Source of the DNA: Escherichia virus TH49
Sequence record: MT446417.1
Length of the DNA stretch: 41,043 bases
Reading direction: 5' to 3' (one strand)
In this document: one piece after another, positions 1 to 41,043 of the stretch
Numbering within the stretch: the stretch's first letter is position 1
How the letters are laid out: each line of letters begins with the position of its first letter
Notes under the pieces: model-generated
The model's database searches: none
The model's input: only the letters and a program-made list of their open reading frames with translations
What the model was told of the DNA's origin: nothing
Made by a program: the position numbers and the translations under genes

Positions 1-98
1 AACCATAGGCCACCCCTAACCGAAGGTTAAACCTTAGGTGGTACCGATGGGAAACCTTAGGTGATACTATATGTTGTGGTGAGGGTGACCTGAGGATA
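1..98. repeat. Left direct terminal repeat (DTR), at least 98 bp
   Basis: Positions 1..98 are identical to 40946..41043 by direct reading. T7-like genomes carry direct terminal repeats; the true repeat may be longer if the record was trimmed. Confidence 0.85.
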
Positions 99-210
99 CT
101 ATATGTTGATGTCCCTGTGTCCCTATCTGTTGGTACTCATTAAGTCACACCTTAGGACCTCCTGAGGTAACCACCTGAGGTTAGACCTGAGACCATATAC
201 CTTAGGTTAA
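30..210. repeat. Array of short CCTNAGG repeats (CCTTAGG / CCTGAGG) at the left end
   Basis: At least seven copies (about 32, 55, 89, 150, 161, 174, 200) within 180 bp. Analogous in position to the CCTAAAG repeats next to the T7 terminal repeat. Confidence 0.7.
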
Positions 211-259
211 CCGTGAGTCATCACTATAGGACTATTGGGTAGTCATTGTCAATTCATTC

Positions 260-282
260 TATTAGGGCCCACTATAGGGAGA
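260..282 (+). promoter_or_regulatory. Phage RNAP promoter (phiOL-like), tattagggcccactatagggaga, +1 near 277
   Basis: 22 of 23 match to the internal consensus derived from 13 copies in this window. Confidence 0.8.
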
Positions 283-495
283 CACTTAGAGTATTACTTA
301 GAGACCATAACCAATAAGAACACTATCACTATAGGTCTAACTAAAAGTTTAACTTTAAGTGTTGACATTCAGATTCCGTTATGAGACATTAGCAACCGTT
401 GAGAGACACAACGTCACCAACAACCAGACAATACCACGAGTTATCTGGTTAGACTGAGGGTCTCAAGTAGTCATCAACCGGACATACGAAAATGG

Positions 496-524
496 TTGAC
501 TCAACGGATAACATGAAGTAACAT
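496..524 (+). promoter_or_regulatory. Candidate host sigma70 early promoter (T7 A2-like): TTGACT, 17-bp spacer, TAACAT
   Basis: The sequence ttgactcaacggataacatgaagtaacatgcag resembles the T7 A2/A3 early promoters (TTGACAACATGAAGTAACATGCAG) as I recall them. It lies in the non-coding leader upstream of the early genes. Confidence 0.4.
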
Positions 525-705
525 GCAGTCTCAGTAACACGCAGTACCTAGCAGCACCGCTCTTTAACAATATGGATTAGTCAAGCTGATATGTACACCA
601 TGACAATAGTGTTTAACTAGTGGTTACATTCAGGTCTCTGGCAAGGTACGTCCTGTCACCCTGAGAGTAGCCACACCGATAACCACTAACTGAAGGATAT
701 ACATC

Positions 706-894
706 ATGATTTACACCAAAGAGCCAGCTAACAAGGTATTCGTGTTCGTTACCGCTTATCGTGGCCATGAGTCGCAGGAAGTAAACGAGAAGATGCTCAA
801 GGAGGTGTCATTAGGTGGCACGCTGCAACGAGTGGACGCTCCTAAGGGTGAATGCTATTCAGTCATCAACGGGCAGTACTGGGAGGTGGTGTGA
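706..894 (+). CDS. Hypothetical early protein (62 aa)
   Basis: ATG with an upstream AAGGA ribosome-binding site; first ORF after the leader. Stop overlaps the next start (ATGA). No similarity recognised. Confidence 0.5.
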   Translation: MIYTKEPANKVFVFVTAYRGHESQEVNEKMLKEVSLGGTLQRVDAPKGECYSVINGQYWEVV

Positions 895-1094
895 TGAGTA
901 AGCTACTAGCAATATCCAAAATAACAGGGCAATGCACTGTAACATTACGGGAGTACCCACACGGTGAAATGGGGAGTACCTACATTGTGCGATATGGTAA
1001 GCAGGTAAAACACTGGGTCAACGAAGTACTAGCTCAGGAGGATTATCAATCATGCGTCGCACATCAATCAACTTGCGCTGGGTGGAATGACTAA
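894..1094 (+). CDS. Hypothetical early protein (66 aa)
   Basis: ATG at 894 preceded by GGAGGTGG; translationally coupled to the ORFs on either side. Confidence 0.5.
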   Translation: MSKLLAISKITGQCTVTLREYPHGEMGSTYIVRYGKQVKHWVNEVLAQEDYQSCVAHQSTCAGWND

Positions 1095-1333
1095 TGAAGC
1101 ATTACGGAATCACGCAGCAGAATCTCAAGAGCACTCGCAAGGCCATGAAGGTGGCCCTAATGTGTGTCAACCAGTCACCTGAAGATATGAACGCATGGCA
1201 CGGCTACTACATGGCCCAACTGGCCCAAACTTATCGCACACGCAAGGTAATGTATAATGTCACTCCCTCTCGTAATCATAGCGCTCCTGGGATATTCGCT
1301 CATCCTTATGGTGTTCGTGAAAGACTTTCATAA
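1094..1333 (+). CDS. Gene 0.6-like early protein (79 aa)
   Basis: The N-terminus MKHY... resembles the recalled T7 gp0.6 start (MMKHYVMP...). ATG overlaps the upstream stop. The 3' part overlaps ORF 1257..1463 in another frame. Confidence 0.45.
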   Translation: MKHYGITQQNLKSTRKAMKVALMCVNQSPEDMNAWHGYYMAQLAQTYRTRKVMYNVTPSRNHSAPGIFAHPYGVRERLS

Positions 1334-1463
1334 GGGTCTCAAGGTGCACAAAGCATCATTAAGTTACATGAAGTGGGGCTTCTTGCCTCGCTTTACTGTA
1401 CGGCTACCAAATGGCCGCTTTAAGGCAAACAAAGTGGGGATATTCTATGTCGCAACGCACTAA
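1257..1463 (+). CDS. Hypothetical small membrane protein (68 aa), overlapping the 0.6-like ORF
   Basis: Hydrophobic N-terminal stretch (LPLVIIALLGYSLILMVFV) and an AAGG motif 9 nt upstream. It is in the +1 frame relative to 1094..1333; it may be a separate gene or a frameshift partner. Confidence 0.35.
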   Translation: MSLPLVIIALLGYSLILMVFVKDFHKGLKVHKASLSYMKWGFLPRFTVRLPNGRFKANKVGIFYVATH

Positions 1464-1680
1464 CCTGAAGAAAGCCTTCAAGATTGCACGGATGGTGATG
1501 CCATACGGTGCCGGGGAGAAGCGCACAAAGCGGATACTTGCGGCAAGGGCTGGGAGATTACCAGCTCGGCAGCGCAAATGGGTAATGCAGCAAGTTTATA
1601 CAGAGCTTTACCATCCTGAGCGAATACCAGATGGCTACATACGGTCGCCTATAGGCTGGAAACGAGTAGCAACTAACTAA
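1447..1680 (+). CDS. Hypothetical basic early protein (77 aa)
   Basis: ATG at 1447 preceded by GTGGGGA; Arg/Lys-rich product; last ORF before the kinase gene. Confidence 0.5.
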   Translation: MSQRTNLKKAFKIARMVMPYGAGEKRTKRILAARAGRLPARQRKWVMQQVYTELYHPERIPDGYIRSPIGWKRVATN

Positions 1681-1713
1681 ACCACTAACACACACACTTA
1701 AGGAAACAACCTA

Positions 1714-2730
1714 ATGAACTACTTAGACATGCAAGACCGCTTAGACGTCATCCATCACCTGCCAATCTGTGAACTCGACAAGCGCCAGCCACTGCTGGTA
1801 GCACTCATTGCGGACATTGTGAACGCTGAGACGTCCAACGGTGACGATACGGATAGCGATTGGAGTCTGGAAAGTCAGGACTATTGGCAAACCCTGAAGA
1901 TTAAGGCCAAAGACGCTGGGTTTAACCTACTGGGCAATGGTCACTTCAGCGCAGCGTTTAAGCACGAGCTGCTACCGGGTAAGGTCATTAAGGTTGGCTT
2001 TAAGAAAGAAGACTCAGGGGCCGCCTACGTGGCTTTCTGCCGGATGCATCAAGGCCGGGTAGGGATTCCTAACGTCTATCACGTAGCGCGCCACGCTGGC
2101 TGCTATACGGTGGTATTGGACGAGCTGGAACCATGCAATCGCAGCGGTAACCACTTGCACGACCACTATGCAGACCTCGCGTATTACTTTGTCGAGTGTG
2201 ATTATGCACCTGAGGAGCACCACCAGAAGGACTTACCATTCATTGAGACGTGCCAGATGATTCGGGACTTCTTCTGTGGGATTGCGTCATTCGATATGCA
2301 CAGCGGTAACATCATGTTCACCAAGGACGGTAAGCCAGTGATTACCGACCCGGTGTCATTCTCAGCGGACCGGGACCGCGAGCCTTTCTCGCTGGAACCT
2401 GAGGAGCTACTTGCTGAGATTGAGCAGATAGCGCACGCCAAGATGATTGAACGCTGTAAGCGCAACAAGGCAAAGCGTGACCCGAACGGGGAGATGCGCA
2501 TCGCACGCCGGAAGGCCAATAAGGAACGTCGAGCACGCCGGAAGGCACACGCTCGGTGGCGTGAGGAGCGCGAACGTGAGCGCGAGCAGTATCACGTAGA
2601 CGCCCTAAAGGCAGACCTAGCGAGTATTGAGGTGCGCGTTCTAGCGTGGCAAATGGGACCCGGCCTAGCAATACAGCAGGGCAAGCCATTGCCAATCGAC
2701 AACTACCTTCAGGGTAGACTTATGGGTTAA
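1714..2730 (+). CDS. gp0.7: Serine/threonine protein kinase and host shutoff protein (T7 gp0.7 homolog)
   Basis: 338 aa. Long conserved blocks match the recalled T7 gp0.7 (LPICELDKRQ, GNGHFSAA, VIKVGFKKEDSGAAY, FCRM.QGR.GIPNVY, HAGCYTVVLD, ASFDMHSGNIMF, ITDPVSFS). Arg-rich C-terminus. Confidence 0.92.
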   Translation: MNYLDMQDRLDVIHHLPICELDKRQPLLVALIADIVNAETSNGDDTDSDWSLESQDYWQTLKIKAKDAGFNLLGNGHFSAAFKHELLPGKVIKVGFKKEDSGAAYVAFCRMHQGRVGIPNVYHVARHAGCYTVVLDELEPCNRSGNHLHDHYADLAYYFVECDYAPEEHHQKDLPFIETCQMIRDFFCGIASFDMHSGNIMFTKDGKPVITDPVSFSADRDREPFSLEPEELLAEIEQIAHAKMIERCKRNKAKRDPNGEMRIARRKANKERRARRKAHARWREEREREREQYHVDALKADLASIEVRVLAWQMGPGLAIQQGKPLPIDNYLQGRLMG

Positions 2731-2801
2731 CGAGGTGTATCTTAGGTGTCTCCGAACGGTGAGGCACCAATAGATAAACTTTATTCACAAAGAGGCACAC
2801 A

Positions 2802-5522
2802 ATGAACGCATTAAACATTGCACGTAATGACTTCTCAGAGATTGAACTAGCCGCTATTCCGTACAACATCCTCAGCGAGCACTACGGGGACAAGCTGGCA
2901 CGCGAGCAGTTAGCACTGGAGCATGAAGCGTACGAGCTGGGCGAGCAGCGTTTCCTGAAGATGTTAGAACGTCAGGTGAAAGCTGGTGAGTTCGCTGACA
3001 ACGTGGCCGCTAAACCGCTGGTCTTGACGTTGCACCCACAGTTAACCAAGCGTATTGACGACTGGAAGGAGGAGCAATCAAACGCTCGCGGTAAGAAGCC
3101 TCGCGCATACTACCCGATTAAGCACGGCGTTCCCTCAGAGTTGGCCCTTAGTATGGGCGCTGAGGTGCTCAAGGAGAAGCGCGGAGTGTCCAGTGAGGCA
3201 ATCGCACTGCTCACCATTAAGGTAGTCTTAGGGACGCTCACAGACGCCTCAAAGGCCACCATCCAGCAGGTATCCTCTCAGTTAGGCAAGGCGCTTGAGG
3301 ATGAGGCCCGCTTCGGGCGTATCCGTGAGCAGGAGGCCACCTACTTCAAGAAGAATGTAGCGGACCAGCTGGACAAGCGCGTGGGGCACGTGTACAAGAA
3401 GGCTTTCATGCAGGTTGTTGAGGCCGATATGATAGCCAAAGGGATGCTGGGCGGAGACAACTGGGCGAGCTGGAAGACCGACGAGCAGATGCACGTAGGG
3501 ACAAAGCTGCTGGAGCTGCTCATTGAGGGCACCGGTCTGGTGGAAATGACCAAGAACAAGATGGCCGATGGCTCCGACGATGTGACCAGTATGCAGATGG
3601 TCCAGCTGGCTCCGGCCTTCGTGGAACTCCTGAGCAAACGAGCGGGCGCACTCGCGGGTATCAGCCCGATGCACCAGCCGTGCGTAGTCCCTCCGAAACC
3701 TTGGGTCGAAACCGTAGGTGGTGGCTACTGGTCAGTCGGTCGTCGACCGCTGGCACTGGTTCGTACCCACTCCAAGAAGGCGCTTCGCCGCTATACTGAC
3801 GTGCACATGCCTGAGGTATACAAGGCGGTAAACCTCGCGCAAAACACACCGTGGAAGGTGAACAAGAAGGTGCTGGCGGTAGTCAACGAGATTATCAACT
3901 GGAAGCACTGCCCGGTTGCTGACGTCCCAGCGATTGAACGCGAAGAGTTACCACCACGCCCGGACGATATCGACACCAACGAGGTGGCACGTAAGGCGTG
4001 GCGTAAGGAGGCCGCAGCGGTCTACCGTAAGGACAAGGCCCGCCAGTCCCGCCGATTGTCGATGGAGTTCATGGTCGCACAGGCCAACAAGTTCGCTAAC
4101 CACAAGGCCATCTGGTTCCCGTACAACATGGACTGGCGCGGGCGTGTGTACGCTGTGAGCATGTTCAACCCACAGGGTAACGACATGACCAAGGGTATGC
4201 TGACGCTGGCCAAAGGTAAGCCAATCGGTCTCGATGGGTTTTACTGGCTGAAGATTCACGGTGCAAACTGTGCAGGCGTCGACAAGGTTCCCTTCCCTGA
4301 GCGCATCAAGTTCATCGAAGAGAACGAGGGCAACATTCTGGCGAGCGCAGCGGACCCACTGAATAACACTTGGTGGACTCAGCAGGATTCGCCGTTCTGT
4401 TTCTTAGCGTTCTGCTTTGAGTATGCAGGCGTTAAGCACCACGGACTGAATTACAACTGCTCACTACCGCTGGCATTCGATGGGTCATGCTCTGGGATTC
4501 AGCACTTCAGCGCGATGCTCCGCGATTCCATCGGTGGTCGTGCGGTTAACCTGCTGCCTTCTGATACCGTGCAGGATATCTACAAGATTGTGGCCGACAA
4601 GGTTAACGAGGTACTCCACCAGCACGCTATCAACGGGTCTCAGACGGTGGTCGAGCAGATTGCTGACAAAGAGACTGGCGAGTTTCACGAGAAGGTAACT
4701 CTGGGTGAGTCCGTACTGGCTGCGCAGTGGTTGCAGTATGGAGTGACCCGCAAGGTCACTAAGCGTTCGGTAATGACGTTGGCGTACGGTTCCAAAGAGT
4801 TCGGCTTCCGCCAGCAAGTTCTGGAAGATACCATTCAGCCTGCTATTGACAACGGCGAGGGCCTGATGTTTACGCACCCTAACCAAGCGGCTGGCTACAT
4901 GGCTAAGCTGATTTGGGACGCTGTGACCGTGACCGTAGTGGCCGCTGTCGAGGCAATGAACTGGCTGAAGTCTGCCGCTAAGCTGCTGGCTGCTGAAGTC
5001 AAGGACAAGAAGACCAAAGAGGTGCTGCGTAAGCGCTGCGCAATCCACTGGGTAACACCAGACGGCTTCCCGGTGTGGCAAGAGTACCGCAAGCAGAACC
5101 AAGCCCGCCTGAAGCTGGTCTTCCTCGGTCAGGCCAACGTCAAGATGACGTACAACACCGGGAAGGACTCCGAGATTGACGCGCACAAGCAGGAATCTGG
5201 CATCGCTCCCAACTTTGTACACTCACAGGATGGCAGCCACCTGCGCATGACCGTAGTGCACGCCAACGAGGTCTACGGGATTGACTCCTTCGCACTCATT
5301 CACGACTCCTTCGGGACCATTCCGGCTGACGCTGGGAATCTCTTTAAGGCAGTCCGCGAGACGATGGTCAAGACCTATGAGGACAACGATGTAATCGCCG
5401 ACTTCTACGACCAGTTCGCTGACCAGCTGCACGAGTCTCAACTGGACAAGATGCCAGCGGTCCCGGCCAAAGGTGACCTGAATCTGCGCGATATCTTAGA
5501 GTCTGACTTCGCGTTCGCATAA
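2802..5522 (+). CDS. gp1: Single-subunit DNA-dependent RNA polymerase (T7/T3 gp1 family)
   Basis: 906 aa, near-collinear with the recalled T7/T3 RNAP (AGISPMHQPCVVPPKPW, RRPLALVRTHSKK, FPYNMDWRGRVYAV, FDGSCSGIQHFSAML, MTLAYGSKEFGFRQQ, IHDSFGT, C-terminal ESDFAFA). Confidence 0.98.
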   Translation: MNALNIARNDFSEIELAAIPYNILSEHYGDKLAREQLALEHEAYELGEQRFLKMLERQVKAGEFADNVAAKPLVLTLHPQLTKRIDDWKEEQSNARGKKPRAYYPIKHGVPSELALSMGAEVLKEKRGVSSEAIALLTIKVVLGTLTDASKATIQQVSSQLGKALEDEARFGRIREQEATYFKKNVADQLDKRVGHVYKKAFMQVVEADMIAKGMLGGDNWASWKTDEQMHVGTKLLELLIEGTGLVEMTKNKMADGSDDVTSMQMVQLAPAFVELLSKRAGALAGISPMHQPCVVPPKPWVETVGGGYWSVGRRPLALVRTHSKKALRRYTDVHMPEVYKAVNLAQNTPWKVNKKVLAVVNEIINWKHCPVADVPAIEREELPPRPDDIDTNEVARKAWRKEAAAVYRKDKARQSRRLSMEFMVAQANKFANHKAIWFPYNMDWRGRVYAVSMFNPQGNDMTKGMLTLAKGKPIGLDGFYWLKIHGANCAGVDKVPFPERIKFIEENEGNILASAADPLNNTWWTQQDSPFCFLAFCFEYAGVKHHGLNYNCSLPLAFDGSCSGIQHFSAMLRDSIGGRAVNLLPSDTVQDIYKIVADKVNEVLHQHAINGSQTVVEQIADKETGEFHEKVTLGESVLAAQWLQYGVTRKVTKRSVMTLAYGSKEFGFRQQVLEDTIQPAIDNGEGLMFTHPNQAAGYMAKLIWDAVTVTVVAAVEAMNWLKSAAKLLAAEVKDKKTKEVLRKRCAIHWVTPDGFPVWQEYRKQNQARLKLVFLGQANVKMTYNTGKDSEIDAHKQESGIAPNFVHSQDGSHLRMTVVHANEVYGIDSFALIHDSFGTIPADAGNLFKAVRETMVKTYEDNDVIADFYDQFADQLHESQLDKMPAVPAKGDLNLRDILESDFAFA

Positions 5523-5532
5523 GGTCTCAGGC

Positions 5533-5555
5533 AATTAGGGCACACTATAGGGAAC
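5533..5555 (+). promoter_or_regulatory. Phage RNAP promoter (phi1.1A-like), aattagggcacactatagggaac
   Basis: Near-consensus 23-mer directly after the RNAP gene. Followed by a 5' hairpin (gggaacc...gggttcc) and three ACTTAAAG repeats. Confidence 0.8.
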
Positions 5556-5620
5556 CTTCGAATGACCGAGGGTTCCATTACTTAAAGTCTTAACTTAAAG
5601 AATACTTAAAGAGGCATGCC

Positions 5621-6181
5621 ATGACTTACTCAATCGTTGTAACCATCTTGTTAATCATCACCGTAATTCTCCTCATCATGAGCCTAGGTGATGCAGCGGG
5701 CGATAAAGAACGCTTGGAACGTAAGGTACTGGAGGCAAACTCCCAGTTTAACAATGAGTCCTGCAAGGTCCTACGACTGGCGGACAAGGCTGACTCCCTG
5801 AGTAGACAGGTGCGATGGCTTGAGTCCATACTTGAGGAAGAAAAGCAGAATGTGCGCGATGTGAACGCACTCCGGGAGCACCAGCGTGAGCGCATGAAGT
5901 TTCTGCGCAAGTCCCTCAAGGAAGCACAAGACGAGCTGATGATGGTCTCCGACCTGATTCACGTTAAGTTCACCGCTGTGTTGCCGGACGGTACCCACTC
6001 TAAGACGCTCTTTAAGTTAGGGCTTGGGCCGTGTGGTCTCCACGTTAAGTCCCTCCGCTGGACCGAGCTGGATGACCGCTATCTGATAGACCAGCTGTGC
6101 ACCAACGGTGAGCGCAAGCAGTTCGTCTACTACAAGAGTGAAGTGGTAGGGCGTATTGAGTTCCGCCACGGTAAGATTTAA
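5621..6181 (+). CDS. Hypothetical membrane-anchored coiled-coil protein (186 aa)
   Basis: ATG with AAAGAGG upstream. N-terminal hydrophobic helix (IVVTILLIITVILLIM), then a charged heptad-like region, then a Cys-containing C-terminal part. No T7 counterpart recalled at this position. Confidence 0.6.
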   Translation: MTYSIVVTILLIITVILLIMSLGDAAGDKERLERKVLEANSQFNNESCKVLRLADKADSLSRQVRWLESILEEEKQNVRDVNALREHQRERMKFLRKSLKEAQDELMMVSDLIHVKFTAVLPDGTHSKTLFKLGLGPCGLHVKSLRWTELDDRYLIDQLCTNGERKQFVYYKSEVVGRIEFRHGKI

Positions 6182-6202
6182 TTAGGGCACACTATCAGGA
6201 AC
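6180..6202 (+). promoter_or_regulatory. Variant phage promoter-like sequence (phi1.1B-like), aattagggcacactatcaggaac
   Basis: The upstream 16 nt are consensus, but the initiation region is altered (CACTATCAGGAAC instead of CACTATAGGGAGA). It may be weak or inactive. Confidence 0.45.
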
Positions 6203-6205
6203 ATA

Positions 6206-6237
6206 CTCAAGGTCATCACGTTTGGTGGCCTTCATGA
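6206..6237 (+). promoter_or_regulatory. Putative RNase III processing hairpin (R1.1-like)
   Basis: Conserved element CTCAAGGTCAT-loop-GTGGCCTT(C/T)ATGA; the stem AAGGUCA / UGGCCUU has G-U wobbles. It is one of four copies at positions syntenic with T7 RNase III sites. Confidence 0.5.
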
Positions 6238-6270
6238 ATGTCCCTTACTATCACAATCAGGAGCAACACC

Positions 6271-6447
6271 ATGTATCAGAACACAATCAACTTCGAGCGC
6301 AACCGTGAACGTCAGCAGACCGAGGGTTATATCCCTAAGGGCCGCAAGTTGAACAAGACGCAGCGCGGTGGCGGCGTGAAGGGTTCCTTCCGTAACGCAA
6401 AGGGTGACAGCGTTGTTAACCAAGAGAAATACTTCGTAGGAGCGTAA
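6271..6447 (+). CDS. gp1.1: Gene 1.1 protein homolog (58 aa, basic)
   Basis: The motif KGRKLNKTQRG matches the recalled T7 gp1.1 (KGRKLNKTKRD). ATG at 6271 with AGGAG 9 nt upstream. Confidence 0.7.
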   Translation: MYQNTINFERNRERQQTEGYIPKGRKLNKTQRGGGVKGSFRNAKGDSVVNQEKYFVGA

Positions 6448-6450
6448 CAA

Positions 6451-6708
6451 ATGGCTACGGAAAAAAGATGGCTTTTCGATGGGAGCACCTCACAATGGTC
6501 TCGTTTAGGAGCAGCGGAGCGTAGACTGCTGGATACGACAGGACTGCACGTGGTCATGCTTGACGACCCATTCACTAACACCGTGCTGTTCAATGTGTTC
6601 GAGCCACGCGGTTCACTTCTAATAAGCAAGCGGTTCAGCCACTGGTCGATTGACTCAGCGTCAGACTGGCTGGCAAAACTCGCCGCAGACTACTCAAGCT
6701 GGAAGTAA
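6451..6708 (+). CDS. gp1.2: Gene 1.2 homolog (inhibitor of host dGTP triphosphohydrolase), 85 aa
   Basis: Same length as T7 gp1.2 (85 aa), with the C-terminal DWL...WK signature and the syntenic position after gene 1.1. Confidence 0.65.
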   Translation: MATEKRWLFDGSTSQWSRLGAAERRLLDTTGLHVVMLDDPFTNTVLFNVFEPRGSLLISKRFSHWSIDSASDWLAKLAADYSSWK

Positions 6709-6729
6709 TTAGGTCACACTATAGGCAGA
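6707..6729 (+). promoter_or_regulatory. Phage RNAP promoter (phi1.3-like), aattaggtcacactataggcaga
   Basis: 20 of 23 match to consensus, upstream of the ligase gene. Confidence 0.7.
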
Positions 6730-6762
6730 CTCAAGGTCATCGGATTCCGGTGGCCTTTATGA
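6730..6762 (+). promoter_or_regulatory. Putative RNase III processing hairpin (R1.3-like)
   Basis: Second copy of the CTCAAGGTCAT...GGTGGCCTTTATGA element. Confidence 0.5.
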
Positions 6763-6808
6763 TTGCTTATTGCACACTAAATGAACACTACACTTCGGAG
6801 ACATCATC

Positions 6809-7840
6809 ATGAAGAACATTAAGACTAATCCATTTAAGGCCGTATCGTTCGTTCGCTCTGCTATCGAGAAGGCGCTGGAGACTTCCGGTTACCTTATCGC
6901 AGACACTAAGCACGATGGTGTACGCGGGAACATTTGCGTAGACAACACGGCCAACGCAGCGTGGCTCAGCCGGGTCTCTAAGACCATTCCGGCCCTTGAG
7001 CATCTCAACGGTTTCGACCAGCGCTGGCAGAAATTACTGAAAGATGACCGATGGATTTTCCCTGATGGATTCATGCTTGATGGGGAACTCATGGTCAAAG
7101 GCGTGGACTTTAACACCGGGTCTGGCCTGCTGCGTACCAAGTGGCTCAAGGGTACAAACTTCCAATACAGCTACAAGTACCACCCGTGGGAGAAGGGCAT
7201 GAAGAATAAAGCGCCATTCCGTTTAGACCAAGCGAAACTGCAAGTTGTCCTCTACGATATCATTCCGCTCGACATTATCGAGTCCGGCGATGACTACAAC
7301 GTGATGACCCTCCTCCGCCTTGAGCACGTCAAGGTTGCCTTACCAGTCCTGCAAGACCACTTCCCTGAAGTCGAGTGGTGCCTCTCGGAGTCCCATGAAG
7401 TTTACGACATGGACGAACTCGATGCGCTGTACCGACAGAAACGAGAAGAAGGTCACGAAGGTCTGGTGGTTAAGGACCCTCGCGGTATCTACAAGCGCGG
7501 TAAGAAGTCCGGCTGGTGGAAACTGAAGCCAGAGAATGAGGCTGACGGTATCGTTGTGGGACTCAACTGGGGAACTCCGGGTCTTGCCAACGAGGGCAAG
7601 GTGATTGGCTTCGAGGTTCTCCTTGAGTCCGGTCGAGTGGTATCCGCAAACAACATCTCTCAGGCACTTATGGAGGAGTTCACAGCTGAGGTTAAGCGTC
7701 AGGAGGACGAAGAGGTTAATCCATACCACGGCTGGGCGTGCCAAATCAAGTACATGGAGGAAACTCCAGACGGCTCTCTGCGTCACCCGTCGTTCGACAA
7801 ATGGCGTGGCACTGAGGCTGACCCGACCATCAAGATGTAA
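6809..7840 (+). CDS. gp1.3: ATP-dependent DNA ligase (T7 gp1.3 homolog)
   Basis: 343 aa. N-terminal MKNIKTNPFKAVSFV and the adenylation motif K-x-DG (KHDGVRGN); long blocks match the recalled T7 ligase (MLDGELMVKGVDFNTGSGLLRTKW, KRGKKSGWWK.KPENEADGI, YMEETPDGSLRHPSF). Confidence 0.96.
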   Translation: MKNIKTNPFKAVSFVRSAIEKALETSGYLIADTKHDGVRGNICVDNTANAAWLSRVSKTIPALEHLNGFDQRWQKLLKDDRWIFPDGFMLDGELMVKGVDFNTGSGLLRTKWLKGTNFQYSYKYHPWEKGMKNKAPFRLDQAKLQVVLYDIIPLDIIESGDDYNVMTLLRLEHVKVALPVLQDHFPEVEWCLSESHEVYDMDELDALYRQKREEGHEGLVVKDPRGIYKRGKKSGWWKLKPENEADGIVVGLNWGTPGLANEGKVIGFEVLLESGRVVSANNISQALMEEFTAEVKRQEDEEVNPYHGWACQIKYMEETPDGSLRHPSFDKWRGTEADPTIKM

Positions 7841-7861
7841 TTAGGACCCACTATAGGAGAC
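7839..7861 (+). promoter_or_regulatory. Phage RNAP promoter (phi1.5/1.6-like), aattaggacccactataggagac
   Basis: Consensus-like with a GG instead of GGG at the start site; overlaps the ligase stop codon. Confidence 0.7.
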
Positions 7862-7866
7862 ACCAA

Positions 7867-7953
7867 ATGTCTATCAACCTGATTCTAATCATCGCGTTCA
7901 TTCTCGCGGCTATCGTGTGGTCGATGAACGACGAGCCACCAAAAGGAGCATAA
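7867..7953 (+). CDS. Putative small hydrophobic peptide (28 aa)
   Basis: ATG 5 nt after the AGGAGA of the promoter. The product MSINLILIIAFILAAIVWSM... is a single transmembrane helix. It is below the ORF-track cutoff and was found by reading. Confidence 0.3.
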   Translation: MSINLILIIAFILAAIVWSMNDEPPKGA

Positions 7954-7956
7954 ACC

Positions 7957-8229
7957 ATGCGCTTACACTTCAATAAATCCAACGGTATCTTCTCGGTTCG
8001 CCGGGAGGACCGCAGCACTGTAGCAGCCACTGAGCGCCACGGTAAGATTCCACGCATCGGCGACACCTTCGAGCTGGCACCTCGTGTGCACATCTTGGTT
8101 ACTCGCGGTCTCTACGAATTGGCTCAAAATAAGAGCCGTCCTTTCGTACCCGTAGTGGTAACCAAGTGGCCACGCCTTCGCCTGTTCTGGGAGCGCTTCA
8201 AGGAGGTGTTCGATGACGGCCAAGAGTAA
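7957..8229 (+). CDS. gp1.6: Gene 1.6 protein homolog (90 aa)
   Basis: Matches the recalled T7 gp1.6 along its length (RLH.NKS, VRR.DRS.V...ER..KIP.IG.T..LAP.VHI..TRG, KEVF). Confidence 0.75.
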   Translation: MRLHFNKSNGIFSVRREDRSTVAATERHGKIPRIGDTFELAPRVHILVTRGLYELAQNKSRPFVPVVVTKWPRLRLFWERFKEVFDDGQE

Positions 8230-8569
8230 CTTAGAAGTTAACGGTCACGAGATTTACTGCGCATCCCTGCACGGGCCTTCTCACTGTAACTGCTCGCTAC
8301 GCGGGCGGATGGAATCCATCGTAAAGGATGATGGCGTTAAGCAGCCAAGTCACTACCAGCTGTTCGAAGGTGTCGAGGCCATCGAGGTGATTGCTCGCAG
8401 CATGACCCAAGAGATGTTCAAAGGGTATTGCCTCGGGAACATCCTCAAGTACCGACTTCGAGCCGGGAAGAAGTCCGAGCTGGCTACCTTAGAGAAAGAC
8501 ATGGCGAAGGCCGCTTTCTATCTGGAGCTGTATACCAAGCACAAGGTTCTGTGTTATGACGCCAAGTGA
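8213..8569 (+). CDS. gp1.7: Gene 1.7 homolog (nucleoside monophosphate kinase family), N-terminally shortened (118 aa)
   Basis: The C-terminal 70 aa match the recalled T7 gp1.7 (PSHY.LF...EAIEVIARSMT.E.FKGYC.GNILKYRLRAGKKSEL..LEKD.AKA.FY.EL). Cys/His cluster near the N-terminus. RBS AGGAGGTG. Confidence 0.75.
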   Translation: MTAKSNLEVNGHEIYCASLHGPSHCNCSLRGRMESIVKDDGVKQPSHYQLFEGVEAIEVIARSMTQEMFKGYCLGNILKYRLRAGKKSELATLEKDMAKAAFYLELYTKHKVLCYDAK

Positions 8570-8646
8570 GTGGGCAAGAAAGATGTACGAGAAGACGCTC
8601 GACCCTGCGTACATCACCCTGTATAACATGTGGAAGGAGCGAGAAG

Positions 8647-8796
8647 ATGCAAAAGTTCGTCGTAACGGTCGAGACAGCTAACGCATCGTACGAACTCCCG
8701 GTACACGCTGGGTCTCTTGAGGAGGCCCTCGAAGTTGCCGAGGCGGAGTACGAAGAGTTAGGCCAAGTGACTCGGGTACGCCCGGATAGTCATTAG
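8647..8796 (+). CDS. gp2: Inhibitor of host RNA polymerase (T7 Gp2 homolog)
   Basis: ELPVHAGSLEEALEVAEAEYEELGQVTRVRP matches the recalled T7 Gp2 ([20 protein letters not shown]...EVTRVRP). ATG at 8647 follows GGAAGGAG; an in-frame GTG at 8566 would give a longer product. Confidence 0.85.
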   Translation: MQKFVVTVETANASYELPVHAGSLEEALEVAEAEYEELGQVTRVRPDSH

Positions 8797-8813
8797 GACA
8801 CACTATAGGGACA
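8791..8813 (+). promoter_or_regulatory. Phage RNAP promoter (phi2.5-like), cattaggacacactatagggaca
   Basis: Consensus-like 23-mer upstream of the SSB gene; the transcript starts with a GGGACA...TGTCCC hairpin. Confidence 0.75.
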
Positions 8814-8855
8814 CAGGTTGTCCCTCTTTCTGTTATAAACCAAAGGAGATTCATC

Positions 8856-9554
8856 ATGGCATTCGCTAAGAAGAAGATTTACACCACCAAGATTGGTACC
8901 TGTGAGCCGTACGCTTACTTCAACAAGCCGGACTATGGCGGTGAGGGTTTTGAGAACCCACGCGGTACCTACAAGGGTTCCGTAACGTTCAAGAACGAAG
9001 ACTGTCAGGACCTAGTAGACCTCATCGTTAAGACCCACGAGGAAAACTACGCTGCTCGTCTGGAAGCGCACGAAGCGAACCCGCCTAAGGTTCAGAAGGG
9101 TAAGAAACCTCTGAAGCCGTATGAAGGCGACATGCCGTTCTTCGACAACGGCGATGGTACCACCACGTTCAACTTCAAGTGCTATGGTTCGTACGAGGAC
9201 AAGAAGACTGGCGAGACCAAGAAGATTGTTCTGGGCGTAGTAGACGCGAAGGGCAAGCGCATCCAAGACGTTCCGATTATCGGTGGCGGCTCCAAAGTGA
9301 AGATTCGCTTCTCGCTGGTACCGTACGGCTGGTCAGCTGTTGCTGGTGCCTCCGTCAAGTTGCAGCTGGAAGGCGTGATGCTGGTCGAACTGGCTACCTT
9401 TGGTGGTGGCGAAGACGACTGGGCTGACGAAGCCGTAGAAGGCGGTTACGAAGCGGACGAATCTCGCAGCCGTAAACCTCAGGAAGACCCGGAAGACTGG
9501 TCTGGCGAGGAAGAGGCGGACGAGGGCGAAGCCGAAGAAGACGATGACTTCTAA
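8856..9554 (+). CDS. gp2.5: Single-stranded DNA-binding protein (T7 gp2.5 homolog)
   Basis: 232 aa, the same length as T7 gp2.5. Long identities (KPLKPYEGDMPFFDNGDGTTTF.FKCY, VPIIGGGSK, SVKLQLE.VMLVELATFGGGEDDWADE) and an acidic C-terminal tail ending in F. Confidence 0.96.
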   Translation: MAFAKKKIYTTKIGTCEPYAYFNKPDYGGEGFENPRGTYKGSVTFKNEDCQDLVDLIVKTHEENYAARLEAHEANPPKVQKGKKPLKPYEGDMPFFDNGDGTTTFNFKCYGSYEDKKTGETKKIVLGVVDAKGKRIQDVPIIGGGSKVKIRFSLVPYGWSAVAGASVKLQLEGVMLVELATFGGGEDDWADEAVEGGYEADESRSRKPQEDPEDWSGEEEADEGEAEEDDDF

Positions 9555-10003
9555 TGGCTGGCTACGGAGCCAAAGGGATTCGGAAGGTGGGTGCCTTCCG
9601 GTCTGGCCTTGAGGACAAGGTGTCCAAGCAGTTAGAATCAAAGGGCGTCACGTTCGACTACGAATTGTGGCGCATCCCTTACGTTATTCCTGCGAGTGAT
9701 CACCTTTACACTCCAGACTTCTTGTTGCCCAACGGTATCTTCGTGGAGACTAAGGGTCTCTGGGAAGCCGAGGACCGCAAGAAGCACCTACTGATTCGTG
9801 AGCAGCACCCGGAGTTAGACATCCGGTTAGTGTTCTCTTCGAGTCGCACTAAGATTTACAAAGGGTCACCAACCAGTTACGCTGAGTGGTGCGAGAAGCA
9901 TAACATCTTGTTTGCCGACAAATTGATTCCCGTAGACTGGCTGAAGGAGCCGAAGCGTGATGTACCGTTCGGCAAGTTCAAACAGAAGAAAGGAGCAAAG
10001 TAA
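9554..10003 (+). CDS. gp3: Endonuclease I, Holliday-junction resolvase (T7 gp3 homolog)
   Basis: 149 aa, nearly identical over the N-terminal 30 aa to the recalled T7 gp3 (MAGYGAKGIRKVGAFRSGLEDKVSKQLESKG) and collinear throughout. Confidence 0.97.
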   Translation: MAGYGAKGIRKVGAFRSGLEDKVSKQLESKGVTFDYELWRIPYVIPASDHLYTPDFLLPNGIFVETKGLWEAEDRKKHLLIREQHPELDIRLVFSSSRTKIYKGSPTSYAEWCEKHNILFADKLIPVDWLKEPKRDVPFGKFKQKKGAK

Positions 10004-10005
10004 GT

Positions 10006-10461
10006 ATGGCCAAAGTTCAATTCACTAAGCGCAAGGAGACCTCTCAGATTTTCGTTCACTGTTCCGCCACCAAGGCAACCATGGACGTAGGTGTCCGTGA
10101 GATTCGCCAGTGGCACAAAGAGCAGGGCTGGCTGGATGTAGGGTATCACTTCATCATCCGTCGTGATGGTACCGTAGAGGCGGGCCGCGACCAAGACGCT
10201 GTTGGTTCACACGTCAAAGGATACAACTCGACTTCTGTCGGCGTGTGTCTGGTGGGAGGTATCGACGCTAAGGGCAACCCTGAGGCAAACTTCACACCAG
10301 CCCAGATGCAGTCTCTGCGTTCGCTGCTGGTAGAACTGAAGGTGCAATACGCTGGGGCTGTGCTGATGGCACACCACGACGTAGCGCCTAAAGCCTGCCC
10401 GAGCTTCAACCTGAAGCGCTGGTGGGAGAAGAACGAACTGGTCACTTCTGACCATGGGTAA
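10006..10461 (+). CDS. gp3.5: Lysozyme / N-acetylmuramoyl-L-alanine amidase (T7 gp3.5 homolog)
   Basis: 151 aa, the same length as T7 lysozyme, with very high identity (IFVHCSATK, VGVREIRQWHKEQGWLDVGYHFII.RDGTVEAGRD, FTPAQMQSLRSLLV, HH.VAPKACPSF.LKRWWEKNELVTSD). Confidence 0.97.
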   Translation: MAKVQFTKRKETSQIFVHCSATKATMDVGVREIRQWHKEQGWLDVGYHFIIRRDGTVEAGRDQDAVGSHVKGYNSTSVGVCLVGGIDAKGNPEANFTPAQMQSLRSLLVELKVQYAGAVLMAHHDVAPKACPSFNLKRWWEKNELVTSDHG

Positions 10462-10462
10462 A

Positions 10463-10485
10463 CATTAGGGCACACTACAGGGAGA
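10463..10485 (+). promoter_or_regulatory. Phage RNAP promoter (phi3.8-like), cattagggcacactacagggaga
   Basis: Consensus with one substitution (CACTACAG); the transcript 5' end forms a GGGAGAC...GTTTCCC hairpin. Confidence 0.75.
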
Positions 10486-10524
10486 CAATCACGTTTCCCT
10501 GTTGTCGCTTGAGGAGATTACTTT

Positions 10525-10640
10525 ATGAACAACTTGAAAGACTTCGACATAATCCCGCTGCTGGCGTATGGCGTGCTCGGACTTTGGGGCGTGACATTCC
10601 TCATAGCGTTCTTCATGTCGTGTGTTGACGGGACGGCTTT

Positions 10641-10644
<4 letters not shown>
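10525..10644 (+). CDS. Putative small membrane peptide (39 aa)
   Basis: ATG with GAGGAGA 8 nt upstream. The product MNNLKDFDIIPLLAYGVLGLWGVTFLIAFFM... has one transmembrane helix. Its stop overlaps the HNH gene start (ATGA). Confidence 0.35.
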
Positions 10645-12699
<2,055 letters not shown>

Positions 12700-12797
12700 A
12701 CATGACGAGTGGTGCTCCTGTGAGCACTGCTGTCCAACACTCGAAGCATTCCGCATGAGAATGTATAGAGACTTCAATCGTAAATAGGAGAATCAAA

Positions 12798-13007
12798 ATG
12801 TTTAAACTCATCGAAACTTTAGGCCGTCTGGTCATCGCTCTGTACATCCGTGAAGCCAAGGCACTGGACAAAGCGTCCAAGGTGGAAGCGAAAGCAGCCG
12901 CCAAGCTGGCTAAAGCAGCCGACAAGGCACGTCAGGCATCTCTGGATGCAACCGCAGAGGCAGCTAAAGTTGCCGCTAAAGCCCAGAAACTTAAGGAGTT
13001 CTTCTAA
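12798..13007 (+). CDS. Hypothetical protein (69 aa), gene 4.3 position
   Basis: ATG with TAGGAGA upstream. Ala/Lys-rich, predicted helical product. Confidence 0.55.
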   Translation: MFKLIETLGRLVIALYIREAKALDKASKVEAKAAAKLAKAADKARQASLDATAEAAKVAAKAQKLKEFF

Positions 13008-13318
13008 TGACTACCAAAGCTAAATTCCCCGGCAATACCATTCAGCTGTCCGACACTGTAGACCAGTGGGGTCGCAAGGTTCACATCAACGTCCGCAACG
13101 ACAAGGTGACTCTGGTCTACCGCTGGAAGGCTAAGAGTGATAACCGTGCGCACACTCAGCGTGTTACCCTCGACGATACACAGGCAGCCCGCTTGCTGGC
13201 ATCCGCGGCTGTGGCCGCAACTGTGGCTATCGGTGAGGACAAAGTGCGTGAGGCCATCCTGAGCAAAGAGGTTGGCGAAACGTCCGTTCGTCTGGCTGAA
13301 GCGTCAGAAGTTAAGTGA
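13007..13318 (+). CDS. Hypothetical protein (103 aa), gene 4.5 position
   Basis: ATG overlaps the upstream stop (TAATG); AAGGAG upstream. Confidence 0.55.
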   Translation: MTTKAKFPGNTIQLSDTVDQWGRKVHINVRNDKVTLVYRWKAKSDNRAHTQRVTLDDTQAARLLASAAVAATVAIGEDKVREAILSKEVGETSVRLAEASEVK

Positions 13319-13322
13319 TAAA

Positions 13323-13357
13323 CTCAAGGTCATTACTATATGTAGTGGCCTTTATGA
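13323..13357 (+). promoter_or_regulatory. Putative RNase III processing hairpin (R4.7-like)
   Basis: Third copy of CTCAAGGTCAT...GTGGCCTTTATGA; the loop carries TACTATATGTAGTG. Confidence 0.5.
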
Positions 13358-13390
13358 TTATTACACACAACATATTGAGAGGACATTACC

Positions 13391-13783
13391 ATGCGTAAAC
13401 CTGAAGAGATTCGTAAAGAGATTGAAGAGCTGAACAAAGAGCTGGCTGAGGCCAAGACCTATGAAGCCAAGCGTGATGCTGCCGTTCATATCTTGGAGAA
13501 CCTTGGGTGGACCCACAGTGGTCACAAGGGCTGGCAGAAACCTAAGGATGGACCGAAAGTATCCGACTACAAGGCACCTCTGAAGGCTGGCGAGTTGGCA
13601 ACTTGGGAGGATGGGCACATTAGTGGCACAGTCTATATCCGCAGCGTTGGTGACGAATATGCTCAGGTGTCCCACGTTCGTGGTATTAGCAGGCTGGGCG
13701 CTGACGTACTGAATGGTAGCTTTGCCGTCAAGAAAAGTAAGTTAACCGTGCGTCCACGTGAGTATTTCATCGGGCGTCGTTAA
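13391..13783 (+). CDS. Hypothetical protein (130 aa), gene 4.7 position
   Basis: ATG with GAGAGGA upstream; syntenic with T7 gene 4.7, directly upstream of the DNA polymerase gene. Confidence 0.6.
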   Translation: MRKPEEIRKEIEELNKELAEAKTYEAKRDAAVHILENLGWTHSGHKGWQKPKDGPKVSDYKAPLKAGELATWEDGHISGTVYIRSVGDEYAQVSHVRGISRLGADVLNGSFAVKKSKLTVRPREYFIGRR

Positions 13784-13799
13784 GCAACAGGAGACCACT

Positions 13800-15914
13800 A
13801 TGTTAGTAACCGATATCGAGGCTAATAACCTCTTAGAGAAAGTCACTCAGTTCCACTGTGGGGTCATCTATGACTACAGCACGGACGAGTACGTATCGTA
13901 TCGACCTTGGGACTTCTCAGCGTATCTCGATGCGTTAGAAGCCGAGGTGGCTCGTGGTGGTCTCATCGTATTCCACAACGGTCACAAGTACGATGCCCCA
14001 GTGTTGACCAAGCTGGCCAAGCTCCAGTTAAACCGAGAGTTCCACCTGCCGCGTGAGAACGTAGTGGACACGTTGGTGCTCAGTCGTTTACTGTTTGCGA
14101 ACATTAAGGACTCCGACATGGCCCTGCTGCGTTCCGGTAAGTTACCCGGTAAGCGCTTCGGGTCTCACGCTCTGGAGGCGTGGGGTTACCGCTTAGGTGA
14201 GATGAAGGGTGAATACAAGGATGACTTCAAGAAGCTCCTTGAGGAACAGGGAGAGGACTATGTGGATGGTGCTGAGTGGATTAGCTTCAACGAGCCGATG
14301 ATGGACTATAACGTTCAGGACGTTGTGGTGACCAAGGCTCTCCTTGAGAAGCTGCTGAGCGACAAGCACTACTTCCCAGCTGGTATAGACTTCACGGATG
14401 TCGGCGAGACAACCTTCTGGTCAGAGTCCTGTGAGGCAGTCTGGTTGGAACACCGAGCCGCTTGGTTACTCGCTAAGCAGGAGCGCAACGGGTTCCCATT
14501 CAATACCAAGGCCATCGAGGAACTCTACGTTGAACTAGCTGGTCGCCGTTCTGAACTCCTTCAGACACTCACAGACACTTTCGGAACTTGGTATCAACCC
14601 AAGGGCGGCACTGAGTTATTCCTGCACCCACGAACCGGGAAGCCTCTAGGTAAATACCCACGAGTGAAGTACCCGAAGCAAGGTGCCATCTACAAGAAAC
14701 CCAAGAACAAAGCTCAGCGTGAGGGTCGTGAACCCTGCGAGCTGGACACTCGGGATTACGTGGAGGGCGCTCCGTACACACCAGTAGAGCACGTTGTGTT
14801 CAACCCCAGTAGTCGAGACCACATTGCGCTCAAGCTGAAGGAAGCCGGATGGGTACCTACAGAGTTCACCGATAAAGGTGCACCTAAGGTAGACGACGAG
14901 GTCCTTGAGCATGTACGTGTGGGAGACCCTGACAAGCAGCACTGTATCGACCTCATCAAAGAGTACCTGATGATACAGAAGCGTATCGGTCAGGCGGCTG
15001 AGGGCGACAAGGCGTGGTTACGTTACGTTCAAGAGGATGGTAAAATCCATGGAAGTGTTAACCCTAATGGTGCAGTTACAGGGCGAGCAACGCATAGCTT
15101 CCCTAACCTTGGTCAAGTTCCGGGCGTTCGTTCGCCTTATGGCGAGCCTTGTCGAGCAGCGTTCGGCGCTGAGCATCACTTGGATGGACTTACCGGACAG
15201 CCTTGGGTTCAAGCAGGCATCGACGCCAGCGGACTCGAACTCCGTTGTCTGGCACACTTCATGTCTAAGTACGACGGCGGGGCTTATGCGGATGTCATTC
15301 TCAACGGTGATATCCACACAGTCAACCAAACAGCGGCTGAGTTGCCAACACGTGATAACGCCAAGACATTCATCTACGGTTTCCTCTATGGTGCTGGAGA
15401 CGAAAAGATTGGACAGATTGTGGGAGCAGGTAAGGAACGCGGAAAGGAACTCAAGAAGAAATTCCTTGAGAACACCCCAGCAATCGCAGCGTTGCGTGAA
15501 GGAATCCAGCAGACCCTTGTCGAGTCATCTCGATGGGTTGCCGGAGAGCAGAAGGTCAAGTGGAAACGACGCTGGATTAAGGGACTGGATGGAAGAAAGG
15601 TACACGTTCGGTCACCACATGCCGCGCTCAACACACTACTTCAGTCAGCTGGTGCGCTCATTTGTAAGCTGTGGATTGTCGAGACTGAAGAGTTGCTTCT
15701 CAAAGCCGGCTTAAAGCACGGCTGGGATGGGGACTTTGCGTACATGGCGTGGGTCCACGATGAAATCCAAGTAGCGTGTCGTACCCCAGAGATTGCACAG
15801 CAGGTGATTGACACTGCGCAGCAAGCTATGCGTAACGTGGGAGAACACTTTAAGTTCCGTTGCCGTCTGGATACAGAAGGTAAGATTGGTCCGAACTGGG
15901 CCGTATGTCACTAA
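13800..15914 (+). CDS. gp5: DNA polymerase (T7 gp5 homolog, family A with 3'-5' exonuclease)
   Basis: 704 aa from the ATG at 13800 (AGGAGACCACT upstream), the same length as T7 gp5. Extensive identity (FHCGVIYDYST.EYVSYRP, LIVFHNGHKYD, IYGFLYGAGDEKIGQIVGAGKERGKELKKKFLENTPAIAALRE, MAWVHDEIQV). The track ORF starts 42 nt earlier at an alternative codon. Confidence 0.98.
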   Translation: MLVTDIEANNLLEKVTQFHCGVIYDYSTDEYVSYRPWDFSAYLDALEAEVARGGLIVFHNGHKYDAPVLTKLAKLQLNREFHLPRENVVDTLVLSRLLFANIKDSDMALLRSGKLPGKRFGSHALEAWGYRLGEMKGEYKDDFKKLLEEQGEDYVDGAEWISFNEPMMDYNVQDVVVTKALLEKLLSDKHYFPAGIDFTDVGETTFWSESCEAVWLEHRAAWLLAKQERNGFPFNTKAIEELYVELAGRRSELLQTLTDTFGTWYQPKGGTELFLHPRTGKPLGKYPRVKYPKQGAIYKKPKNKAQREGREPCELDTRDYVEGAPYTPVEHVVFNPSSRDHIALKLKEAGWVPTEFTDKGAPKVDDEVLEHVRVGDPDKQHCIDLIKEYLMIQKRIGQAAEGDKAWLRYVQEDGKIHGSVNPNGAVTGRATHSFPNLGQVPGVRSPYGEPCRAAFGAEHHLDGLTGQPWVQAGIDASGLELRCLAHFMSKYDGGAYADVILNGDIHTVNQTAAELPTRDNAKTFIYGFLYGAGDEKIGQIVGAGKERGKELKKKFLENTPAIAALREGIQQTLVESSRWVAGEQKVKWKRRWIKGLDGRKVHVRSPHAALNTLLQSAGALICKLWIVETEELLLKAGLKHGWDGDFAYMAWVHDEIQVACRTPEIAQQVIDTAQQAMRNVGEHFKFRCRLDTEGKIGPNWAVCH

Positions 15915-15932
15915 TAATACAGGAGATTTATC

Positions 15933-16220
15933 ATGGCTATTACCAAGCGTGTACGTGTAACATTTGACTCAAAGTTTGTAGCGAGTACGGACGACATCAA
16001 CGAGTTCACTAAGACCTTAGTGGGCTACTCTAAGCGCTTCATGGAGGGCGATAAGACCCTTAAGGGTGACGAGATGGCGCTTGCAGAGATGGCGGCCAAG
16101 GAAGGCGTAGAGGCTGCTGTGGCGCTGTCTATCAAAATGGCCTACTCAAAAGCTATCAAGAGCGAGCTGTCTGACGACTACGTGACAGTCTCCAACATCC
16201 GAGTGGAGATTAAACAGTGA
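15933..16220 (+). CDS. Gene 5.5-like protein (95 aa)
   Basis: ATG with AGGAG upstream. The N-terminus MAITKRVRVTFD resembles the recalled T7 gp5.5 start; the syntenic position is after gene 5. The assignment is tentative. Confidence 0.5.
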   Translation: MAITKRVRVTFDSKFVASTDDINEFTKTLVGYSKRFMEGDKTLKGDEMALAEMAAKEGVEAAVALSIKMAYSKAIKSELSDDYVTVSNIRVEIKQ

Positions 16221-16426
16221 GCGAGTACCTAAAAGTTCTGGCGGCCCTCAAGGGCTGCCCTAAGTCCTTCCAGTCGAACTACGTGCGCAACAATGCTGCG
16301 TTAGTCGCTGAGGCTGCGAGCCGTGGTCACATTTCGTGTCTGACCATGAGTGGTCGTAACGGTGGCGCTTGGGAAATTACAAGTGCCGGAGTGAAATTCC
16401 TTAAGACACATGGGGGTTGCTTATGA
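16217..16426 (+). CDS. gp5.7: Gene 5.7 protein homolog (69 aa)
   Basis: GTG start overlapping the upstream stop. Nearly identical to the recalled T7 gp5.7 along its length (SEYLKVL, KSFQSNYVRNNAALVAEAASRGHISCLT.SGRNGGAWEIT). Confidence 0.88.
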   Translation: MSEYLKVLAALKGCPKSFQSNYVRNNAALVAEAASRGHISCLTMSGRNGGAWEITSAGVKFLKTHGGCL

Positions 16427-16806
16427 GTAAGCTGTCCGATAACGTTAAAGGCTACGTAAAGGAGCTTGGAGAGCGGGAGACGGAGCACCGCAAGTATTCT
16501 TCGTTCTACCTGACGATATCCCTGAAGGTTACAGAGAGCGATGCTGAGAACGAAGAGGAGCTGCTACCATATGTCGGTAAAGAGATTGTCGCTACCGGAA
16601 TGTGGGACGACACTTGGGGTGATGAGATTTACGACTGGCGAGTATTCTCTGTGGAGACCTCTGAGGAAGACACTGAGGCTCGCTCAGAGTTCCGCGAACT
16701 ACTCTCACACCTCAACGCTGAGGATAACAGTATGGCTCTTGATTTCCTTGAGAAGCACCTTAAGCCGAAACAGGTGGAGGAGCGTGTGGAGGTTCACCAT
16801 GAGTAA
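16423..16806 (+). CDS. Hypothetical acidic protein (127 aa) at the gene 5.9 position
   Basis: ATG at 16423 overlapping the gp5.7 stop. Strongly acidic product (roughly a quarter D/E). It occupies the slot of T7 gp5.9 but is longer and shows no similarity to the recalled gp5.9. Confidence 0.6.
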   Translation: MSKLSDNVKGYVKELGERETEHRKYSSFYLTISLKVTESDAENEEELLPYVGKEIVATGMWDDTWGDEIYDWRVFSVETSEEDTEARSEFRELLSHLNAEDNSMALDFLEKHLKPKQVEERVEVHHE

Positions 16807-17704
16807 GCACACATTGTTATCCTTCAGCGACTACCGGGCAACCCAGAAGATTGCCAAGGGTGTCCTTGTAATGGATGGTGACTGGCTGGTGTTCCAAGCC
16901 ATGAGTGCCGCTGAGTTCGATGCCTCGTGGGAGGATGAGATTTGGCACCGTTGCTGTGACCACGCCAAGGCCCGTGAGATTCTGGAGAACTCCATCGAGT
17001 CCTACAAGGGCCGCAAGAAGGCATGGAAGAATGCAGACGTTATCCTAGCGTTCACCGACCGTGTCAACTGGCGCAAGCTGCTGGTTGACCCAACGTACAA
17101 AGAGAACCGCGCAGTCGTCAAGAAGCCTGTGGGATACTTCGAGTTCCTTGAGTACGTATTCGAAACCTACACGTGCGTCCTTGAGCCTCAGCTCGAAGGC
17201 GATGACGTGATGGGTATCATTGGGTCTAACCCTCTCGTGTACAACTACGAGAAGGCCGTACTGGTCTCCTGCGACAAGGACTTTAAGACCATCCCGTACT
17301 GCGACTTCCTGTGGTGTACGACTGGTAACATCCTCGTGCAGACTCAGGAGACAGCCGACTACTGGCACCTCTTCCAGACCATCAAAGGTGACATCACCGA
17401 CGGTTACGGTGGGATTCCCGGATGGGGAGATACCGCAGAGGACTTCCTCAAGGAGCCATTCATTGTGGAGCCTGTAACGTCCGTGCTGAAGTCCGGCAAG
17501 AACAAGGGCCAAGAGGTAACCAAGTGGGTGAAACGCGCTCCTGAGCCGGGAGAGACGCTCTGGGACTGCATCAAGTCCATTGGTGCCAAAGCAGGGATGA
17601 CCGAAGCGGAAGTAATCAAGCAGGGCCAGATGGCTCGCATCCTCCGTTCTGATGAGTACAACATCGAGACTGGGGAGATTACTCTATGGCAACCGGGCAG
17701 CTGA
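16799..17704 (+). CDS. gp6: 5'-3' exonuclease (T7 gp6 homolog)
   Basis: 301 aa from the ATG at 16799 (GGAGG 8 nt upstream). Near identity to the recalled T7 gp6 (VMDGDWLVFQAMSAAEFDASWE.EIWHRCCDHAKAR, KKPVGYFEFL, GDDVMG, CDKDFKTIP.CDFLWCTTGNIL, IKGDITDGY, GWGDTAEDFL, KSGKNKGQEVTKWVKR). The track ORF from 16541 is an upstream extension. Confidence 0.96.
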   Translation: MSKHTLLSFSDYRATQKIAKGVLVMDGDWLVFQAMSAAEFDASWEDEIWHRCCDHAKAREILENSIESYKGRKKAWKNADVILAFTDRVNWRKLLVDPTYKENRAVVKKPVGYFEFLEYVFETYTCVLEPQLEGDDVMGIIGSNPLVYNYEKAVLVSCDKDFKTIPYCDFLWCTTGNILVQTQETADYWHLFQTIKGDITDGYGGIPGWGDTAEDFLKEPFIVEPVTSVLKSGKNKGQEVTKWVKRAPEPGETLWDCIKSIGAKAGMTEAEVIKQGQMARILRSDEYNIETGEITLWQPGS

Positions 17705-17796
17705 TTCTCATCGTCCTGACCATGGGCTTAGTCGCTCGTGGTCTCTGGATGTTGGCCTTGATTATCAAGCAGATAGTCGAGCATAAAGCAGAGTGA
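17686..17796 (+). CDS. Putative small membrane peptide (36 aa), gene 6.3 position
   Basis: ATG overlapping the end of gene 6; the product MATGQLILIVLTMGLVARGLWMLALIIKQ... has one transmembrane helix. Found by reading; below the ORF-track cutoff. Confidence 0.3.
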   Translation: MATGQLILIVLTMGLVARGLWMLALIIKQIVEHKAE

Positions 17797-17811
17797 TAAA
17801 CTCATGGGCAC

Positions 17812-17834
17812 AATTAGGACCCACTATAGGGAAG
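17812..17834 (+). promoter_or_regulatory. Phage RNAP promoter (phi6.5-like), aattaggacccactatagggaag
   Basis: Consensus-like 23-mer followed by two TACTTAAAG repeats and the gene 6.5 RBS. Confidence 0.75.
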
Positions 17835-17881
17835 TGCCCATTATGATTATTACTTAAAGATTACTTAAAGAGGAGACTCAA

Positions 17882-18127
17882 ATGTTAAAACCTATAGAGC
17901 ACATCCTTAACAATCCTAATGACCTTCCTGACGTACCGCGAGCTGTCAAGGAATATCTACAGTCTCGCTTCAATGCTGACTTCCTGTATCAGTCAGAGGT
18001 CCGTAAGCTGCGTGAAGCTGGTCACAGTGAGGAGTTCATCTCCGGTGTACTGTACGGCCACTATATGGCTTCGCGTGTCCTTGATGAGATGGAGGGCCGT
18101 CAGCGTGCACTCAAAGAAGGAGATTGA
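17882..18127 (+). CDS. Gene 6.5-like protein (81 aa)
   Basis: ATG with AGGAG upstream; syntenic position after the phi6.5-like promoter. Confidence 0.6.
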   Translation: MLKPIEHILNNPNDLPDVPRAVKEYLQSRFNADFLYQSEVRKLREAGHSEEFISGVLYGHYMASRVLDEMEGRQRALKEGD

Positions 18128-18129
18128 TT

Positions 18130-18351
18130 ATGTGTTTCTCACCTAAGATGAAAGCACCTAAGGTTGACACAACGACTGTCCCTGAGCCAGCGCCACTAAC
18201 CGAGGAACCTAAGGGTGTCCAATATGGTGGTGACGAAGACTCAAACAGCACCACTCCTGAGGTGTCAGGGCGTAAGTCACTCAAGGTGGCCAAGACGACC
18301 GAGCCTACAGGCTCCGTCAGTAAAATCCGTAAGTCAGCTTTAGGAGGCTAA
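18130..18351 (+). CDS. gp6.7: Gene 6.7 virion protein homolog
   Basis: The ATG at 18130 gives MCFSPKMKAPK..., matching the recalled T7 gp6.7 (MCFSPKIKTPK, VSGRK.LKV, IRKSA.GG). The track ORF starts 6 nt earlier at TTG. Confidence 0.85.
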   Translation: MCFSPKMKAPKVDTTTVPEPAPLTEEPKGVQYGGDEDSNSTTPEVSGRKSLKVAKTTEPTGSVSKIRKSALGG

Positions 18352-18352
18352 C

Positions 18353-18613
18353 ATGGGACTGTTCAAGAAAATCAAGAAGGCTATCTCCAAGGTAGTCAAG
18401 GCACCACTCAAGGCCGTGGGTCTGGCAGCAGATGCGCCTAACGTGCAGACAGCCGCTGAGACACCTGTGGCAGCACCTCAGGAAGCACCGAAAGAGGTCG
18501 TGGAGGACGTTGAGTCTTCAGCAGACACCGAGTCTGGTAAGAAGAAATCGCGTGCGTCCGGTAAGAAGTCCCTCTCAGTTTCCCGCAGCTCAGGCGGTGG
18601 GATTAACCTGTAA
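18353..18613 (+). CDS. gp7.3: Gene 7.3 virion/tail-associated protein homolog
   Basis: 86 aa, Lys-rich N-terminus, with the C-terminal block SGKKSLSV.RSSGGGIN shared with the recalled T7 gp7.3. Confidence 0.85.
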   Translation: MGLFKKIKKAISKVVKAPLKAVGLAADAPNVQTAAETPVAAPQEAPKEVVEDVESSADTESGKKKSRASGKKSLSVSRSSGGGINL

Positions 18614-18624
18614 GGAGGTGACCC

Positions 18625-20232
18625 GTGGCAGAAGTTAAACTCGAAGGCTTCGCAGAGGAGGGAGCCAAGGCGGTGTATGACCGTCTGAAGAACGACCGTC
18701 AACCCTACGAGACACGAGCAGAGTCCTGTGCGCAGTACACTATTCCCTCGCTGTTCCCTAAGGACTCCGATAACGCCTCAACCGATTACACGACTCCGTG
18801 GCAATCCGTAGGTGCTCGCGGTCTGAACAACCTAGCGTCAAAGCTGATGCTGGCCCTGTTCCCGATGCAGTCATGGATGAAGTTGACCATTAGTGAATAC
18901 GAAGCGAAGAACCTTCTTGGTGACGCTGAGGGTCTCGCTAAGGTCGATGAGGGCCTCTCAATGGTAGAGCGAATCATCATGAACTACATCGAGTCCAACA
19001 GTTACCGCGTGACTCTCTTTGAGTGCCTGAAGCAACTGTGTGTGGCCGGGAACGCGCTGCTGTACTTACCGGAGCCTGAGGGTTATACCCCGATGAAGCT
19101 CTATCGACTGAACTCGTATGTGGTCCAGCGAGACGCTTTCGGTAACGTGCTCCAGATTGTCACTCTCGACAAGATTGCGTTCAACGCTCTCCCTGAGGAT
19201 GTCCGCGGTCAAGTGGAAGCAGCCCAAGGTGAGCAGAAGGAAGACGCTGAGATTGACGTCTACACCCACGTGTACCTGAATGAAGCCGGGGACGGCTACT
19301 CGAAGTACGAAGAGGTTGCCGAAGAGGTAGTTCCGGGTAGTGAAGCCGAGTACCCACTCGAAGAGTGTCCGTACATTCCGGTCCGCATGGTCCGCATCGA
19401 CGGTGAATCCTACGGTCGTTCCTACGTGGAAGAGTATCTTGGCGACCTCAAGTCCCTAGAGAACCTCCAAGAGTCTATCGTGAAGATGGCAATGATTACC
19501 GCTAAGGTTATCGGTCTGGTAGACCCGGCAGGCATCACTCAGGTCCGACGACTCACGGCAGCACAGTCTGGTGCGTTCGTACCGGGCCGTAAGCAGGACA
19601 TTGAGTTCCTCCAGCTGGAGAAGTCCGGCGACTTTACAGTAGCGAAGAACGTAAGCGACACCATTGAGGCTCGCCTCTCGTATGCCTTTATGCTCAACAG
19701 TGCGGTACAACGTACAGGTGAGCGAGTAACAGCCGAAGAGATTCGGTATGTGGCGTCAGAGCTGGAAGATACCCTTGGTGGTGTCTACTCGATTCTCTCG
19801 CAGGAACTCCAGCTGCCTCTGGTAAGAGTGCTCTTGAAGCAACTACAAGCCACGCAGCAAATCCCGGAGTTACCTAAAGAGGCCGTCGAGCCAACTATCA
19901 GCACTGGCCTTGAGGCTATCGGACGTGGTCAGGACCTTGACAAGCTGGAGCGGTGTATTGCCGCATGGTCAGCCCTTAAGGCCCTCGAAGGTGATGATGA
20001 CCTCAACTTGGCTAACCTCAAGTTACGCATCGCTAACGCTATCGGACTCGACACAGCTGGTATGCTTCTCACTCAGGAGCAGAAGAACGCCCTTATGGCA
20101 CAGCAGGGTGCTCAGATTGCTACACAGCAAGGTGCCGCAGCGTTGGGTCAGGGGATGGCCGCACAGGCTACTGCAAGTCCTGAAGCGATGGCCGCAGCCG
20201 CTGATTCAGTCGGTATGCAACCGGGCATGTAA
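18625..20232 (+). CDS. gp8: Portal (head-tail connector) protein (T7 gp8 homolog)
   Basis: 535 aa; GTG start with AAGGAGGT upstream. Collinear with very high identity to the recalled T7 gp8 (YETRA..CAQYTIPSLFPKDSDNASTDY.TPWQ.VGARGLNNLASKLMLALFPMQ, QRTGERVTAEEIRYVASELEDTLGGVYSILSQELQLPLVRVLLKQLQATQQIPELPKEAVEPTISTGLEAIGRGQDLDKLERC). Confidence 0.97.
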   Translation: MAEVKLEGFAEEGAKAVYDRLKNDRQPYETRAESCAQYTIPSLFPKDSDNASTDYTTPWQSVGARGLNNLASKLMLALFPMQSWMKLTISEYEAKNLLGDAEGLAKVDEGLSMVERIIMNYIESNSYRVTLFECLKQLCVAGNALLYLPEPEGYTPMKLYRLNSYVVQRDAFGNVLQIVTLDKIAFNALPEDVRGQVEAAQGEQKEDAEIDVYTHVYLNEAGDGYSKYEEVAEEVVPGSEAEYPLEECPYIPVRMVRIDGESYGRSYVEEYLGDLKSLENLQESIVKMAMITAKVIGLVDPAGITQVRRLTAAQSGAFVPGRKQDIEFLQLEKSGDFTVAKNVSDTIEARLSYAFMLNSAVQRTGERVTAEEIRYVASELEDTLGGVYSILSQELQLPLVRVLLKQLQATQQIPELPKEAVEPTISTGLEAIGRGQDLDKLERCIAAWSALKALEGDDDLNLANLKLRIANAIGLDTAGMLLTQEQKNALMAQQGAQIATQQGAAALGQGMAAQATASPEAMAAAADSVGMQPGM

Positions 20233-20253
20233 TTAGGGCACACTATAGGGAGA
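20231..20253 (+). promoter_or_regulatory. Phage RNAP promoter (phi9-like), exact consensus aattagggcacactatagggaga
   Basis: Perfect 23-mer; the transcript starts with a GGGAGACC...GGTTTCCC hairpin. Confidence 0.85.
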
Positions 20254-20295
20254 CCGATTGGTTTCCCTCTTAGTCTTAACTTTAAGGAGATTGAA

Positions 20296-21246
20296 ATGGC
20301 TGGCGAATCTAACGCAGACGTATACGCATCCTTCGGTGTTAACAGTGCTGTACTGACTGGTAGTACACCTGAGGAGCACCAAGAAAACATGTTGGCACTC
20401 GATGTTGCTGCCCGAGACCACGATGATGCAATCGAGCTGAACACCAACAGCGATGACCCGTATGGCTCCGATGTGGACCCGTTCGGTGAACCTGAAGAGG
20501 GCCGTATGCAGGTCCGTATCTCCGCTGACGGTGACGACCCTGAAGAAGAGGTTGCCGAAGAGGGAGAACAGCAGGGCGACGATGAGAGTCAGCCGGAGGA
20601 AGTAACCGACGATGGTGAACCTGAAGAGTTCAAACCGATTGGTGAAACTCCGGCTGACATCAACGAAGCCTCTCAGCAGCTGGAAGAACACGAAGCTGGC
20701 TTTAACGACATGGTTGCCACTGCAATCGAACGCGGTCTCTCACAGGATGCTGTGACCCGTATTCAGCAGGAGTACCAGAACGAGGACAGTCTGTCCGATG
20801 AGTCTTACCGAGAGCTGGCTGAGGCTGGCTACAGTAAGGCGTTCGTCGATGCGTACATTCGTGGTCAAGAAGCTCTGGTCAACCAGTACGTTGAGAAAGT
20901 GATGGACTTTGTGGGTGGCCGTGAGCGCTTCCAACAGGTCTATACCCACATGCAGACCAACAACCCTGAGGGTGCTGAGGCGCTCATCAAGGCCTTTGAG
21001 TCTCGTGATGTGGCCACCATGAAGACGATTCTGAACCTAGCGGGACAGTCTCGTGATAAAACCTTTGGTAAGAAAGCCGAGCGCTCTATTGCCAAGCGTG
21101 CAACCCCAGCGAAACCTGTGGCCCGTAAAGCTGAAGGCTTCGAGTCTCAGGCTGAGATGATTAAAGCAATGTCTGACCCGCGTTACCGCACCGACTCTAA
21201 GTATCGTCGTGAGGTGGAACAGAAGGTTATCGACTCTAAGTTTTAA
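20296..21246 (+). CDS. gp9: Capsid assembly scaffolding protein (T7 gp9 homolog)
   Basis: 316 aa; acidic. N-terminal AGESNADVYASFGVNSAV and C-terminal IKAMSDPRYRTD.KYRR.VEQKVIDS match the recalled T7 gp9. Confidence 0.93.
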   Translation: MAGESNADVYASFGVNSAVLTGSTPEEHQENMLALDVAARDHDDAIELNTNSDDPYGSDVDPFGEPEEGRMQVRISADGDDPEEEVAEEGEQQGDDESQPEEVTDDGEPEEFKPIGETPADINEASQQLEEHEAGFNDMVATAIERGLSQDAVTRIQQEYQNEDSLSDESYRELAEAGYSKAFVDAYIRGQEALVNQYVEKVMDFVGGRERFQQVYTHMQTNNPEGAEALIKAFESRDVATMKTILNLAGQSRDKTFGKKAERSIAKRATPAKPVARKAEGFESQAEMIKAMSDPRYRTDSKYRREVEQKVIDSKF

Positions 21247-21267
21247 TTAGGGCCCACTATAGGGAGA
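21245..21267 (+). promoter_or_regulatory. Phage RNAP promoter (phi10-like), aattagggcccactatagggaga
   Basis: Consensus-like 23-mer, followed by a structured leader of about 139 nt before the capsid ATG. Confidence 0.85.
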
Positions 21268-21400
21268 GGCTTAGACCCTGCGAAGTCTTCGTGTGCAGAC
21301 CTATCCAGATGGGATGCCTCTCAGAGTTACACAATGAGTATCACCTCGTTTCAAGTAGTACCTCAAAACATTTCGTATAAACAACATAAGGAGATTCAAC

Positions 21401-22447
21401 ATGGCTAACATGCAAGGTGGACAGCAGCTCGGTACTAACCAAGGTAAAGGTCAATCCGCATCAGACAAGCTGGCGCTATTCCTGAAAGTATTCGGCGGTG
21501 AAGTCCTGACCGCTTTCGCTCGTACCTCTGTGACCTCTAACCGTCACATGCAGCGTCAAATCAGCTCCGGTAAGTCCGCACAGTTCCCTGTGATTGGGCG
21601 CACCAAGGCTGCTTACCTGCAACCGGGCGAGTCTCTGGATGACAAACGTAAAGACATCAAGCACACTGAGAAGACCATTAACATTGATGGCCTGCTGACC
21701 GCGGACGTGCTGATTTACGACATCGAAGACGCGATGAACCACTATGACGTGCGCTCCGAGTACACCTCTCAGATTGGTGAATCTCTGGCAATGGCGGCTG
21801 ATGGTGCGGTTCTGGCCGAGCTGGCTGGTCTGGTTAACCTCGCGGATTCCGTCAACGAGAACATCGCTGGTCTGGGCAAACCGTCCCTGCTGGAAGTTGG
21901 CGCTAAGGCTGACCTGACTGACCCGGTCAAACTGGGCCAAGCGGTTATCGCTCAGCTGACCATTGCTCGTGCGGCTCTGACCAAGAACTACGTTCCGGCT
22001 AACGACCGTACGTTCTATACCACCCCGGACGTGTACTCTGCGATTCTGGCGGCTCTGATGCCAAACGCTGCGAACTACGCGGCTCTGATTGACCCTGAGC
22101 GTGGTTCTATCCGTAACGTGATGGGCTTCGAAGTCGTCGAGGTTCCGCACCTGACTGCTGGTGGTGCTGGTGGTGCTGGTGATGACCGCCCGGATGAAGG
22201 CGCAGAAGCGACCAACCAGAAGCACGCCTTCCCGGAAACTGACGGTAAAGTCAACAAAGAGAACGTTGTGGGCCTGTTCCAGCACCGTTCCGCTGTTGGT
22301 ACCGTTAAGCTGAAAGATCTGGCTCTGGAACGTGCTCGTCGTACCGAGTATCAGGCTGACCAGATTGTCGCTAAGTACGCGATGGGTCACGGCGGTCTGC
22401 GTCCAGAATCTGCTGGTGCGCTGGTTTTCAAGGCGGCCTCGGCGTAA
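21401..22447 (+). CDS. gp10A: Major capsid protein (T7 gp10A homolog)
   Basis: 348 aa; strong RBS AAGGAGA. Long identities with the recalled T7 10A (DKLALFLKVFGGEVLTAFARTSVT, SGKSAQFPV, KDIKHTEK.I.IDGLLTADVLIYDIEDAMNHYDVRSEYTSQ.GESLAMAADGAVLAE, SAILAALMPNAANYAALIDPE.GSIRNVMGFEVVEVPHLTAGGAG, DLALERARR). Confidence 0.98.
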   Translation: MANMQGGQQLGTNQGKGQSASDKLALFLKVFGGEVLTAFARTSVTSNRHMQRQISSGKSAQFPVIGRTKAAYLQPGESLDDKRKDIKHTEKTINIDGLLTADVLIYDIEDAMNHYDVRSEYTSQIGESLAMAADGAVLAELAGLVNLADSVNENIAGLGKPSLLEVGAKADLTDPVKLGQAVIAQLTIARAALTKNYVPANDRTFYTTPDVYSAILAALMPNAANYAALIDPERGSIRNVMGFEVVEVPHLTAGGAGGAGDDRPDEGAEATNQKHAFPETDGKVNKENVVGLFQHRSAVGTVKLKDLALERARRTEYQADQIVAKYAMGHGGLRPESAGALVFKAASA

Positions 22448-22719
22448 ATACCTTTAGTGCTCGGACGGTAACTCCGTCTGAGTATGAGGTACAGACTGTG
22501 GCCATTGCTGGTGATTCACTTAAGGTGACACTTGATGGGCTGGAGGGAGTAACGGACTGGTCAAGCCTTGAGGTAACCTATGGTACTTCTGGGATTGCCA
22601 GCCACACTCGCCGGACCAACACGCTGTACTTCAAAGGAATCGCTGTAGGCGAAACTATAGTGACTGTCAGCTTTGACGGGTCTGCAATGAAGTCCTTTAA
22701 GCTGGTCGTGACTAACTAA
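22423..22719 (+). CDS. gp10B: Putative gene 10B extension reached by a -1 frameshift at GGTTTTC; Ig-like domain
   Basis: The -1 frame relative to 10A is open from 22375 to 22719. GGTTTTC (22423..22429) lies six codons before the 10A stop on the conserved V-F-K codons. The roughly 96-aa extension has a Big_2-like pattern (GDSLKVTL...TVTVSFDG...FKLVVTN). The track lists only the 3' part (22498..22719). Confidence 0.6.
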   Translation, partial: GFQGGLGVNTFSARTVTPSEYEVQTVAIAGDSLKVTLDGLEGVTDWSSLEVTYGTSGIASHTRRTNTLYFKGIAVGETIVTVSFDGSAMKSFKLVVTN

Positions 22720-22726
22720 TAAGCCA

Positions 22727-22766
22727 AACCCCTTGGGGACCACTCACGGTCTCTGAGGGGTTTTTT
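22727..22766 (+). terminator. T-phi-like transcription terminator
   Basis: The hairpin aaccccttggggacc / ggtctctgaggggtt is followed by TTTTTT, resembling the T7 T-phi terminator (CCCCTTGGGG...GAGGGGTTTTTT) at the same position after gene 10. Confidence 0.85.
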
Positions 22767-22783
22767 CGTTAGGAGCTTACAAT

Positions 22784-23362
22784 ATGAACATGCAAGATGC
22801 TTATTTTGGGTCTGCCGCCGAGCTGGATGCAGTCAACGAGATGCTCGCAGCCATCGGTGAATCCCCTGTGACCACACTCGACGAAGATGGTAGCGCAGAC
22901 GTAGCGAACGCTCGTCGTATCCTCAACAGGATTAACCGCCAGATTCAGTCTAAAGGTTGGGCCTTCAATATCAACGAGTCGGCCACATTGACCCCGGACG
23001 TGGACACTGGGCTTATACCATTCCGTCCAGCATACCTGTCCATCCTTGGTGGCCAGTACGTCAACCGTGGTGGTTGGGTGTACGACAAGTCCACAGGGAC
23101 AGATACCTTCTCTGGGGCAATCACAGTGACCCTAATCACACTTCAGGACTACGACGAGATGCCTGAGTGTTTTCGCCAGTGGATTGTCACCAAGGCCAGT
23201 CGCCAGTTCAACTCTCGATTCTTCGGAGCGGAGGACGTAGAGAACTCGTTGGCACAGGAAGAGATGGAAGCACGGATGGCGTGCAACGAGTACGAGATGG
23301 ACTTCGGACAGTACAATATGCTTGACGGTGATGCATACGTTCAGGGTCTCATCGGTCGTTAA
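22784..23362 (+). CDS. gp11: Tail tubular protein A (T7 gp11 homolog)
   Basis: 192 aa. Collinear with the recalled T7 gp11 ([70 protein letters not shown]). Confidence 0.93.
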
Positions 23363-23384
23363 TCAGAAACTTAAGGAGGACCAA

Positions 23385-25760
23385 ATGGCTCTCGTATCGC
23401 AATCAATCAAGAACCTCAAGGGAGGCATTAGCCAGCAGCCTGAAATCTTACGATATCCCGAGCAGGGAACACTTCAGGTCAACGGTTGGTCCTCCGAGAC
23501 TGAGGGCCTCCAGAAGCGGCCACCTATGGTGTTCATCAAGTCCCTTGGCCCTCGTGGCTACTTGGGGGAAGACCCATACATCCACCTCATCAACCGTGAT
23601 GAATACGAGCAGTATTACGCTGTGTTCACAGGGAATGACGTGAGGGTGTTCGACCTGTCAGGCTATGAGTATCAGGTCCGGGGCGACCGCTCTTATGTGA
23701 CTGTCAATAACCCTAAGGATAACTTGCGGATGGTCACAGTGGCTGACTATACGTTCATCGTCAACAGGACCAGACAGGTGCGCGAAAGCCCGCTCCAAAC
23801 TAACGGAGGGGTATTCAGGGATAACGTGGACGGCATCATCAACGTTCGTGGTGGGCAGTATGGGCGTAAGCTCGAAGTGAATATTAACGGCGTGTGGGTT
23901 AGCCACCAGCTCCCTCCGGGTGACAACGCTAAGGATGACCCGCCCAAGGTCGACGCACAGGCCATCGCTGAGGCACTAGCGGTTCTTCTCCGGGCCGCTC
24001 ACCCTACGTGGACGTTCAACGTGGGAACAGGGTACATCCACTGCATCGCACCAGCTGATACCACCATTGACGTGTTTGAGACCAAGGATGGCTACGCCGA
24101 CCAGTTAATCAACCCAGTGACCCACTACGTCCAGAGCTTCTCTAAGTTACCGCTGAACGCCCCAGATGGTTACATGGTGAAGATTGTCGGGGACACATCC
24201 AAGACCGCCGACCAGTATTACGTTAAGTACGACAAGAGTCAGAAGGTCTGGAAGGAAACTGTCGGTTGGAACATATCAGTCGGCCTTGAGTACCACACGA
24301 TGCCTTGGACACTGGTTCGTGCAGCTGACGGTAACTTTGACCTGAGCTACCACGAGTGGAAGGACCGCCGAGCTGGTGACGATGATACAAACCCTCAGCC
24401 ATCCTTTGTGAACTCGACGATAACTGACGTGTTCTTCTTCAGGAACCGCTTAGGGTTCATCTCTGGGGAGAACATTGTGATGTCCCGTACCAGCAAATAC
24501 TTCGAGTTCTACCCACCATCGGTGGCCAACTACACGGATGATGACCCACTGGATGTTGCTGTGAGCCATAACCGAGTGTCGGTCCTGAAGTACGCTGTGA
24601 GCTTCGCTGAGGAGCTTCTACTGTGGTCTGATGAGGCACAGTTCGTACTGTCGGCCAACGGCGTGTTATCCGCTAAGACTGCACAGCTGGACCTGACCAC
24701 TCAGTTCGATGTGTCAGACCGTGCGCGTCCTTACGGTATCGGCAGGAACATCTACTATGCATCTCCTCGCAGCTCCTTTACGTCCATCATGCGCTACTAC
24801 GCGGTACAGGATGTAAGCTCTGTGAAGAACGCAGAGGACATGACGGCCCACGTCCCGAACTACATCCCGAACGGTGTGTATAGCATCAACGGGTCTGGTA
24901 CGGAGAACTTCTCGTGTGTGCTGACAAAGGGTGCACCGAGTAAGGTGTTCATCTACAAGTTCCTCTACATGGATGAGGACATTAGGCAGCAGTCGTGGTC
25001 CCACTGGGACTTCGGGGATGGTGTGGAGGTGATGGCAGCAAACTGTATCAACTCAACGATGTACATGCTGATGCGGAACGCCTACAACGTGTGGATAGCT
25101 GCTGTGGACTTTAAGAAGGAGTCGACTGACTTCCCATTTGAGCCTTACCGATTCCACGTGGACGCCAAGCGGTCTTACCACATCTCAGAGACTGCGTACG
25201 ACATTGAGACGAACCAGACGGTAGTGAACGTCAAGGACATCTACGGTGCGTCGTTCTCTAAGGGTACCGTGGCAATCTGCGAGAGTGACGGTAAAATCAC
25301 CGAGTATGAGCCTATGGGTTCCTCTTGGGATTCAACTCCAGACATCCGCATTAGCGGTGACATCTCCGGTAAGGATATCGTCATTGGGTTCCTGTACGAC
25401 TTCCAATATGTGTTTAGTCGGTTCCTCATCAAGCAGGAGCAGAATGATGGCACAACGTCCACTGAGGACTCTGGTCGTCTACAGCTGCGTAGGGCGTGGG
25501 TGAACTATCAGAACACCGGAGCGTTCACTGTGAGCGTCGACAATGGCAGCCGCGAGTTCAACTATCTGGTCAATGCCCGAGTGGGTTCTACTGGTCTACG
25601 TCTGGGCCAGAAGGCCACAACTACTGGTCAGTATCGTTTCCCGGTGACAGGTAACGCCTTGTACCAGAAGGTGTCCCTGAGTTCCTTCAACGCTTCCCCA
25701 GTGTCAATCATTGGGTGCGGCTGGGAGGGTAACTACAGCAGACGTGCCAACGGTATTTAA
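23385..25760 (+). CDS. gp12: Tail tubular protein B (T7 gp12 homolog)
   Basis: 791 aa from the ATG at 23385 (AAGGAGGA upstream). The N-terminus MALVSQSIKNLKGGISQQPE is typical of gp12; size and position are syntenic. Confidence 0.88.
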   Translation: MALVSQSIKNLKGGISQQPEILRYPEQGTLQVNGWSSETEGLQKRPPMVFIKSLGPRGYLGEDPYIHLINRDEYEQYYAVFTGNDVRVFDLSGYEYQVRGDRSYVTVNNPKDNLRMVTVADYTFIVNRTRQVRESPLQTNGGVFRDNVDGIINVRGGQYGRKLEVNINGVWVSHQLPPGDNAKDDPPKVDAQAIAEALAVLLRAAHPTWTFNVGTGYIHCIAPADTTIDVFETKDGYADQLINPVTHYVQSFSKLPLNAPDGYMVKIVGDTSKTADQYYVKYDKSQKVWKETVGWNISVGLEYHTMPWTLVRAADGNFDLSYHEWKDRRAGDDDTNPQPSFVNSTITDVFFFRNRLGFISGENIVMSRTSKYFEFYPPSVANYTDDDPLDVAVSHNRVSVLKYAVSFAEELLLWSDEAQFVLSANGVLSAKTAQLDLTTQFDVSDRARPYGIGRNIYYASPRSSFTSIMRYYAVQDVSSVKNAEDMTAHVPNYIPNGVYSINGSGTENFSCVLTKGAPSKVFIYKFLYMDEDIRQQSWSHWDFGDGVEVMAANCINSTMYMLMRNAYNVWIAAVDFKKESTDFPFEPYRFHVDAKRSYHISETAYDIETNQTVVNVKDIYGASFSKGTVAICESDGKITEYEPMGSSWDSTPDIRISGDISGKDIVIGFLYDFQYVFSRFLIKQEQNDGTTSTEDSGRLQLRRAWVNYQNTGAFTVSVDNGSREFNYLVNARVGSTGLRLGQKATTTGQYRFPVTGNALYQKVSLSSFNASPVSIIGCGWEGNYSRRANGI

Positions 25761-25785
25761 CTGAAGGAATCCTTATGGTGTGCTC

Positions 25786-25808
25786 AATTAGGGCACACTA
25801 TAGGGAGA
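25786..25808 (+). promoter_or_regulatory. Phage RNAP promoter (phi13-like), exact consensus
   Basis: Perfect aattagggcacactatagggaga, upstream of gene 13. Confidence 0.85.
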
Positions 25809-25833
25809 CCACACTAAGAGGGGGACTTAAAGC

Positions 25834-26244
25834 ATGTACATAAGAAACACTGTAAGTAATGACTTTGATTTGTTCGTCCCGGCCTACCATGACGTACTTG
25901 AGGCACAGGCCATGGGTATAGAACCATCGTTCCCAGCGGTTACCGAGTGTGTCACGTTAGACCACGATGGTTTTCCTTTGGCTATAGGTGGACACTGCGG
26001 AGACCAGTGCTGGTTCGTCACGAGCGACCAAGTGTGGAGACTCGACAGGGCTGGCAAGCTGGAGTTCCGTGAGAGAATCATGGAGTACAGGGACATGTTA
26101 TTAAATGTTTATCCATCCCTGTGGAACTTCGTGTGGGTCGGTAACGGTCCCCACAAGCGGTTCCTTAAGTCCATCGGTGCTGTATTCCACGAGGAGTACA
26201 CTCAGGGTGGGAAGTTCCAACTGTTCACCATAACGAGGAGGTAA
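25834..26244 (+). CDS. gp13: Internal virion protein A (gp13-like)
   Basis: 136 aa; assigned by synteny (between gp12 and gp14) and size similar to T7 gp13. No sequence recognised. Confidence 0.6.
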   Translation: MYIRNTVSNDFDLFVPAYHDVLEAQAMGIEPSFPAVTECVTLDHDGFPLAIGGHCGDQCWFVTSDQVWRLDRAGKLEFRERIMEYRDMLLNVYPSLWNFVWVGNGPHKRFLKSIGAVFHEEYTQGGKFQLFTITRR

Positions 26245-26246
26245 CT

Positions 26247-26837
26247 ATGTGCTGGATGGCAGCCATTCCTATCGCAATGACGGCAGTGCAAGCCATCGGT
26301 CAGTCACGCAGTGAAGCCAAGATGATTGGCCTCCAGAATGACCAGATGCGCCGACAGTCTGCCCAGATGATTAAAGAGTCAAACATTCAGAACGCTAACG
26401 CCAGCCTTGAGCAGAAGCAGAAGCTGGAAGAGGCCAGTGTGGACCTGACCGCAAAGAATCTCGATAAGGTTCAGGCCATGGGTACAATCCGTGCAGCAAT
26501 CGGAGAGGGAAACCTTGAGGGTAACAGCATGGACCGTATCAGTCGAATCGAGGAGGGCAAGTTCATTCGGGAGGCCAACGCGGTCACCGATAACTACCGT
26601 CGAGACTATGCGTCACTGTTCGCTCAGCAGCTGGGTAACTCAGAGTCGACTATTGACCAAGTCAAGTCCATGCAGAAGGCTGAGGGCAAAGGTAAGTCTA
26701 AGCTGGAGCAGGTACTGGACCCGCTGGCGCTGATGACCTCACAGGGTGCATCCGCGTATGCCTCTGGTGCATTCGACAGCAAGGGCACAAAGGCACCAAT
26801 CAGTCAGGCCAAAGGTACTAAGGTAGGAGGTAAATGA
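26247..26837 (+). CDS. gp14: Internal virion protein B (T7 gp14 homolog)
   Basis: 196 aa, the same length as T7 gp14. Matches the recalled T7 gp14 (MCW.AAIPIA, IQNA, KLEEAS.LT, GSSMDRI.R..EG.FIREAN.VT.NYRRDY, ASAYASGAFDSK). Confidence 0.85.
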   Translation: MCWMAAIPIAMTAVQAIGQSRSEAKMIGLQNDQMRRQSAQMIKESNIQNANASLEQKQKLEEASVDLTAKNLDKVQAMGTIRAAIGEGNLEGNSMDRISRIEEGKFIREANAVTDNYRRDYASLFAQQLGNSESTIDQVKSMQKAEGKGKSKLEQVLDPLALMTSQGASAYASGAFDSKGTKAPISQAKGTKVGGK

Positions 26838-29092
26838 TGGCCAGTAAATTAGAACAAGCATTAAGCCAACTACCACAGGCCGGGTCTACCCGTATCCGTG
26901 GTGGCTCAGCATCCATGCAGTATCGCCCAGTTACCATCCAACAGGAAGGGTTCCGTCAGTCCAACCTCGTGCAGTCCTTGGCGAAGTTTGGTACTGCGAT
27001 GGGTGAGGCAGCGGATGCCTACGACAAGCGTCAGCGAGACAAGGCTGATGAGCGGTCGGATGAGATTATCCGTAAGTTGACCCCAGAGCAGCGCCGGGAG
27101 GCAATCAAGAACGGGACCCTGCTGTATCAGGACGACCCGTACGCTATGGAGGCCCTACGGTTCAAGACTGGTCGTAACGCTGCGTTCCTCATTGATGACG
27201 AAGTGGCGCAGCGCGTTCAGAACGGTGAGTTCCGTACTCGTGCTGAGATGGAAGAGTATCGCCACAAGCGGTTGACCGAGGGTGCCAATGAGTTCGCTGA
27301 ACAGTTCATGATTAACCCTGAGGACTCTGAGTTCCAGAGAGGGTTCAACGCGAACATCACTGAGCGCAACATCTCGCTGTACGGTAAGCACGATACGTTC
27401 CTTAGTGAGCAAGCCCAGAAGGGTGCCATACTGGCCTCGAAGGTGGAGCTGTCAGGCGTGCTCAAAGACCCTGCCGTTCTGGCCCGTCCAGAGTCCGGTG
27501 AGTTCTTCCAGCGCTACATCGACAACGCACTTAAGACTGGGAGTATCCCTAGCGATGCTCAAGCACAGCAGGTCATCATTGGGTCCCTTAACGACGTCAT
27601 TCAGCGACCGGGTGCTACCAACTTTTTGCAGAGCCTTGAGGGCCGTCAGGTAACCCTTAATGGGAAGACCACGACCTATAAGGAGCTGATGGGTGAGGAG
27701 CAATGGAACGCCCTGATGGTCAAGGCCCAGTCGACTCAGTTCGACAATGACGCTAAGTTGTCCGAGGGTTTCCGCCTAGGGATTACCAGCGCGTTGAACC
27801 AAGACGACACCAGCAAGGGCTGGGAGATGCTTCAGGGTGCCAAAGCGGAACTCGACCGTCTACAGCCCGGTGAGCAGATGACCCCAGAGCGTGAGCGTTT
27901 GATTCAGGCTGAGGAGCAGATGCAGGCCCGTTTCCGTCAGGAGGCTCAAGCAGCAGCCAAGGAGATGGACAAGCGTCAGAAGACCATCAACAAGAATCAG
28001 GTAATCGACCAGCAGTTCACTAAGCGTATCAACGGTCAGTATGTGTCCACAAGCTACAAGGACATGCCGACCAACGAGAACACCGGAGAGTTCACGCACA
28101 GTGACATGGTGAACTACGCTAACGGTAAGCTGGCCGAGATTGACCAGATGCAGCTCACGGAGCAACAGAAGGACCGCATGAAGCTGAGCTACCTACGGGC
28201 AGACTCAGAGGGTGGAGCCTTCCGTACCGTTGTGGGCCAGATGGTCACCGACGCTGGGTCTGAGTGGTCTGCCGCTGTGATTAACGGTAAGTTACCGGAG
28301 GATACCACAGCGTTGAACAAGCTGCGCTCAATGCGTAATACCGACCCGGACCTCTTCGCTGCGCTGTACCCGGACAAGGCTGACTTGTTCCTGACGATGG
28401 ACATGATGGATAAGCAGGGGATTGACCCGCAGGTCCTAATCGACGCTGACCGTTCCCGCCGCAGCCTTACCAAAGAGATGCAGTACGAGGATGATAAAGC
28501 GTGGGCGTCCCTGAAGAACAACTCAGAGTCCCCAGAGCTGTCCCGCATCCCAGCAAGTCTGGATGGTATGGCCCGTAAGATTTACGACAGCTTCAAGTAC
28601 CGCACAGGTAACAGTGATGGTGCCATGCAGCAGGTTGACAAGTTTCTTAAGGAATCCACTGTGACCTTCAAAGGTGATGACATGGATGGTGATACCATTG
28701 GCATTATCCCTAAGAACGCCTTACAGGTCAGTGACGACCCTAAGAGCTGGGAGCAGGGCCGAGACATCCTCGAAGAAGCCCGTAAGGGAATCATCGCAGC
28801 TAACCCTTGGGTGACCAACAAGCAGCTGACGATGTACCAGCAGGGTGACTCTATCTACATGATGGACACCACTGGCACTGTGCGCATCCGCTACGACAAG
28901 GAGCTACTGACTCGCACCTATCAGGAACAGCAGCAGCGACTGGCCAAGGAAGCTGAAGAGAAGGCACTGAAGGAAGCCACCAAGCGTGCTCCTATCTCAG
29001 CAGCCACTCAGGCCCGTAAGGCAGCAGGCGAGCGTGTACGCGCTAAACGTAAAGCCACTCCGAAGTTCATCTATGGAGGTGGTGACCAATAA
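26834..29092 (+). CDS. gp15: Internal virion (core) protein C (gp15-like)
   Basis: 752 aa; size and position match T7 gp15 (747 aa). The start overlaps the gp14 stop. Confidence 0.8.
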   Translation: MMASKLEQALSQLPQAGSTRIRGGSASMQYRPVTIQQEGFRQSNLVQSLAKFGTAMGEAADAYDKRQRDKADERSDEIIRKLTPEQRREAIKNGTLLYQDDPYAMEALRFKTGRNAAFLIDDEVAQRVQNGEFRTRAEMEEYRHKRLTEGANEFAEQFMINPEDSEFQRGFNANITERNISLYGKHDTFLSEQAQKGAILASKVELSGVLKDPAVLARPESGEFFQRYIDNALKTGSIPSDAQAQQVIIGSLNDVIQRPGATNFLQSLEGRQVTLNGKTTTYKELMGEEQWNALMVKAQSTQFDNDAKLSEGFRLGITSALNQDDTSKGWEMLQGAKAELDRLQPGEQMTPERERLIQAEEQMQARFRQEAQAAAKEMDKRQKTINKNQVIDQQFTKRINGQYVSTSYKDMPTNENTGEFTHSDMVNYANGKLAEIDQMQLTEQQKDRMKLSYLRADSEGGAFRTVVGQMVTDAGSEWSAAVINGKLPEDTTALNKLRSMRNTDPDLFAALYPDKADLFLTMDMMDKQGIDPQVLIDADRSRRSLTKEMQYEDDKAWASLKNNSESPELSRIPASLDGMARKIYDSFKYRTGNSDGAMQQVDKFLKESTVTFKGDDMDGDTIGIIPKNALQVSDDPKSWEQGRDILEEARKGIIAANPWVTNKQLTMYQQGDSIYMMDTTGTVRIRYDKELLTRTYQEQQQRLAKEAEEKALKEATKRAPISAATQARKAAGERVRAKRKATPKFIYGGGDQ

Positions 29093-29108
29093 CCATTAAG
29101 GAGACAAC

Positions 29109-32100
29109 ATGAGCTACGATAAGTCCAAACCTAGCGATTACGACGGCATCTTCCAGAAGGCAGCAGACTCTCATGGGGTCTCCTATGACCTCCTGCGTAA
29201 GTTATCGTTTAACGAATCATCCTTCAACCCTAAGGCCGTCTCTAAGACTGGCCCTAAGGGCATCATGCAGTTCACCCGCAACACGGCCCGAGCGATGGGC
29301 CTTAACGTGACCGATGGTGACGACGATGGGCGCTACAACCCTGAGTTAGCCATTGACGCTGGCGCTAAGCTGCTTGCCAGTCTCGTTAAGAAGTACGACG
29401 GTGATGAGCTGAAAGCGGCCCTAGCGTACAACCAAGGGGAAGGCCCAGCGGGTGCTCCCCAGCTTCAAGCGTATGACAAGGGTGACTTCGGGTCGATCTC
29501 CGAGGAAGGTCGTAACTACATGCGCAAGCTGCTGGATGTGGCCAAGAGTCCGAACTCAGGCGCACTGGAGGCGTTCGGTGGTATCACCCCAAAGGGTAAA
29601 GGGATTCCCGCAGAGGATGCCTTCAAGGGCATCTCCAAGGCTGGCAAGGTCGGTACCGAACTGCCGGAGTCCCATGGGTTCGACGTAGAGGGTGTGGAGC
29701 AACCTGCACCCAACGTACCATACGCTAAGGACTTCTGGGAGAAGACCGGGACGACTCTTGACGAGTATAACGCTCGGTCCACCTTCTTCGGCTTCGGGGA
29801 CGCTGCTGAGGCTCAGATTCAGAACTCCACCTTGGGTGTGGCCTTCCGTGCTGCGCGTGCTGATGATGGGTACGATGTGTTCAAGGACACGATGACCCCT
29901 ACTCGCTGGAACTCCTATGTCCCCTCCAAGGAGGACTTGCAGAAGCTGCGCGACTCCGGGCTGCCTCCGAGTTACTACGGTGTGGTGACTGGAGGTGATG
30001 GTGAGAATTGGGATGCACTCATCAAGCTGGCCAAGGATAACTTCGAGGCCGACCAGCGGGCCGCTGAGGCTGGTACTGGGGCCAAACTCGCTGCTGGTAT
30101 CGTAGGCGCGGGTGTAGACCCACTCAGTTATGTACCTCTGGTCGGTGTGGCCGGGAAGGGACTCAAGGTGGTCAATAAGGCCCTGCTAGTGGGTGCACAG
30201 GCTGGGGCACTTAGTGTTGCCTCTGAGGGAATCCGTACGTCAGTAGCTGGCGGCGAAGCTCACTATGCTGATGCAGCACTTGGCGGGTTACTGTTCGGTG
30301 CTGGCATGTCGGCCCTCAGTGACGCTGTGGCTGCTGGTATCCGTAAGGCACGTGGCGTCGAGTCTGTGAATGAGTTCGCTGCGCCAGCACTACGCATGGA
30401 AGCCCGAGAGACTGCCATCAACACTGGTGGTCACGACACCTCGACACTGCCTCCAGAGAACTTCTCGTTCGAGCAGGACCACAGAGGTGTTCCGTTTGCT
30501 GACCACCCAACCGAAGAGGGCGCAGTGGTTTTGGCCAATGGTTCCATCCTGAGTGATACCAACCCGCTTAACCCAAGGACTCAACGTGACTTCGCAGAGA
30601 TTGACCCAGAGCGTGCAGCTCCCGGTATTAAGCTCGGTGGGTTCACTGAGATTGGCCTGAAGACCTTAGGGTCCAAGGATTCTGGTGTACGGGCAATCGC
30701 TCAGGACCTCGTGCGCTCCCCTACAGGGATGCAATCAGGGTCTAGCGGTAAGTTCGGTGCGACCGCTTCGGACATCCATGAGCGGCTCCACGCTACTGAC
30801 CAGCGGATGTACAATCAGCTGTATGACGCTGTAGACCGTGCCATGAAGGACCCAGAGTTCTCCGTGGGCGAGCAGAAGATGTCACGAAGAGCTATCCGTC
30901 AGGAAGTCTACAAGCGTGCAGCCTTGGCGATTGAGCGTCCAGAGTTACAGGCTGATTTGACCAAAGGTGAACGTGAGGTGATGGACCTGCTGAAAGAGCA
31001 CTTCGACACCAAGCGTGAACTGATGGAACAGCCGGGTATCTTCGGTAACGCTAACGCCGTGAGCATCTTCCCCGGTAGTCGCCACAAGGGTACCTACGTA
31101 CCTAACGTGTACGACAGGGGTGCTAAGGAGCTGATGACTCAGAAGCTGGGTGGACCTGAAGGACTCCAACAGGCAATCGCTCAGAGCTGGCTTACCAGTT
31201 ACCGAGTGCGACCTGAGGTCAAGGCACGTGTCGACGAGTACCTTATGGAACTCAACGGCTACAAGTCGGTTGACCAAGTGACACCTGAGGTGGTCCAGAA
31301 GCACGCCATGGATAAGGCGTACGGTATCAGCCACACTGAGGACTTCACGGCATCCAGTGTCATCGACGACAACATCACAGGGCTGGTCGGCATCGAGAAC
31401 AACTCGTTCCTTGAAGCCCGTAACATGTTTGACAGCGACCTCCCGGTTACATTGCCGGACGGGTCAGCCTTCAGCGTCAATGACCTGAGGGACTTCGATA
31501 TGGCACGGATTATCCCAGCGTACGACCGTCGAGTTAACGGCGATATCTCCATCATGGGCGGTAGCGGTAAGACCACGAAGCAGCTCAAGGACGAAATCAT
31601 GGCGCTGGACAAGAAGGCCGAACGTAAGGGACAGCTGAAGGGTGAAGTGGAAGCACTGAAGGACACCGTTAAGATTCTCACTGGTCGTGCTCGCCGTAAC
31701 AATGATACAGCCTTTGAGACGGCTATGCGCTCCCTGAATGACTTAGCGTTCTTCGCCAAGAACTTCTACATGGGTCCGCAGAACCTCACAGAGATTGCTG
31801 GGATGTTGGCCAAGGGTAACGTTAAGGCGATGCTCCACGGTATCCCGACGTTGCGAGACCTAGCCACCAGAACCTCTCCGGTGTCCGGCAGTGAACTCCG
31901 TGAACTCCATGGGGCACTGTTCGGTAAGGAACTAGACCAGTTAATCCGTCCGGGGCGTGAGGATATCGTACAGAGAATCCGTGAGGCTTCCGATACCAGT
32001 GGGGCCATGGCGTCAGTCATTGGTACCATCAAGTTCGGTACTCAGGAGCTGTCGGCTCGTTCTCCTTGGACCAAGATGCTGAACGGTACGGCTAACTACA

Positions 32101-33074
32101 TTCTGGACACTGCCCGTCAGGGTGTGCTTGGTGATGTGGCTGGTGCGGCCCTAGGCGGTAAGGGTTCCAAGTTTGGCAAAGAGAACTTCCTCAAAGCTGC
32201 CTCTATCAGTCCTGAGCAGTGGAAGGGAATCAAGCAACTTTTTGTCGACCACGCGACTCGTGACGCTAACGGTCAGTTCACCATCAAGGACAAGAAGGCT
32301 TTCAGTCAGGACCCGAGAGCGATGGACCTGTGGCGTCTTGCTGATAAGGTTGCCGACGAGACCATGCTGCGCCCTCACAAGGTATCACAGCAGGATTCCA
32401 AGGCGTACGGTGCTGGTGTCAAGATGGCTATGCAGTTCAAGAACTTTACCATCAAGTCACTAAACGCCAAGTTCATTCGGTCCTTCTACGAGGGCTACAA
32501 GAACAACCGCGCTATCGACATGGCGTTGACCCACGTGTTGTCTCTGGGTATCGCCGGGACTTACTTTGCGATGCAGGCCCACGTGAAGGCTTACGGCCTC
32601 CAAGAGTCTCAGCGCAAGGACTACCTGAAGAAAGCCCTGAACCCGACCATGCTGGGCTACGCAGCGTTGACTCGAAGTTCCCACACTGGTGCCCCGCTGT
32701 CCATCGTCTCGATGATTGCAGGTGCCGCTGGGTTCCAAGACGCCAACATGCTGCGCTCCACCATCTTACCGAAGGAGGAACAGTTCCAGAAGAAAGATGG
32801 GGCGTCAAAGGGCCGCGCAGAGTCGAGCAACCTTGCGGGTAACTTGGGGTCTCAGGTCCCAGCGCTGGGTTACGTAGGGAACGTCATTGCTACCGCTAAG
32901 AACGCTTACGGTGTCGCTACAGCACCTAATAAGCCGACTGAGCGTGACTACATGACTGGCCTGATGAACTCCACAAAGGAGCTTGTGCCTAACGACCCAC
33001 TTACCCAACAGCTAATCATGAAAATCTATGAGGCTAATGGCGTCACCATAAAGCAGCAGCCTAGACCCAACTAA
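29109..33074 (+). CDS. gp16: Internal virion protein D with N-terminal lytic transglycosylase domain (gp16-like)
   Basis: 1321 aa (T7 gp16 is about 1318 aa). The N-terminal lysozyme-like transglycosylase motif (NESSFNP...GIMQF) is typical of gp16. Confidence 0.88.
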
Positions 33075-33095
33075 TTAGGGCACACTATAGGGAGA
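33073..33095 (+). promoter_or_regulatory. Phage RNAP promoter (phi17-like), exact consensus
   Basis: Perfect 23-mer; the transcript begins with a GGGAGACC...GGTTTCCC hairpin. Confidence 0.85.
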
Positions 33096-33136
33096 CCAGC
33101 GCGGTTTCCCTTCTCATTCAACTAAAGGAGGTCACG

Positions 33137-35551
33137 ATGGACCAAGAAATTAAAACAGTCATCCAGTACCCCACAGGGTCCACTGAGTTCGACATCCCGT
33201 TCGACTACCTGTCCCGTAAGTTTGTCCGTGTGTCGCTGGTGTCAGACGACAACCGCAGACTGCTGAGCAACATCACTGAGTACCGCTACGTGTCTAAGAC
33301 CAGAGTGAAGCTCCTTGTGGACACGACCGGGTTCGACCGTGTGGAAATCCGACGGTTAACCTCAGCGTCTGAGCGTATCGTTGACTTCAGCGATGGCTCG
33401 GTTCTCCGCGCTGCTGACCTTAACGTATCTCAAATACAGTCGGCGCATATCGCAGAGGAAGCACGTGACGCGGCACTCATGGCCATGCCACAGGATGACG
33501 CTGGGAACCTTGATGCACGAAATCGGCGCATCGTTCGACTGGCTACGGGTATCGATGGCACTGATGCTGTCAACAAGGACCAGCTGGATAAGACCTTAGG
33601 TGACGCTGGTGGTATCTTGAGCGACATGAAGCAGACAGAGAAGGACGTCATGGACTACATCCAGAACTTCGCTGATGACTCCACTATGGTCAAGGGCGTT
33701 AGCTGGGTGTACAACAACGGGGCAGCGAACGGTGGTGAAACATCCTTCATAATCACTAAGACTGGTCCCGTATTCGCGGTACCTTTCATTGAGATTAACG
33801 GGAGCCGACAGCTTCGGAACTACCACTTCGAGTATGACCCTAAGACTAAGGTCGTCACTCTCGCTAAGCCGCTCCGCAAGGGAGACTTCGTTGTCTGCCA
33901 GACTGCTGAAGGCACGTTGCCAATCATTGAGCTTCTGTCCGGGGCTAATGGTGCCTCTGAGATTGGCGTTAAGGGTGGTGGTACCATTCAGGATGTTATA
34001 GATGCGCCAGCTGTAATCACGGGGCGTGTCAACATTCGAAACCCATACTGGAACGCTCCTCAGGATAATGCAGGAGACCCTGATGCGTCTATCGCCAACT
34101 CCCGAGCAATCAACAAGATGTTCAACTCTGGGGCACTCCATGTGGAGCTTGACGATAAAGCGCGTCACGTTAGCGAGCCTCTACTGTACACTTCCAGCCT
34201 TTCGATTCACGGGGCAGGGAGAAGCGCTCTGAGTCTTATCTGGAATGGCGGTGACCTTCCGATGATTGCTCGTAGCACCTACAGCGATAAGGACACCAGA
34301 GGGGCCAGTAACGTCCGACTAAAGGACCTTCGTGTATCCGACTTAGCACCTACTCGGGTGAAGTATTACACCATCGACCTATTCAACGGTAACAGTAATG
34401 GCCTCACCGATTGCTGGCTGGACTGTCCCGGTAGGTTCAACGCGGATGGTAGCAGGCAGATTACCTCTGACCGGTATGGGGTCGCTATTGGTGTGGCTCG
34501 AAACAGTACCCTTCCTGGTGACGCTGGGTTCGTATCCCACATGCGCTCATCAAGAATCACCAACGGTACACTCATGATTAACGGTACGGATTGGTACGTA
34601 AGCGGCTGTGAGCTTTGGGGGAGCTTCCGAAACAGGGCCGTTGAGATTAGCGGCGGTGGTACAATGGATGGTGGTACCCAGCTGGTTCCGGGCGCTGAGG
34701 CTGGAATCTTCCTGTTTAGCGATGTCGGCTTTAACATTGACACCCTCAAGGTGATTGGTGTGTATTTCGACGGTAGCACCGATAAGACGCTCAAGACTGG
34801 ATGGGGCATTAAGTCAGCTGCTGGAATCGGCCTACAGGGTGCACAGATTCTGGGGTGCAACTTCTGGCACATCAATGAGGGCGGTATCTTCGTTTCCAAG
34901 ATGTATTCCTCAACGGTCAGCTCTAACTTCCGTGATTGCGATAGTGACGATACAGGAGAGGATGACATCGTGTGTGACGATATGTATGGCTCTCGACTCC
35001 TCAGTAACCATCACCGAGGCCCAGCACCAAAGGCCTCCGACAGGGTTAACCTTGGGCGGCCCTTTAAGGTGACTGGACGTGCTGGGTTCCCACTATCAAC
35101 AGTAGGTGGTGAGATAGGTTTCGGTTCGGCATACATTCCGTGTTCCGTATCTGGAAGAGACACTGTGCGAAGCGTTGGGGGTTCCTCCCTTACTTCCTTC
35201 CAGTACTCCTCTCTGCCACCAGCAACCAACAGGGTGGGAGAAGTAATCGTAATGGCTGGTAGAACGTACATCTCAAATGGTACAGGGTGGGTTGATGCAA
35301 CAGGGGCTACCGCAGCGCTAGAGTCACCAACGGATTTAGACACTGCGACAGTCCTTCGGTCATACTACACGTCAGACCTGACCAAGCACACAAACATCCC
35401 TCCGGGAGTGACAGGAGGTGGTGTCCTCGACAACAAGATGGTGACGTCTCAGTACATCACTCAGATTCTAACCGTACTCAAAGCCTCTGGCGGAGTATAC
35501 TCAAGGTCTCTGACACCTTCTGGGTGGGGACAGTGGAGTAAGATAGCATAA
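33137..35551 (+). CDS. gp17: Tail fiber/tailspike protein with T7 gp17-like N-terminal adaptor domain and probable C-terminal capsule depolymerase domain
   Basis: 804 aa. The first 120 aa or so match the recalled T7 gp17 N-terminus (IKTV, FDIPF.YL.RKFV, RRLTS...[26 protein letters not shown]). The remainder is unrelated to the T7 fiber and rich in Gly/Asn/Thr, as in beta-helix tailspikes. Confidence 0.85.
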
Positions 35552-35561
35552 GGAGAACCAC

Positions 35562-37538
35562 ATGTTAGACAATCTTAATCAACCGCGCGGAAGTACCGCA
35601 GGTATACTGGAACCTAACCGCGCTCCAGCGGTAATCACTAGGTCTGTGGCCGACCTCCTCTTAGATGGGGAGGCAGGTCTCCGTAAGAACTTTGGGGCCA
35701 AGGGAGACGGGGTGTCTGACGATACTGCCGCATTCAACGACTGGTGGGCGTGCCTCATGGATGTTAACTACAAGCGAAGACCAGCCGAGGAAGATGAGTC
35801 AACGGTTCGATTCATGCTTCAGAAGGGTCCTCTACTTAAGTTGGAGCACGGTACCTTTGTATATAGCGGTAAGGGGTTAGATATCGCCACTTCGAATGCC
35901 TTCGTGTTCAACGTTGTTGGGGAGAGTGCCTTGTCCACAAAGGTTCTAATCACGGGCGGGTACTACCTATTCGACTTCGCTAATAACCCGGTCCATTCCC
36001 TCCTCGGGGACATGACAATACACGGTGGGCTAGGTGCGGTTCGGTACCGCTCTAAGTCCCGTAACGCCAGTGGGATGCACATATTCAAGGACCTAAGGGT
36101 CTCTCGGTATTCTGAATGTGCTATCAGCCACAACTCTGTGGACATGCCGTACTTCCGTGTGGAGCGTGGGATGTTCTATGGTCGAACCGATATGCAGACC
36201 ATTGGTGTGTGCGTGTCTGGTCTCGCCGCTGGTGGCTACATTAAGGACTGTGTGTTCAGTGATAACCGTTACGGGATTAAACTGGCGGTAGGTGACAATG
36301 GTATCGAGCGCACTGGGCCAGCCACTCCGTTCCTCATTGAGGGTAATGACTTCTACCGAACAGGTAACAGGGCACCTAAGGCATCCTATGACGTATGGGT
36401 AGAGCCGGGTTCAACTGCCCAGAACTCAGGAAGAAGCATTAAGTTCAGCCGCAATAAGTTTGGACAAGAGTTCCTAGTGTACCCGGATTGTCACATTCTG
36501 GTTGCTGACGCCTACCCTACAGGGAGTGGCGCGGGACTGAATGGTGACAGGCACCACACCGAGGAGCAGTCGTCTGGATTCTTCTCTGGCGCACGGTTCG
36601 ATGACAACGACGTTAACTCCGTCAACTCTGGGTATAGCGCTCCGTACATCAAGTCGTTCACCCCAAACATCGGCAACTTACGTATAGCTGACTCATATGA
36701 TAACGGGATGCCCTCGCGGTTCATTGAGTTCTCCGGTGGAATCCTTCAGTCGCAGGTTAATAACCTCACTCGTACAAACGTCCTTGACATTAGTCACTGC
36801 GTGTCCCTACAGAAAGGGGTTGAGCCATCACTACTGTCTAACCTTAACGATGTCATCAAGGTTGTAGACCCGCTACAGTTACTTGCAGGTCATCCACAAT
36901 CTACGGCAATCCCTACAGGTAACCAGCACGTTGACTTCACGAGTGTGTATGCTGGGCCTACTAGCTCCATAGCTGTGACAGGTGCATCCCGTACTGCGAT
37001 AAACAACTCCTACGGTGGTATTACGGAGGCCGCAGAGATTACCCTGAGTTCTCCAGACGGTCGGGCTGTTATTACCGCACCCGGTGGGGTTGCTGGGCGT
37101 CAGCACTGGATTGACTTCGAAGTTAGACGCGGGTCGACGAACCCTGTGAGGTCTGTAATCGTGGAGATACTTGACCAGTCAGGGGTATCCTTACAATTGC
37201 GTAGGGTTATCCTTATGGACTCGGCCCTTCGGTGGCAGAAGGTGGTACTGCCGTATGTACCAAACGAGTCAGGTAATATCGTGATTAGGTTTAGGTCTGG
37301 CACCTTCGTTGAGGGGACTGCGACAACATTTGCGGTAGGTAACGCAAACATCTACCAGAACCCTACTCCGATAAACACGGGCCACAACAGCGGACTGTCC
37401 ATGCGCTGGAGTACACAACATGAGGTGCGTGGGTCTCGGCACGTTTGGGTGGACTCCTTAGGGAACTTCCGCTCGAAGAACGGCCAGCCTACGTCAGAGT
37501 CTGACGGTGTAATCATTAGTGCCAACCCATCACCATAA
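35562..37538 (+). CDS. Second receptor-binding protein: putative tailspike/capsule depolymerase without a gp17-type anchor domain
   Basis: 658 aa; ATG with AAGGAGA upstream. The motif FGAKGDGVSDDTAAF is typical of pectate-lyase-like right-handed beta-helix tailspikes. The position directly after gp17 matches the two-depolymerase layout of KP32-like Klebsiella phages. Confidence 0.72.
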   Translation: MLDNLNQPRGSTAGILEPNRAPAVITRSVADLLLDGEAGLRKNFGAKGDGVSDDTAAFNDWWACLMDVNYKRRPAEEDESTVRFMLQKGPLLKLEHGTFVYSGKGLDIATSNAFVFNVVGESALSTKVLITGGYYLFDFANNPVHSLLGDMTIHGGLGAVRYRSKSRNASGMHIFKDLRVSRYSECAISHNSVDMPYFRVERGMFYGRTDMQTIGVCVSGLAAGGYIKDCVFSDNRYGIKLAVGDNGIERTGPATPFLIEGNDFYRTGNRAPKASYDVWVEPGSTAQNSGRSIKFSRNKFGQEFLVYPDCHILVADAYPTGSGAGLNGDRHHTEEQSSGFFSGARFDDNDVNSVNSGYSAPYIKSFTPNIGNLRIADSYDNGMPSRFIEFSGGILQSQVNNLTRTNVLDISHCVSLQKGVEPSLLSNLNDVIKVVDPLQLLAGHPQSTAIPTGNQHVDFTSVYAGPTSSIAVTGASRTAINNSYGGITEAAEITLSSPDGRAVITAPGGVAGRQHWIDFEVRRGSTNPVRSVIVEILDQSGVSLQLRRVILMDSALRWQKVVLPYVPNESGNIVIRFRSGTFVEGTATTFAVGNANIYQNPTPINTGHNSGLSMRWSTQHEVRGSRHVWVDSLGNFRSKNGQPTSESDGVIISANPSP

Positions 37539-37547
37539 GGAGGTAAC

Positions 37548-37751
37548 ATGTTGTCCCTAGACTTCAACAATGAAGTTATCAAGGCGGCTCCCATTGCGGG
37601 GGTCGCTGGGGCTGATGGCGTAGCGAGGCTCTTTTGGGGCCTCTCACTCAACGAGTGGTTCTACGTCGCGGCAATCGCCTACACAGTGGTTCAAATTGGT
37701 GCCAAGGTAGTCGACAAAATCATTGACTGGAAGAAAGCTAATAAGGAGTAA
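37548..37751 (+). CDS. gp17.5: Class II holin (T7 gp17.5 homolog)
   Basis: 67 aa, near identity to the recalled T7 gp17.5 (MLSLDFNNE.IKAAPI, LNEWFYVAAIAYTVVQIGAKVVDK.IDWKKANKE). Confidence 0.94.
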   Translation: MLSLDFNNEVIKAAPIAGVAGADGVARLFWGLSLNEWFYVAAIAYTVVQIGAKVVDKIIDWKKANKE

Positions 37752-37754
37752 CAT

Positions 37755-38012
37755 ATGGACCTGATTAAGTTCCTCGAAATGTTAGACACTGAGATGGCTC
37801 AGCAGATGCTCATGGACCTGAAGAATCCCGAGAAGCGAACCCCCCAGCTCTACAACGCCATTGGTAAACTACTGGAGCGCCATAAGTTCCAAATCTCTAA
37901 GCTGACCCCTGACGTTAACATCTTGGGCGGACTGGCTGAGGGCCTGGAGGCTTACAACTCAAAGGTTGGCGCTGATGGTCTGACAGACGACGATAAGTTC
38001 ACCCTACAGTGA
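37755..38012 (+). CDS. gp18: Terminase small subunit / DNA maturation protein A (T7 gp18 homolog)
   Basis: 85 aa. Matches the recalled T7 gp18 (FLEMLDT.MAQ.ML.DL, PQLYNAI.KLL.RHKFQI.KL.PDV.ILGGLA, GLTDDD..TLQ). Confidence 0.9.
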   Translation: MDLIKFLEMLDTEMAQQMLMDLKNPEKRTPQLYNAIGKLLERHKFQISKLTPDVNILGGLAEGLEAYNSKVGADGLTDDDKFTLQ

Positions 38013-38016
38013 TATA

Positions 38017-38050
38017 CTCAAGGTACTACTATATGTAGTGCCTTTATGGA
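38017..38050 (+). promoter_or_regulatory. Putative RNase III processing hairpin (R18.5-like)
   Basis: Fourth copy of the CTCAAGGT...TACTATATGTAGTG...CCTTTATGGA element, directly after gene 18 as in T7. Confidence 0.5.
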
Positions 38051-38108
38051 TGTCATTGCACTACGCTAGGCGTTCCTACGTGAAATCTGAGAAACAACGG
38101 GAGGCATT

Positions 38109-38555
38109 ATGCTTGAGTTCACAAAGAGAATCGTCCCGTACCTTGTGGCCATCATGGTGTTTGCCTTCGGGTGGCACTTGGGTTCGCAATCTACGGACGC
38201 TAAATGGAAGGAGGTAGTACAGAATGAGTACGTTAAGAAGCAAACGGCTAGAGCTGAAACTCAGAAAGCGATTGACGCAGTATCGGCTAAGTACCAAGCA
38301 GACCTTGAGGGGCTGGAGGGCAGCACTGATAGGATTATTGCTGATTTGCGTAGCGACAATAAGCGGCTGCGCGTCAGAGTCAAACCTACCAGTGTCGCCG
38401 CAGGACCAGACGGTAGATGCCTCGTTGATGGTTCCGTCGAACTACACGAAGCAACTTCTCGAAGTCTTATCGCAATAACCCAGAAGGCCGACCTCAAGGA
38501 GAAGGCCCTACAGGACACTATTCGTAAGCTGCAAGGGAAAGGAGGTGAACATTGA
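38109..38555 (+). CDS. gp18.5: Rz-like i-spanin (T7 gp18.5 homolog)
   Basis: 148 aa. N-terminal transmembrane segment and high identity to the recalled T7 gp18.5 ([60 protein letters not shown]). Confidence 0.9.
38224..38478 (+). CDS. gp18.7: Rz1-like o-spanin lipoprotein embedded in the +1 frame of Rz (T7 gp18.7 homolog)
   Basis: 84 aa. Lipobox and signal ([15 protein letters not shown]) identical to the recalled T7 gp18.7; the gene lies entirely inside the Rz gene. Confidence 0.88.
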   Translation: MSTLRSKRLELKLRKRLTQYRLSTKQTLRGWRAALIGLLLICVATISGCASESNLPVSPQDQTVDASLMVPSNYTKQLLEVLSQ

Positions 38556-40309
38556 GTAACTCTCAGCAAGCCAAGAACGCCTTAATCATTGCGCAACTGA
38601 AGGGTGACTTTGTCGCCTTTCTCTTCGTGCTCTGGAAGGCCCTGAACCTGCCGGAACCAACCAAGTGTCAAATCGACATGGCCAAGTGTCTGGCAGACCC
38701 CAAGAACAAGAAGTTTATCCTTCAGGCTTTCCGTGGTATCGGTAAGTCGTTCATCACGTGTGCGTTCGTAGTGTGGACCCTGTGGCGTGACCCTCAGTTA
38801 AAGATACTGATTGTCTCGGCATCAAAGGAACGTGCTGACGCTAACTCCATCTTCATCAAGAACATCATCGACTTGTTGCCTTTCCTGAGTGAGCTTAAGC
38901 CTCGCCCCGGTCAGCGTGACTCCGTGATTAGCTTTGATGTAGGCCCTGCCAAGCCTGACCACAGCCCGTCAGTTAAGTCTGTGGGTATTACGGGTCAGCT
39001 TACTGGTAGCCGTGCCGATATCATCATTGCGGATGACGTGGAGATTCCCGGTAACTCTGCAACCCAAGGTGCCCGAGAGAAACTCTGGACGTTGGTTCAG
39101 GAGTTCGCCGCACTGTTGAAACCTCTGCCGACTAGTCGTGTTATCTATCTGGGTACCCCTCAGACCGAGATGACGCTCTACAAGGAACTTGAGGACAACC
39201 GTGGGTACTCCACCATCATTTGGCCTGCGCAGTATCCTCGCTCCAAAGAGGAAGACCTGTACTATGGCGACCGTCTGGCTCCGATGCTCCGAAGTGAGTA
39301 CGATGAGGACAAAGAGGGTCTCGGTAGTCAACCTACTGACCCGGTTCGATTCGACTCCATGGACCTTCAGGAACGTGAGGTGGAATACGGCAAGGCTGGC
39401 TACACGCTCCAGTTCATGCTCAACCCGAACCTCAGTGACGCCGAGAAGTACCCGCTACGCCTCCGTGACGCTATCGTGTGCGGTCTACAGATGGACAAGG
39501 CCCCAATGCATTACCAGTGGTTGCCGAACCGTCAGAACCGCAATGAGGAGCTTCCTAACGTGGGTATGAAGGGTGACGAGATTTACTCCTTCCATACAGC
39601 CTCAAGTAACACTGGCGCATATCAGGGTAAGATTCTGGTCATTGACCCCAGTGGTCGCGGTAAGGATGAGACGGGCTGGTGCGTACTGTACACCCTCAAC
39701 GGTTACATCTACCTGATGGACGCTGGCGGTACTCGCGGTTACGAAGAGAAGTCCCTTGAGTTCCTCGCTAAGAAAGCCAAACAGTGGCAGGTGCAGACTG
39801 TGGTCTTCGAGAGTAACTTCGGTGACGGTATGTTCGGTAATGTATTCCAGCCTGTGCTCCTGAAGCATCACCCAGCGCAACTCGAAGAGATTCGTGCTCG
39901 TGGTATGAAAGAGGTCCGCATCTGCGATACCCTTGAGCCTGTACTGGCAAGTCACCGCTTGGTCATCCGTGATGAGGTTATCCGACAGGACTACCAGACG
40001 GCACGTGATGCAGACGGTAAGCACGCTCTGAAGTACAGCCTGTTCTACCAGATGACCCGTATGAGCCGTGAGAAGGGCGCTGTGGCACACGACGACCGAC
40101 TTGATGCATTAGCATTGGGTGTCGAGTTCCTACGCTCTACGATGCAGCAGGACGCTGTGAAGATAGAGGCTGAGGTACTTCAGGAGTTCTTGGAGCACCA
40201 CATGGAGAAGCCTCTGAGTAACATCTCCCAGTTCCGGGCCACCAGCAGCAACGGTGTGGACATCCGATGGGAAGACGATGGGGATGACACTATGTTCATC
40301 GCTTGGTAA
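38552..40309 (+). CDS. gp19: Terminase large subunit / DNA maturation protein B (T7 gp19 homolog)
   Basis: 585 aa; TTG start 5 nt after GGAGGT. Very high identity to the recalled T7 gp19 ([129 protein letters not shown]). Confidence 0.97.
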
Positions 40310-40389
40310 CTATGCAGGGATTGTGCATAAGGATTCATTAGGCCACGGAAGGCCACTTTGAGGAAACTCTATGTATAACAGACACTTGG

Positions 40390-40412
40390 AATTAGGGCAC
40401 ACTATAGGGAGA
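40390..40412 (+). promoter_or_regulatory. Phage RNAP promoter (phiOR-like), exact consensus
   Basis: Perfect 23-mer between gene 19 and the right end, as in T7. Confidence 0.85.
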
Positions 40413-40553
40413 GACCCTTGAAGACTTACTATAAGACTACTTAAAGTTTCATTCATATAGTTATGCACTATAAGTCTCCTCACAGGTAGAGGGTAGTGAT
40501 GGTAATATCACCCTCTCACCATAAGACACTAAGAGCCAACATAAGGAGGACCT

Positions 40554-40703
40554 ATGCGCTTATTGTTAACCTTACTGCGCCATAGGACTACTTGGCGATT
40601 TCTGCTGGTACTTGCTGGTGCCCTTGGGGCTTCACTGGTTACTCAGCAGCAACTCAGTGGACTGGAGACTCTCATGTGCTCTCTACTCACTTGTAGCGAT
40701 TAG
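40554..40703 (+). CDS. Gene 19.5-like small membrane protein (49 aa)
   Basis: ATG with AGGAGG 7 nt upstream; hydrophobic product (RFLLVLAGALGASLV); same size and position as T7 gene 19.5. Found by reading; below the ORF-track cutoff. Confidence 0.5.
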   Translation: MRLLLTLLRHRTTWRFLLVLAGALGASLVTQQQLSGLETLMCSLLTCSD

Positions 40704-40788
40704 GGTCTTCCTGACGCGCTAGGGATTCCGTAGTGATGCTTATCAGCATACACCACTCCATCCCTCTACAGTCAATACTTAAAGTTAA

Positions 40789-40849
40789 CCTTAGGTGATT
40801 CGCTGGGTCTACCTACGGGTCTATGCAATGACCTGAGGACTACCTGAGG
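40789..40849. repeat. CCTNAGG short repeats near the right end (CCTTAGG, CCTGAGG x2)
   Basis: Copies at about 40789, 40832 and 40843, mirroring the left-end array. Confidence 0.6.
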
Positions 40850-40945
40850 TTACCTTTAAGAATATTGCATAAAGTTCTGAGTGTACATCTCACAGTTTAC
40901 ACTTTTGGTTATCCCCCCCCGGTACCCTCCCAGTTCACCCAAAGT

Positions 40946-41043
40946 AACCATAGGCCACCCCTAACCGAAGGTTAAACCTTAGGTGGTACCGATGGGAAAC
41001 CTTAGGTGATACTATATGTTGTGGTGAGGGTGACCTGAGGATA
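40946..41043. repeat. Right direct terminal repeat (DTR), at least 98 bp
   Basis: Identical to 1..98 by direct reading. Confidence 0.85.

What the first reader, a model, noticed from the sequence alone, without database searches (positions are those of the whole stretch)
30..210. Palindromic CCTNAGG repeats flank the terminal repeats at both genome ends
At least seven copies of CCTTAGG/CCTGAGG occur between 30 and 210, and three more between 40789 and 40849, partly inside and partly just outside the DTR. They are positional analogues of the CCTAAAG repeats of T7, which are implicated in concatemer processing and packaging, but the unit here is different and palindromic. They may be recognition sites for the terminase or for end-processing factors.
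Basis: seen in the sequence. Interest (0 to 1): 0.35.

Follow-up and report, generated by a model that had tools for sequence, protein, structure and literature searches.

The report
T7-type short repeats around genome ends

Summary
There are seven CCT[T/G]AGG copies at 32-206 and three at 40789-40849. That makes 10 unique copies in a 376-bp junction zone, against 0.3 expected from the rest of the genome (P~1e-12).

The window is a circularised assembly of a Przondovirus (K11-like T7 relative, identical to phage TH50). Its 98-bp end overlap is an internal slice of the real ~182-bp terminal repeat (TR). By homology to K11, Whistle and Rappa3, the TR runs 40888..40945 plus 1..124.

Relative to the true TR, three copies lie to its left, three inside it and four (plus one degenerate) to its right. 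T7's CCTAAAG repeats have the same three-zone layout.

Five other Studiervirinae lineages show this layout with their own heptamer: CCTAAAG or CCTAATG on both sides of the TR in four, and CCTATGG/CCTTGAG in one sampled only from the TR rightwards. Where both sides were sampled, all copies are on one strand.

The unit is only formally palindromic. Its centre is G or T in 141 of 151 copies and never C.

Function is untested. The best guess is a set of lineage-specific accessory binding sites for the packaging machinery, next to conserved cut and pause signals.

Verdict: a known kind of feature with a new unit sequence, of low-to-moderate interest.

The parts
40789..40795 (+). CCTTAGG, first copy left of the true terminal repeat (equivalent of T7's SRR array)
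   Evidence: invariant in 30/30 Przondovirus junctions
40832..40838 (+). CCTGAGG, second SRR-like copy
   Evidence: 30/30 conserved
40843..40849 (+). CCTGAGG, third SRR-like copy, 11 bp after the second
   Evidence: 30/30 conserved
40853..40860 (+). Degenerate copy CCTTTAAG; it opens the conserved block that precedes the left genome end
40775..40863 (.). Imperfect inverted repeat (arms 40775-40796 and 40842-40863, 22 nt, 86% complementary) that pairs SRR copy 1 with copy 3; candidate single-strand hairpin
   Evidence: ssDNA fold -16 kcal/mol, z = -3.3; z = -1.85 in a longer context
40852..40895 (+). Block conserved across genera immediately left of and including the left genome end (ACCTTTAAGAAT...TCTGAGTG...TCTCACAG; the end starts at 40888); likely core cleavage/recognition signal
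   Evidence: Matches the K11, Whistle, T7 and T3 left ends and their upstream sequence
40888..41043 (+). True terminal repeat, first 156 nt; it continues at 99-124. Total ~182 bp, present once in this assembly
   Evidence: Homology to K11 TR 1-180 / 41001-41181, Whistle 181 bp, Rappa3 181-182 bp, K5-2 177 bp; Przondovirus DTRs of 180-183 bp determined by long-read assembly with primer walking/Sanger where needed (PMC10438801)
1..124 (+). Right part of the true terminal repeat; 1-98 is an exact duplicate of 40946-41043 (assembly/circularisation overlap); the TR ends ...GTGTCCCT at 124
32..38 (+). CCTTAGG inside the TR (= 40977)
   Evidence: CCTTAGG in 22/30 relatives, otherwise CCTTGGG or CCTAGGG
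55..61 (+). CCTTAGG inside the TR (= 41000)
   Evidence: 23/30 relatives keep a CCTNAGG
89..95 (+). CCTGAGG inside the TR (= 41034); in most relatives this position is CCTTGGG
   Evidence: Only 5/30 relatives have CCTNAGG here
116..131 (+). TGTGTCCCTATCTGTT: right boundary of the TR plus ATCTGTT (125-131), the 'concatemer junction' element. I take ATCTGTT, from memory, to be the class II T7-RNAP pause/termination motif. Conserved in T7, T3, K11 and other genera
   Evidence: K11 annotation 'concatemeric junction' at 180-188; the natural T7 CJ described as a class II pauser/terminator with a seven-base conserved motif, sequence not quoted in the passages read
150..156 (+). CCTTAGG, first copy right of the TR (equivalent of T7's SRL array)
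161..167 (+). CCTGAGG, SRL-like copy 2
174..180 (+). CCTGAGG, SRL-like copy 3 (29/30 conserved)
186..192 (+). Degenerate copy CCTGAGA, conserved in this form in 27/30 relatives
200..206 (+). CCTTAGG, last SRL-like copy (CCTAAGG in some relatives)
37755..38012 (+). gp18, small terminase subunit (85 aa): candidate reader of the repeats
   Evidence: PF11123 DNA_Packaging_2, E = 3e-17; 73-78% identical to the T7-like and T3-like orthologues
38552..40309 (+). gp19, large terminase subunit
   Evidence: annotated as terminase large subunit in Whistle, Rappa3 and K11
40390..40412 (+). Phage RNAP promoter AATTAGGGCACACTATAGGGAGA, equivalent of K11 phiOR; transcription from here runs through the SRR, the TR and the CJ pause site
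   Evidence: Sequence; K11 annotation of phiOR
260..282 (+). Phage RNAP promoter, equivalent of K11 phiOL
   Evidence: Sequence; K11 annotation of phiOL

Best explanation
IDENTITY (well supported, ~0.9). The window is a circularly closed assembly of a K11-like T7-group phage (Przondovirus). The CCT[G/T]AGG heptamers are this genus's version of the short-repeat arrays that bracket the terminal repeat in T7-like phages; from memory, these are the 'SRL' and 'SRR' CCTAAAG arrays of Dunn & Studier 1983. In a replicating concatemer the order is: gene 19.5, three copies, a conserved pre-end block with the left-end cut site (TCTCACAG, 40888), the 182-bp TR with three looser copies, the right-end cut and RNAP pause element (GTGTCCCT|ATCTGTT, 124/125), four to five copies at 12-14-bp spacing, then phiOL.

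MECHANISM (inferred, ~0.4). The heptamers are directional, redundant, lineage-specific binding sites for a phage-encoded maturation factor. The most likely factor is the small terminase gp18 as an oligomer, possibly with gp19 and the RNA polymerase paused at ATCTGTT. The arrays would mark the concatemer junction and position the complex over the two conserved cut sites. The analogy is lambda's conserved cosN next to specificity-determining cosB repeats, or SPP1's pacL/pacR around pacC.

Shown: enrichment, layout, orientation, turnover of copies with retention of the motif, and matching unit identity on both sides of the TR within each lineage. Inferred: that a protein reads them, which protein it is, and that this helps packaging.
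For: - Enrichment: 10 copies in 376 bp vs 0.30 expected, P~1e-12.
- True ends: left-end and TR sequences align with K11, Whistle and Rappa3, whose TRs are annotated or experimentally determined.
- T7 has CCTAAAG in the same three zones.
- The anchor TGTGTCCCTATCTGTT retrieved 72 IMG/VR loci. 45 distinct Przondovirus arrays (IMG/VR loci plus the window, K11, Whistle and Rappa3) carry 0-5 exact copies (44 of 45 have at least 2) with unit spacing mostly 12-14 bp. The flanks extend the consensus to A-CCT-K-AGG-T, the spacers carry little information, and copy number changes by whole-unit indels.
- Matching units: in each of nine genomes from five lineages the same heptamer is enriched both in the 200 bp left and the 200 bp right of the TR (P from 4e-3 to 3e-22), with zero copies on the opposite strand: CCTKAGG (Przondovirus), CCTAAAG (T7-like, T3-like), CCTAATG (gh-1-like, Dickeya JA10). 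Local slippage does not explain matching units across a 150-240-bp TR; a shared reader does.
- The cut and pause elements themselves are conserved across genera while the heptamer differs, as expected for a core site plus a specificity array.
- The phage encodes a T7-type small terminase.
Against: - No binding or genetic data exist here.
- From memory, specific DNA binding by T7/T3 gp18 has not been shown, and T7 plasmid-packaging studies defined required regions without pinning function on the heptamers.
- One natural Przondovirus (L020) has no exact copy in its right-hand array, and others have only two. Orthologous copies decay to CCAGAGG, CCCGAGG or CCTTGGG. Individual copies are therefore dispensable.
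- The three left-hand copies are invariant, but so is the whole 40760-40905 stretch, so their conservation is not motif-specific.
- gp18 is 65-78% identical across lineages with different units, and the window's gp18 is closer to the T3-like protein, which reads CCTAAAG if it reads anything. The protein comparison gives no support.
- Gene conversion between arrays in concatemers could also homogenise units.
Confidence: 0.45

Rival explanations
1. Structural role in duplicating the terminal repeat. The left-hand copies are parts of an inverted repeat that extrudes as a hairpin on a displaced or nicked strand. This would prime or guide the synthesis that gives each packaged genome a second TR copy. 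From memory, this is the 'hairpin intermediate' proposed for T7 concatemer processing by Chung, Nardone & Hinkle 1990. On this reading the near-palindromic unit matters because direct repeats then also act as inverted repeats.
For: - Arms 40775-40796 and 40842-40863 are 86% complementary over 22 nt and pair copy 1 with copy 3.
- The ssDNA fold is -16 kcal/mol, z = -3.3, with 1 of 200 shuffles as good.
- T7 has a shorter inverted repeat (12 nt, 83%) in the same region, pairing TCCTAAGGTATA with TATACCTAAAGA.
- Most lineages fold somewhat better than shuffles there (z -1.6 to -2.4).
Against: - The right-hand array has no comparable hairpin, yet carries the most copies.
- In a 148-nt context the window's z-score is only -1.85, and the gh-1-like phages show none (z ~0).
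- T7, T3 and gh-1 units are not palindromic, so the property is not conserved.
- The region is invariant within the genus, so no compensatory changes can be counted.
Confidence: 0.2
2. Transcription-linked role. The arrays modulate RNA polymerase rather than terminase. They might slow or phase the phage RNAP approaching or leaving the ATCTGTT pause, or bind host RNAP or a nucleoid protein near the leftward A0-like promoter.
For: - The arrays sit between phiOR and the CJ pause and just downstream of it.
- A strong leftward sigma-70-like site (11/12) lies at 252->223, pointing into the right-hand array, as A0 does in T7 and T3.
- All copies share the transcription orientation.
Against: - No known pause or termination signal resembles the unit.
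- T7 and T3 have different promoter specificities but the same heptamer, so the unit does not track the RNAP.
- Nothing was tested directly.
Confidence: 0.1
3. No function. The heptamers are by-products of replication slippage or unequal recombination in non-coding DNA next to a recombinogenic terminal repeat, inherited from the common ancestor.
For: - Copy number varies from 0 to 5 by whole-unit indels, and individual copies decay.
- One natural genome lacks exact copies on the right side.
Against: - The arrays persist in six lineages of the subfamily (at least four genera identified by isolate match) despite unit change.
- The same unit sits on both sides of the TR with strict orientation wherever both sides were sampled.
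- The flanking bases are conserved while the spacers are not.
- The left-hand copies are invariant in 30/30.
Confidence: 0.12
4. The repeats flank a genuine 98-bp DTR whose boundaries are the window ends.
For: Window 1-98 is identical to 40946-41043.
Against: - The 98 bp correspond to positions 59-156 of the TR of K11 and Whistle.
- The canonical end sequences TCTCACAG... and ...GTGTCCCT lie outside the overlap, at 40888 and 124.
- The identical phage record TH50 reads straight through the window join for 1000 nt.
- Short-read assemblies of przondoviruses are reported to collapse or misplace the DTR.
- A 98-nt overlap equals k-1 for k = 99 (inference).
Confidence: 0.02
5. A cluster of type II restriction sites serving as a decoy or anti-restriction device. 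From memory, CCTNAGG is the Bsu36I/SauI/Eco81I recognition sequence.
For: The motif matches that recognition sequence.
Against: - A symmetric site would not show the observed 141:10 G/T versus A/C bias at the centre or the strict orientation.
- Sister lineages have non-palindromic units in the same places.
Confidence: 0.01

Closest known systems
Bacteriophage T7 short-repeat arrays SRL/SRR (CCTAAAG) flanking the 160-bp terminal repetition (Dunn & Studier 1983; names and citation from memory, layout verified here on NC_001604)
   Same: - Same genome type.
- Same conserved end sequences: TCTCACAG... and ...GTGTCCCT|ATCTGTT.
- Same three-zone layout: left of the TR, inside it, and right of it.
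- 7-bp unit, single orientation, ~13-bp spacing, non-coding position between gene 19.5 / phiOR and phiOL.
   Different: - The unit is CCT[G/T]AGG (extended ACCTKAGGT), not CCTAAAG.
- It has fewer copies: 4-5 right of the TR vs 8 exact copies in the 200 bp right of T7's TR (10 in the T7-like L015).
- The unit is formally palindromic.
- The TR is 182 bp rather than 160 bp.
Klebsiella phage K11 and other Przondovirus genomes (NC_011043, Whistle, Rappa3, K5-2, TH50)
   Same: Same repeats at the same positions. The right-end region is 94-100% identical. The window is 100% identical to TH50 over 2.6 kb spanning the junction.
   Different: Copy number and some individual copies differ. For example, K11 has CCTTGGG at the position of window copy 32, CCTAAGG as its last copy, and a ~200-bp insertion before phiOL. 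I found no paper in the held library that describes the CCTNAGG repeats.
Lambda cosB R-sites next to cosN, and SPP1 pacL/pacR around pacC (small-terminase recognition arrays; established knowledge, recalled from memory; a TerS review read bears on binding models only)
   Same: Several short repeated sites lie beside a cleavage site. The cut site is conserved while the array is lineage-specific.
   Different: No binding by the T7-type small terminase has been shown. T7-type ends are blunt with a duplicated TR, not cohesive or headful. That review cautions that TerS DNA-recognition models remain unsettled.

Membership tests
T7-group short-repeat arrays flanking the terminal repeat (SRL/SRR type) | Host genome is a T7-like (Studiervirinae) phage with the conserved end sequences and the concatemer-junction element | tested here: met
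   475 phage records match the right end, mostly Przondovirus. TCTCACAGTTTACAC at 40888 and TGTGTCCCTATCTGTT at 116-131 match K11, T7 and T3.
T7-group short-repeat arrays flanking the terminal repeat (SRL/SRR type) | Heptamer copies clustered immediately left and right of the true TR, with some inside it | tested here: met
   3 left, 3 inside and 4 right; P = 8e-5 and 1.5e-6 for the two flanks separately; overall P~1e-12.
T7-group short-repeat arrays flanking the terminal repeat (SRL/SRR type) | All copies in one orientation, at a spacing of roughly 12-14 bp within an array | tested here: met
   0 copies in the opposite orientation. Spacing mode is 12-13 bp in 45 arrays; centre base G/T in 141 of 151.
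T7-group short-repeat arrays flanking the terminal repeat (SRL/SRR type) | Unit sequence CCTAAAG (the T7/T3 unit in the strict sense) | tested here: not met
   The unit is CCTKAGG. Other genera also differ (CCTAATG; CCTATGG/CCTTGAG), so the unit sequence is lineage-specific and does not define the wider family.
T7-group short-repeat arrays flanking the terminal repeat (SRL/SRR type) | Role in concatemer processing or packaging | not testable with these tools
   No experimental data. A 2026 review says the mechanism of T3/T7 end formation is poorly understood.
Small-terminase recognition array (cosB / pacL-pacR type) | Multiple repeated sites adjacent to the terminase cut site | tested here: met
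   The nearest copies lie 39 bp left of the left-end cut (27 bp counting the degenerate copy) and 26 bp right of the right-end cut.
Small-terminase recognition array (cosB / pacL-pacR type) | Sequence-specific binding by the small terminase | not testable with these tools
   gp18 is present (PF11123). No solved homologue was found by sequence.
Small-terminase recognition array (cosB / pacL-pacR type) | Array sequence co-varies with the small terminase independently of overall phylogeny | tested here: inconclusive
   Only three unit types were compared. gp18 is 65-78% identical across them, and the window's gp18 is nearest the T3-like one, which has a different unit.
Genuine direct terminal repeat at the window ends | Repeat boundaries coincide with the physical genome ends of close relatives | tested here: not met
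   The 98-bp overlap equals TR positions 59-156. The ends of K11, Whistle and Rappa3 map to 40888 and ~124.

The most novel reading that the evidence does not exclude
The lineage-specific heptamers (skeleton CCTnAnG: CCTAAAG, CCTAATG, CCTKAGG) form a packaging-specificity code. A few residues of the small T7-type terminase gp18 would read this code, while the cut and pause elements stay universal. Unit type would then predict which T7-like phages can package each other's DNA, and would allow orthogonal phagemid packaging signals to be designed.
Probability: 0.25. Interest if true: 0.5.

Novelty: new member of a known kind. Interest (0 to 1): 0.2.

Why it matters
How T7-like phages recognise the concatemer junction and give each packaged genome a second terminal repeat is still unresolved. 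The short repeats are the most conspicuous unexplained cis-feature there.

Two results make a clean swap experiment possible. The unit changes together on both sides of the TR from lineage to lineage, while the cut and pause elements stay fixed. That could settle a 40-year-old question and yield orthogonal packaging signals for T7-based transducing particles.

For this window the practical point is simpler. Its 'DTR' is an assembly artefact, and the true ends can be placed by homology.

Tried and rejected
- **Whole-genome excess.** The excess of CCTNAGG over dinucleotide shuffles looked like a second signal. A 5th-order Markov expectation explains the body counts, so only the terminal cluster is real.
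- **Motif logo.** The information at the seven core positions is circular, because the units were picked by exact match. Only the flanks, the centre base and the orthologous-copy counts carry weight.
- **Hairpin across lineages.** z-scores are modest (-1.6 to -2.4; gh-1-like ~0) and the structures are not homologous, so I kept this as a rival only.
- **gp18 versus unit type.** There are too few independent lineages. Any lineage-specific residue 'co-varies', for example MAQ[R/Q/Y]ML[A/M/Q]DL.
- **Literature.** Ten searches found no paper in the held library describing CCTNAGG or CCTAAAG arrays or testing their function. The original T7/T3 papers (Dunn & Studier 1983; Chung & Hinkle 1990; Hashimoto & Fujisawa 1992) and three PMC ids I tried are not held. 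Statements about them rest on memory.
- **Primase-site and restriction-decoy readings.** I rejected both on sequence grounds: the repeated unit is not a T7 primase site, and the strict orientation bias argues against a symmetric restriction site.

Full report
**What is in the sequence.** Copies start at 32, 55, 89, 150, 161, 174 and 200, and at 40789, 40832 and 40843. Three more at 40977, 41000 and 41034 are duplicates, because window 1-98 is identical to 40946-41043. On the non-redundant 40,945-bp circle, 10 copies lie within 376 bp. The remaining 40.6 kb holds 32, giving 0.30 expected in the zone (Poisson P~1e-12). The next densest 400-bp window has 4. The apparent genome-wide excess over dinucleotide shuffles (45 vs 11.8) disappears against a 5th-order Markov expectation. 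Only the terminal cluster is a real signal. All ten terminal copies have G or T at the centre on the + strand.

**What the window is, and where its ends really are.** The right-end 644 nt match 475 phage records. [quoted passage not shown]

- K11, Whistle, Rappa3 and K5-2 carry annotated terminal repeats of 177-182 bp. For Whistle and its nine companion przondoviruses the 180-183-bp DTRs came from long-read assembly, with primer walking/Sanger sequencing where needed and read mapping as a check. The same paper reports that short-read assemblies often collapse the DTR or place it mid-contig (PMC10438801).
- Their left end, TCTCACAGTTTACACTTTTGG, is at window 40888. Their TR ends ...CTGTGTCCCT at window 124.
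- The true TR is therefore 40888..40945 plus 1..124, about 182 bp, and is present once in this assembly.
- The 98-bp end overlap is TR positions 59-156. TH50 reads straight through the window's join for 1000 nt.
That 98 equals k-1 for k = 99 is my inference.

**Anatomy of the junction.** In concatemer order the elements are:

- gene 19.5 (40554-40703);
- three heptamers (40789, 40832, 40843) and a degenerate CCTTTAAG (40853);
- a block ending in the left-end sequence, conserved even in T7, T3 and Dickeya JA10;
- the TR, with three looser copies;
- GTGTCCCT|ATCTGTT at 117-131, which K11's record labels 'concatemeric junction'. The natural T7 concatemer junction is a class II pause/termination signal for T7 RNA polymerase; identifying ATCTGTT as its conserved heptamer is from memory;
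- heptamers at 150, 161, 174, 186 (degenerate CCTGAGA) and 200;
- the phiOL-type promoter at about 260-282.

T7 has CCTAAAG in the same three zones.

**Comparative evidence.** The 16-mer TGTGTCCCTATCTGTT retrieved 72 IMG/VR loci.

- 45 distinct Przondovirus right-hand arrays (IMG/VR loci plus the window, K11, Whistle and Rappa3) hold 0-5 exact copies, and 44 of 45 hold at least two. Unit spacing is mostly 12-14 bp. The flanks extend the consensus to A-CCT-K-AGG-T, the spacers carry little information, and arrays differ by whole-unit indels.
- The centre base is G 94, T 47, A 10, C 0. The unit is directional, not a functional palindrome.
- Orthologous copies are not individually protected. Copies 150 and 161 decay to CCAGAGG, CCCGAGG or CCTTGAG in some genomes. 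TR-internal copy 89 is CCTTGGG in 21 of 30. It belongs to a CCTTNGG series that T7 and T3 also have (AACCTTCGGTTnACCTTGGG).
- The three left-hand copies are invariant in 30/30, but so is nearly all of 40760-40905.

**The same design in other lineages.** Other lineages keep the layout with their own unit: CCTAAAG in T7-like and T3-like; CCTAATG in Erwinia L1, Dickeya JA10 and Pseudomonas gh-1-like; CCTATGG/CCTTGAG in Yersinia AP10. L1 and AP10 could be examined only from the TR rightwards, because their contigs start at the left end. In nine genomes from five lineages, the same unit is separately enriched in the 200 bp left and the 200 bp right of the TR. No copy is on the other strand.

**How it probably works.** Two observations argue for a shared trans-acting reader rather than local slippage. 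Units match on both sides of a 150-240-bp TR, and orientation is strict. The cut and pause elements stay fixed across genera.

I therefore favour (~0.4) a core-plus-specificity arrangement. Conserved cleavage and pause sites would be flanked by redundant, lineage-specific binding sites for the maturation machinery. The most likely reader is the small terminase gp18 (37755-38012, PF11123), perhaps acting with gp19 and the RNA polymerase paused at ATCTGTT. The analogy is to lambda cosN/cosB or SPP1 pacC/pacL-pacR.

This is inference. No binding data exist, and no homologue of gp18 has a solved structure by sequence search. gp18 comparison across unit types is uninformative. One natural genome lacks exact copies in the right array. 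Models of how small terminases recognise DNA are themselves unsettled.

**Rivals.**

- The left-hand copies 1 and 3 are the cores of a 22-nt, 86% inverted repeat that folds as ssDNA with z = -3.3. T7 has a weaker counterpart. This fits the hairpin-intermediate idea for TR duplication, which I recall from memory. However, the signal is modest in longer contexts and absent in gh-1-like phages, and it cannot explain the right-hand array.
- Transcription-related roles cannot be excluded. A leftward sigma-70-like promoter at 252->223 parallels A0 of T7/T3. This remains a minority reading.
- A purely neutral origin also cannot be excluded, and is likewise a minority reading.
- The restriction-site reading is contradicted by the orientation bias.

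**Novelty and verdict.** The class of feature has been known in T7 since 1983 (from memory). The CCTKAGG version is present in hundreds of public Przondovirus genomes, including K11. I found no description of it in the searchable literature. A 2026 review still regards T3/T7 end formation as poorly understood.

The finding is real, correctly compared with T7, and wrongly framed with respect to the DTR. It is a new member of a known kind. Its interest is low to moderate, mainly as a ready-made swap experiment for an old question.

Noticed in passing
window 1-98 and 40946-41043: The exact 98-bp end overlap is an assembly/circularisation artefact lying inside the true ~182-bp terminal repeat. The window is a circular permutation of a genome identical, over the 2.6 kb spanning the junction, to 'Escherichia virus TH50' (MT446418). 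TH50 is an E. coli-hosted member of a mostly Klebsiella-phage genus.
   Followed up: yes
window 63-76 and 95-108: GATACTATATGTTG occurs twice inside the terminal repeat, each time directly after a CCTKAGG. Both copies are nearly invariant in 30 Przondovirus junctions, more so than heptamer copy 89. The element is absent from T7's TR, and its function is unknown.
   Followed up: partly
window 40760-40905: This non-coding stretch is almost invariant across 30 Przondovirus genomes. Its last ~45 bp (ACCTTTAAGAAT...TCTGAGTG...TCTCACAG) are recognisably conserved in T7, T3 and Dickeya JA10. It is a better candidate for the core left-end recognition/cleavage signal than the heptamers.
   Followed up: partly
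window 223-252, minus strand: A leftward sigma-70-like promoter (TTGACA-18-TATAGT, 11 of 12) points into the right-hand heptamer array and the TR. It is a positional analogue of the annotated 'A0 (leftward)' promoter of T7 and T3.
   Followed up: no
window 222-230, 270-278, 327-335: CACTATAGG occurs three times. The middle copy is the core of the phiOL-type phage promoter. The outer two (ATCACTATAGGACTA and ATCACTATAGGTCTA) are partial promoter-like sequences of unknown significance.
   Followed up: no
window 40913-40920: A C8 homopolymer lies near the left end of the TR. Its length varies from C5 to C8 among relatives, and T7 and T3 also have a C-run there. This may be real polymorphism or homopolymer sequencing error.
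   Followed up: no
K11 (L007 ~272-300), L039, L066; aligned to window ~203: Some relatives carry a ~20-bp insertion (GTGAGCTGACTGCTCACGAG, itself a small hairpin) that splits or duplicates the last right-hand heptamer.
   Followed up: no
L020 (IMGVR_UViG_2974501288_000001), right of the junction anchor: This natural Przondovirus has a right-hand array with no exact CCTNAGG, only CCTTGGG, CCTGAGA and CCTAACG. Exact copies on that side are therefore not indispensable, unless the record has errors.
   Followed up: no
window 37755-38012 (gp18): The T7-type small terminase (85 aa, PF11123) has no homologue of solved structure by sequence search. The alignment positions MAQ[R/Q/Y]ML[A/M/Q]DL differ between lineages with different heptamer units, but three lineages are too few to mean anything.
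   Followed up: partly

What the first reader, a model, noticed from the sequence alone, without database searches (positions are those of the whole stretch)
706..1680. Early anti-defence slot holds five small overlapping ORFs and no recognisable Ocr or SAM hydrolase
In T7-like phages the first genes injected sit between the host-promoter leader and the kinase gene and encode anti-restriction or anti-host proteins (Ocr in T7, SAM hydrolase in T3). Here that slot holds five short ORFs (62, 66, 79, 68 and 77 aa) with ATGA/TAATG coupling. None is strongly acidic like Ocr or long enough to be a SAM hydrolase. One starts MKHY like T7 gp0.6, one has a transmembrane helix, and one is strongly basic. 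They are the most likely place for undescribed host-takeover or anti-defence functions.
Basis: partly seen in the sequence, partly recalled or inferred. Interest (0 to 1): 0.6.

Follow-up and report, generated by a model that had tools for sequence, protein, structure and literature searches.

The report
T7-like early genes, broken SAM lyase
The five small genes are the usual early gene set of a Klebsiella-type T7-like phage, and the first is the leftover of a known anti-restriction enzyme gene (SAM lyase) that lost its middle, so the region is ordinary rather than a store of new anti-defence genes.

Summary
All sit in families under purifying selection, so they are real genes.

- **Source:** the window is Escherichia virus TH50, a Przondovirus (K11/KP32 group).
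- **ORF1:** a recognisable remnant of the T3-type SAM lyase gene 0.3. A 279-bp in-frame deletion between 8-11-bp direct repeats removed residues 33-125, including the catalytic residues.
- **ORF3:** belongs to the gp0.4 family (T7 gp0.4 inhibits FtsZ), not gp0.6. The shared MKHY is coincidence.
- **ORF4:** the T3 gp0.6 / K11 gp0.6A membrane protein.
- **ORF5:** a longer relative of T3 gp0.65.
- **ORF2:** the only one without a named relative. It belongs to a conserved, sporadically distributed small-protein family (phrog_6500) found in early regions of many T7-like phages; its function is unknown.

No intact Ocr or SAM lyase exists anywhere in the genome. Related phages carry one or the other at this position, and several show independent early-region deletions.

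Verdict: a canonical early block containing a spontaneous gene 0.3 deletion allele. Low novelty. ORF2, ORF4 and ORF5 remain reasonable but unspecific candidates for functional screens.

The parts
607..688 (+). Leader hairpin just upstream of the first gene. It sits where T3 has its annotated R0.3 RNase III site. Context only.
   Evidence: RNA fold -30.6 kcal/mol, z = -1.98 against shuffles. T3 annotation shows stem-loop R0.3 directly before gene 0.3. No Rfam match. The assignment rests on position only.
706..894 (+). ORF1, 62 aa. In-frame internal-deletion remnant of gene 0.3 (T3-type S-adenosylmethionine lyase). It keeps residues 1-32 and 126-155 of the 155-aa protein.
   Evidence: PF23780 29.2 bits in two stretches; phrog_2226 1.5e-11. 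Alignment to the intact genes of phi1_146017 and K11. The intact protein hits the T3 SAM lyase structures 7OCK/8BB1 at 6e-26.
798..813 (+). Deletion junction (between 805 and 806, CTCAAG|GAGGTG) inside the retained copy of a short direct repeat.
   Evidence: Thirty intact 155-aa relatives carry in-frame repeats: GATGCTCAAGG at codons 30-33 and xxGCTCAA(A/G)GAGG at codons 123-126. The repeat is 8 bp exact in L019 and 10-11 bp in L008, L014, L028, L032 and L048. The junction is found only in TH50 among 50,697 phage records and not in IMG/VR.
894..1094 (+). ORF2, 66 aa. Member of the uncharacterised early-gene family phrog_6500. Predicted as a four-stranded sheet plus a C-terminal helix, with a conserved C-x2-H-x3-C on the helix.
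1094..1333 (+). ORF3, 79 aa. gp0.4-family protein: a 60-aa core homologous to K11 gp0.4 and T7 gp0.4, plus a 19-aa tail that reads through the start of ORF4.
   Evidence: phrog_5058 2.5e-24. 51% identity to K11 gp0.4. T7 gp0.4 hits phrog_5058 at 9e-5 and K11 gp0.4 hits T7's phrog_7202 at 2e-4. hhalign E 0.002. The tail travels with one ORF4 allele.
1257..1463 (+). ORF4, 68 aa. T3 gp0.6 / K11 gp0.6A family: single N-terminal transmembrane helix and a basic, conserved C-terminal part.
   Evidence: phrog_2385 3e-27. 84% identity to K11 gp0.6A and 66% to T3 gp0.6. Hydrophobic stretch 3-21. Present in nearly all Przondovirus and T3-like loci.
1447..1680 (+). ORF5, 77 aa. Basic protein of family phrog_23914, a longer relative of T3 gp0.65.
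   Evidence: phrog_23914 2.6e-44, phrog_10380 1.5e-6. T3 gp0.65 hits phrog_23914 at 8e-6. hhalign probability 99.7%. AF2 gives three helices plus a hairpin, pLDDT 74. The profile and the RBS favour the ATG at 1447 over 1411.
1714..2730 (+). gp0.7-type serine/threonine kinase. Right-hand boundary of the slot (context).
   Evidence: phrog_2828 7.6e-171.

Best explanation
Window 706-1680 is the standard class I (pre-early) gene block of a K11/KP32-like phage, genus Przondovirus, here Escherichia virus TH50. By analogy with T7, T3 and K11 (inferred), host RNA polymerase transcribes it from the leader promoters as the DNA enters. The tightly packed or overlapping reading frames suggest coupled translation (inferred).

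Gene order is 0.3 (SAM lyase), an accessory gene (phrog_6500), 0.4, 0.6 and a 0.65-like gene, followed by the 0.7 kinase.

The one unusual point is that gene 0.3 is broken. Recombination or replication slippage between two in-frame 8-11-bp direct repeats, which encode (M/T)LK at codons 30-32 and 123-125, removed 279 bp. What remains is a 62-aa ORF lacking the catalytic residues (equivalents of T3 E68, Q94, D95) and the MetK-contact loop. The phage therefore most likely makes no active SAM lyase. Because it also has no Ocr, it should be sensitive to SAM-dependent type I restriction and BREX unless already modified.

Inferred roles of the other genes:
- ORF3 most likely inhibits FtsZ, as T7 gp0.4 does.
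- ORF4 is a small inner-membrane protein.
- ORF5 is a small basic helical protein.
- ORF2 is a small sheet-plus-helix protein.

These last three are conserved early accessory proteins whose targets are unknown.
For: **Identity.** The window is 100% identical to MT446418, classified as Przondovirus.

**ORF1.**
- Pfam and PHROG matches come in two stretches.
- The DNA alignment shows one clean 279-bp gap relative to intact genes.
- Direct repeats sit at both break points in 30 intact relatives.
- The intact protein matches the T3 SAM lyase structure at 6e-26.
- T3 catalytic and MetK-loop residues (bioRxiv 10.1101/2023.02.27.530186) map into the deleted residues 33-125.
- The retained parts are 100% and 91% identical to the intact protein of phi1_146017, so the loss is recent.

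**Family assignment of ORF2-ORF5:**

**Comparison across loci.** In 80 kinase-anchored loci the first position holds SAM lyase or an Ocr-like gene. gp0.4 and gp0.6 are nearly universal. ORF2 and ORF5 are variable cassettes.

**Selection.** All show purifying selection.

**Independent losses.** Early-region deletions occur in L036, L045 and L082, a frameshifted SAM lyase in K80PH1317b, and a gp0.4-ORF5 fusion in P0060. Such losses therefore recur. This fits the non-essential nature of T7 class I genes and the classic repeat-mediated T7 early-region deletions (established knowledge: Studier and co-workers, 1979).
Against: - No read-level data were available, so the deletion has not been confirmed independently of the assembly. 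The GenBank record is flagged UNVERIFIED.
- The link between ORF3 and T7 gp0.4 is weak at sequence level (hhalign probability 13%, E 0.002). ORF3 also has a 13-aa insertion, so FtsZ inhibition is inference.
- No function is shown for ORF2, ORF4 or ORF5. Structure searches gave only generic fold matches.
- The remnant is in frame and keeps the N-terminal residues (I2, T4, K5) that contact MetK in T3 SAM lyase, so a residual role is not excluded.
Confidence: 0.85

Rival explanations
1. One reading: the slot holds five undescribed small proteins unrelated to the T7/T3 0.3-0.6 genes, which replace Ocr or SAM lyase with new anti-defence functions.
For: - No intact Ocr or SAM lyase is present.
- ORF2, ORF4 and ORF5 have no Pfam, NCBIfam or PDB match.
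- Remote relatives of ORF2 also lie in early regions of other RNA-polymerase-encoding phages.
Against: - ORF1 is a SAM lyase remnant.
- ORF3, ORF4 and ORF5 are members or relatives of gp0.4, gp0.6 and gp0.65.
- The same genes sit beside an intact SAM lyase or Ocr in relatives, so they accompany those proteins rather than replace them.
Confidence: 0.07
2. The 279-bp gap is an assembly or propagation artefact, and the phage in nature has an intact SAM lyase gene.
For: - The record is flagged UNVERIFIED and unannotated.
- The junction occurs in no other phage record or IMG/VR contig.
- The phage was plaque-purified three times and grown in liquid culture before sequencing (PMC7498436), which gives time for a spontaneous deletion to take over.
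Against: - 2 x 250-bp reads at about 50x coverage should not collapse an 8-11-bp repeat.
- The window's length equals that published for the sibling isolate TH49 (41,043 bp). The TH50 record is the same sequence with 735 extra bases of end redundancy. This points to two assemblies with the same structure, although that is inferred from length only.
- A deletion that arose during propagation would still be a real genotype.
Confidence: 0.06
3. The in-frame remnant was selected rather than being neutral debris. Either losing active SAM lyase escapes a host defence or toxicity triggered by that enzyme in E. coli PS40, or the 62-aa product retains a MetK-binding or regulatory role.
For: - The deletion is in frame and preserves the start, the RBS and the TGATG junction with ORF2.
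- N-terminal residues I2, T4 and K5, which contact MetK in T3, are retained.
- Other T7 early proteins are known triggers that phages lose to escape immunity, for example gp0.4 and CapRel (PMC13423816).
- The host is E. coli, not the usual Klebsiella.
Against: - One deletion in three is in frame by chance, and these repeats are in frame with each other.
- The MetK-contact loop and the core of the fold are gone.
- N-terminal mutants of T3 SAM lyase were already poorly folded.
- No defence system sensing SAM lyase was found in the papers read.
Confidence: 0.07

Closest known systems
T3 gp0.3 S-adenosylmethionine lyase (SAMase; Pfam PF23780; PDB 7OCK/8BB1) and its Przondovirus orthologues (K11 gp0.3)
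   Same: ORF1 occupies the same first position after the leader. It has the same N-terminal 32 and C-terminal 30 residues: 84-100% identity to K11 and phi1_146017, and 36% to T3 over the N-terminal part.
   Different: Residues 33-125 are missing, including equivalents of the catalytic E68, Q94 and D95 and the MetK-contact loop Q103/T104. It is a deletion allele, not a functional member.
Spontaneous early-region deletion mutants of T7 (gene 0.3-0.7 deletions between short direct repeats; Studier et al. 1979, from my own knowledge)
   Same: The break points lie in short direct repeats, a non-essential class I gene is affected, and the phage remains viable.
   Different: This one was found in an environmental isolate of a Klebsiella-type phage grown on E. 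coli. It is confined to one gene and is in frame.
T7 gp0.4 (FtsZ inhibitor) / K11 gp0.4
   Same: ORF3 lies in the stretch between gene 0.3 and gene 0.6 where gp0.4 sits, although ORF2 is inserted between 0.3 and ORF3 here. It shares the YG(I/L)TQ start and the MAQLxxxY helix motif, which includes the equivalent of T7 L35. PHROG cross-hits are reciprocal.
   Different: It has a 60-aa core with a 13-aa insertion between the two helices, plus a 19-aa tail caused by the ORF4 allele. It is basic. FtsZ binding is untested.
T3 gp0.6 / K11 gp0.6A
   Same: ORF4 is full-length, 66-84% identical, has the same N-terminal membrane helix and the same position.
   Different: The N-terminal helix is a divergent allele, shared with L014, L025, L043, L048, L053 and L054. 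It is not related to T7 gp0.6A beyond the last 13 residues (hhalign probability 2.6%).
T3 gp0.65
   Same: The N-terminal 55 residues of ORF5 align at about 40% identity (hhalign probability 99.7%). It holds the same position just before the kinase.
   Different: ORF5 is 22 residues longer, with a predicted C-terminal beta-hairpin. Przondoviruses carry this allele, the T3-type allele, or neither.
T7 Ocr (gp0.3 DNA mimic) and T7 gp0.6A (MreB inhibitor)
   Same: Same genomic slot. ORF3 shares MKHY with gp0.6A.
   Different: No sequence similarity beyond that. No strongly acidic protein is present. Neither family is represented in this window.

Membership tests
S-adenosylmethionine lyase (PF23780, T3 gp0.3) | Significant match to the family profile | tested here: met
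   ORF1 scores 29.2 bits against a 28-bit gathering score, in two stretches. phrog_2226 gives 1.5e-11.
S-adenosylmethionine lyase (PF23780, T3 gp0.3) | Complete domain of about 150 aa | tested here: not met
   ORF1 is 62 aa. Residues 33-125 of the 155-aa orthologue are absent.
S-adenosylmethionine lyase (PF23780, T3 gp0.3) | Catalytic residues (T3 E68, Q94, D95) | tested here: not met
   They are conserved in the intact Przondovirus protein as E68, Q93 and D94 (alignment). All lie in the deleted segment.
S-adenosylmethionine lyase (PF23780, T3 gp0.3) | SAM cleavage or anti-restriction activity | not testable with these tools
   Needs an enzyme assay or plating on EcoKI/BREX hosts.
Ocr (T7 gp0.3 DNA mimic) | Sequence similarity and a strongly acidic protein of about 115 aa | tested here: not met
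   No tblastn hit for T7 Ocr or the Przondovirus Ocr-like protein anywhere in the window. The lowest pI in the slot is 5.7.
gp0.4 family (T7 gp0.4 FtsZ inhibitor; K11 gp0.4; phrog_5058/7202) | Sequence homology to gp0.4 proteins | tested here: met
   ORF3 hits phrog_5058 at 2.5e-24 and is 51% identical to K11 gp0.4. The link to T7 gp0.4 is weaker but reciprocal: 9e-5 and 2e-4, hhalign E 0.002.
gp0.4 family (T7 gp0.4 FtsZ inhibitor; K11 gp0.4; phrog_5058/7202) | FtsZ-contact helix residues (T7 W28, L35; helix 35-46) | tested here: inconclusive
   The MAQL motif with the L35 equivalent (L43) is conserved. A Trp (W35) is present, but the W-to-L spacing is one residue longer than in T7 and a 13-aa insertion lies upstream.
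gp0.4 family (T7 gp0.4 FtsZ inhibitor; K11 gp0.4; phrog_5058/7202) | Binds FtsZ and blocks division | not testable with these tools
   Needs expression and microscopy, or a pull-down.
T7 gp0.6A (MreB inhibitor) | Sequence homology | tested here: not met
   ORF3 shares only MKHY. ORF4 shares only its last 13 residues, hhalign probability 2.6%.
T3 gp0.6 / K11 gp0.6A (phrog_2385) | Full-length homology, N-terminal membrane helix, position before the gp0.65 gene or the kinase | tested here: met
   phrog_2385 3e-27; 84% and 66% identity; hydrophobic stretch 3-21.
T3 gp0.65 (phrog_10380) and sister family phrog_23914 | Homology over the roughly 55-aa core and position directly before the kinase | tested here: met
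   hhalign probability 99.7%, E 2e-25. Reciprocal PHROG hits near 1e-6.
AP2 / integrase arm-binding DNA-binding fold (considered for ORF2) | Three- or four-stranded sheet packed on a helix, with a basic DNA-binding face | tested here: inconclusive

The most novel reading that the evidence does not exclude
ORF2 may be an undescribed host-takeover or counter-defence effector. Its family (phrog_6500 and remote relatives) comprises proteins of about 65 aa with a sheet-plus-helix fold and a conserved C-x2-H-x3-C helix face.

Features that fit accessory counter-defence genes:
- Strong purifying selection: 80-90% amino-acid identity across genera whose kinases are only about 50% identical.
- Patchy presence among closely related phages.
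- Consistent location in the pre-early region of distant RNA-polymerase-encoding phages.

Its target is unknown.
Probability: 0.3. Interest if true: 0.5.

Novelty: already known. Interest (0 to 1): 0.2.

Why it matters
Mostly as a correction. The apparent absence of an anti-restriction gene is a recent gene-0.3 deletion, not a new strategy, and the neighbouring ORFs are the usual gp0.4, gp0.6 and gp0.65 set.

Practical value is modest:
- TH50 is a natural Przondovirus lacking both SAM lyase and Ocr, and it grows on E. coli. It could serve as a control for studying type I restriction or BREX against this phage group.
- The comparison across 80 loci shows that SAM lyase and Ocr alternate at the first position, and that ORF2 and ORF5 behave as exchangeable cassettes.
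- ORF2, ORF4 and ORF5 are widespread, conserved and uncharacterised, so they are fair targets for toxicity or anti-defence screens. Nothing here singles them out beyond that.

Tried and rejected
- **Family libraries.** Pfam, NCBIfam and PDB sequence searches of ORF2-ORF5 found no family.
- **RNA families.** Rfam on 1-3000 found no match.
- **Promoters and terminators.** The consensus scan was not above shuffled expectation.
- **ORF3 as T7 gp0.6.** Rejected, because only MKHY is shared.
- **ORF4 related to T7 gp0.6A or gp0.5.** Not supported.
- **ORF5 and gp0.4 as paralogues through the shared AMAYGA motif.** hhalign was not significant, although one natural fusion (P0060) joins the two genes at that motif.
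- **Recent horizontal transfer of ORF2.** Rejected. Nucleotide identity to the T7- and T3-like copies is only 75-77%, so this is conservation, not recent transfer.
- **The 19-aa tail of ORF3 as a functional extension.** Not supported. It simply travels with one ORF4 allele.
- **Literature.** Searches for gp0.6 and gp0.65 functions and for Klebsiella phage early-gene screens found nothing relevant. Searches failed on term format.
- **PF26807.** This precomputed family on ORF3 relatives could not be named, because it is not in the local Pfam copy.
Full report
**What is in the sequence.** They lie between a leader region and a gp0.7-type kinase (1714-2730, phrog_2828 at 7.6e-171) and the phage RNA polymerase (2802-5522). 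ORF1/ORF2 share TGATG and ORF2/ORF3 share TAATG. ORF3/ORF4 overlap by 77 nt and ORF4/ORF5 by 17 nt. Each start has a Shine-Dalgarno-like motif. pI values are 5.7, 6.8, 10.1, 10.6 and 11.4, against 4.05 for T7 Ocr. ORF4 has one hydrophobic helix (residues 3-21) and ORF5 has net charge +14. The minus-strand ORFs in the interval are short, and no evidence was sought for them.

**Where the window comes from.** It is 100% identical to MT446418, 'UNVERIFIED: Escherichia virus TH50', genus Przondovirus (the K11/KP32 group). The record is the same sequence circularly permuted, with 735 extra bases of end redundancy. TH50 and a sibling, TH49, were isolated from Renton (Washington) sewage on E. coli strain PS40 (PMC7498436). 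TH49's published size of 41,043 bp equals the window length. About 377 phage records, almost all Klebsiella phages, match the region at 80-95% identity.

**ORF1 is the remnant of the SAM lyase gene.**
- ORF1 matches Pfam PF23780 (S-AdoMet_lyase) above the gathering score and phrog_2226 at 1.5e-11. In each case its N-terminal half matches the start of the profile and its C-terminal half matches the end.
- Alignment with phi1_146017 shows a single clean 279-bp gap. The neighbour has a 155-aa gene, and the window keeps codons 1-32 and 126-155 in frame.
- The intact Przondovirus protein matches the solved T3 SAM lyase (7OCK/8BB1) at 6e-26.
- The T3 catalytic residues E68, Q94 and D95 and the MetK-contact loop Q103/T104 (bioRxiv 10.1101/2023.02.27.530186) align to residues inside the deleted segment. 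Only the N-terminal MetK-contact residues I2, T4 and K5 survive.
- In 30 intact relatives both break points sit in in-frame direct repeats: GATGCTCAAGG at codons 30-33 and xxGCTCAA(A/G)GAGG at codons 123-126. The repeat is 8 bp exact in L019, whose right side is identical to the window, and 10-11 bp in five other loci.
- This is the signature of repeat-mediated deletion, long known for the T7 early region (established knowledge: Studier and co-workers, 1979).
- The junction is found in no other record of 50,697 phage genomes and not in IMG/VR.
- The retained parts are 100% and 91% identical to the intact protein of phi1_146017, so the event is recent.
- No Ocr-like gene exists elsewhere in the window.

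**ORF3 is a gp0.4-family protein, not gp0.6.**
- It hits phrog_5058 at 2.5e-24 and is 51% identical to K11 gp0.4.
- T7 gp0.4 hits phrog_5058 at 9e-5, and K11 gp0.4 hits T7's phrog_7202 at 2e-4.
- phmmer families seeded with each protein overlap, and hhalign gives E 0.002 with a low probability of 13% for these very short profiles.
- One T7-like locus (L072) carries a K11-type 0.4 at the T7 0.4 position.
- The shared features are the N-terminal YG(I/L)TQ and the MAQLxxxY helix. That helix contains the equivalent of T7 L35, an FtsZ-interface residue (PMC13423816).
- ORF3 has a 13-aa insertion between the helices.
- Its last 19 residues read through the start of ORF4 and occur only together with one ORF4 allele, so they are probably a by-product.
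- The MKHY shared with T7 gp0.6A is the only similarity to that protein.

**ORF4 and ORF5.** ORF4 is 84% identical to K11 gp0.6A and 66% to T3 gp0.6, in the same PHROG. It is unrelated to T7 gp0.5, and it resembles T7 gp0.6A only in its last 13 residues. ORF5 (phrog_23914) is related to T3 gp0.65: reciprocal PHROG hits near 1e-6 and hhalign probability 99.7%. It is 22 residues longer. Its AF2 model has three helices and a hairpin at pLDDT 74, and matches only generic helical bundles. No paper in the searchable library assigns a function to T3 gp0.6 or gp0.65.

**ORF2 is the only product without a named relative.**
- Its close family is small and very conserved: 18 clusters, all at least 65% identical and all 'hypothetical'.
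- An exhaustive profile search found about 35 remote relatives of 60-88 aa.
- These share the signature GQxxVxL...YxVxYG...A..EY..C..H...CAG. They have no Pfam family and fall only in PHROGs of unknown function.
- The AF2 model (pLDDT 86) is a four-stranded sheet with a C-terminal helix.
- ORF2 is present in only 5 of about 50 Przondovirus loci, yet it also occurs in T7-like and T3-like phages at 77-84% amino-acid identity. Those phages' kinases are only about 50% identical to the window's.
- Nucleotide identity there is 75-77% and ends at the ORF boundaries. This indicates strong conservation, not recent transfer.
- Remote members also lie among small ORFs upstream of the RNA polymerase gene in other phage contigs. 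In T3-like phages ORF2 directly follows SAM lyase.

**The slot across relatives.**
- In 80 kinase-anchored IMG/VR loci the first gene is either SAM lyase or an Ocr-like protein; two loci have both.
- gp0.4 and gp0.6 are nearly universal in Przondovirus.
- The last position holds the ORF5 allele, the T3 gp0.65 allele, or nothing.
- Independent losses are common. L036, L045 and L082 lack 0.3 and parts of neighbouring genes. K80PH1317b has a frameshifted SAM lyase. P0060 is a gp0.4-ORF5 fusion.
- dN/dS of the window against relatives is 0.04-0.13 for all five ORFs and 0.15 for the kinase. This came from my own Nei-Gojobori script on ungapped alignments.

**How it most likely works.** Shown: the gene content, the deletion and its repeat-flanked break points, and the loss of catalytic residues. 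Inferred from the T7/T3 paradigm:
- The block is transcribed by host RNA polymerase during DNA entry and translated as a coupled series.
- ORF3 inhibits FtsZ.
- The phage makes no active SAM lyase. It should therefore be restricted by SAM-dependent type I and BREX systems unless its DNA is already modified.
- ORF2, ORF4 and ORF5 act on unknown host targets.

**Verdict.** This is a canonical Przondovirus early block carrying a spontaneous gene 0.3 deletion allele. Novelty is low. The most interesting residue is the uncharacterised ORF2 family.

Noticed in passing
L036, L045, L082 (IMG/VR loci); L002 (K80PH1317b) 904-1370; protein P0060: Independent natural losses in the same early region. Three loci lack gene 0.3 plus parts of 0.4 or 0.6. 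One phage has a frameshifted SAM lyase. One protein is a fusion of the gp0.4 N-terminus to the ORF5 C-terminus at a shared AMAYGA motif.
   Followed up: partly
L008-L087 (matrix); L063 and L064: SAM lyase and Ocr-like genes alternate at the first early position among closely related Przondoviruses (roughly 60% against 35%). Two T3/T7-like loci carry both.
   Followed up: partly
L091 6812-7039 (minus strand): A contig carrying a remote ORF2-family member also encodes a 75-aa protein with an Acb2/Tad1 hairpin Pfam hit (PF24729). It lies close by, just upstream of the phage RNA polymerase gene.
   Followed up: no
window 1-98 and 40946-41043; L007 (MT446418) 1-833 and 40946-41778: The window's first 98 bases repeat at its end. 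The TH50 GenBank record carries 833 bases of redundancy between its two ends and is circularly permuted relative to the window. The window length equals the published size of sibling phage TH49.
   Followed up: partly
window 1240-1325: This segment encodes the ORF4 membrane helix and is a divergent allele relative to K11 and phi1_146017. It is 12 nt longer and much less similar to those two phages than the flanking sequence. It is shared with six IMG/VR loci. As a side effect it removes the stop codon that normally ends gp0.4 at 60 aa.
   Followed up: yes
L072 1842-2241: A T7-like phage (Ocr, gp0.5 and gp0.6A of T7 type) carries a K11-type gp0.4 (77% identity) followed by ORF2. This shows cassette exchange of early genes between genera.
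   Followed up: no
proteins P0068-P0081 (ORF3 relatives), P0060: The protein database assigns Pfam PF26807.1 to ORF3 relatives. The local Pfam copy returned no hit for ORF3, so the family name could not be checked.
   Followed up: no
window 262-284 and 362-367, 496-524: The leader holds a K11-type phage promoter-like sequence (ATTAGGGCCCACTATAGGGAGA) and TTGACA/TTGACT sigma-70-like elements. These sit where K11 and T7 have phiOL and the A promoters. Only one (496-524) was picked up by the consensus scan.
   Followed up: partly

What the first reader, a model, noticed from the sequence alone, without database searches (positions are those of the whole stretch)
1094..1463. Two overlapping early ORFs in different frames: possible 0.6A/0.6B-style frameshift product
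ORF 1094..1333 (gp0.6-like start) and ORF 1257..1463 overlap by 77 nt, the second in the +1 frame. T7 gene 0.6 is known to yield a second, longer product by frameshifting. The same arrangement here could give a fusion protein with a C-terminal membrane segment, or the second ORF may be initiated independently (AAGG 9 nt upstream).
Basis: inference. Interest (0 to 1): 0.4.

Follow-up and report, generated by a model that had tools for sequence, protein, structure and literature searches.

The report
Two ordinary overlapping early phage genes
The two overlapping reading frames are real, but they are two separate early genes of a Klebsiella-type T7-like phage whose counterparts are already annotated in phage K11 (a gp0.4-like putative cell-division inhibitor and a gp0.6A-like small membrane protein), and neither the sequence nor 75 related loci point to a frameshift fusion.

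Summary
ORF1 (1094..1333, 79 aa) and ORF2 (1257..1463, 68 aa) overlap by 77 nt, and ORF2 lies in the +1 frame.

The headline reading, a T7 0.6A/0.6B-style frameshift fusion, is not supported:
- ORF1 belongs to the gp0.4 family (T7 FtsZ inhibitor; named gp0.4 in phage K11), not gp0.6.
- ORF2 is the T3 "gene 0.6" / K11 "gp0.6A" small membrane protein.
- In 75 related loci ORF2 nearly always has its own start (ATG 71, GTG 4) and an SD-like motif (72/75).
- In 16 of those loci no upstream ORF overlaps ORF2 (T3-like phages, for example).
- The overlap length follows the ORF2 N-terminal allele: 23 nt in most loci, then 26, 59, 77, 86 or 92. The ORF1 tail is not conserved.
- The ORF1 frame stays open because a transmembrane-coding segment lacks the AAN/AGN/GAN codons that a stop in that frame needs. 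Synonymous recoding of ORF2 gives an overlap of at least 77 nt in 78% of trials.
- I found no conserved slippery site, no stimulatory RNA structure, no dual-coding signal and no natural ORF1-ORF2 fusion protein.

The T7 0.6A/0.6B junction instead aligns with the ORF2/ORF3 overlap at 1447..1463. Verdict: ordinary, already annotated, low interest.

The parts
1094..1333 (+). ORF1, a gp0.4-family early gene (79 aa, 9.2 kDa). The conserved core is encoded by 1094..1255 (ending ...TYRTRKVMY). Nucleotides 1256..1330 encode a non-conserved 25-aa tail, followed by the stop TAA at 1331-1333.
   Evidence: It matches phrog_5058 at E 2.5e-24, but only residues 1-55 match the 49-position profile. hhalign of the ORF1 family against T7 gp0.4 gives probability 95%, E 2.7e-8. 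There are PHROG cross-hits with T7 gp0.4. The K11 RefSeq record names the homologue gp0.4.
1257..1463 (+). ORF2, a small membrane protein of the T3 'gene 0.6' / K11 'gp0.6A' family (68 aa, 7.8 kDa). It has an N-terminal hydrophobic helix and a basic C-terminal domain.
   Evidence: It matches phrog_2385 at E 3.1e-27. T3 gene 0.6 falls in the same PHROG at E 9e-30. The K11 homologue is named gp0.6A. Alignment A4 shows invariant C-terminal residues.
1263..1319 (+). Coding sequence for the ORF2 transmembrane segment (LPLVIIALLGYSLILMVFV). It lies entirely inside the overlap.
   Evidence: The 19-residue Kyte-Doolittle mean is 2.70. The segment is hydrophobic in every allele seen.
1257..1333 (+). 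The 77-nt overlap of ORF1 and ORF2.
   Evidence: The overlap is read directly. In relatives it measures 23, 26, 59, 77, 86 or 92 nt.
1244..1248 (+). SD-like AAGGT for ORF2, embedded in the conserved R-K-V-M codons of ORF1.
   Evidence: An SD-like tetramer sits at -16..-4 in 72 of 75 related loci (AAGG in 61). The duplex energy with the anti-SD is -3.9 kcal/mol, which is weak.
1248..1250 (+). TAA in the ORF2 frame. It sets the 5' limit of any frameshift window.
   Evidence: Read directly from the sequence and from the upstream-stop distances.
1265..1268 (+). CCC_U, a codon in the ORF1 frame that could re-pair in the +1 frame. It is a non-conserved candidate slip site.
   Evidence: Found. It occurs only in the 77/86-nt allele.
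1289..1294 (+). GGG_AUA, a +1 re-pairable codon followed by a rare AUA codon. It is a non-conserved candidate slip site and is also where locus L015 carries a 2-nt G insertion.
   Evidence: The site is reported. ATA is used 3.3 times per 1000 codons in this phage. The L015 insertion is shown.
1325..1328 (+). CUU_U, which has the prfB-type P-site codon but is followed by a sense codon (UCA) and has no SD-like stimulator 3 nt upstream.
   Evidence: Read from the sequence. In the 23-nt allele this position lies outside ORF1.
1447..1680 (+). ORF3, T3 gene 0.65 family (77 aa). Its first 17 nt (1447..1463) overlap the end of ORF2 in the +1 frame. This junction, not the ORF1/ORF2 overlap, is the counterpart of the T7 0.6A/0.6B junction.
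   Evidence: ORF3 matches phrog_23914 and phrog_10380. BLASTP against the second T7 frame gives MSQRTN-LKK versus MTERTDGLKK at E 0.071. At this position 51 of the 54 loci with a long +1 frame have an ATG, and only 4 of the 21 without one do.

Best explanation
ORF1 and ORF2 are two separate class-I (early) genes of a Przondovirus, a K11/KP32-type T7-like phage.

ORF1 is a gp0.4-family protein. By homology to T7 Gp0.4 it is most likely an FtsZ-binding cell-division inhibitor.

ORF2 is the T3 gp0.6 / K11 gp0.6A-type small protein, with one N-terminal membrane helix and a basic C-terminal domain. ORF2 is translated from its own ATG at 1257, using a weak SD (AAGGT, 1244-1248) that sits inside the conserved last codons of ORF1.

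ORF1 has no stop before it enters ORF2. It therefore runs on in the -1 frame of ORF2 until the first stop that frame offers. A stop in that frame needs an ORF2 codon ending in T followed by a codon starting AA, AG or GA, that is, a polar or charged residue. A transmembrane segment has almost none of these. In this allele ORF1 consequently reads 25 extra, non-conserved residues and ends at the CAT-AAG (His-Lys) codons just after the helix. In the commoner allele an ATT-AGC pair stops ORF1 after 23 nt.

Shown here: the gene families, the variable overlap, the conserved start and SD, and the lack of frameshift signals. Inferred: the protein functions, and independent initiation as the actual route of ORF2 synthesis.
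For: - Gene families.
- Published annotation: K11 RefSeq annotates gp0.4 and gp0.6A as two CDS with a 23-nt overlap. phi1_146017, K80PH1317b and RCIP0024 do the same.
- Survey of 75 loci: the overlap is 23 nt in 43 loci, 26 in 3, 59 in 1, 77 in 8, 86 in 1 and 92 in 2. Sixteen loci have no overlapping upstream ORF. These include T3-like phages, where ORF2 directly follows the 0.3 gene, and four loci with a GTG start behind an AGGAGG/GGAGG/AGAGG-type SD.
- ORF2 start: ATG in 71 loci and GTG in 4. An SD-like motif is present in 72 of 75.
- ORF1 tail: it differs completely between alleles (DNPVRN, GPVELRS, DTPDSRP..., NVTPSRNHSAPGIFAHPYGVRERLS). Even within the 77-nt allele, L014 has lost the stop, giving 86 nt.
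- Recoding simulation: overlap of 77 nt or more in 78% of synonymous recodings of ORF2, against 14.6% for arbitrary positions in the polymerase and kinase genes.
- No dual-coding signal: third-position diversity in the TM-coding segment is equally low where ORF1 overlaps it (0.053) and where it does not (0.057).
- No frameshift signals: there is no X_XXY_YYZ heptamer in the overlap. Two +1 re-pairable codons are present against about 1 expected. The RNA fold z-score is -0.05.
- No natural fusion: no hit covers both halves of a hypothetical fusion among 5.8 billion protein clusters; maximum coverage is 54%.
Against: - The ORF2 SD is the weakest of the early genes tested (-3.9 kcal/mol against -5.5 to -11.5), so initiation may be inefficient or may depend on ORF1 translation.
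- Within the nine sequences of the 77-nt allele, the substitution counts do not separate the frames. ORF2 has 4 synonymous and 5 non-synonymous changes; ORF1 has 3 and 6.
- The allele does contain three codons at which a low-level +1 slip is chemically possible (CCC_U, GGG_AUA, CUU_U).
- One metagenomic contig (L015) carries a 2-nt insertion that fuses the two frames.
- No expression data exist for this phage.
Confidence: 0.85

Rival explanations
1. Programmed +1 ribosomal frameshifting within 1251..1330 makes a functional ORF1-ORF2 fusion of 122 aa (about 14.2 kDa), in the manner proposed for T7 0.6B.
For: ORF2 is in the +1 frame, as the second T7 0.6 frame is relative to 0.6A. The 77-nt allele contains CCC_U, GGG_AUA and CUU_U. 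The +1 relation holds in every relative that has an ORF1 homologue.
Against: The +1 relation is inherited together with one conserved junction block (AAGGTAATGTATG), so it is not independent evidence. Forty-five of the 46 loci with a 23- or 26-nt overlap have no +1 re-pairable codon in the permitted window. No SD-like stimulator lies 3 nt upstream of any candidate, none of the candidates has a stop codon in the A site, and no RNA structure is present. The ORF1 tail and stop position are not conserved. ORF2 exists without ORF1 in T3-like phages. No fused protein is present in the databases searched. ORF1 and ORF2 are not homologues of T7 0.6A/0.6B.
Confidence: 0.03
2. Non-programmed, low-level +1 slippage at CCC_U (1265) or GGG_AUA (1289) yields trace amounts of fusion protein with no selected function.
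For: Both codons can re-pair in +1. AUA is rare in this phage, at 3.3 per 1000 codons. That such contexts slip at low frequency in enterobacteria is general knowledge, not something tested here.
Against: Such codon contexts make up 3.6% of codons in this phage's long genes, so about one is expected in any 27 codons. There is no conservation outside one allele. This rival is compatible with the best explanation rather than opposed to it.
Confidence: 0.1
3. ORF2 translation is coupled to ORF1. Ribosomes translating or terminating ORF1 open the weak ORF2 ribosome-binding site, or re-initiate at it, so the overlap serves to set the ratio of the two proteins.
For: The ORF2 SD is weak (-3.9 kcal/mol). 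The whole early block is chained by 1-nt and 17-nt overlaps: 894, 1094 and 1447. The junction block is conserved across Przondoviruses. No promoter-like site lies upstream of ORF2.
Against: The ORF1 stop lies 77 nt downstream of the ORF2 start here, which is far for back-scanning re-initiation. No stable structure sequesters the RBS (z -0.05). ORF2 homologues function in contexts without ORF1.
Confidence: 0.2
4. The 25-residue tail of ORF1 in this allele is a functional, allele-specific C-terminal extension of the gp0.4-like protein, which would make the overlap true dual coding.
For: The segment 1263..1308 is invariant except for a single substitution (G to T at 1298 in L006) across the nine sequences that carry this allele. 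K11PH164C1 annotates the 79-aa form.
Against: The same low synonymous diversity is seen in the equivalent TM-coding segment of the 23-nt allele, where ORF1 does not overlap it (0.057 against 0.053). The tail is absent or unrelated in the other alleles. The PHROG profile for the family ends near residue 55-60. L014 has lost the stop codon.
Confidence: 0.05

Closest known systems
Klebsiella phage K11 genes 0.4 and 0.6A (RefSeq NC_011043)
   Same: Same two gene families, same order and same +1 relation. The junction block is the same, with the SD for 0.6A inside the last codons of 0.4. They are annotated as two independent CDS.
   Different: K11 carries the commoner 0.6A N-terminal allele, so gp0.4 stops 23 nt into 0.6A rather than 77 nt. 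K11 has the short 48-aa gp0.4 variant and lacks ORF3.
T7 genes 0.6A / 'possible gene 0.6B' (NC_001604)
   Same: A second frame in +1 overlaps the end of a short early ORF upstream of gene 0.7.
   Different: There is no detectable similarity to ORF1 or ORF2 overall, and the PHROG family differs (phrog_8393). The T7 junction aligns with the window's ORF2/ORF3 junction at 1447-1463, with the same 17-nt overlap, not with 1257-1333. The T7 record itself.6B only 'possible'.
T3 genes 0.6 and 0.65 (NC_003298)
   Same: T3 gp0.6 (65 aa) is a clear homologue of ORF2, and gp0.65 of ORF3. They overlap by 14 nt (record 1614..1627) and are annotated as separate genes.
   Different: T3 has no gp0.4 homologue (the paper PMC13423816 says the same). 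Its gene 0.6 stands alone behind an RNase III site, with no upstream overlapping ORF.
T7 Gp0.4, FtsZ inhibitor
   Same: The ORF1 family aligns with it over 40 columns, sharing the YG(L/I)T...MAQL...Y..K pattern, at probability 95%. PHROG hits are reciprocal.
   Different: Pairwise BLASTP is not significant. ORF1 has a 12-residue insertion and the 25-residue tail. FtsZ binding has not been tested for any Klebsiella-phage member.
prfB-type programmed +1 frameshift (CUU_UGA with an upstream SD)
   Same: A CUU_U sequence is present at 1325-1328, and the second frame is +1.
   Different: The A-site codon is a sense codon (UCA), no SD-like element lies 3 nt upstream, and the site is not conserved. 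In most relatives it lies outside ORF1.

Membership tests
T7 0.6A/0.6B arrangement | The upstream ORF is a homologue of T7 0.6A. | tested here: not met
   BLASTP of ORF1 against T7 0.6A gives no alignment. T7 0.6A belongs to phrog_8393 and ORF1 to phrog_5058.
T7 0.6A/0.6B arrangement | The second frame is a homologue of the 0.6B-specific part. | tested here: not met
   BLASTP of ORF2 against T7 882..1070 gives no alignment. It is ORF3, not ORF2, that shows the weak N-terminal match (E 0.071).
T7 0.6A/0.6B arrangement | The second ORF is in the +1 frame and overlaps the end of the first. | tested here: met
   1257-1094 = 163, which is +1. In T7, 882-737 = 145, also +1. The geometry alone is shared.
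T7 0.6A/0.6B arrangement | The junction is positionally and sequence-wise homologous to the T7 junction. | tested here: not met
   The T7 junction CTATGACAGAACGCACTGA aligns with window 1445-1463 (the ORF2/ORF3 junction), not with 1257-1333.
Programmed +1 ribosomal frameshift | A slippery P-site codon paired with a slow A-site codon (a stop or a rare codon). | tested here: inconclusive
   GGG_AUA (1289) fits loosely. CCC_U and CUU_U are followed by ordinary sense codons. The number of such contexts is close to chance: 2 observed against about 1 expected.
Programmed +1 ribosomal frameshift | A stimulatory element, either an SD-like sequence about 3 nt upstream or a downstream structure. | tested here: not met
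   No SD-like sequence lies next to any candidate. The fold of 1215-1375 is no better than shuffled sequence (z -0.05).
Programmed +1 ribosomal frameshift | The shift site is conserved among relatives. | tested here: not met
   Forty-five of the 46 loci with a 23- or 26-nt overlap have no re-pairable codon in the window.
Programmed +1 ribosomal frameshift | The trans-frame protein is detected. | not testable with these tools
   This needs mass spectrometry, western blots or reporters.
gp0.4 family (ORF1) | Sequence or profile similarity to T7 Gp0.4 and to the K11 gene named gp0.4. | tested here: met
   hhalign gives 95% probability, E 2.7e-8. T7 gp0.4 hits phrog_5058 at E 9e-5, and short ORF1-family variants hit the T7 PHROG 7202 at E 1.3e-6 to 2.9e-4. 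The K11 annotation agrees.
gp0.4 family (ORF1) | The protein binds and inhibits FtsZ. | not testable with these tools
   This is known for T7 Gp0.4 only (PMC13423816).
T3 gp0.6 / K11 gp0.6A family (ORF2) | Full-length similarity, with an N-terminal hydrophobic helix and the conserved PRFTVR..NGRFKANKVG..ATH C-terminus. | tested here: met
   Both ORF2 and T3 gp0.6 match phrog_2385. Alignment A4 shows 18 invariant columns. The Kyte-Doolittle value is 2.70.

The most novel reading that the evidence does not exclude
In the subset of Przondoviruses that carry the 77-nt allele, ribosomes slip +1 at CCC_U (1265) or GGG_AUA (1289) often enough to make a 122-aa protein. That protein would join the gp0.4-like FtsZ-binding domain to the gp0.6A membrane helix and tail, giving a membrane-tethered division inhibitor encoded by an allele-specific recoding event.
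Probability: 0.03. Interest if true: 0.45.

Novelty: already known. Interest (0 to 1): 0.08.

Why it matters
It matters little as a discovery. The result mainly corrects gene labels in this window:
- ORF1 is gp0.4-like.
- ORF2 is gp0.6A-like.
- ORF3 is 0.65-like.

It also explains why long out-of-frame overlaps arise passively when an upstream gene runs into a sequence that codes for a membrane helix. Finally, it shows that anyone wishing to revisit the old T7 0.6B frameshift proposal in this phage group should look at the 17-nt ORF2/ORF3 junction. Even there, an ATG at the junction goes with presence of the downstream gene (51 of 54 loci with a long frame, 4 of 21 without), which favours independent initiation.

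Tried and rejected
- **Homology to T7 0.6A/0.6B.** BLASTP of ORF1 and ORF2 against T7 0.6A, the second T7 0.6 frame and T7 gp0.4 gave nothing significant pairwise. Only profile methods linked ORF1 to gp0.4.
- **Curated family libraries.** Pfam-A and NCBIfam gave no family for ORF1, ORF2 or ORF3. Database homologues of ORF1 carry a precomputed PF26807.1 tag that the local Pfam copy does not contain.
- **Solved structures.** A profile search of the PDB with the ORF1 family found no hit.
- **Dual-coding constraint.** Third-position variation looked depleted in the overlap. I rejected this after the control: the non-overlapped TM segment of the 23-nt allele is equally depleted.
- **RNA structure.** A fold of 1215-1375, looking for an element that would stimulate frameshifting or hide the RBS, was no better than shuffled sequence.
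- **Internal promoter.** No sigma-70-like promoter lies upstream of ORF2.
- **Natural fusions.** A search with a hypothetical fusion protein found no hit covering both halves.
- **L015.** I considered its in-frame fusion as support for a fusion product. I set it aside because the ORF1 part there lacks its N-terminal half and the fusion comes from a 2-nt insertion in a G run on a single metagenomic contig.
- **Literature.** Searches found no experimental treatment of T7 0.6B. The large frameshifting review (PMC5009743) does not mention gene 0.6 in the 300,000 of its 429,602 characters that are held.

Full report
**What the window is.** The 906-aa RNA polymerase at 2802..5522, the gp0.7-type kinase at 1714..2730 and the phage-type promoters at the left end mark a T7-like phage. 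A megablast of 1000..1720 finds 331 phage records, almost all Klebsiella phages of the genus Przondovirus. One is a 100% match, the unannotated record 'Escherichia virus TH50'.

**The observation.** ORF1 (1094..1333, 79 aa) and ORF2 (1257..1463, 68 aa) exist as described. They overlap by 77 nt, and ORF2 is in the +1 frame. AAGG lies at 1244-1247, nine bases before ATG 1257. The ORF2 frame carries a TAA at 1248-1250, so a shift from ORF1 into ORF2 could only happen between 1251 and 1330. The hydrophobic helix of ORF2 (residues 3-21, nt 1263-1319) lies wholly inside the overlap. A fusion would keep it only if the shift came in the first few codons.

**What the two ORFs are.** PHROGs puts ORF1 in phrog_5058 (E 2.5e-24). 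Only residues 1-55 match that 49-position profile, so the last 25 residues are not part of the family. ORF2 falls in phrog_2385 (E 3.1e-27).

- The T3 'gene 0.6 protein' (65 aa) belongs to the same PHROG as ORF2 (E 9e-30). T3 gene 0.65 matches the families of ORF3, 1447..1680.
- The K11 RefSeq record names the two homologues gp0.4 (48 aa) and gp0.6A (65 aa) and annotates them as separate CDS with a 23-nt overlap.
- A profile of eight ORF1-family variants aligns with T7 Gp0.4 over 40 columns at 95% probability, E 2.7e-8. PHROG hits are reciprocal.
- T7 Gp0.4 is an FtsZ inhibitor, and T3 lacks a homologue (PMC13423816).
- T7 0.6A and the second T7 0.6 frame belong to a different PHROG (8393) and show no BLASTP similarity to ORF1 or ORF2.

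So the 'gp0.6-like start' of ORF1 is only the tetrapeptide MKHY.

**Where the T7 0.6A/0.6B junction really maps.** In T7 the second frame (L005 882..1073) is +1 relative to 0.6A and overlaps it by 17 nt. A DNA alignment places the T7 junction CTATGACAGAACGCACTGA opposite window 1445-1463, CTATGTCGCAACGCACTAA. That is the ORF2/ORF3 junction, which also has a 17-nt overlap and a +1 frame.

Two weaker matches agree with this placement:
- The last 13 residues of T7 0.6A align with the ORF2 C-terminus (KINKIGSGYDRTH against KANKVGIFYVATH; hhalign E 0.0078, low probability).
- ORF3 starts MSQRTN-LKK, against MTERTDGLKK in T7.

These protein matches are weak. The case rests on position plus the DNA alignment.

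Across the related loci, 51 of the 54 with a long ORF3-type frame have an ATG at this position. The 21 loci without such a frame mostly have ACA or ATA there. This favours independent initiation of ORF3 as well.

**Comparative survey of the ORF1/ORF2 junction.** One IMG/VR scan with ORF2 returned 69 loci. With the GenBank loci fetched by then and the window itself, 75 loci could be analysed.

| Arrangement | Loci |
|---|---|
| 23-nt overlap | 43 |
| 26-nt overlap | 3 |
| 59-nt overlap | 1 |
| 77-nt overlap (including the window) | 8 |
| 86-nt overlap | 1 |
| 92-nt overlap | 2 |
| No overlapping upstream ORF | 16 |
| In-frame fusion (L015) | 1 |

- The 16 loci with no overlapping upstream ORF include T3-like phages, where ORF2 follows the 0.3 gene directly (TAAcATG). 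They also include four loci with a GTG start behind an AGGAGG/GGAGG/AGAGG-type SD, and one locus where the gp0.4-like gene ends 59 nt upstream.
- ORF2 starts with ATG in 71 loci and GTG in 4. An SD-like tetramer is present in 72 of 75.
- The overlap length follows the ORF2 N-terminal allele. The commoner allele reads ATG ATA ACC CTG TTC GTA ATT AGC, and its ATT-AGC pair gives ORF1 a TAG after 23 nt. The window allele reads ATG TCA CTC CCT CTC GTA ATC ATA at the same place, so the stop is missing.
- The ORF1 tails are unrelated in length and sequence: DNPVRN, GPVELRS, DTPDSRPAGLRTDSNSIH and NVTPSRNHSAPGIFAHPYGVRERLS.
- Within the 77-nt allele, L014 has changed the stop TAA to CAA, which lengthens the overlap to 86 nt.

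**Why the frame stays open.** ORF1 reads the -1 frame of ORF2. A stop there needs an ORF2 codon ending in T followed by a codon that begins AA, AG or GA (Asn, Lys, Ser-AGY, Arg-AGR, Asp or Glu). A membrane helix has almost none of these residues.

With the ORF2 protein held fixed and codons drawn from this phage's own usage, the overlap is never shorter than 41 nt and reaches 77 nt or more in 78% of 20,000 recodings. At arbitrary positions in the polymerase and kinase genes the same frame stays open for 77 nt or more in only 14.6% of cases. The 77-nt overlap is therefore what the ORF2 sequence makes likely, not a sign of selection.

**Tests for frameshift signals.**
- The overlap has no X_XXY_YYZ heptamer.
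- In the ORF1 frame, two codons can re-pair their first two bases in +1: CCC_U at 1265 and GGG_A at 1289, the latter followed by the rare AUA. A CUU_U lies at 1325.
- Such contexts make up 3.6% of codons in the phage's long genes, so about one is expected in 27 codons.
- None has an SD-like element 3 nt upstream or a stop codon in the A site.
- The RNA around the overlap folds no better than shuffled sequence (z -0.05).
- Forty-five of the 46 relatives with a 23- or 26-nt overlap have no re-pairable codon at all in the permitted window.

**Test for dual coding.** Third-position variation of ORF2 is lower in the overlap than downstream. The control removes the signal. In the 23-nt allele the equivalent TM-coding segment is not overlapped by ORF1, yet it is equally depleted (pi3 0.057 against 0.053, with 0.17-0.20 downstream). 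The nine substitutions within the 77-nt allele do not separate the frames: ORF2 has 4 synonymous and 5 non-synonymous changes, and ORF1 has 3 and 6.

**Search for natural fusions.** A hypothetical 122-aa fusion was searched against 5.8 billion protein clusters. It found only separate ORF1-type and ORF2-type proteins, with coverage of 54% or less.

One IMG/VR contig (L015) has a 2-nt insertion in the G run at the GGG_AUA site that joins the two frames. Its ORF1 part lacks the N-terminal half, however, and its own ORF2 start then gives a truncated peptide of about 21 residues. This looks like damage or a sequencing error rather than design.

**Expression context.** No sigma-70-like promoter or terminator lies near ORF2. 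The early genes from 706 to 1680 are chained by 1-, 1-, 77- and 17-nt overlaps. The ORF2 SD is weak (-3.9 kcal/mol against -5.5 to -11.5 for its neighbours). Some dependence of ORF2 translation on ORF1 translation cannot be excluded.

**Conclusion.** The finding describes a real overlap of two independent genes whose K11 counterparts are already annotated, gp0.4-like and gp0.6A-like. The unusual length of the overlap in this allele is a passive result of an upstream gene running into a sequence that codes for a membrane helix. Independent initiation of ORF2 at ATG 1257 is the best-supported mechanism (confidence about 0.85). A programmed frameshift fusion is unlikely (about 0.03). The protein functions are inferred from family membership only: FtsZ inhibition for ORF1, and an envelope-associated role for ORF2.

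Noticed in passing
window 1447..1463 (ORF2/ORF3 junction): The 17-nt, +1-frame overlap of ORF2 with ORF3 (T3 gene 0.65 family) aligns at the DNA level with the T7 0.6A/0.6B junction. Among related loci, 51 of the 54 with a long downstream frame have an ATG here, and only 4 of the 21 without one do.
   Followed up: partly
window 706..894: The gene 0.3 (SAM hydrolase) homologue is cut down to 62 aa by an in-frame internal deletion. Residues 1-32 and 31-61 match residues 1-32 and 124-154 of the 155-aa K11 protein. It is probably inactive.
   Followed up: partly
L015 1093..1374 (IMGVR_UViG_3300045988_000688): A 2-nt insertion in a G run (CCTGGGGGGTAT against CCTGGGATAT) fuses a 5'-truncated gp0.4-like frame to the C-terminal 57 residues of the ORF2 homologue. 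The neighbouring ORF3 is intact and the kinase gene aligns in one frame up to the end of the locus.
   Followed up: partly
protein P0022 (119 aa, 924-nt Logan contig): This is a natural in-frame fusion of the first 40 residues of an ORF2 homologue to the ORF3 frame, a T7-0.6B-like product. It is seen once, on a very short contig, so it may be an indel error.
   Followed up: no
protein P0018 (74 aa): A deletion variant joins the first 30 or so residues of the SAM hydrolase directly to the KGLKVHK... C-terminal domain of the ORF2 homologue. This suggests that deletions in this early region recur at short LKG/LKE microhomologies, like the one seen in the window's own 0.3 gene.
   Followed up: no
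window about 1094..1200 against 1201 onward: Most GenBank relatives match the window only from about 1201 onward. The gp0.4-like gene occurs as at least three N-terminal alleles (two 54-aa types and a 42-aa type), recombined onto the same conserved C-terminus ...MAQLAQTYRTRKVMY.
   Followed up: partly
window 1094..1333 and its database homologues: Homologues of ORF1 carry a precomputed Pfam tag, PF26807.1. The local Pfam-A copy returns no family for ORF1, so I could not check what that family is called.
   Followed up: no
window 1411..1446: The ORF3 frame is open from an upstream ATG at 1411, which would give an 89-aa version. The kpssk3 RefSeq record annotates that longer form, while other records use the 77-aa form starting at the position of 1447. 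The true start is unsettled.
   Followed up: no

What the first reader, a model, noticed from the sequence alone, without database searches (positions are those of the whole stretch)
5533..6237. Extra membrane-anchored coiled-coil gene between the RNAP gene and gene 1.1, bracketed by two phage promoters
In T7 the interval between gene 1 and gene 1.1 holds the phi1.1A/B promoters and the primary replication origin, not a 186-aa gene. Here a consensus promoter (5533) with a 5' hairpin and three ACTTAAAG repeats precedes an ORF encoding an N-terminal transmembrane helix, a long charged coiled-coil and a Cys-containing C-terminal domain. A variant promoter-like sequence (6180) and an RNase III-like hairpin follow. 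The architecture suggests a membrane-tethered effector (superinfection exclusion, anti-defence or a cell-envelope function) acquired next to the origin region.
Basis: partly seen in the sequence, partly recalled or inferred. Interest (0 to 1): 0.65.

Follow-up and report, generated by a model that had tools for sequence, protein, structure and literature searches.

The report
Known phage gene 1.05, function unknown
The "extra" gene is gene 1.05, already annotated in K11-like Klebsiella phages with both flanking promoters and shared in shorter form with phage T3; it encodes a membrane-anchored stalk carrying a small beta-barrel head whose job nobody has yet worked out.

Summary
All of them are already annotated parts of K11-group (Przondovirus) genomes. 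The window is 100% identical to Escherichia virus TH50 and about 91% identical to K11 across this stretch. The K11 record lists the same layout: promoter phi1.05, gene 1.05 ("gp1.05 fusion protein", 186 aa), promoter phi1.1, gene 1.1.

The C-terminal 70 aa match Pfam PF25755 (T3 gene 1.05 protein). T3-type phages carry only that domain at the same locus. They annotate the primary replication origin just after phi1.05 and RNase III site R1.1 after phi1.1. So the gene is not a recent insertion. T7 is the genome that lacks it.

New here:
- The positive-inside rule places the stalk and head in the cytoplasm.
- An unbroken heptad register runs over about 84 residues.
- The head is a 6-stranded beta meander with no significant match to any solved structure.
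- dN/dS is 0.08 on the head.
- The variable N-proximal segment consists of old mosaic alleles, not fast-evolving sequence.

A 2025 paper states that no role has been published. My best guess (about 0.45) is a membrane-tethered binder of a cytoplasmic partner. Interest is low to moderate.

The parts
5533..5555 (+). Phage-RNAP promoter phi1.05 (transcription start G5550)
   Evidence: Exact K11-type consensus. It corresponds to the K11 feature 'promoter phi1.05' at 5781-5803. It is conserved in 47 IMG/VR loci.
5551..5576 (+). 5' stem-loop of the phi1.05 transcript (10 bp stem, 6-nt loop)
   Evidence: -17.1 kcal/mol, z -4.39. KP32-type relatives carry a different sequence that also folds into a hairpin. 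Most other phage-promoter leaders in the window show an inverted repeat right after +1 (read by eye, not folded).
5556..5680 (.). AT-rich tract (GC 0.33-0.37) directly downstream of phi1.05. Candidate primary replication origin by position only.
   Evidence: Composition profile. phiYeO3-12 and T7M annotate rep_origin at the equivalent place, starting just after phi1.05 and running into gene 1.05. The T7 origin is phi1.1A/B plus an AT-rich leader. Origin activity was not tested.
5580..5611 (+). Three ACTTAAAG repeats (5580, 5593, 5604). The third runs into the Shine-Dalgarno sequence AAAGAGG (5608-5614).
   Evidence: 11 copies in the window against 0.94 expected. All three copies are kept in KP32-type relatives although the spacers differ. 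The same motif precedes the ribosome-binding sites after phi6.5 and phi13 and follows phiOR.
5621..6181 (+). Gene 1.05 ('gp1.05 fusion protein'), 186 aa plus stop
   Evidence: ORF. phrog_6440 matches full length, E 2.7e-93. 86% identical to K11 YP_002003794. dN/dS falls from 0.55 on the TM to 0.08 on the domain.
5627..5686 (+). N-terminal transmembrane helix (aa 3-22), predicted N-out/C-in
   Evidence: Kyte-Doolittle hydrophobicity is 3.14 for the closest 50% representative. Positive-inside statistics on 55 representatives.
5684..5806 (+). Membrane-proximal variable segment (aa 22-62), present as discrete allelic types
   Evidence: Alignment A1. pN 0.40 and pS 0.62, ratio 0.43, which indicates old mosaic alleles rather than positive selection. 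The same variability is noted in PMC12295037.
5693..5944 (+). Coiled-coil stalk (aa 25-108), one unbroken heptad register, about 12 nm long
   Evidence: Periodicity 3.45-3.5, reached by 3 of 2000 shuffles; a/d positions are 79% hydrophobic. Continuous helix 3-108 with block pLDDT at or above 90 up to about residue 100 and 84 over 101-110.
5954..6166 (+). PF25755 (Phage_T3_1_05) domain, a six-stranded beta meander. Invariant G134, C138, G139, Q158, G177.
   Evidence: Pfam E 1.6e-26, 92.5 bits against a cut-off of 27. All 95 aligned relatives match it. Domain-only model pLDDT 92.8. Conservation.
5951..5974 (+). Stretch with almost no synonymous variation (codons 111-118); cause unknown
   Evidence: Synonymous diversity 0.006 against a mean of 0.214 in 45 alleles; 4 of 5000 permutations are as low.
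6180..6202 (+). Promoter phi1.1, non-consensus around +1 (TATCAGGAAC). It overlaps the gene 1.05 stop codon.
   Evidence: 2 mismatches to the consensus. K11 annotates 'promoter phi1.1' at the same place, overlapping the stop. The variant form is conserved in relatives; KP32-type phages read TATAGGAAC.
6197..6245 (+). R1.1-type RNase III processing hairpin
   Evidence: It shares the blocks ACTCAAGGTCAT...GTGGCCTT.ATGA.T with T7 R1.1 and folds the same way: a 10-bp upper stem, an internal loop and a lower stem that differs in sequence but still pairs. phiYeO3-12 and T7M annotate 'RNase III site R1.1' here. Cleavage was not tested.
6271..6447 (+). Gene 1.1 (58 aa, basic), the next gene downstream
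   Evidence: Corresponds to K11 gene 1.1 at 6517-6693. ORF list.

Best explanation
The interval is the standard phi1.05 / gene 1.05 / phi1.1 / R1.1 module of K11-like phages (Przondovirus).

Shown:
- Promoter phi1.05 starts a transcript that has a stabilising 5' hairpin and an AT-rich leader. The leader carries three ACTTAAAG units, and the last one runs into the ribosome-binding site.
- The transcript encodes gp1.05.
- phi1.1 and an RNase III hairpin homologous to T7 R1.1 follow, and then gene 1.1.
- gp1.05 has an N-terminal TM helix, an uninterrupted heptad stalk of about 84 residues, and a strongly constrained 70-aa beta-barrel head (PF25755).

Inferred:
- The topology is N-out/C-in, so the stalk and head are cytoplasmic.
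- The stalk forms a parallel homo-oligomer. It would hold two or more heads up to about 12 nm from the inner face of the membrane.
- The head is the working part, because it occurs alone in T3-type and many other T7-like phages.
- The head most likely binds a cytoplasmic partner, and the K11-type fusion holds that partner at the membrane.
- As a class II (and probably early) accessory gene sitting among host-takeover and DNA-metabolism genes, its partner is more likely a host factor (takeover or anti-defence) than a structural phage component.
- The AT-rich leader is probably also the primary replication origin, by analogy with T3-type annotations and with T7.
For: Identity:
- 100% identical to TH50, 90.6% to K11, and 408 phage records match.
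- The K11 annotation shows phi1.05, gene 1.05 and phi1.1.
- Pfam PF25755 and phrog_6440 both match.
- T3-type loci have the same promoters, origin and R1.1.

Real gene:
- dN/dS is 0.08 on the head and 0.25 on the distal stalk.
- The ribosome-binding site and leader are conserved in 47 loci.

Architecture:
- AlphaFold2 pLDDT 95.4, helix 3-108, six strands 112-183.
- Heptad periodicity is reached by 3 of 2000 shuffles.

Topology:
- 53 of 55 TM-bearing representatives have no K/R before the TM.
- They have a mean of 3.45 K/R in the 15 residues after it.

The head is the functional unit:
- Bare-domain forms of 77-99 aa exist, as do TM + coil + domain forms of 160-200 aa and coil + domain + basic-tail forms.
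- All 95 aligned relatives match PF25755.

Early or accessory context:
- In Pseudomonas phage UNO-SLW1 the domain is encoded just upstream of the RNAP gene.
- In Aeromonas phage ST21 it lies in the early block.

Host-linked role is plausible: scaffold-swap work lists this gene among the few that differ between phages with different plating efficiency (PMC12295037).
Against: - No partner, phenotype or expression data exist.
- PADLOC, NCBIfam and PDB sequence searches give only coiled-coil noise.
- Topology rests on the positive-inside rule alone. In this particular allele the flank after the TM is charge-balanced (GDAAGDKERLERK).
- Many family members have no membrane anchor, so membrane tethering is not needed for the core activity.
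- Oligomeric state was not modelled.
Confidence: 0.45

Rival explanations
1. gp1.05 organises phage DNA at the membrane. It would tether the replicating or entering genome (or the replisome or RNAP) to the inner membrane, as phage phi29 p16.7 does. p16.7 also has an N-terminal TM, a coiled coil and a C-terminal DNA-binding domain, and is made early (my own knowledge). The gene lying on top of the probable primary origin would then be meaningful.
For: - The architecture is TM + parallel coil + cytoplasmic head.
- The gene begins inside or next to the region annotated as rep_origin in T3-type phages.
- It is the first gene downstream of the first internal phage-RNAP promoter, after phiOL.
- The weak structural neighbours are small beta-barrels that often bind RNA or ssDNA: Hfq, WYL, DriD bound to ssDNA.
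- Full-length proteins are mostly basic: mean pI 8.6, 80% above 8.
Against: - The head is only mildly basic (mean net charge +1.2; 17% of heads have pI below 6.5).
- T7 replicates without any gp1.05.
- T3-type and other bare-domain forms lack a membrane anchor.
- There is no sequence or fold similarity to p16.7, whose C-terminal domain is helical (my own knowledge).
Confidence: 0.15
2. The protein would be a type II membrane protein with its coil and head in the periplasm, acting in superinfection exclusion or another cell-envelope function.
For: - It has a single N-terminal TM and a long coil, like i-spanins and FtsB/FtsL-type proteins.
- Two cysteines in the head (C138, C160) could form a disulfide outside the cytoplasm.
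- Expression is early.
Against: - The positive-inside rule points the other way in 53 of 55 representatives.
- C160 is Cys in only 60% of relatives (His 31%, Thr 7%), so a conserved disulfide is unlikely.
- Many homologues have no TM or signal peptide and must be cytoplasmic.
- The K11 group already has its spanins, 18.5 and 18.7.
Confidence: 0.08
3. The head is a small enzyme or a metal-binding module built around the invariant Cys138 in the GPCG loop, together with the Cys/His at position 160. The site could form between subunits at the tip of the coiled coil. The head would then modify a substrate rather than merely bind one.
For: - C138, G134, G139, Q158 and G177 are invariant in 95 sequences.
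- Position 160 alternates between C (60%) and H (31%), a pattern typical of metal ligands.
- From the strand order of the model, the conserved loops 133-140 and 160-164 should lie at the same end of the meander as the stalk junction. This is an inference; no coordinates were available.
Against: - Only one residue is an invariant potential ligand.
- 7% of relatives, including T3-type, have Thr at position 160.
- The Walker-A look-alike GxxxxGK is not real. The Lys is present in only 61% of relatives and is Leu here, and the fold is all-beta.
- No catalytic family matched in any library.
Confidence: 0.1
4. The ORF is not a functional gene but a by-product of the origin and promoter region.
For: It overlaps an AT-rich probable origin, and no expression data were found.
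Against: - dN/dS is 0.08 over 76 codons.
- There is a Pfam family with 93 clusters at 50% identity.
- The structure prediction is confident.
- The ribosome-binding site is conserved.
Confidence: 0.01

Closest known systems
K11 gp1.05 'fusion protein' (YP_002003794) and the KP32 'fusion protein' (gene 5; UniProt D1L2T8)
   Same: Same gene: 186 aa, 86% identical to K11 and 65% to a KP32 isolate. The locus is the same, with phi1.05 and phi1.1 on either side. phrog_6440 matches full length.
   Different: Only allelic differences, concentrated in residues 22-62.
T3 / phiYeO3-12 / T7M gp1.05 (90 aa)
   Same: The C-terminal PF25755 domain. The position between genes 1 and 1.1. The promoters phi1.05 and phi1.1, an origin annotated after phi1.05, and R1.1 after phi1.1.
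   Different: No TM helix and no coiled coil, only a short N-terminal peptide. About 36% identity over the domain.
T7 primary-origin region (phi1.1A, R1.1, phi1.1B, AT-rich leader, gene 1.1)
   Same: Two phage promoters, a homologous R1.1 hairpin, and an AT-rich leader with ACTT(T/A)AAG-type units.
   Different: T7 has no gene between the promoters. The order also differs: in T7 R1.1 lies between the two promoters and the AT-rich leader precedes gene 1.1.
Phage phi29 p16.7 (membrane organiser of phage DNA replication). A functional analogy from my own knowledge, not tested here.
   Same: An early protein with an N-terminal TM helix, a coiled coil and a C-terminal oligomeric functional domain facing the cytoplasm.
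   Different: No sequence or fold relationship. p16.7 has a helical DNA-binding domain, whereas gp1.05 has a beta meander. DNA binding by gp1.05 is unknown.
Small beta-barrel folds (Sm/Hfq, WYL, SspB, SH3-like)
   Different: Scores are below significance. gp1.05 is a six-strand meander rather than the five-strand Sm topology. No shared motifs.

Membership tests
gp1.05 family (Pfam PF25755, Phage_T3_1_05) | Match to the family HMM above the curated gathering score | tested here: met
   92.5 bits against a cut-off of 27, E 1.6e-26, residues 112-182 on profile positions 2-72 of 73.
gp1.05 family (Pfam PF25755, Phage_T3_1_05) | Location between the RNAP gene and genes 1.1/1.2, flanked by phi1.05 and phi1.1 | tested here: met
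   compared with K11, phiYeO3-12 and T7M.
K11-type 'fusion' form (phrog_6440) | Full-length TM + coiled coil + domain architecture | tested here: met
   phrog_6440 E 2.7e-93 over residues 1-186 of 186. Alignment with K11 and KP32. Model.
T7-group RNase III site R1.1 | Sequence and secondary-structure homology to T7 R1.1 (upper stem, internal loop, lower stem) directly after a class II promoter | tested here: met
   Invariant blocks in the alignment and the same fold. Annotated as R1.1 in phiYeO3-12 and T7M.
T7-group RNase III site R1.1 | Cleavage by host RNase III | not testable with these tools
   Needs in vitro cleavage or comparison with an rnc mutant.
T7-group primary origin (phage promoter plus AT-rich tract) | A phage-RNAP promoter followed by an AT-rich tract at the gene 1 / gene 1.1 junction | tested here: met
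   Promoter. GC 0.33-0.37 over 5560-5680. Equivalent rep_origin annotations. T7 description.
T7-group primary origin (phage promoter plus AT-rich tract) | Replication actually initiates there | not testable with these tools
   Needs origin mapping.
phi29 p16.7-like membrane replication organiser | N-terminal TM plus coiled coil with a cytoplasmic C-terminal domain | tested here: met
   Topology is inferred from the positive-inside rule.
phi29 p16.7-like membrane replication organiser | Homologous, helical DNA-binding C-terminal domain | tested here: not met
   The head is all-beta, and no PDB sequence or fold match to p16.7 appeared. Only a 'works like' hypothesis remains.
i-spanin / periplasmic TM + coiled-coil proteins | N-in/C-out topology and a place in the lysis cassette | tested here: not met
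   The positive-inside rule gives N-out/C-in. The gene lies in the early/class II region, and K11 has separate spanins 18.5 and 18.7.
P-loop NTPase (Walker A GxxxxGK[ST]) | Conserved Lys in the motif and an alpha/beta fold | tested here: not met
   G134-x4-G139 is followed by K in only 61% of relatives and by L in this protein. The fold is all-beta.
Sm / SH3-like small beta-barrel | Significant structural superposition | tested here: inconclusive
Known anti-phage-defence or anti-defence families (PADLOC models) | HMM match | tested here: not met
   Only coiled-coil-level hits, E of 0.011 or weaker.

The most novel reading that the evidence does not exclude
Gene 1.05 and the DNA around it may form one origin-linked unit.

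- The ACTTAAAG units would be origin elements, not only translation leaders. They occur in three copies after phi1.05. They recur after phi6.5 and phiOR, whose T7 counterparts act as secondary origins, and also after phi13.
- The protein encoded on top of the origin would tether that region or the replisome to the inner membrane. It could do so through its head or through co-translational membrane insertion.
- The block of frozen synonymous sites at codons 100-118 would mark an embedded signal. Candidates are an internal start that yields a free T3-like head, or a primase or origin site.
Probability: 0.1. Interest if true: 0.6.

Novelty: already known. Interest (0 to 1): 0.25.

Why it matters
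As a genome feature it is ordinary. The gene, both promoters and the processing site are in the K11 reference annotation, and the domain has a Pfam entry.

What remains open is the function of a domain kept under strong purifying selection in the early regions of T7-like phages of Klebsiella, Escherichia, Yersinia, Pectobacterium, Erwinia, Pseudomonas, Aeromonas and Ralstonia. T7 itself lacks it, which probably explains why nobody has studied it.

Przondoviruses are being engineered for Klebsiella therapy, and this gene is one of the few scaffold genes that differ between phages with different plating efficiency (PMC12295037). Knowing its partner would therefore have some practical value.

The architecture worked out here gives a concrete starting point for experiments: a cytoplasmic head on a 12-nm membrane stalk, with an invariant Cys in a GPCG loop.

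Tried and rejected
- Rfam scan of 5000-7000 at E up to 1: no hit. R1.1 was therefore identified by alignment to T7 instead.
- PDB sequence search with the single protein and with the family profile: only coiled-coil noise.
- Foldseek against AFDB50: not available on the machine.
- PADLOC and NCBIfam: only SMC, PspB, ZorB-type coiled-coil or TM noise.
- Walker-A reading of GLGPCGK: rejected, because the Lys is not conserved and the fold is all-beta.
- Diversifying selection on residues 22-62: rejected. pS is about 0.62 and dN/dS is 0.43, which points to old recombining alleles.
- N-terminal amphipathic membrane helix as a general feature of TM-less family members: rejected. Only a few have a high hydrophobic moment, and many start directly with strand 1.
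- Long-range pairing of the leader with internal TTTAAGT sites: not seen in the MFE or centroid fold of the 701-nt transcript.
- Sigma-70 promoters or intrinsic terminators in the interval: nothing above the shuffle background.
- Literature searches for any functional study of gp1.05: none found. The phiYeO3-12 genome paper is not held in the library.
Full report
**What the window is**

The stretch 5400-6500 is 100% identical to Escherichia virus TH50 (MT446418, genus Przondovirus). It is 90-93% identical to several hundred Klebsiella phages, including K11 at 90.6%.

The K11 reference record annotates this arrangement exactly:
- gene 1 (RNA polymerase)
- promoter phi1.05
- gene 1.05, "gp1.05 fusion protein", 561 nt
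- promoter phi1.1, overlapping the stop codon
- gene 1.1, then gene 1.2 (dGTPase inhibitor)

KP32 isolates annotate the same ORF as "fusion protein".

**Checking the observation**

All the described elements are real.
- The ORF is at 5621-6181 and encodes 186 aa.
- The 21-nt K11-type promoter consensus occurs 12 times in the window with up to 3 mismatches, all on the + strand, against 0.00 expected. The copy at 5533 is exact and the copy at 6180 has two mismatches.
- The transcript from G5550 begins with a 10-bp hairpin: -17.1 kcal/mol, z -4.39, 0 of 200 shuffles fold as well.
- ACTTAAAG occurs at 5580, 5593 and 5604. The whole window holds 11 copies against 0.94 expected.
- The sequence after the second promoter folds into an interrupted hairpin.

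**What the non-coding elements are**

They are the usual furniture of T7-group genomes.
- Most other phage-promoter leaders in the window also show an inverted repeat immediately after +1, read by eye. Several carry ACTT(A/T)AAG directly before the Shine-Dalgarno sequence: phi6.5 has two copies, phi13 has one, and phi9 has ACTTTAAG. Here the third repeat runs into AAAGAGG, six bases before the ATG.
- Across 47 IMG/VR relatives the promoter, hairpin and all three repeats are conserved. KP32-type relatives have a different hairpin sequence (GGGACCCGCTCTGGGTCC) and different spacers, yet still have three ACTTAAAG units. So the hairpin as a structure and the repeat as a motif are both under selection.
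- The hairpin after phi1.1 shares the blocks ACTCAAGGTCAT...GTGGCCTT.ATGA.T with T7 R1.1. It has the same upper stem, internal loop and lower stem, and the lower stem differs in sequence but still pairs. phiYeO3-12 and T7M annotate "RNase III site R1.1" at that position.
- The odd start region of phi1.1 (TATCAGGAAC) is conserved and is annotated as phi1.1 in K11. KP32-type phages read TATAGGAAC.

**The origin question**

T7 has phi1.1A, R1.1, phi1.1B, an AT-rich leader and then gene 1.1, with no ORF in between. Its primary origin is this promoter pair (PMC8373140).

T3-type records place rep_origin just after phi1.05, running into gene 1.05.

In the window, GC content drops to 0.33-0.37 over 5560-5680. 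That covers the leader and the TM-coding part of the gene.

By position and composition this is the likely primary origin. That is an inference, not a test.

**The protein is a real gene**

Among 34 distinct 186-codon alleles, dN/dS differs by segment:

| Segment | dN/dS |
|---|---|
| TM | 0.55 |
| Residues 22-62 | 0.43 |
| Residues 63-110 | 0.25 |
| Residues 111-186 | 0.08 |

The variable segment has pS 0.62, close to saturation. It falls into discrete sequence types. This indicates old alleles being shuffled, not rapid adaptive change.

**Architecture**

- An AlphaFold2 model built on 95 diverse relatives has mean pLDDT 95.4. It shows one helix over residues 3-108 and six strands over 112-183.
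- Residues 25-108 show a 3.45-3.5-residue hydrophobic periodicity, reached by 3 of 2000 shuffles. There is one unbroken register with 79% hydrophobic a/d positions. This is a canonical coiled coil about 12 nm long. It must be parallel, because the chains are anchored at the same end.
- In 55 TM-bearing family representatives, 53 have no Lys or Arg before the TM. The 15 residues after it hold 3.45 on average, usually starting with R or K. The positive-inside rule therefore puts the stalk and head in the cytoplasm.

**The family**

- A full HMMER scan of 1.84 billion representatives finds only 93 clusters, all 242 aa or shorter.
- All 95 aligned members match PF25755.
- Three forms exist: the bare domain (77-99 aa, including T3's 90 aa), TM + coil + domain (160-200 aa, the majority, found in Przondovirus and Berlinvirus), and coil + domain + basic tail without a TM (Elunavirus-like).
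- Foldseek against viral models recovers the fold in T7-like phages of Pseudomonas, Ralstonia, Aeromonas, Providencia, Delftia and Erwinia. All are uncharacterised.
- In Pseudomonas phage UNO-SLW1 the bare domain is encoded just upstream of the RNAP gene. In Aeromonas phage ST21 it lies in the early block.
- So the head is an old early-region module of the Autographiviridae, and the membrane stalk is an add-on. T7 is an exception in lacking it.

**What the head might do**

- Invariant residues are G134, C138, G139, Q158 and G177. Near-invariant residues are F117, A119, F131, G136, V142, K166, F168, Y170 and R178.
- Position 160 is Cys in 60% of relatives, His in 31% and Thr in 7%.
- From the strand order of the model, the conserved loops 133-140 and 160-164 should sit at the same end of the meander as the stalk junction. 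This is an inference; no coordinates were available.
- The GxxxxGK look-alike is not a P-loop, because the Lys is Leu here and the fold is all-beta.
- PADLOC, NCBIfam and PDB sequence searches give nothing specific.

**Literature**

- Genome papers list gp1.05 as hypothetical.
- Kvp1 and Berlin differ at gene 1.05.
- A 2025 paper on synthetic Przondoviruses lists the "fusion protein" among the scaffold genes that differ between KP192 and KP195. It notes the variable N-terminal region and states that no details of its role have been published (PMC12295037).

**Most likely mechanism**

I commit to a membrane-tethered, cytoplasm-facing oligomer whose heads bind a cytoplasmic partner and hold it at the inner membrane. 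I rate this at about 0.45. The partner is more likely a host factor than a phage structural component.

The rivals are:
- a phi29 p16.7-like organiser of phage DNA at the membrane (0.15)
- a Cys-based enzyme or metal site (0.10)
- a periplasmic or exclusion role (0.08)
- a non-gene (0.01)

The remaining probability covers roles I have not thought of.

**Verdict**

The "extra/acquired" interpretation is wrong. The "membrane-tethered effector" idea remains an untested but reasonable guess, with the topology now predicted as cytoplasmic.

The feature is already known as an annotated gene of unknown function. Interest is 0.25.

**Loose ends**

- Synonymous sites are almost frozen at codons 111-118 (diversity 0.006 against a mean of 0.214; 4 of 5000 permutations are as low). 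They are also low over codons 100-118, 128-133 and 141-144.
- This region contains ATG ATG (M106/M107) and two TGGTC sites.
- CTCTTTAAGT at 6008-6017 is the exact reverse complement of the RBS-overlapping ACTTAAAGAG.
- No explanation for this conservation was established.

Noticed in passing
window 5580-5611, 17852-17870, 25825-25832, 40439-40446: Exact + strand copies of ACTTAAAG lie within about 60 nt downstream of phi1.05 (3 copies), phi6.5 (2), phi13 (1) and phiOR (1). In T7 the primary origin is phi1.1A/B and the secondary origins include phiOR and phi6.5 (PMC8373140). The motif may therefore mark origin-associated leaders and not only ribosome-binding sites.
   Followed up: partly
window 5918-5974 (codons 100-118), also 6002-6019 and 6041-6052: Synonymous variation is almost absent in 45 distinct alleles (0.006 against a mean of 0.214 at codons 111-118; 4 of 5000 permutations are as low). 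This implies a constraint at the nucleotide level at the stalk/head junction. The stretch holds ATG ATG (M106/M107; 44 of 45 alleles keep at least one), which could be an internal start for a free T3-like head. It also holds TGGTC, a T7-type primase site, repeated at 6034.
   Followed up: partly
window 5604-5613 versus 6008-6017: CTCTTTAAGT, which encodes the conserved L-F-K-L of the head, is the perfect reverse complement of ACTTAAAGAG, which overlaps the gene's own ribosome-binding site. A 17-nt stretch with 88% complementarity surrounds it. The MFE fold of the transcript does not use this pairing.
   Followed up: partly
L011, L018, L022 and other loci, positions about 1413-1435 (phi1.05), versus window 5533-5555: Przondoviruses fall into two promoter types at positions -10 to -7: AATTAGGGCAC... 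(K11 type, as in this window) and AATTAGGTAGC... (KP32 type). The split is seen at both phi1.05 and phi1.1. It suggests two RNAP specificities that move around within the genus.
   Followed up: no
L010 (Klebsiella phage KN3-1) 1096-1416: An extra, unannotated 106-aa ORF lies between gene 1.05 and phi1.1/gene 1.1, in an insertion of about 330 bp relative to the window. The 1.05/1.1 junction is therefore a site where extra genes are inserted.
   Followed up: partly
window 4485-5222, minus strand: A 245-aa ORF lies antisense within the RNA polymerase gene. The KN3-1 record annotates the equivalent ORF as 'integral membrane protein'. This is probably a spurious call.
   Followed up: no
gp1.05 residues 138 and 160 (window 6032-6034, 6098-6100): Cys138 is invariant in 95 relatives, while position 160 alternates between Cys (60%), His (31%) and Thr (7%). 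This pattern would fit a shared metal site between subunits.
   Followed up: partly
whole window: The only 100% match is an UNVERIFIED, unannotated record named 'Escherichia virus TH50' with host E. coli, although every close relative is a Klebsiella phage.
   Followed up: no

What the first reader, a model, noticed from the sequence alone, without database searches (positions are those of the whole stretch)
5556..5620. ACTTAAAG repeat cluster downstream of the phi1.1A-like promoter: candidate primary replication origin
The 65-bp leader after the promoter contains three copies of ACTTAAAG in an AT-rich context. The same motif recurs after the phi6.5-like promoter (about 17855..17870) and the phiOR-like promoter (about 40436). 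The T7 primary origin is an AT-rich region just downstream of the phi1.1 promoters, so this is the most likely origin here.
Basis: partly seen in the sequence, partly recalled or inferred. Interest (0 to 1): 0.35.

Follow-up and report, generated by a model that had tools for sequence, protein, structure and literature searches.

The report
T3/T7-type replication-origin leader after phi1.05
The three ACTTAAAG repeats are real and sit in the promoter-plus-AT-rich leader that matches the annotated primary replication origin of phage T3 and the mapped one of T7, so this is an ordinary, already-understood kind of element that also serves as the ribosome-binding leader of the next gene.

Summary
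ACTTAAAG occurs exactly at 5580, 5593 and 5604, 11 times in the window against 0.94 expected. Seven of its 8 plus-strand copies lie within 80 nt downstream of a phage-RNAP start site (p about 6e-11).

The window is a K11-like Przondovirus, identical over the 1.5 kb compared to Escherichia virus TH50. The promoter is phi1.05, not phi1.1A. Its leader is a 5' stem-loop, then three octamers 13 and 11 bp apart, with the last one running into the Shine-Dalgarno sequence of gene 1.05.

The same layout follows gene 1 in 46 of 50 distinct K11/KP32-type sequences. It recurs with ACTTTAAG in T7-promoter phages, T3 and T7.

Two T3 records annotate this array as the primary origin of DNA replication. T7's mapped origin is a degenerate version of it.

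The four least stable DNA duplex segments of the window are the leaders of phi6.5, phiOR, phi1.05 and phiOL. In T7 the same test picks out the primary-origin promoter and the known secondary ones.

The origin reading is therefore well supported by homology but untested. The octamer is not origin-specific: single copies abut ribosome-binding sites elsewhere. Four relatives lack the module. Low novelty.

The parts
5533..5555 (+). phi1.05 promoter for the phage RNA polymerase (AATTAGGGCACACTATAGGGAAC; transcription start G at 5550)
   Evidence: Its 18-nt core is an exact match to the pattern shared by 12 sites in the window, against 0.05 expected. It aligns to the promoter annotated phi1.05 in K11 NC_011043.1.
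5551..5576 (+). 5'-terminal stem-loop of the transcript (arms 5551-5560 and 5567-5576, 6-nt loop)
   Evidence: Inverted repeat with 10-nt arms, 90% complementary. RNA fold -17.1 kcal/mol, z = -4.6. Relatives with unrelated sequences at this position still fold into a 5' hairpin. T3 annotates the equivalent as inverted repeat A/A'.
5577..5612 (+). AT-rich octamer array with ACTTAAAG at 5580-5587, 5593-5600 and 5604-5611; candidate RNA-to-DNA switch region of the origin and 5' UTR of gene 1.05
   Evidence: 80.6% A+T, the AT-richest 36-mer in the window. Third least stable 30- and 40-bp duplex in the window. Corresponds to the T3 rep_origin.
5608..5614 (+). Shine-Dalgarno region AAAGAGG of gene 1.05, overlapping the third octamer, 6 nt before the ATG
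   Evidence: Read directly from the sequence. The relative Poteet annotates a ribosome-binding site at the equivalent place. In 54 of 78 distinct related leaders the last octamer is followed directly by AGG.
5621..6181 (+). Gene 1.05 (186 aa, hydrophobic N-terminus, function unknown), the first gene translated from the leader
   Evidence: ORF listing. K11 annotates it as 'gp1.05 fusion protein'. It matches PHROG 6440, function unknown. It is variable or absent in relatives.
17812..17870 (+). phi6.5 promoter and leader with two ACTTAAAG copies (17852, 17863); counterpart of a T7 secondary origin
   Evidence: Least stable 30-bp duplex in the window. The first copy is exact in all 58 relatives; the second is exact or a one- or two-base variant. 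The module is present in the four genomes that lack the phi1.05 module.
40390..40446 (+). phiOR promoter and leader with ACTTACTATAAG and then ACTTAAAG (40439); no start codon directly after
   Evidence: Least stable 40-bp duplex in the window.
260..359 (+). phiOL promoter and leader with variant octamers ACTTAGAG (284, 296), ACTAAAAG (340) and ACTTTAAG (352); no gene directly downstream
   Evidence: Fourth least stable 30- and 40-bp duplex in the window.
25786..25832 (+). phi13 promoter and leader with one ACTTAAAG (25825) lying between the Shine-Dalgarno sequence and the ATG

Best explanation
Region 5533-5620 is the phi1.05 promoter-leader module of a K11-like T7-group phage, and it probably has two jobs.

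(1) As DNA, it is the counterpart of the T3/T7 primary replication origin. The phage RNA polymerase starts at 5550 and transcribes a short GC-rich hairpin. It then enters a 36-bp array of three ACTTAAAG units that is 81% A+T and among the least stable duplex in the genome. By analogy with T7, the nascent RNA's 3' end is handed there to the phage DNA polymerase as the primer for rightward synthesis, and the helicase-primase loads on the displaced strand.

(2) As RNA, the same transcript is the mRNA of gene 1.05. The 5' hairpin protects it, the AU-rich repeats form an unstructured leader, and the last repeat supplies the 5' half of the Shine-Dalgarno sequence.

Shown here: the anatomy, the non-random distribution, the conservation, and the correspondence to annotated or mapped origins. 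Inferred: that replication starts here, and that this site rather than the phi6.5, phiOR or phiOL leader is the primary one.
For: - The promoter, hairpin, array and ribosome-binding site are all present.
- The motif is strongly enriched and tied to promoters.
- The layout follows gene 1 in 46 of 50 distinct K11/KP32-type sequences. L034 and L050 have a different hairpin and different spacers but keep all three octamers, so the octamer itself is under selection, not just A+T content.
- The same layout with 2-4 exact copies of ACTTTAAG (five units counting a one-base variant in L081) occurs in T7-promoter phages, and with ACTTAAAG in two further promoter types. Arrays also follow gene 1 in Dickeya DchS19 and Morganella MP2.
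- T3 records annotate rep_origin immediately after the phi1.05 hairpin, over ACTTTAAG-ac-ACTTTAGG-t-ACTAAGAG.
- The T7 AT-rich region after phi1.1B carries ACTTTAAG twice plus degenerate CTTAAG units.
- Nearest-neighbour duplex stability ranks the phi6.5, phiOR, phi1.05 and phiOL leaders as the four least stable 30- and 40-bp segments of the window, more than 4 SD from the mean. The same test in T7 returns phiOL, phi1.1B, phi6.5 and phiOR, plus phi10. PMC8373140 names phi1.1A/B as the T7 primary origins and phiOR and phi6.5 as secondary ones.
- Octamer variants follow phiOL, where no gene is near, in the window, T7 and T3.
- The leader persists when gene 1.05 is replaced or deleted: L013, L030 and L045 fuse it to gene 1.1.
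Against: - There is no experimental mapping in any K11-like phage, and I could not check whether the T3 annotation rests on experiment or on analogy.
- The array is 36 bp with one promoter, whereas T7 has two promoters and a longer AT-rich region (61 bp, from memory).
- No canonical (G/T)(G/T)GTC primase site lies in the array. T3 and T7 each carry one after the first octamer, although the T7 site is reported as not used for priming (PMC12839067).
- Four relatives lack the module entirely, so it is dispensable or redundant.
- Three other leaders are equally or more unstable, so 'primary' rests only on homology.
- Single octamers sit at ordinary ribosome-binding sites.
Confidence: 0.55

Rival explanations
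1. The array is only an mRNA element: a 5' UTR module made of a stabilising hairpin, an AU-rich translational enhancer and an extended Shine-Dalgarno sequence, for the first gene behind a phage promoter. It would have no role in replication. It would resemble the T7 gene 10 leader, whose UUAACUUUA 'epsilon' element was reported to enhance translation (Olins and Rangwala 1989, from memory).
For: - All leader copies are on the sense strand.
- The last copy is followed by AGG in 54 of 78 distinct leaders. The ATG lies 9 nt after the last copy in 46 of them and 1 nt after in 13.
- Single copies abut the Shine-Dalgarno sequence at window phi9, phi13 and phi17, and at T7 phi9, phi10 and phi17.
- The close variant ACTTAAGG(AG) forms the ribosome-binding site of promoter-less genes at 1696, 12989 and 23369.
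- The 5' hairpin is kept as a structure through unrelated sequences, which is an RNA-level feature.
- The leader is moved as a unit onto gene 1.1 in L013, L030 and L045.
Against: - Octamer variants follow phiOL, and ACTTAAAG follows phiOR, where no start codon is adjacent, in the window, T3 and T7.
- Upstream copies lie 20-40 nt from the ATG and are multiplied up to five-fold before small, variable, dispensable genes.
- Multi-copy arrays coincide with the T7 and T3 origin promoters rather than with the most highly expressed genes. The window's phi10 leader has none.
- The T3 annotators placed an origin on the same bases.
- The two readings are not exclusive.
Confidence: 0.25
2. The octamers are phased binding sites for a sequence-specific protein of the phage or host, or a designed DNA bend. 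ACTT-W-AAGT is a 9-bp palindrome and the units recur about every helical turn. The 'AT-rich region' of T7-group origins would then be a specific recognition array rather than generic easily melted DNA.
For: - Start-to-start spacing is 10-14 bp, with modes at 11 and 13.
- The octamer is conserved while the spacers change (L034 and L050).
- The K11-type and T7-type variants are reverse complements of each other across the core (seen from the sequences).
- Arrays are conserved across several genera.
Against: - A symmetric dimer site should tolerate both orientations, yet arrays are almost always homogeneous within a genus, and only 2 of 78 distinct leaders contain both variants.
- Only the first copy here has the full 9-bp palindrome.
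- No candidate binding protein is known.
- In T7 itself the array is degenerate.
Confidence: 0.12
3. The repeats have no function of their own. They would be left over from duplication or slippage, or from copying of promoter-leader cassettes between sites. Alternatively they would form a host sigma-70 promoter resembling T7 A1, whose -35 region reads TTGACTTAAAGTC.
For: - The phi1.05 and phi6.5 leaders resemble each other.
- T7 A1 overlaps an ACTTAAAG.
- Copy number varies from 2 to 5 among genera.
Against: - The octamers are near-invariant in 46 of 50 K11/KP32-type sequences while the adjacent gene 1.05 diverges within about 60 nt.
- They are retained across different promoters, hairpins and spacers.
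- The sigma-70 scan finds no promoter in 5556-5620. By eye the best hexamers are ATTACT and AATACT with an 18-nt spacer, which falls below the scan's threshold.
Confidence: 0.05

Closest known systems
Bacteriophage T3 primary origin of DNA replication (rep_origin 5682-5758 in NC_003298.1; 145-221 in X05031.1)
   Same: Both lie directly after gene 1. Both have a single phi1.05 promoter, a 5' hairpin, and then a three-unit octamer array running into the ribosome-binding site and AT-rich start of gene 1.05. In both, phi1.1 with the R1.1 RNase III hairpin follows further downstream.
   Different: The T3 units are ACTTTAAG, ACTTTAGG and ACTAAGAG: the central base is flipped and the units are degenerate. 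The window has three perfect ACTTAAAG. T3 has an annotated primase site (GACAC, which is GTGTC on the other strand) between units 1 and 2, whereas the window has TCTTA there. Gene 1.05 is 90 aa in T3 and 186 aa here.
Bacteriophage T7 primary origin (phi1.1A and phi1.1B plus an AT-rich region, about nt 5848-6006)
   Same: Both consist of a phage RNAP promoter followed by one of the least stable duplex segments of the genome, directly after gene 1 at about 14-15% of the genome. Both contain the octamer family (ACTTTAAG twice plus CTTAAG-type units). In both, the last copy adjoins the start codon of the next gene. The function was established experimentally in T7 (literature cited in PMC8373140 and PMC12839067).
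   Different: T7 has two tandem promoters with the R1.1 site between them, no gene 1.05, a longer and more degenerate AT-rich stretch, only a weak 5' hairpin (-3.6 kcal/mol), and a GGGTC site.
T7 secondary origins at phi6.5 and phiOR, and the phiOL leader
   Same: They share the promoter-plus-unstable-AT-rich-leader design. The window has counterparts carrying the same octamer at 17852, 17863 and 40439, with variants after phiOL (PMC8373140).
   Different: In T7 these are used when the primary origin is deleted. Which site dominates in this phage is unknown.
T7 gene 10 leader and its 'epsilon' translational enhancer (UUAACUUUA)
   Same: The second unit with its spacer reads TTAACTTAAAG, against T7's TTAACTTTAAG. 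Both lie in a 5' UTR just upstream of the Shine-Dalgarno sequence.
   Different: One base differs within the 9-mer. Here there are three copies, two of them too far upstream to be part of the ribosome-binding site. No enhancer activity has been tested for this variant.

Membership tests
T7-group transcription-primed replication origin (promoter plus AT-rich region) | A rightward promoter for the phage's own RNA polymerase | tested here: met
   The 18-nt core is an exact match to the pattern shared by 12 sites in the window. It aligns to K11's annotated phi1.05.
T7-group transcription-primed replication origin (promoter plus AT-rich region) | An AT-rich, easily melted segment immediately downstream of the promoter | tested here: met
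   5577-5612 is 80.6% A+T, the AT-richest 36-mer in the window. It is the third least stable 30- and 40-bp duplex, more than 4 SD from the mean. The T7 control returns phi1.1B, phi6.5, phiOR and phiOL. The segment is shorter than T7's.
T7-group transcription-primed replication origin (promoter plus AT-rich region) | A position directly downstream of gene 1, at about 15% of the genome | tested here: met
   The RNAP gene ends at 5522 and the start site is at 5550, which is 13.5% of the 41,043-nt window.
T7-group transcription-primed replication origin (promoter plus AT-rich region) | Sequence correspondence with an origin that is mapped or annotated in a relative | tested here: met
   The architecture and octamer family are shared with the T3 rep_origin and the T7 phi1.1B AT-rich region.
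T7-group transcription-primed replication origin (promoter plus AT-rich region) | A primase recognition site (G/T)(G/T)GTC inside the AT-rich region, as in T7 and T3 | tested here: not met
   There is none in 5556-5620 on either strand. The nearest are at 5449 (minus strand) and 5787 (minus strand). Only AAGTC (plus strand) and CGGTC (minus strand, in the hairpin loop) are present. The T7 site is reported as not used for priming (PMC12839067), so this is probably not a defining feature.
T7-group transcription-primed replication origin (promoter plus AT-rich region) | Tandem promoters, as in T7 phi1.1A and phi1.1B | tested here: not met
   There is a single promoter; the next one lies 647 nt downstream, after gene 1.05. 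T3's annotated origin also has a single promoter.
T7-group transcription-primed replication origin (promoter plus AT-rich region) | DNA synthesis actually initiates here | not testable with these tools
   This needs replication-intermediate mapping or a plasmid origin assay.
Translation-initiation leader or epsilon-like enhancer | It lies in the 5' UTR on the sense strand and is contiguous with the Shine-Dalgarno sequence and start codon | tested here: met
   The third copy overlaps AAAGAGG, 6 nt before the ATG. The same holds in 54 of 78 distinct related leaders.
Translation-initiation leader or epsilon-like enhancer | It occurs only where a start codon follows | tested here: not met
   The phiOL and phiOR leaders carry octamers with no adjacent start codon in the window, T3 and T7.
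Translation-initiation leader or epsilon-like enhancer | It raises translation of the downstream gene | not testable with these tools
   This needs reporter assays.
RNase III processing site (T7 R1.1 type) | A long irregular hairpin with an internal loop, homologous to R1.1 or R1.3 | tested here: not met
   The hairpin here is a plain 10-bp stem. R1.1- and R1.3-type sequences (ACTCAAGGTCA...GGTGGCCTT) sit after the promoters at 6183 and 6710 instead.
Host sigma-70 promoter (T7 A1-like) | -35 and -10 hexamers with 16-18 nt spacing, at least 9 of 12 matches | tested here: not met
   The scan reports no site in 5556-5620.

The most novel reading that the evidence does not exclude
The 'AT-rich region' of T7-group replication origins may not be generic easily melted DNA. 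It may instead be an array of a specific, strand-oriented octamer, ACTT(A/T)AAG, repeated about once per helical turn. The array is conserved across at least six genera, with the central base flipped between lineages, and it may be read by a defined partner. That partner could be the RNA polymerase to DNA polymerase primer hand-off, the helicase-primase, or an unidentified protein. The three perfect copies here would then be the cleanest natural example for dissecting it.
Probability: 0.2. Interest if true: 0.5.

Novelty: new member of a known kind. Interest (0 to 1): 0.22.

Why it matters
For this phage the result gives a reasoned origin annotation: phi1.05 leader as primary candidate, and the phi6.5, phiOR and phiOL leaders as back-ups. 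This is useful for engineering K11-type phages and for orthogonal replication or expression systems based on K11 RNA polymerase.

More generally, the classical T7 'AT-rich' origin segment turns out to be a degenerate form of an octamer array that is much cleaner in K11-like and other T7-group phages. A scramble-at-constant-A+T experiment could therefore separate sequence-specific from purely thermodynamic origin determinants. It does not change the accepted picture of T7-group replication.

Tried and rejected
- Primase-site strand bias. I looked for a switch in the strand distribution of (G/T)(G/T)GTC sites at the putative origin. There is none in the window, and none in T7 or T3 either (Fisher p 0.3-1.0). 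The test is uninformative, not negative.
- Sigma-70 promoter. I considered this because T7 A1 reads TTGACTTAAAGTC. The scan finds no site in the array.
- Rfam. No family matches anywhere in the window.
- RNase III site. Rejected: the R1.1- and R1.3-type hairpins are at the next two promoters.
- T7 terminal CCTAAAG arrays. These are a different heptamer. The window's ends carry ACCTTAGG/ACCTGAGG units instead, so I did not merge them with the octamer.
- Original papers. Saito 1980, Romano 1981, Lee and Richardson 2011 and the phiYeO3-12 genome paper are not held. Full-text searches for the motif strings returned only vector and T7 A1 sequences. Statements about RNA-to-DNA transition points in the T7 AT-rich region, its 61-bp length, and the epsilon enhancer therefore rest on my memory of that literature.
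- 16S rRNA complementarity of the K11-type motif. Not tested, because no host rRNA sequence was in hand.
- DNA curvature modelling. Not run, because I would have had to recall the wedge parameters from memory.

Full report
**Observation.** Between the end of the RNA polymerase gene (stop at 5522) and the ATG at 5621, the plus strand reads AATTAGGGCACACTATAGGGAACCTTCGAATGACCGAGGGTTCC-ATT-ACTTAAAG-TCTTA-ACTTAAAG-AAT-ACTTAAAG-AGGCATGCC-ATG. ACTTAAAG is exact at 5580, 5593 and 5604. The window holds 11 exact copies on both strands against 0.94 expected, and none of 100 shuffles reached 11. The repeat finder reports a 3-copy family with spacings of 13 and 11, plus a 10-nt inverted repeat at 5551-5560 and 5567-5576. 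There is also a copy after the promoter at 25789, and one-mismatch variants follow phiOL, phi9 and phi17. Seven of the 8 plus-strand copies lie within 80 nt downstream of one of 13 phage-promoter start sites, which together make up 2.6% of the genome (p = 5.7e-11).

**What the window is.** Bases 5000-6500 are 100% identical to Escherichia virus TH50 and about 92% identical to Klebsiella phage K11; 376 of the 444 matching records are Klebsiella phages. In the K11 record the promoter at window 5533-5555 is phi1.05 and the ORF at 5621-6181 is gene 1.05. Promoters phi1.1 and phi1.3 follow at 6183 and 6710. The leader homologous to T7 phi1.1A, which carries the R1.1 RNase III hairpin ACTCAAGGTCA...GGTGGCCTT, belongs to the promoter at 6183.

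**Anatomy.** The transcript starts at G5550 and forms a stable 5' stem-loop (-17.1 kcal/mol, z = -4.6). It then runs through 36 nt of 80.6% A+T, the AT-richest 36-mer in the genome, made of the three octamers. The third octamer overlaps the Shine-Dalgarno sequence AAAGAGG, 6 nt before the ATG.

**Relatives.**
- I took the sequence downstream of the RNAP gene from 80 IMG/VR contigs, which gave 78 distinct sequences in the survey.
- Of 50 distinct K11/KP32-type sequences, 44 have three exact copies and 2 have two exact copies plus a one-base variant. Four lack the whole module: in those, gene 1 runs straight into phi1.1, R1.1 and gene 1.1.
- L034 and L050 have a different hairpin and different spacers (ATAT-ACTTAAAG-ACA-ACTTAAAG-TAA-ACTTAAAG-AGG) yet keep all three octamers. 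Selection therefore acts on the octamer and not only on base composition.
- In L013, L030 and L045 gene 1.05 is gone and the intact leader is fused at the ATG to gene 1.1.
- Phages with T7-type promoters show the same layout, a promoter, a 5' hairpin of unrelated sequence and then an array, with 2-4 exact copies of ACTTTAAG. L081 has five units if a one-base variant is counted. Two further promoter types (L061, L066) use ACTTAAAG.
- Spacing is 10-14 bp, with modes at 11 and 13. The last copy is followed by AGG in 54 of 78 sequences, and only two leaders contain both variants.
- All ten hairpins tested fold, despite unrelated sequences.
- Further out, Dickeya phage DchS19 and Morganella phage MP2 have arrays after gene 1. 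Two Kayfunavirus genomes, a Ghunavirus and Vibrio phage VP4 do not.

**Comparison with known origins.**
- The T3 RefSeq record annotates 'rep_origin 5682-5758, primary origin of DNA replication' directly after promoter phi1.05.
- The older record X05031.1, titled 'T3 gene region 1-2.5 with primary origin of replication', annotates the promoter, inverted repeat A/A', rep_origin 145-221, a 'primase binding site' at 151-155, a ribosome-binding site and gp1.05.
- The T3 sequence there is GGGAGACTACTTAAGGTCTCCC-ACTTTAAG-ac-ACTTTAGG-t-ACTAAGAG-attaaattt-ATG. This is the same architecture as in the window, with the T-type octamer.
- In T7 the region after phi1.1B contains ACTTTAAG twice, the second copy abutting the gene 1.1 ATG, with CTTAAG-type degenerate units between them.
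- PMC8373140 states that T7 replication starts at phi1.1A/phi1.1B and can start at secondary origins such as phiOR and phi6.5 when these are deleted.
- PMC12839067 notes the AT-rich cluster in the T7 origin and a GGGTC site within it that is not used for priming.
- An alignment of the window, T3, T7 and five other leaders shows the shared promoter core and octamer columns.

**A calibrated sequence test.**
- Nearest-neighbour duplex free energy in sliding windows ranks the leaders of phi6.5, phiOR, phi1.05 and phiOL as the four least stable 30- and 40-bp segments of the whole window, more than 4 SD from the mean.
- In T7 the same calculation returns phiOL, phi1.1B, phi6.5 and phiOR, with phi10 also high. 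In T3 it returns phi1.05 and phiOL first.
- The measure thus recovers the T7 primary-origin promoter and the known secondary ones, and the window shows the same four-site pattern.
- It does not single out phi1.05 as primary. That rests on homology.
- In 58 relatives the phi6.5 leader keeps the first copy exact and the second exact or as a one- or two-base variant. This includes the four genomes that lack the phi1.05 module, which fits redundancy among such sites.

**The main rival.**
- The octamer is not an origin-specific mark. Single copies or near variants abut the Shine-Dalgarno sequence at window phi9, phi13 and phi17 and at T7 phi9, phi10 and phi17.
- ACTTAAGG(AG) forms the ribosome-binding site of promoter-less genes at 1696, 12989 and 23369.
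- The conserved 5' hairpin and the fixed distance to the ATG are mRNA features.
- Against a purely translational role, variants follow phiOL and copies follow phiOR where no start codon is adjacent, in all three genomes. Multi-copy arrays track the origin-type promoters, not the most expressed genes.
- I therefore read the module as dual-use, as the T3 annotators did when they placed a ribosome-binding site inside their rep_origin.

**Other readings.** A sigma-70 promoter is not called here. It is not an RNase III site. Rfam finds nothing. A phased protein-binding or bending array is not excluded: the spacing is near one helical turn, and the two octamer variants are reverse complements across the core. 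The strict orientation within arrays argues against a symmetric site.

**Limits.** No canonical primase site lies in the array. The primase strand-bias test is uninformative even in T7. The original T7 and T3 origin papers could not be read. No tool here can show where replication starts.

**Verdict.** This is a real, highly non-random element and the K11-lineage version of the T3/T7 primary-origin leader. It is a new member of a known kind. The origin reading is well supported by homology and unproven by experiment. Interest is low, apart from the possibility that the octamer array is a specific origin determinant.

Noticed in passing
window 6180-6245 and 6707-6775: The leaders of the next two promoters (phi1.1, phi1.3) carry R1.1- and R1.3-type RNase III hairpins (ACTCAAGGTCATC...GGTGGCCTT), close to the T7 phi1.1A and phi1.3 leaders. 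Relative to T7, the AT-rich array module and the R1.1 module are therefore in swapped order, with gene 1.05 between them.
   Followed up: partly
L008, L024, L049, L051 (about 2100-2260); L013, L030, L045: These are natural deletion variants. Four K11/KP32-type genomes lack the phi1.05 leader plus gene 1.05. Three others lack gene 1.05, phi1.1 and R1.1, with the array leader fused exactly at the ATG to gene 1.1, apparently through CACCATG microhomology.
   Followed up: partly
window 5621-6181: Gene 1.05 (186 aa, hydrophobic N-terminus) matches only PHROGs of unknown function. Its first 20 or so codons are conserved among relatives, after which it diverges sharply, so the gene body seems to be exchanged while the leader stays.
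   Followed up: partly
window 1-98 and 40946-41043: The first 98 nt of the window recur at its very end, which is a fragment of the direct terminal repeat. Both ends carry arrays of ACCTTAGG/ACCTGAGG units, the counterpart of T7's CCTAAAG arrays.
   Followed up: partly
window 121-131: CCCTATCTGTT lies in the left terminal region and matches the T7 concatemer-junction (class II) pause/termination signal ATCTGTT. The identification is from memory.
   Followed up: no
window 1696, 12989, 23369, 18109: Promoter-less internal genes use ACTTAAGGAG(G) or ACTCAAAGAAGGAG as their ribosome-binding site, so an ACT prefix before the Shine-Dalgarno sequence recurs beyond the promoter leaders.
   Followed up: partly
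L087 (Morganella phage MP2), about 1100-1350: The roughly 300-nt non-coding stretch after gene 1 holds five exact ACTTAAAG plus ACCTAAAG, CACTTTAGG and CACTTAGAG variants, spread over two promoter-like sequences. It is the largest array seen.
   Followed up: no
window 17795-17850: The phi6.5 promoter is embedded between inverted repeats (CATGGGCAC ... GTGCCCATTATG), as in T3, where an RNase III site R6.5 is annotated across phi6.5.
   Followed up: no
whole window: The only 100% match is named Escherichia virus TH50 with host E. coli, whereas the clade is overwhelmingly made up of Klebsiella phages.
   Followed up: no
window 12760-12800 and 13304-13390: These are the next least stable, AT-rich segments after the four promoter leaders. 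No phage promoter was found next to them with up to 4 mismatches to the promoter pattern.
   Followed up: no

What the first reader, a model, noticed from the sequence alone, without database searches (positions are those of the whole stretch)
6206..6237. Family of four conserved hairpins CTCAAGGTCAT-loop-GTGGCCTTTATGA at T7 RNase III site positions
Copies at 6206, 6730, 13323 and 38017 share both arms and lie where T7 has R1.1, R1.3, R4.7 and R18.5. Two of them carry TACTATATGT(A/T)GTG in the loop, a motif also found twice inside the terminal repeat (about 63..78 and 98..110). That shared motif is unexplained and could mark a common protein-binding site.
Basis: partly seen in the sequence, partly recalled or inferred. 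Interest (0 to 1): 0.4.

Follow-up and report, generated by a model that had tools for sequence, protein, structure and literature searches.

The report
T7-type RNase III hairpins; apex copies terminal-repeat box
The four hairpins are ordinary, conserved RNase III mRNA-processing signals of a T7-like Klebsiella/E. coli phage, but the short sequence at the tip of two of them really is a copy of a conserved box near the end of the genome's terminal repeat, and that link recurs in related phage genera and is unexplained.

Summary
The window is a circularly cut Przondovirus (K11-like) genome, 100% identical to Escherichia virus TH50. The four hairpins exist as described. Each folds into lower stem, 4/5-nt internal loop and 10-11 bp upper stem, exactly like T7 R1.1, R0.5, R4.7 and R18.5. 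They sit in the syntenic gaps. R1-, R3.8- and R13-like hairpins are present too. This part is a known kind.

The "loop motif" is really the top of the upper stem plus a UAUAU loop. TACTATATGT occurs only at those two apexes and in two terminal-repeat boxes. The link is not chance:
- K30 shares a 15-mer between its R4.7 apex and box 1.
- In Berlinvirus the R18.5 apex, read as reverse complement, matches box 1 over 17 nt.
- Erwinia phage L1 shows a comparable 10-mer match.

The boxes lie at fixed offsets (-27 and -59/-60) from the repeat's right end. The function is unknown. My best guess is an orientation-independent dsDNA recognition box for concatemer processing or packaging. No experiment supports this yet.

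The parts
6197..6245 (+). R1.1-type RNase III hairpin. By alignment with T7 R1.1, the predicted single cut is after 6235 (CCUUCAU^GAA).
   Evidence: Fold: -17.5 kcal/mol, z -2.2. CM R2 built from T7+T3 sites only: 53.5 bits, E 1e-9. It lies just downstream of the phi1.1 promoter at 6180-6202.
6721..6770 (+). R1.3-type RNase III hairpin. Predicted cut after 6760.
   Evidence: Fold: -22.9 kcal/mol, z -3.6. CM R2: 45.3 bits. It lies downstream of the phi1.3 promoter at 6707-6729 and upstream of the ligase gene.
13315..13364 (+). R4.7-type RNase III hairpin. Predicted cut after 13355. The apex UAC-UAUAU-GUA carries TACTATATGTAGTG at 13334-13347. The gene 4.5 stop codon TGA (13316-13318) lies in the lower stem.
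   Evidence: Fold: 11-bp upper stem, 5-nt loop, z -3.7. CM R2: 54.6 bits. Found in 66 related contigs.
17791..17855 (+). The phi6.5 promoter AATTAGGACCCACTATAGGGAA sits in its apex. Predicted cut after 17844.
   Evidence: CM R1: 38.2 bits. CM R2: 37.2 bits, E 6e-6. Fold z -3.85. Same layout as the annotated T3 R6.5.
38007..38058 (+). R18.5-type RNase III hairpin. Predicted cut after 38047. The apex carries TACTATATGTAGTG at 38027-38040. The gene 18 stop codon TGA (38010-38012) lies in the lower stem.
   Evidence: Fold: -24.2 kcal/mol, z -4.3. CM R2: 41.7 bits. Covariation in 29 homologues: 97% of cells paired, 88 double changes, 0/500 shuffles.
2738..2776 (+). Divergent R1-like hairpin between the kinase gene 0.7 and the RNA polymerase gene 1 (candidate member only).
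   Evidence: Fold z -3.3. CM R2 gives only 13.4 bits, E 1.5. Same position as T7/T3 R1. K30 annotates a stem_loop at this position.
10477..10502 (+). R3.8-like hairpin at the 5' end of the transcript from the promoter at 10463 (a different sub-type from the main family).
   Evidence: Fold. Resembles T7 R3.8 GGGAGACCACAGCGGTTTCCC.
25770..25806 (+). R13-like 16-bp hairpin that contains the phi13 promoter.
   Evidence: Fold z -5.4. Same layout as the annotated T3 R13.
63..79 (.). Terminal-repeat box 1, GATACTATATGTTGTGG. Its core starts 59 nt before the right end of the repeat.
   Evidence: Conserved in 46 distinct Przondovirus repeats. Fixed offset. K30, L123 and L157 carry TACTATATGTAGTGG here.
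95..111 (.). Terminal-repeat box 2, GATACTATATGTTGATG. Its core starts 27 nt before the right end of the repeat.
121..131 (+). Concatemer-junction sequence CCCTATCTGTT. The repeat ends after CCCT at 124. ATCTGTT is the class II pause signal of T7-type RNA polymerase.
   Evidence: K11 annotates the terminal repeat as 1-180 and the 'concatemeric junction' as 180-188. Class II signal per bioRxiv 10.1101/2021.01.11.426313.
41008..41024 (.). Second copy of box 1 in the right-hand terminal repeat. The window is cut inside the repeat, and the true left end TCTCACAG is at 40888.

Best explanation
**What the hairpins are.** The hairpins at 6197-6245, 6721-6770, 13315-13364, 17791-17855 and 38007-38058 are the R1.1, R1.3, R4.7, R6.5 and R18.5 RNase III processing signals of a K11-like (Przondovirus) T7-group phage. 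Weaker R1-, R3.8- and R13-like hairpins are also present.

**How they work (inferred from T7, not shown here).** They are transcribed rightward inside polycistronic phage mRNAs. Host RNase III binds the 10-11 bp upper stem. Because of the asymmetric internal loop (ACUC opposite UUAUG), it cuts only the 3' strand, at CCUUUAU^GA. This leaves the upstream message ending in a protective 3' hairpin and gives the downstream message a defined 5' end.

**What the motif is.** TACTATATGTAGTG is not a free loop. It forms the top three base pairs plus a UAUAU loop of the R4.7 and R18.5 upper stems. RNase III does not need any particular apical sequence.

**The link to the terminal repeat (shown).** This apex is a copy of a conserved box. 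The box occurs twice in the 182-bp terminal repeat, at fixed offsets of 27 and 59-60 nt from the repeat's right end. It lies just upstream of the concatemer-junction sequence CCCT|ATCTGTT, which it also resembles (CTATATGTTG against CTATCTGTTG).

**Function of the boxes (inferred, about 0.3 probability).** I think the repeat boxes are orientation-independent double-stranded DNA recognition elements for the concatemer-processing or packaging machinery. The hairpin apexes would then be either paralogous copies kept for the same factor or historical copies with no role of their own.
For: **RNase III identity**
- T7's mapped sites R0.3, R0.5, R1.1, R4.7 and R18.5 carry the same CTCAAGG...CCTTTATG frame.
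- The T3 record annotates ten RNase III stem_loops with the same consensus.
- The window hairpins and the T7 hairpins give identical predicted architecture.
- A covariance model built from T7 and T3 sites only finds exactly these five sites at 37-55 bits. Nothing else scores above 14 bits.
- Covariation is strong: 13 of 17 pairs show compensatory changes across paralogues. Among R18.5 orthologues 97% of cells are paired, with 88 double-change cells, 0/500 shuffles reaching that value, and slid controls at 36-56%.
- The sites are syntenic.
- PMC1540722 reports that internal loops restrict cleavage to one phosphodiester and leave a protective 3' hairpin, that an 11-bp helix suffices, and that there is no loop sequence requirement.

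**Apex/box link**
- The motif is restricted to these sites.
- The boxes are conservation islands in 46 repeats and sit at fixed offsets in 46 of the 53 repeat ends scanned, from Przondovirus and Berlinvirus.
- K30's R4.7 apex shares a 15-mer with box 1.
- The reverse complement of the Salmonella phage BSP161 R18.5 apex matches box 1 over 17 of 17 nt.
- Erwinia phage L1's apex shares TACTATATGT with its box 2.
- ACTA-N4-TAGT occurs in BA14 only at the two boxes and at R18.5.
- Shuffled apexes reach the observed match length in 7/5000 trials for the window and 0/5000 for K30, BSP161 and L196. T7 and T3 show no link.

**Evidence for a dsDNA-level role**
- Box 1 is inverted between Berlinvirus and L1; a 14-mer is identical on opposite strands.
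- The Przondovirus boxes cannot form the hairpin, and the repeat's RNA fold is not significant (z -1.6).
Against: No cleavage data exist for this phage. K11 and K30 records do not annotate RNase III sites, and Rfam has no such family.

Against a functional apex/box link:
- There is no covariation within the genus. Eight contigs have UACAU in the R18.5 loop with unchanged boxes, and their R4.7 apexes are also unchanged.
- Przondovirus contigs L169 and L170 replaced the R18.5 apex with UUCCUGAGGGAG, so the apex motif is dispensable there.
- Dickeya phage Luksen has the box but no R18.5 hairpin.
- T7 and T3 lack the boxes, yet they process concatemers.
- In this window alone the match is only a 10-mer (14 of 15), at about p = 1e-3.
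- No protein partner is identified.
Confidence: 0.85

Rival explanations
1. The apex/box identity is historical only. The palindromic apex and the boxes are paralogous copies spread by recombination or template switching between short repeats of a highly recombinogenic phage genome. The boxes may matter for the repeat, but the hairpin apex copies have no function beyond closing the RNase III stem.
For: - RNase III needs no specific apex (PMC1540722).
- Apexes are freely replaced in some relatives: L169, L170, L180 and T3-like phages.
- There is no within-genus covariation between apexes and boxes.
- Erwinia phage L1 carries the Przondovirus R4.7-type apex at its R18.5 site, which shows that apexes move between sites.
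- The in-place inversion of box 1 is typical of palindrome-mediated template switching.
Against: - The ACTA...TAGT arms of the R18.5 apex are kept without compensatory change across T7, Berlinvirus, Przondovirus and Elunavirus, although the stems of other sites covary freely.
- The R4.7 apex is nearly invariant in about 54 Przondovirus contigs, while the R1.1 apex is hypervariable in the same genomes.
- L190 keeps the palindrome after gene 18 although the RNase III arms are gone.
Confidence: 0.3
2. The shared motif is a chance match between AT-rich, palindrome-like short sequences.
For: - In the window the exact match is only 10 nt.
- Several unrelated 10-mers also occur four times in this genome because of codon bias.
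- K11 shares only a 9-mer.
Against: - Exact matches of 15, 14 and 17 nt occur in K30 and BSP161.
- 0/5000 shuffles reach these lengths in three genomes.
- The link recurs in three genera with different sequences.
- The motif is restricted to these sites.
Confidence: 0.05
3. The boxes and apexes act through the phage RNA polymerase. They would be either degenerate promoters (they contain ACTATA) or extra class II pause sites related to the junction signal ATCTGTT.
For: - Box 1 with its upstream heptamer matches 13 of 17 positions of the promoter consensus.
- CTATATGTTG differs from the junction sequence CTATCTGTTG at one base.
- T7 RNA polymerase pausing at the junction is known to be needed for concatemer processing (my own knowledge of Lyakhov et al. 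1997 and Zhang & Studier 2004).
- Real promoters do sit inside the R6.5 and R13 hairpins.
Against: - On a promoter weight matrix, box 1 scores 3.4 bits (rank 24), box 2 ranks 379 and the R4.7 apex ranks 4476. Real promoters score 28-39 bits.
- Class II signals are reported to lose function with any base change.
- Box 1 is inverted between lineages and the Berlinvirus apex matches on the opposite strand. This is incompatible with a strand-specific polymerase signal.
Confidence: 0.1
4. The motif works at the RNA level. A protein, or another RNA, would recognise the UACUAUAUGUA hairpin tip in mRNAs and in read-through transcripts of the repeat, for example to modulate RNase III processing or the stability of gene 4.5 and gene 18 mRNAs.
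For: After cleavage the hairpins become the 3' ends of the gene 4.5 and gene 18 (small terminase) mRNAs. The repeat is transcribed in the same direction from phiOR at 40390.
Against: - Przondovirus boxes cannot form the apex hairpin (GUUG instead of GUAG).
- The repeat's RNA fold is not significant.
- In Berlinvirus the box RNA would be the complement of the apex, not a copy.
- Loop nucleotides vary (UACAU, CAUAU, UAUGU).
Confidence: 0.07
5. The hairpins are not RNase III sites but transcription terminators, pause sites or translational operators.
For: They are stable hairpins followed by a short U-containing stretch (CCUUUAUGAUU).
Against: - They lack the G+C-rich stem and long U run of the T-phi terminator.
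- They are orthologous to sites where T7 mRNAs were shown to be cut by RNase III (Dunn & Studier 1983, my own knowledge).
- The invariant nucleotides surround the internal loop where cleavage occurs, not the stem base.
Confidence: 0.03

Closest known systems
Bacteriophage T7 RNase III processing signals R1.1, R0.5, R4.7 and R18.5 (Dunn & Studier 1983; Nicholson laboratory R1.1 model substrate)
   Same: They share the ACUCAAGG...CCUUUAUGA frame and the lower stem / asymmetric internal loop / 10-11 bp upper stem layout. They occupy the same intergenic positions and have the same orientation.
   Different: - The apical sequences differ.
- In the window R1.3 has the full consensus, whereas T7 R1.3 is divergent (CUUAAGG...CCUUAGUC).
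- No R0.3 or R0.5 homologue is detectable in this window's early region.
- No cleavage data exist for this phage.
Annotated RNase III recognition sites of phage T3 (NC_003298 stem_loop features), including R6.5 and R13 with promoters inside the hairpin
   Same: Same consensus. The window's R6.5 (17791-17855) and R13-like hairpin (25770-25806) enclose the phi6.5 and phi13 promoters, as in T3.
   Different: The promoter sequences are K11-type (AATTAGGGCACACTATAGGGAGA). The T3 apexes show no similarity to the T3 terminal repeat.
T7 concatemer-junction class II pause/termination signal (ATCTGTT)
   Same: The window has the exact signal at 125-131, at the repeat boundary. The two boxes upstream resemble it (CTATATGTTG against CTATCTGTTG) and lie 24 and 56 nt upstream.
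   Different: The boxes carry A in place of the essential C. Any change is reported to abolish class II function. The boxes can also be inverted, so they are not members of this class.
Repeated terminase-recognition boxes next to a cut site (lambda cosB R sites, SPP1 pac boxes); analogy only
   Same: Two related boxes about three helical turns apart (32-33 bp), at a fixed distance from the DNA end that terminase generates.
   Different: No binding data exist. T7-group recognition of the concatemer junction is not defined (PMC13595956). T7 and T3 lack the boxes.

Membership tests
T7-group RNase III processing signal (R1.1 type) | Hairpin with a lower stem, an asymmetric 4-5 nt internal loop and an upper stem of about 10-11 bp. 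| tested here: met
   All five sites fold this way, with the same dot-bracket pattern as T7 R1.1, R0.5, R4.7 and R18.5.
T7-group RNase III processing signal (R1.1 type) | Conserved nucleotides flanking the internal loop (ACUCAAGG ... CCUUUAUGA). | tested here: met
   Alignment A1 shows the invariant AGG/CU and the near-invariant GUGGC. R6.5 has the variant CUCAUGG...CCAUUAUGA.
T7-group RNase III processing signal (R1.1 type) | Scores against a structure-and-sequence model built only from T7 and T3 sites. | tested here: met
   CM R2 gives 54.6, 53.5, 45.3, 41.7 and 37.2 bits (E 7e-10 to 6e-6). The next hit scores 13.4 bits.
T7-group RNase III processing signal (R1.1 type) | Base pairs supported by compensatory change. 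| tested here: met
   13 of 17 pairs show double changes among paralogues. Among R18.5 orthologues 97.3% of cells are paired, 0/500 shuffles reach that value, and slid controls give at most 56%.
T7-group RNase III processing signal (R1.1 type) | Intergenic, on the transcribed strand, at the syntenic positions of T7 R1.1, R1.3, R4.7, R6.5 and R18.5. | tested here: met
   ORF map, K11 annotation, PHROG hits for the flanking genes, promoter positions.
T7-group RNase III processing signal (R1.1 type) | Helix of at least 11 bp between the scissile bond and the apical loop (the minimum reported in PMC1540722). | tested here: inconclusive
   The upper stems are 10-11 bp, with 3 loop nucleotides before the predicted cut, as in T7 R1.1. 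Equivalence to the 11-bp rule depends on non-canonical pairs in the internal loop.
T7-group RNase III processing signal (R1.1 type) | Site-specific cleavage by host RNase III in vivo or in vitro. | not testable with these tools
   No transcript-end data are available.
Class II pause/termination signal of T7-type RNA polymerase | Exact ATCTGTT on the non-template strand. | tested here: not met
   The boxes and apexes read ATATGTT and ATATGTA. Only 125-131 is an exact match.
K11-type phage promoter | Match to the 23-bp promoter consensus. | tested here: not met
   The weight matrix gives real promoters 28-39 bits. Box 1 scores 3.4, box 2 -7.1, the R18.5 apex -2.9 and the R4.7 apex -17.7.
Rfam RNA families | Reaches the gathering score of any family. 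| tested here: not met
   No match in the whole window.
Terminase recognition repeats (pac/cosB-like) | Repeated boxes at a fixed distance and phase from the terminase cut site. | tested here: met
   Box cores start at -27 and -59/-60 from the repeat end in 46 of the 53 repeat ends scanned.
Terminase recognition repeats (pac/cosB-like) | Bound by the small terminase and required for packaging. | not testable with these tools
   No binding or genetic data. No literature was found.

The most novel reading that the evidence does not exclude
The palindromic box (core ACTA-N4-TAGT; here TACTATATGT) may be the recognition element of a symmetric dsDNA-binding component of the T7-group concatemer-processing or packaging machinery. 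The box sits at fixed positions 27 and 59-60 nt from the right end of the terminal repeat in Przondovirus and Berlinvirus, and boxes occupy the corresponding region in Elunavirus and Ningirsuvirus. It is copied in the apex of the hairpin that starts 5 nt after the small-terminase gene. The small terminase gp18 is the obvious candidate binder. The internal copies at R18.5, and at R4.7 in Przondovirus, would then be functional second sites or a fossil pac site next to the terminase gene. If so, this would be the first defined terminase-recognition sequence for direct-terminal-repeat phages of the T7 type.
Probability: 0.2. Interest if true: 0.65.

Novelty: new member of a known kind. Interest (0 to 1): 0.4.

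Why it matters
The hairpins themselves only extend a textbook system, RNase III processing of T7 mRNAs, to K11-like phages. Public records do not annotate these sites, so they are useful for annotation and for engineering therapeutic Klebsiella phages, but they are not surprising.

The apex/terminal-repeat link is the interesting part. [quoted passage not shown] The boxes are conserved, fixed in position and tolerant of inversion, and they lie next to the cut site. That gives a concrete sequence to mutate and footprint. Its unexpected copy next to the small-terminase gene gives a second handle on the same question.

Tried and rejected
- **Rfam scan of the whole window:** no family matched.
- **IMG/VR pattern scan with CTCAAGG-N(8-30)-CCTTTATG:** I replaced it with protein-anchored locus retrieval.
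- **Pseudo-promoter idea for the boxes and apexes:** the promoter weight-matrix ranks are unremarkable.
- **Extra class II pause sites:** the boxes differ at a position reported as essential, and they can be inverted.
- **RNA structure in the repeat:** the fold is not significant (z -1.6).
- **Ongoing gene conversion between the R4.7 and R18.5 apexes:** variants do not co-occur.
- **Within-genus covariation between apex and boxes:** none was seen.
- **Literature searches** for the motif, for RNase III sites in Klebsiella T7-like phages, for pacB/T3 and for terminase recognition in Autographiviridae found nothing on the boxes. The phiYeO3-12 genome paper is not held in the library.
- **R0.3 and R0.5 homologues in the window's early region:** not detected by either covariance model. 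Only a weak, long hairpin at about 607-688 was found (z -2.0).

Full report
**Identity of the window.** The first 25 kb is 100% identical to Escherichia virus TH50 and about 92-93% identical to many Klebsiella Przondovirus (K11-like) phages. The window is a complete genome cut inside its direct terminal repeat. The true left end, TCTCACAGTTTAC, is at 40888, and window 1-98 repeats 40946-41043. The repeat is 182 bp and ends after CCCT at 124. That length agrees with the 180-183 bp reported for przondoviruses (PMC10438801).

**Check of the observation.** All four elements are at the stated coordinates. Each folds into a 7-9 bp lower stem, an asymmetric internal loop (ACUC on the 5' side, UUAUG on the 3' side) and a 10-11 bp upper stem. 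The fold z-scores are -2.2 to -4.3. This architecture is the same as that predicted for T7 R1.1, R0.5, R4.7 and R18.5 in the same run.

TACTATATGT occurs only at 65, 97, 13334 and 38027, plus 41010, which is the duplicate of 65. With one mismatch allowed there are 6 matches against 1.26 expected, and 0 of 100 shuffles reach 6.

Three corrections are needed:
- In the hairpins, TAC and GTA are paired and only UAUAU is a loop.
- The second repeat copy continues TGAT, not (A/T)GTG.
- The family has more members than four.

**What the hairpins are.** The mapped T7 cleavage sites as I recalled them (R0.3 890, R0.5 1468, R1.1 5887, R4.7 13892, R18.5 36856) all fall at CCTTTAT^GA within the same CTCAAGG...CCTTTATG frame. 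The T3 RefSeq record annotates ten "RNase III recognition site" stem_loops with the same consensus.

An alignment of the four window sites with seven T7 and seven T3 sites gives a consensus structure. In it, 13 of 17 pairs show compensatory change.

A covariance model built from the T7 and T3 sites alone finds five sites in the window:
- 13312-13369: 54.6 bits
- 6195-6249: 53.5 bits
- 6719-6774: 45.3 bits
- 38006-38061: 41.7 bits
- 17790-17855: 37.2 bits

The next hit scores 13.4 bits.

The fifth site is R6.5. Its apex contains the phi6.5 promoter AATTAGGACCCACTATAGGGAA, exactly as in the annotated T3 R6.5.

Other T7-type sites are also present:
- An R1-like hairpin at 2738-2776, between the kinase and RNA polymerase genes.
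- An R3.8-like hairpin at 10477-10502.
- A 16-bp R13-like hairpin at 25770-25806 that encloses the phi13 promoter.

Synteny is exact:
- The first site follows phi1.1.
- The second follows phi1.3, between the dGTPase-inhibitor and ligase genes.
- The third lies between genes 4.5 and 4.7.
- The fourth starts 5 nt after the small-terminase gene and precedes the Rz spanin gene.

The TGA stop codons of genes 4.5 and 18 lie inside the conserved lower-stem sequence GUGAUA.

Across 29 R18.5 orthologues from several genera, 97.3% of cells are paired and there are 88 double-change cells. No shuffle out of 500 reaches this, and slid controls give 36-56%. The nucleotides around the internal loop stay invariant.

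**Mechanism, inferred from T7.** Host RNase III binds the upper stem and makes a single cut in the 3' side of the internal loop. The upstream message then ends in a hairpin that protects it from 3' exonucleases. PMC1540722 states this role for internal loops. It also reports that an 11-bp helix is sufficient and that the apical loop sequence is not required. Cleavage in this phage has not been tested. K11 and K30 records do not annotate these sites, and Rfam has no model for them.

**The motif and the terminal repeat.** The repeat contains two boxes, GATACTATATGTTGTGG (63-79) and GATACTATATGTTGATG (95-111), followed by CCCTATCTGTT (121-131). That last sequence is the concatemer junction, with the class II polymerase pause signal ATCTGTT.

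In 46 distinct Przondovirus repeats the boxes are conserved islands in a more variable background. Their cores start 27 and 59-60 nt before the repeat's right end in 46 of the 53 repeat ends scanned, from Przondovirus and Berlinvirus.

The similarity to the hairpin apex is not chance:
- K30, L123 and L157 have box 1 as TACTATATGTAGTGG, a 15-mer identical to the R4.7 apex.
- In the Berlinvirus clade (BA14, Salmonella phage BSP161), the R18.5 apex is GGCCACTACATCTAGTGGTC. Its reverse complement matches box 1, GACCACTAGATGTAGTG, over 17 nt. Box 2, CCACTATATGTAGTCC, shares a 12-mer with the window's apexes.
- Erwinia phage vB_EamP-L1 has the apex GTCATTACTATATGTAGTGGC at R18.5 and box 2 as GATACTATATGTGGG.
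- ACTA-N4-TAGT occurs in BA14 only at the two boxes and R18.5, and in K30 only at box 1, R4.7 and R18.5.
- Shuffled apexes reach the observed match length in 7/5000 trials for the window and 0/5000 for K30, BSP161 and L196. T7 and T3 show no relation.

**What the link does and does not show.** There is no covariation within the genus. Eight contigs carry UACAU in the R18.5 loop with unchanged boxes and unchanged R4.7 apexes. Two Przondovirus contigs replaced the R18.5 apex altogether. Dickeya phage Luksen has a perfectly palindromic box (CTACATGTAG) at -27 but no R18.5 hairpin. The boxes therefore stand on their own.

On the other side, the ACTA/TAGT arms of the R18.5 apex persist without compensatory change across T7, Berlinvirus, Przondovirus and Elunavirus. 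The R4.7 apex is nearly invariant in about 54 contigs, while the R1.1 apex is hypervariable in the same set. Contig L190 keeps the palindrome after gene 18 although the RNase III arms are lost.

Box 1 is inverted in place between Berlinvirus and Erwinia phage L1, with a 14-mer identical on opposite strands. The Przondovirus boxes cannot form the hairpin, and the repeat RNA does not fold significantly. These points argue against RNA-level or strand-specific polymerase functions. They favour a symmetric double-stranded DNA element.

The pseudo-promoter idea fails a weight-matrix test. Box 1 scores 3.4 bits and ranks 24, against 28-39 bits for real promoters. The boxes also differ from the class II signal at a base reported as essential.

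**Most likely explanation.** The hairpins are RNase III processing signals (about 0.9). The apex/box relationship is real (about 0.85). Its meaning is open. I favour repeat boxes that serve concatemer processing or packaging as orientation-independent DNA sites (about 0.3). The hairpin copies would be either second sites for the same factor or historical copies (about 0.3 for purely historical). No publication describing the boxes was found. [quoted passage not shown]

**Verdict.** The core of the finding is an ordinary, already known kind of element that is simply unannotated in this genus. That part gives the finding moderate interest.

Noticed in passing
window 40888-41043 and 1-124: The window is a circular permutation of a linear genome. 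The true left end TCTCACAGTTTAC is at 40888, window 1-98 duplicates 40946-41043, and the direct terminal repeat is 182 bp, ending after CCCT at 124.
   Followed up: yes
whole window (e.g. 796, 1338, 3168, ...; 41 sites): CTCAAGG and its complement CCTTGAG, the 5' arm of the RNase III sites, together form the most frequent heptamer in the window (41 copies against 6.7 expected). It is also the most frequent in K11 and T7. Inside genes it falls almost only in the frames CTC-AAG-G and NNC-CTT-GAG, so codon or dipeptide bias explains part of it. It is also one of the heptamer repeats of the T7 terminal repeat.
   Followed up: partly
window 17791-17855: An R6.5-type RNase III hairpin whose apex is the complete phi6.5 promoter. 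Read-through transcripts carry the processing site, while transcripts started at phi6.5 carry only its 3' half.
   Followed up: yes
window 25770-25806: A perfect 16-bp hairpin, UCCUUAUGGUGUGCUC/GGGCACACUAUAGGGA, that encloses the phi13 promoter (z -5.4). It is the counterpart of T3/T7 R13.
   Followed up: partly
window 5551-5576 and 10477-10502: Stable hairpins at the 5' ends of the phi1.05 and phi3.8/4 transcripts (GGAACCUUCG...CGAGGGUUCC and ACAGGGAGAC...GUUUCCCUGU). The second resembles T7 R3.8.
   Followed up: partly
window 13316-13318 and 38010-38012: The stop codons of gene 4.5 and gene 18 lie inside the conserved lower-stem sequence (A)GUGAUA(A/U)A of the RNase III hairpins. That lower-stem motif therefore doubles as the translation stop.
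   Followed up: no
window 260, 5533, 6180, 6707, 7839, 8791, 10463, 17812, 20231, 21245, 25786, 33073, 40390: Thirteen K11-type phage promoters (consensus AATTAGGGCACACTATAGGGAGA). The one at 6180 has CACTATCAGG and the one at 10463 has CACTACAGGG at the start site.
   Followed up: partly
L190:4270-4320 (IMG/VR contig 651703085): Downstream of gene 18 this relative has lost the CTCAAGG/CCTTTATG arms. It keeps the palindrome GGGATACTACATGTAGTGTGTCC at the R18.5 position.
   Followed up: no
L199 (Erwinia phage vB_EamP-L1) last 80 nt, compared with L178/L298 (Berlinvirus) repeat: Terminal-repeat box 1 is inverted in place between the two lineages. ACCACTAGATGTAG lies on the top strand in Berlinvirus and on the bottom strand in L1.
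   Followed up: partly
L001 (T7) 36815-36871: The reverse complement of the T7 R18.5 apex reads CCACTATCTGTAGTGG. It contains TATCTGT, the core of the concatemer-junction class II signal, on the non-transcribed strand. The T7 record places the minor E. coli promoter E start at 36836, inside this hairpin.
   Followed up: no
window 5577-5612 and 17849-17871: Short direct repeats (A)TTACTTAAAG follow the phi1.05 hairpin and the R6.5 hairpin, in the 5' leaders of genes 1.05 and 6.5.
   Followed up: no
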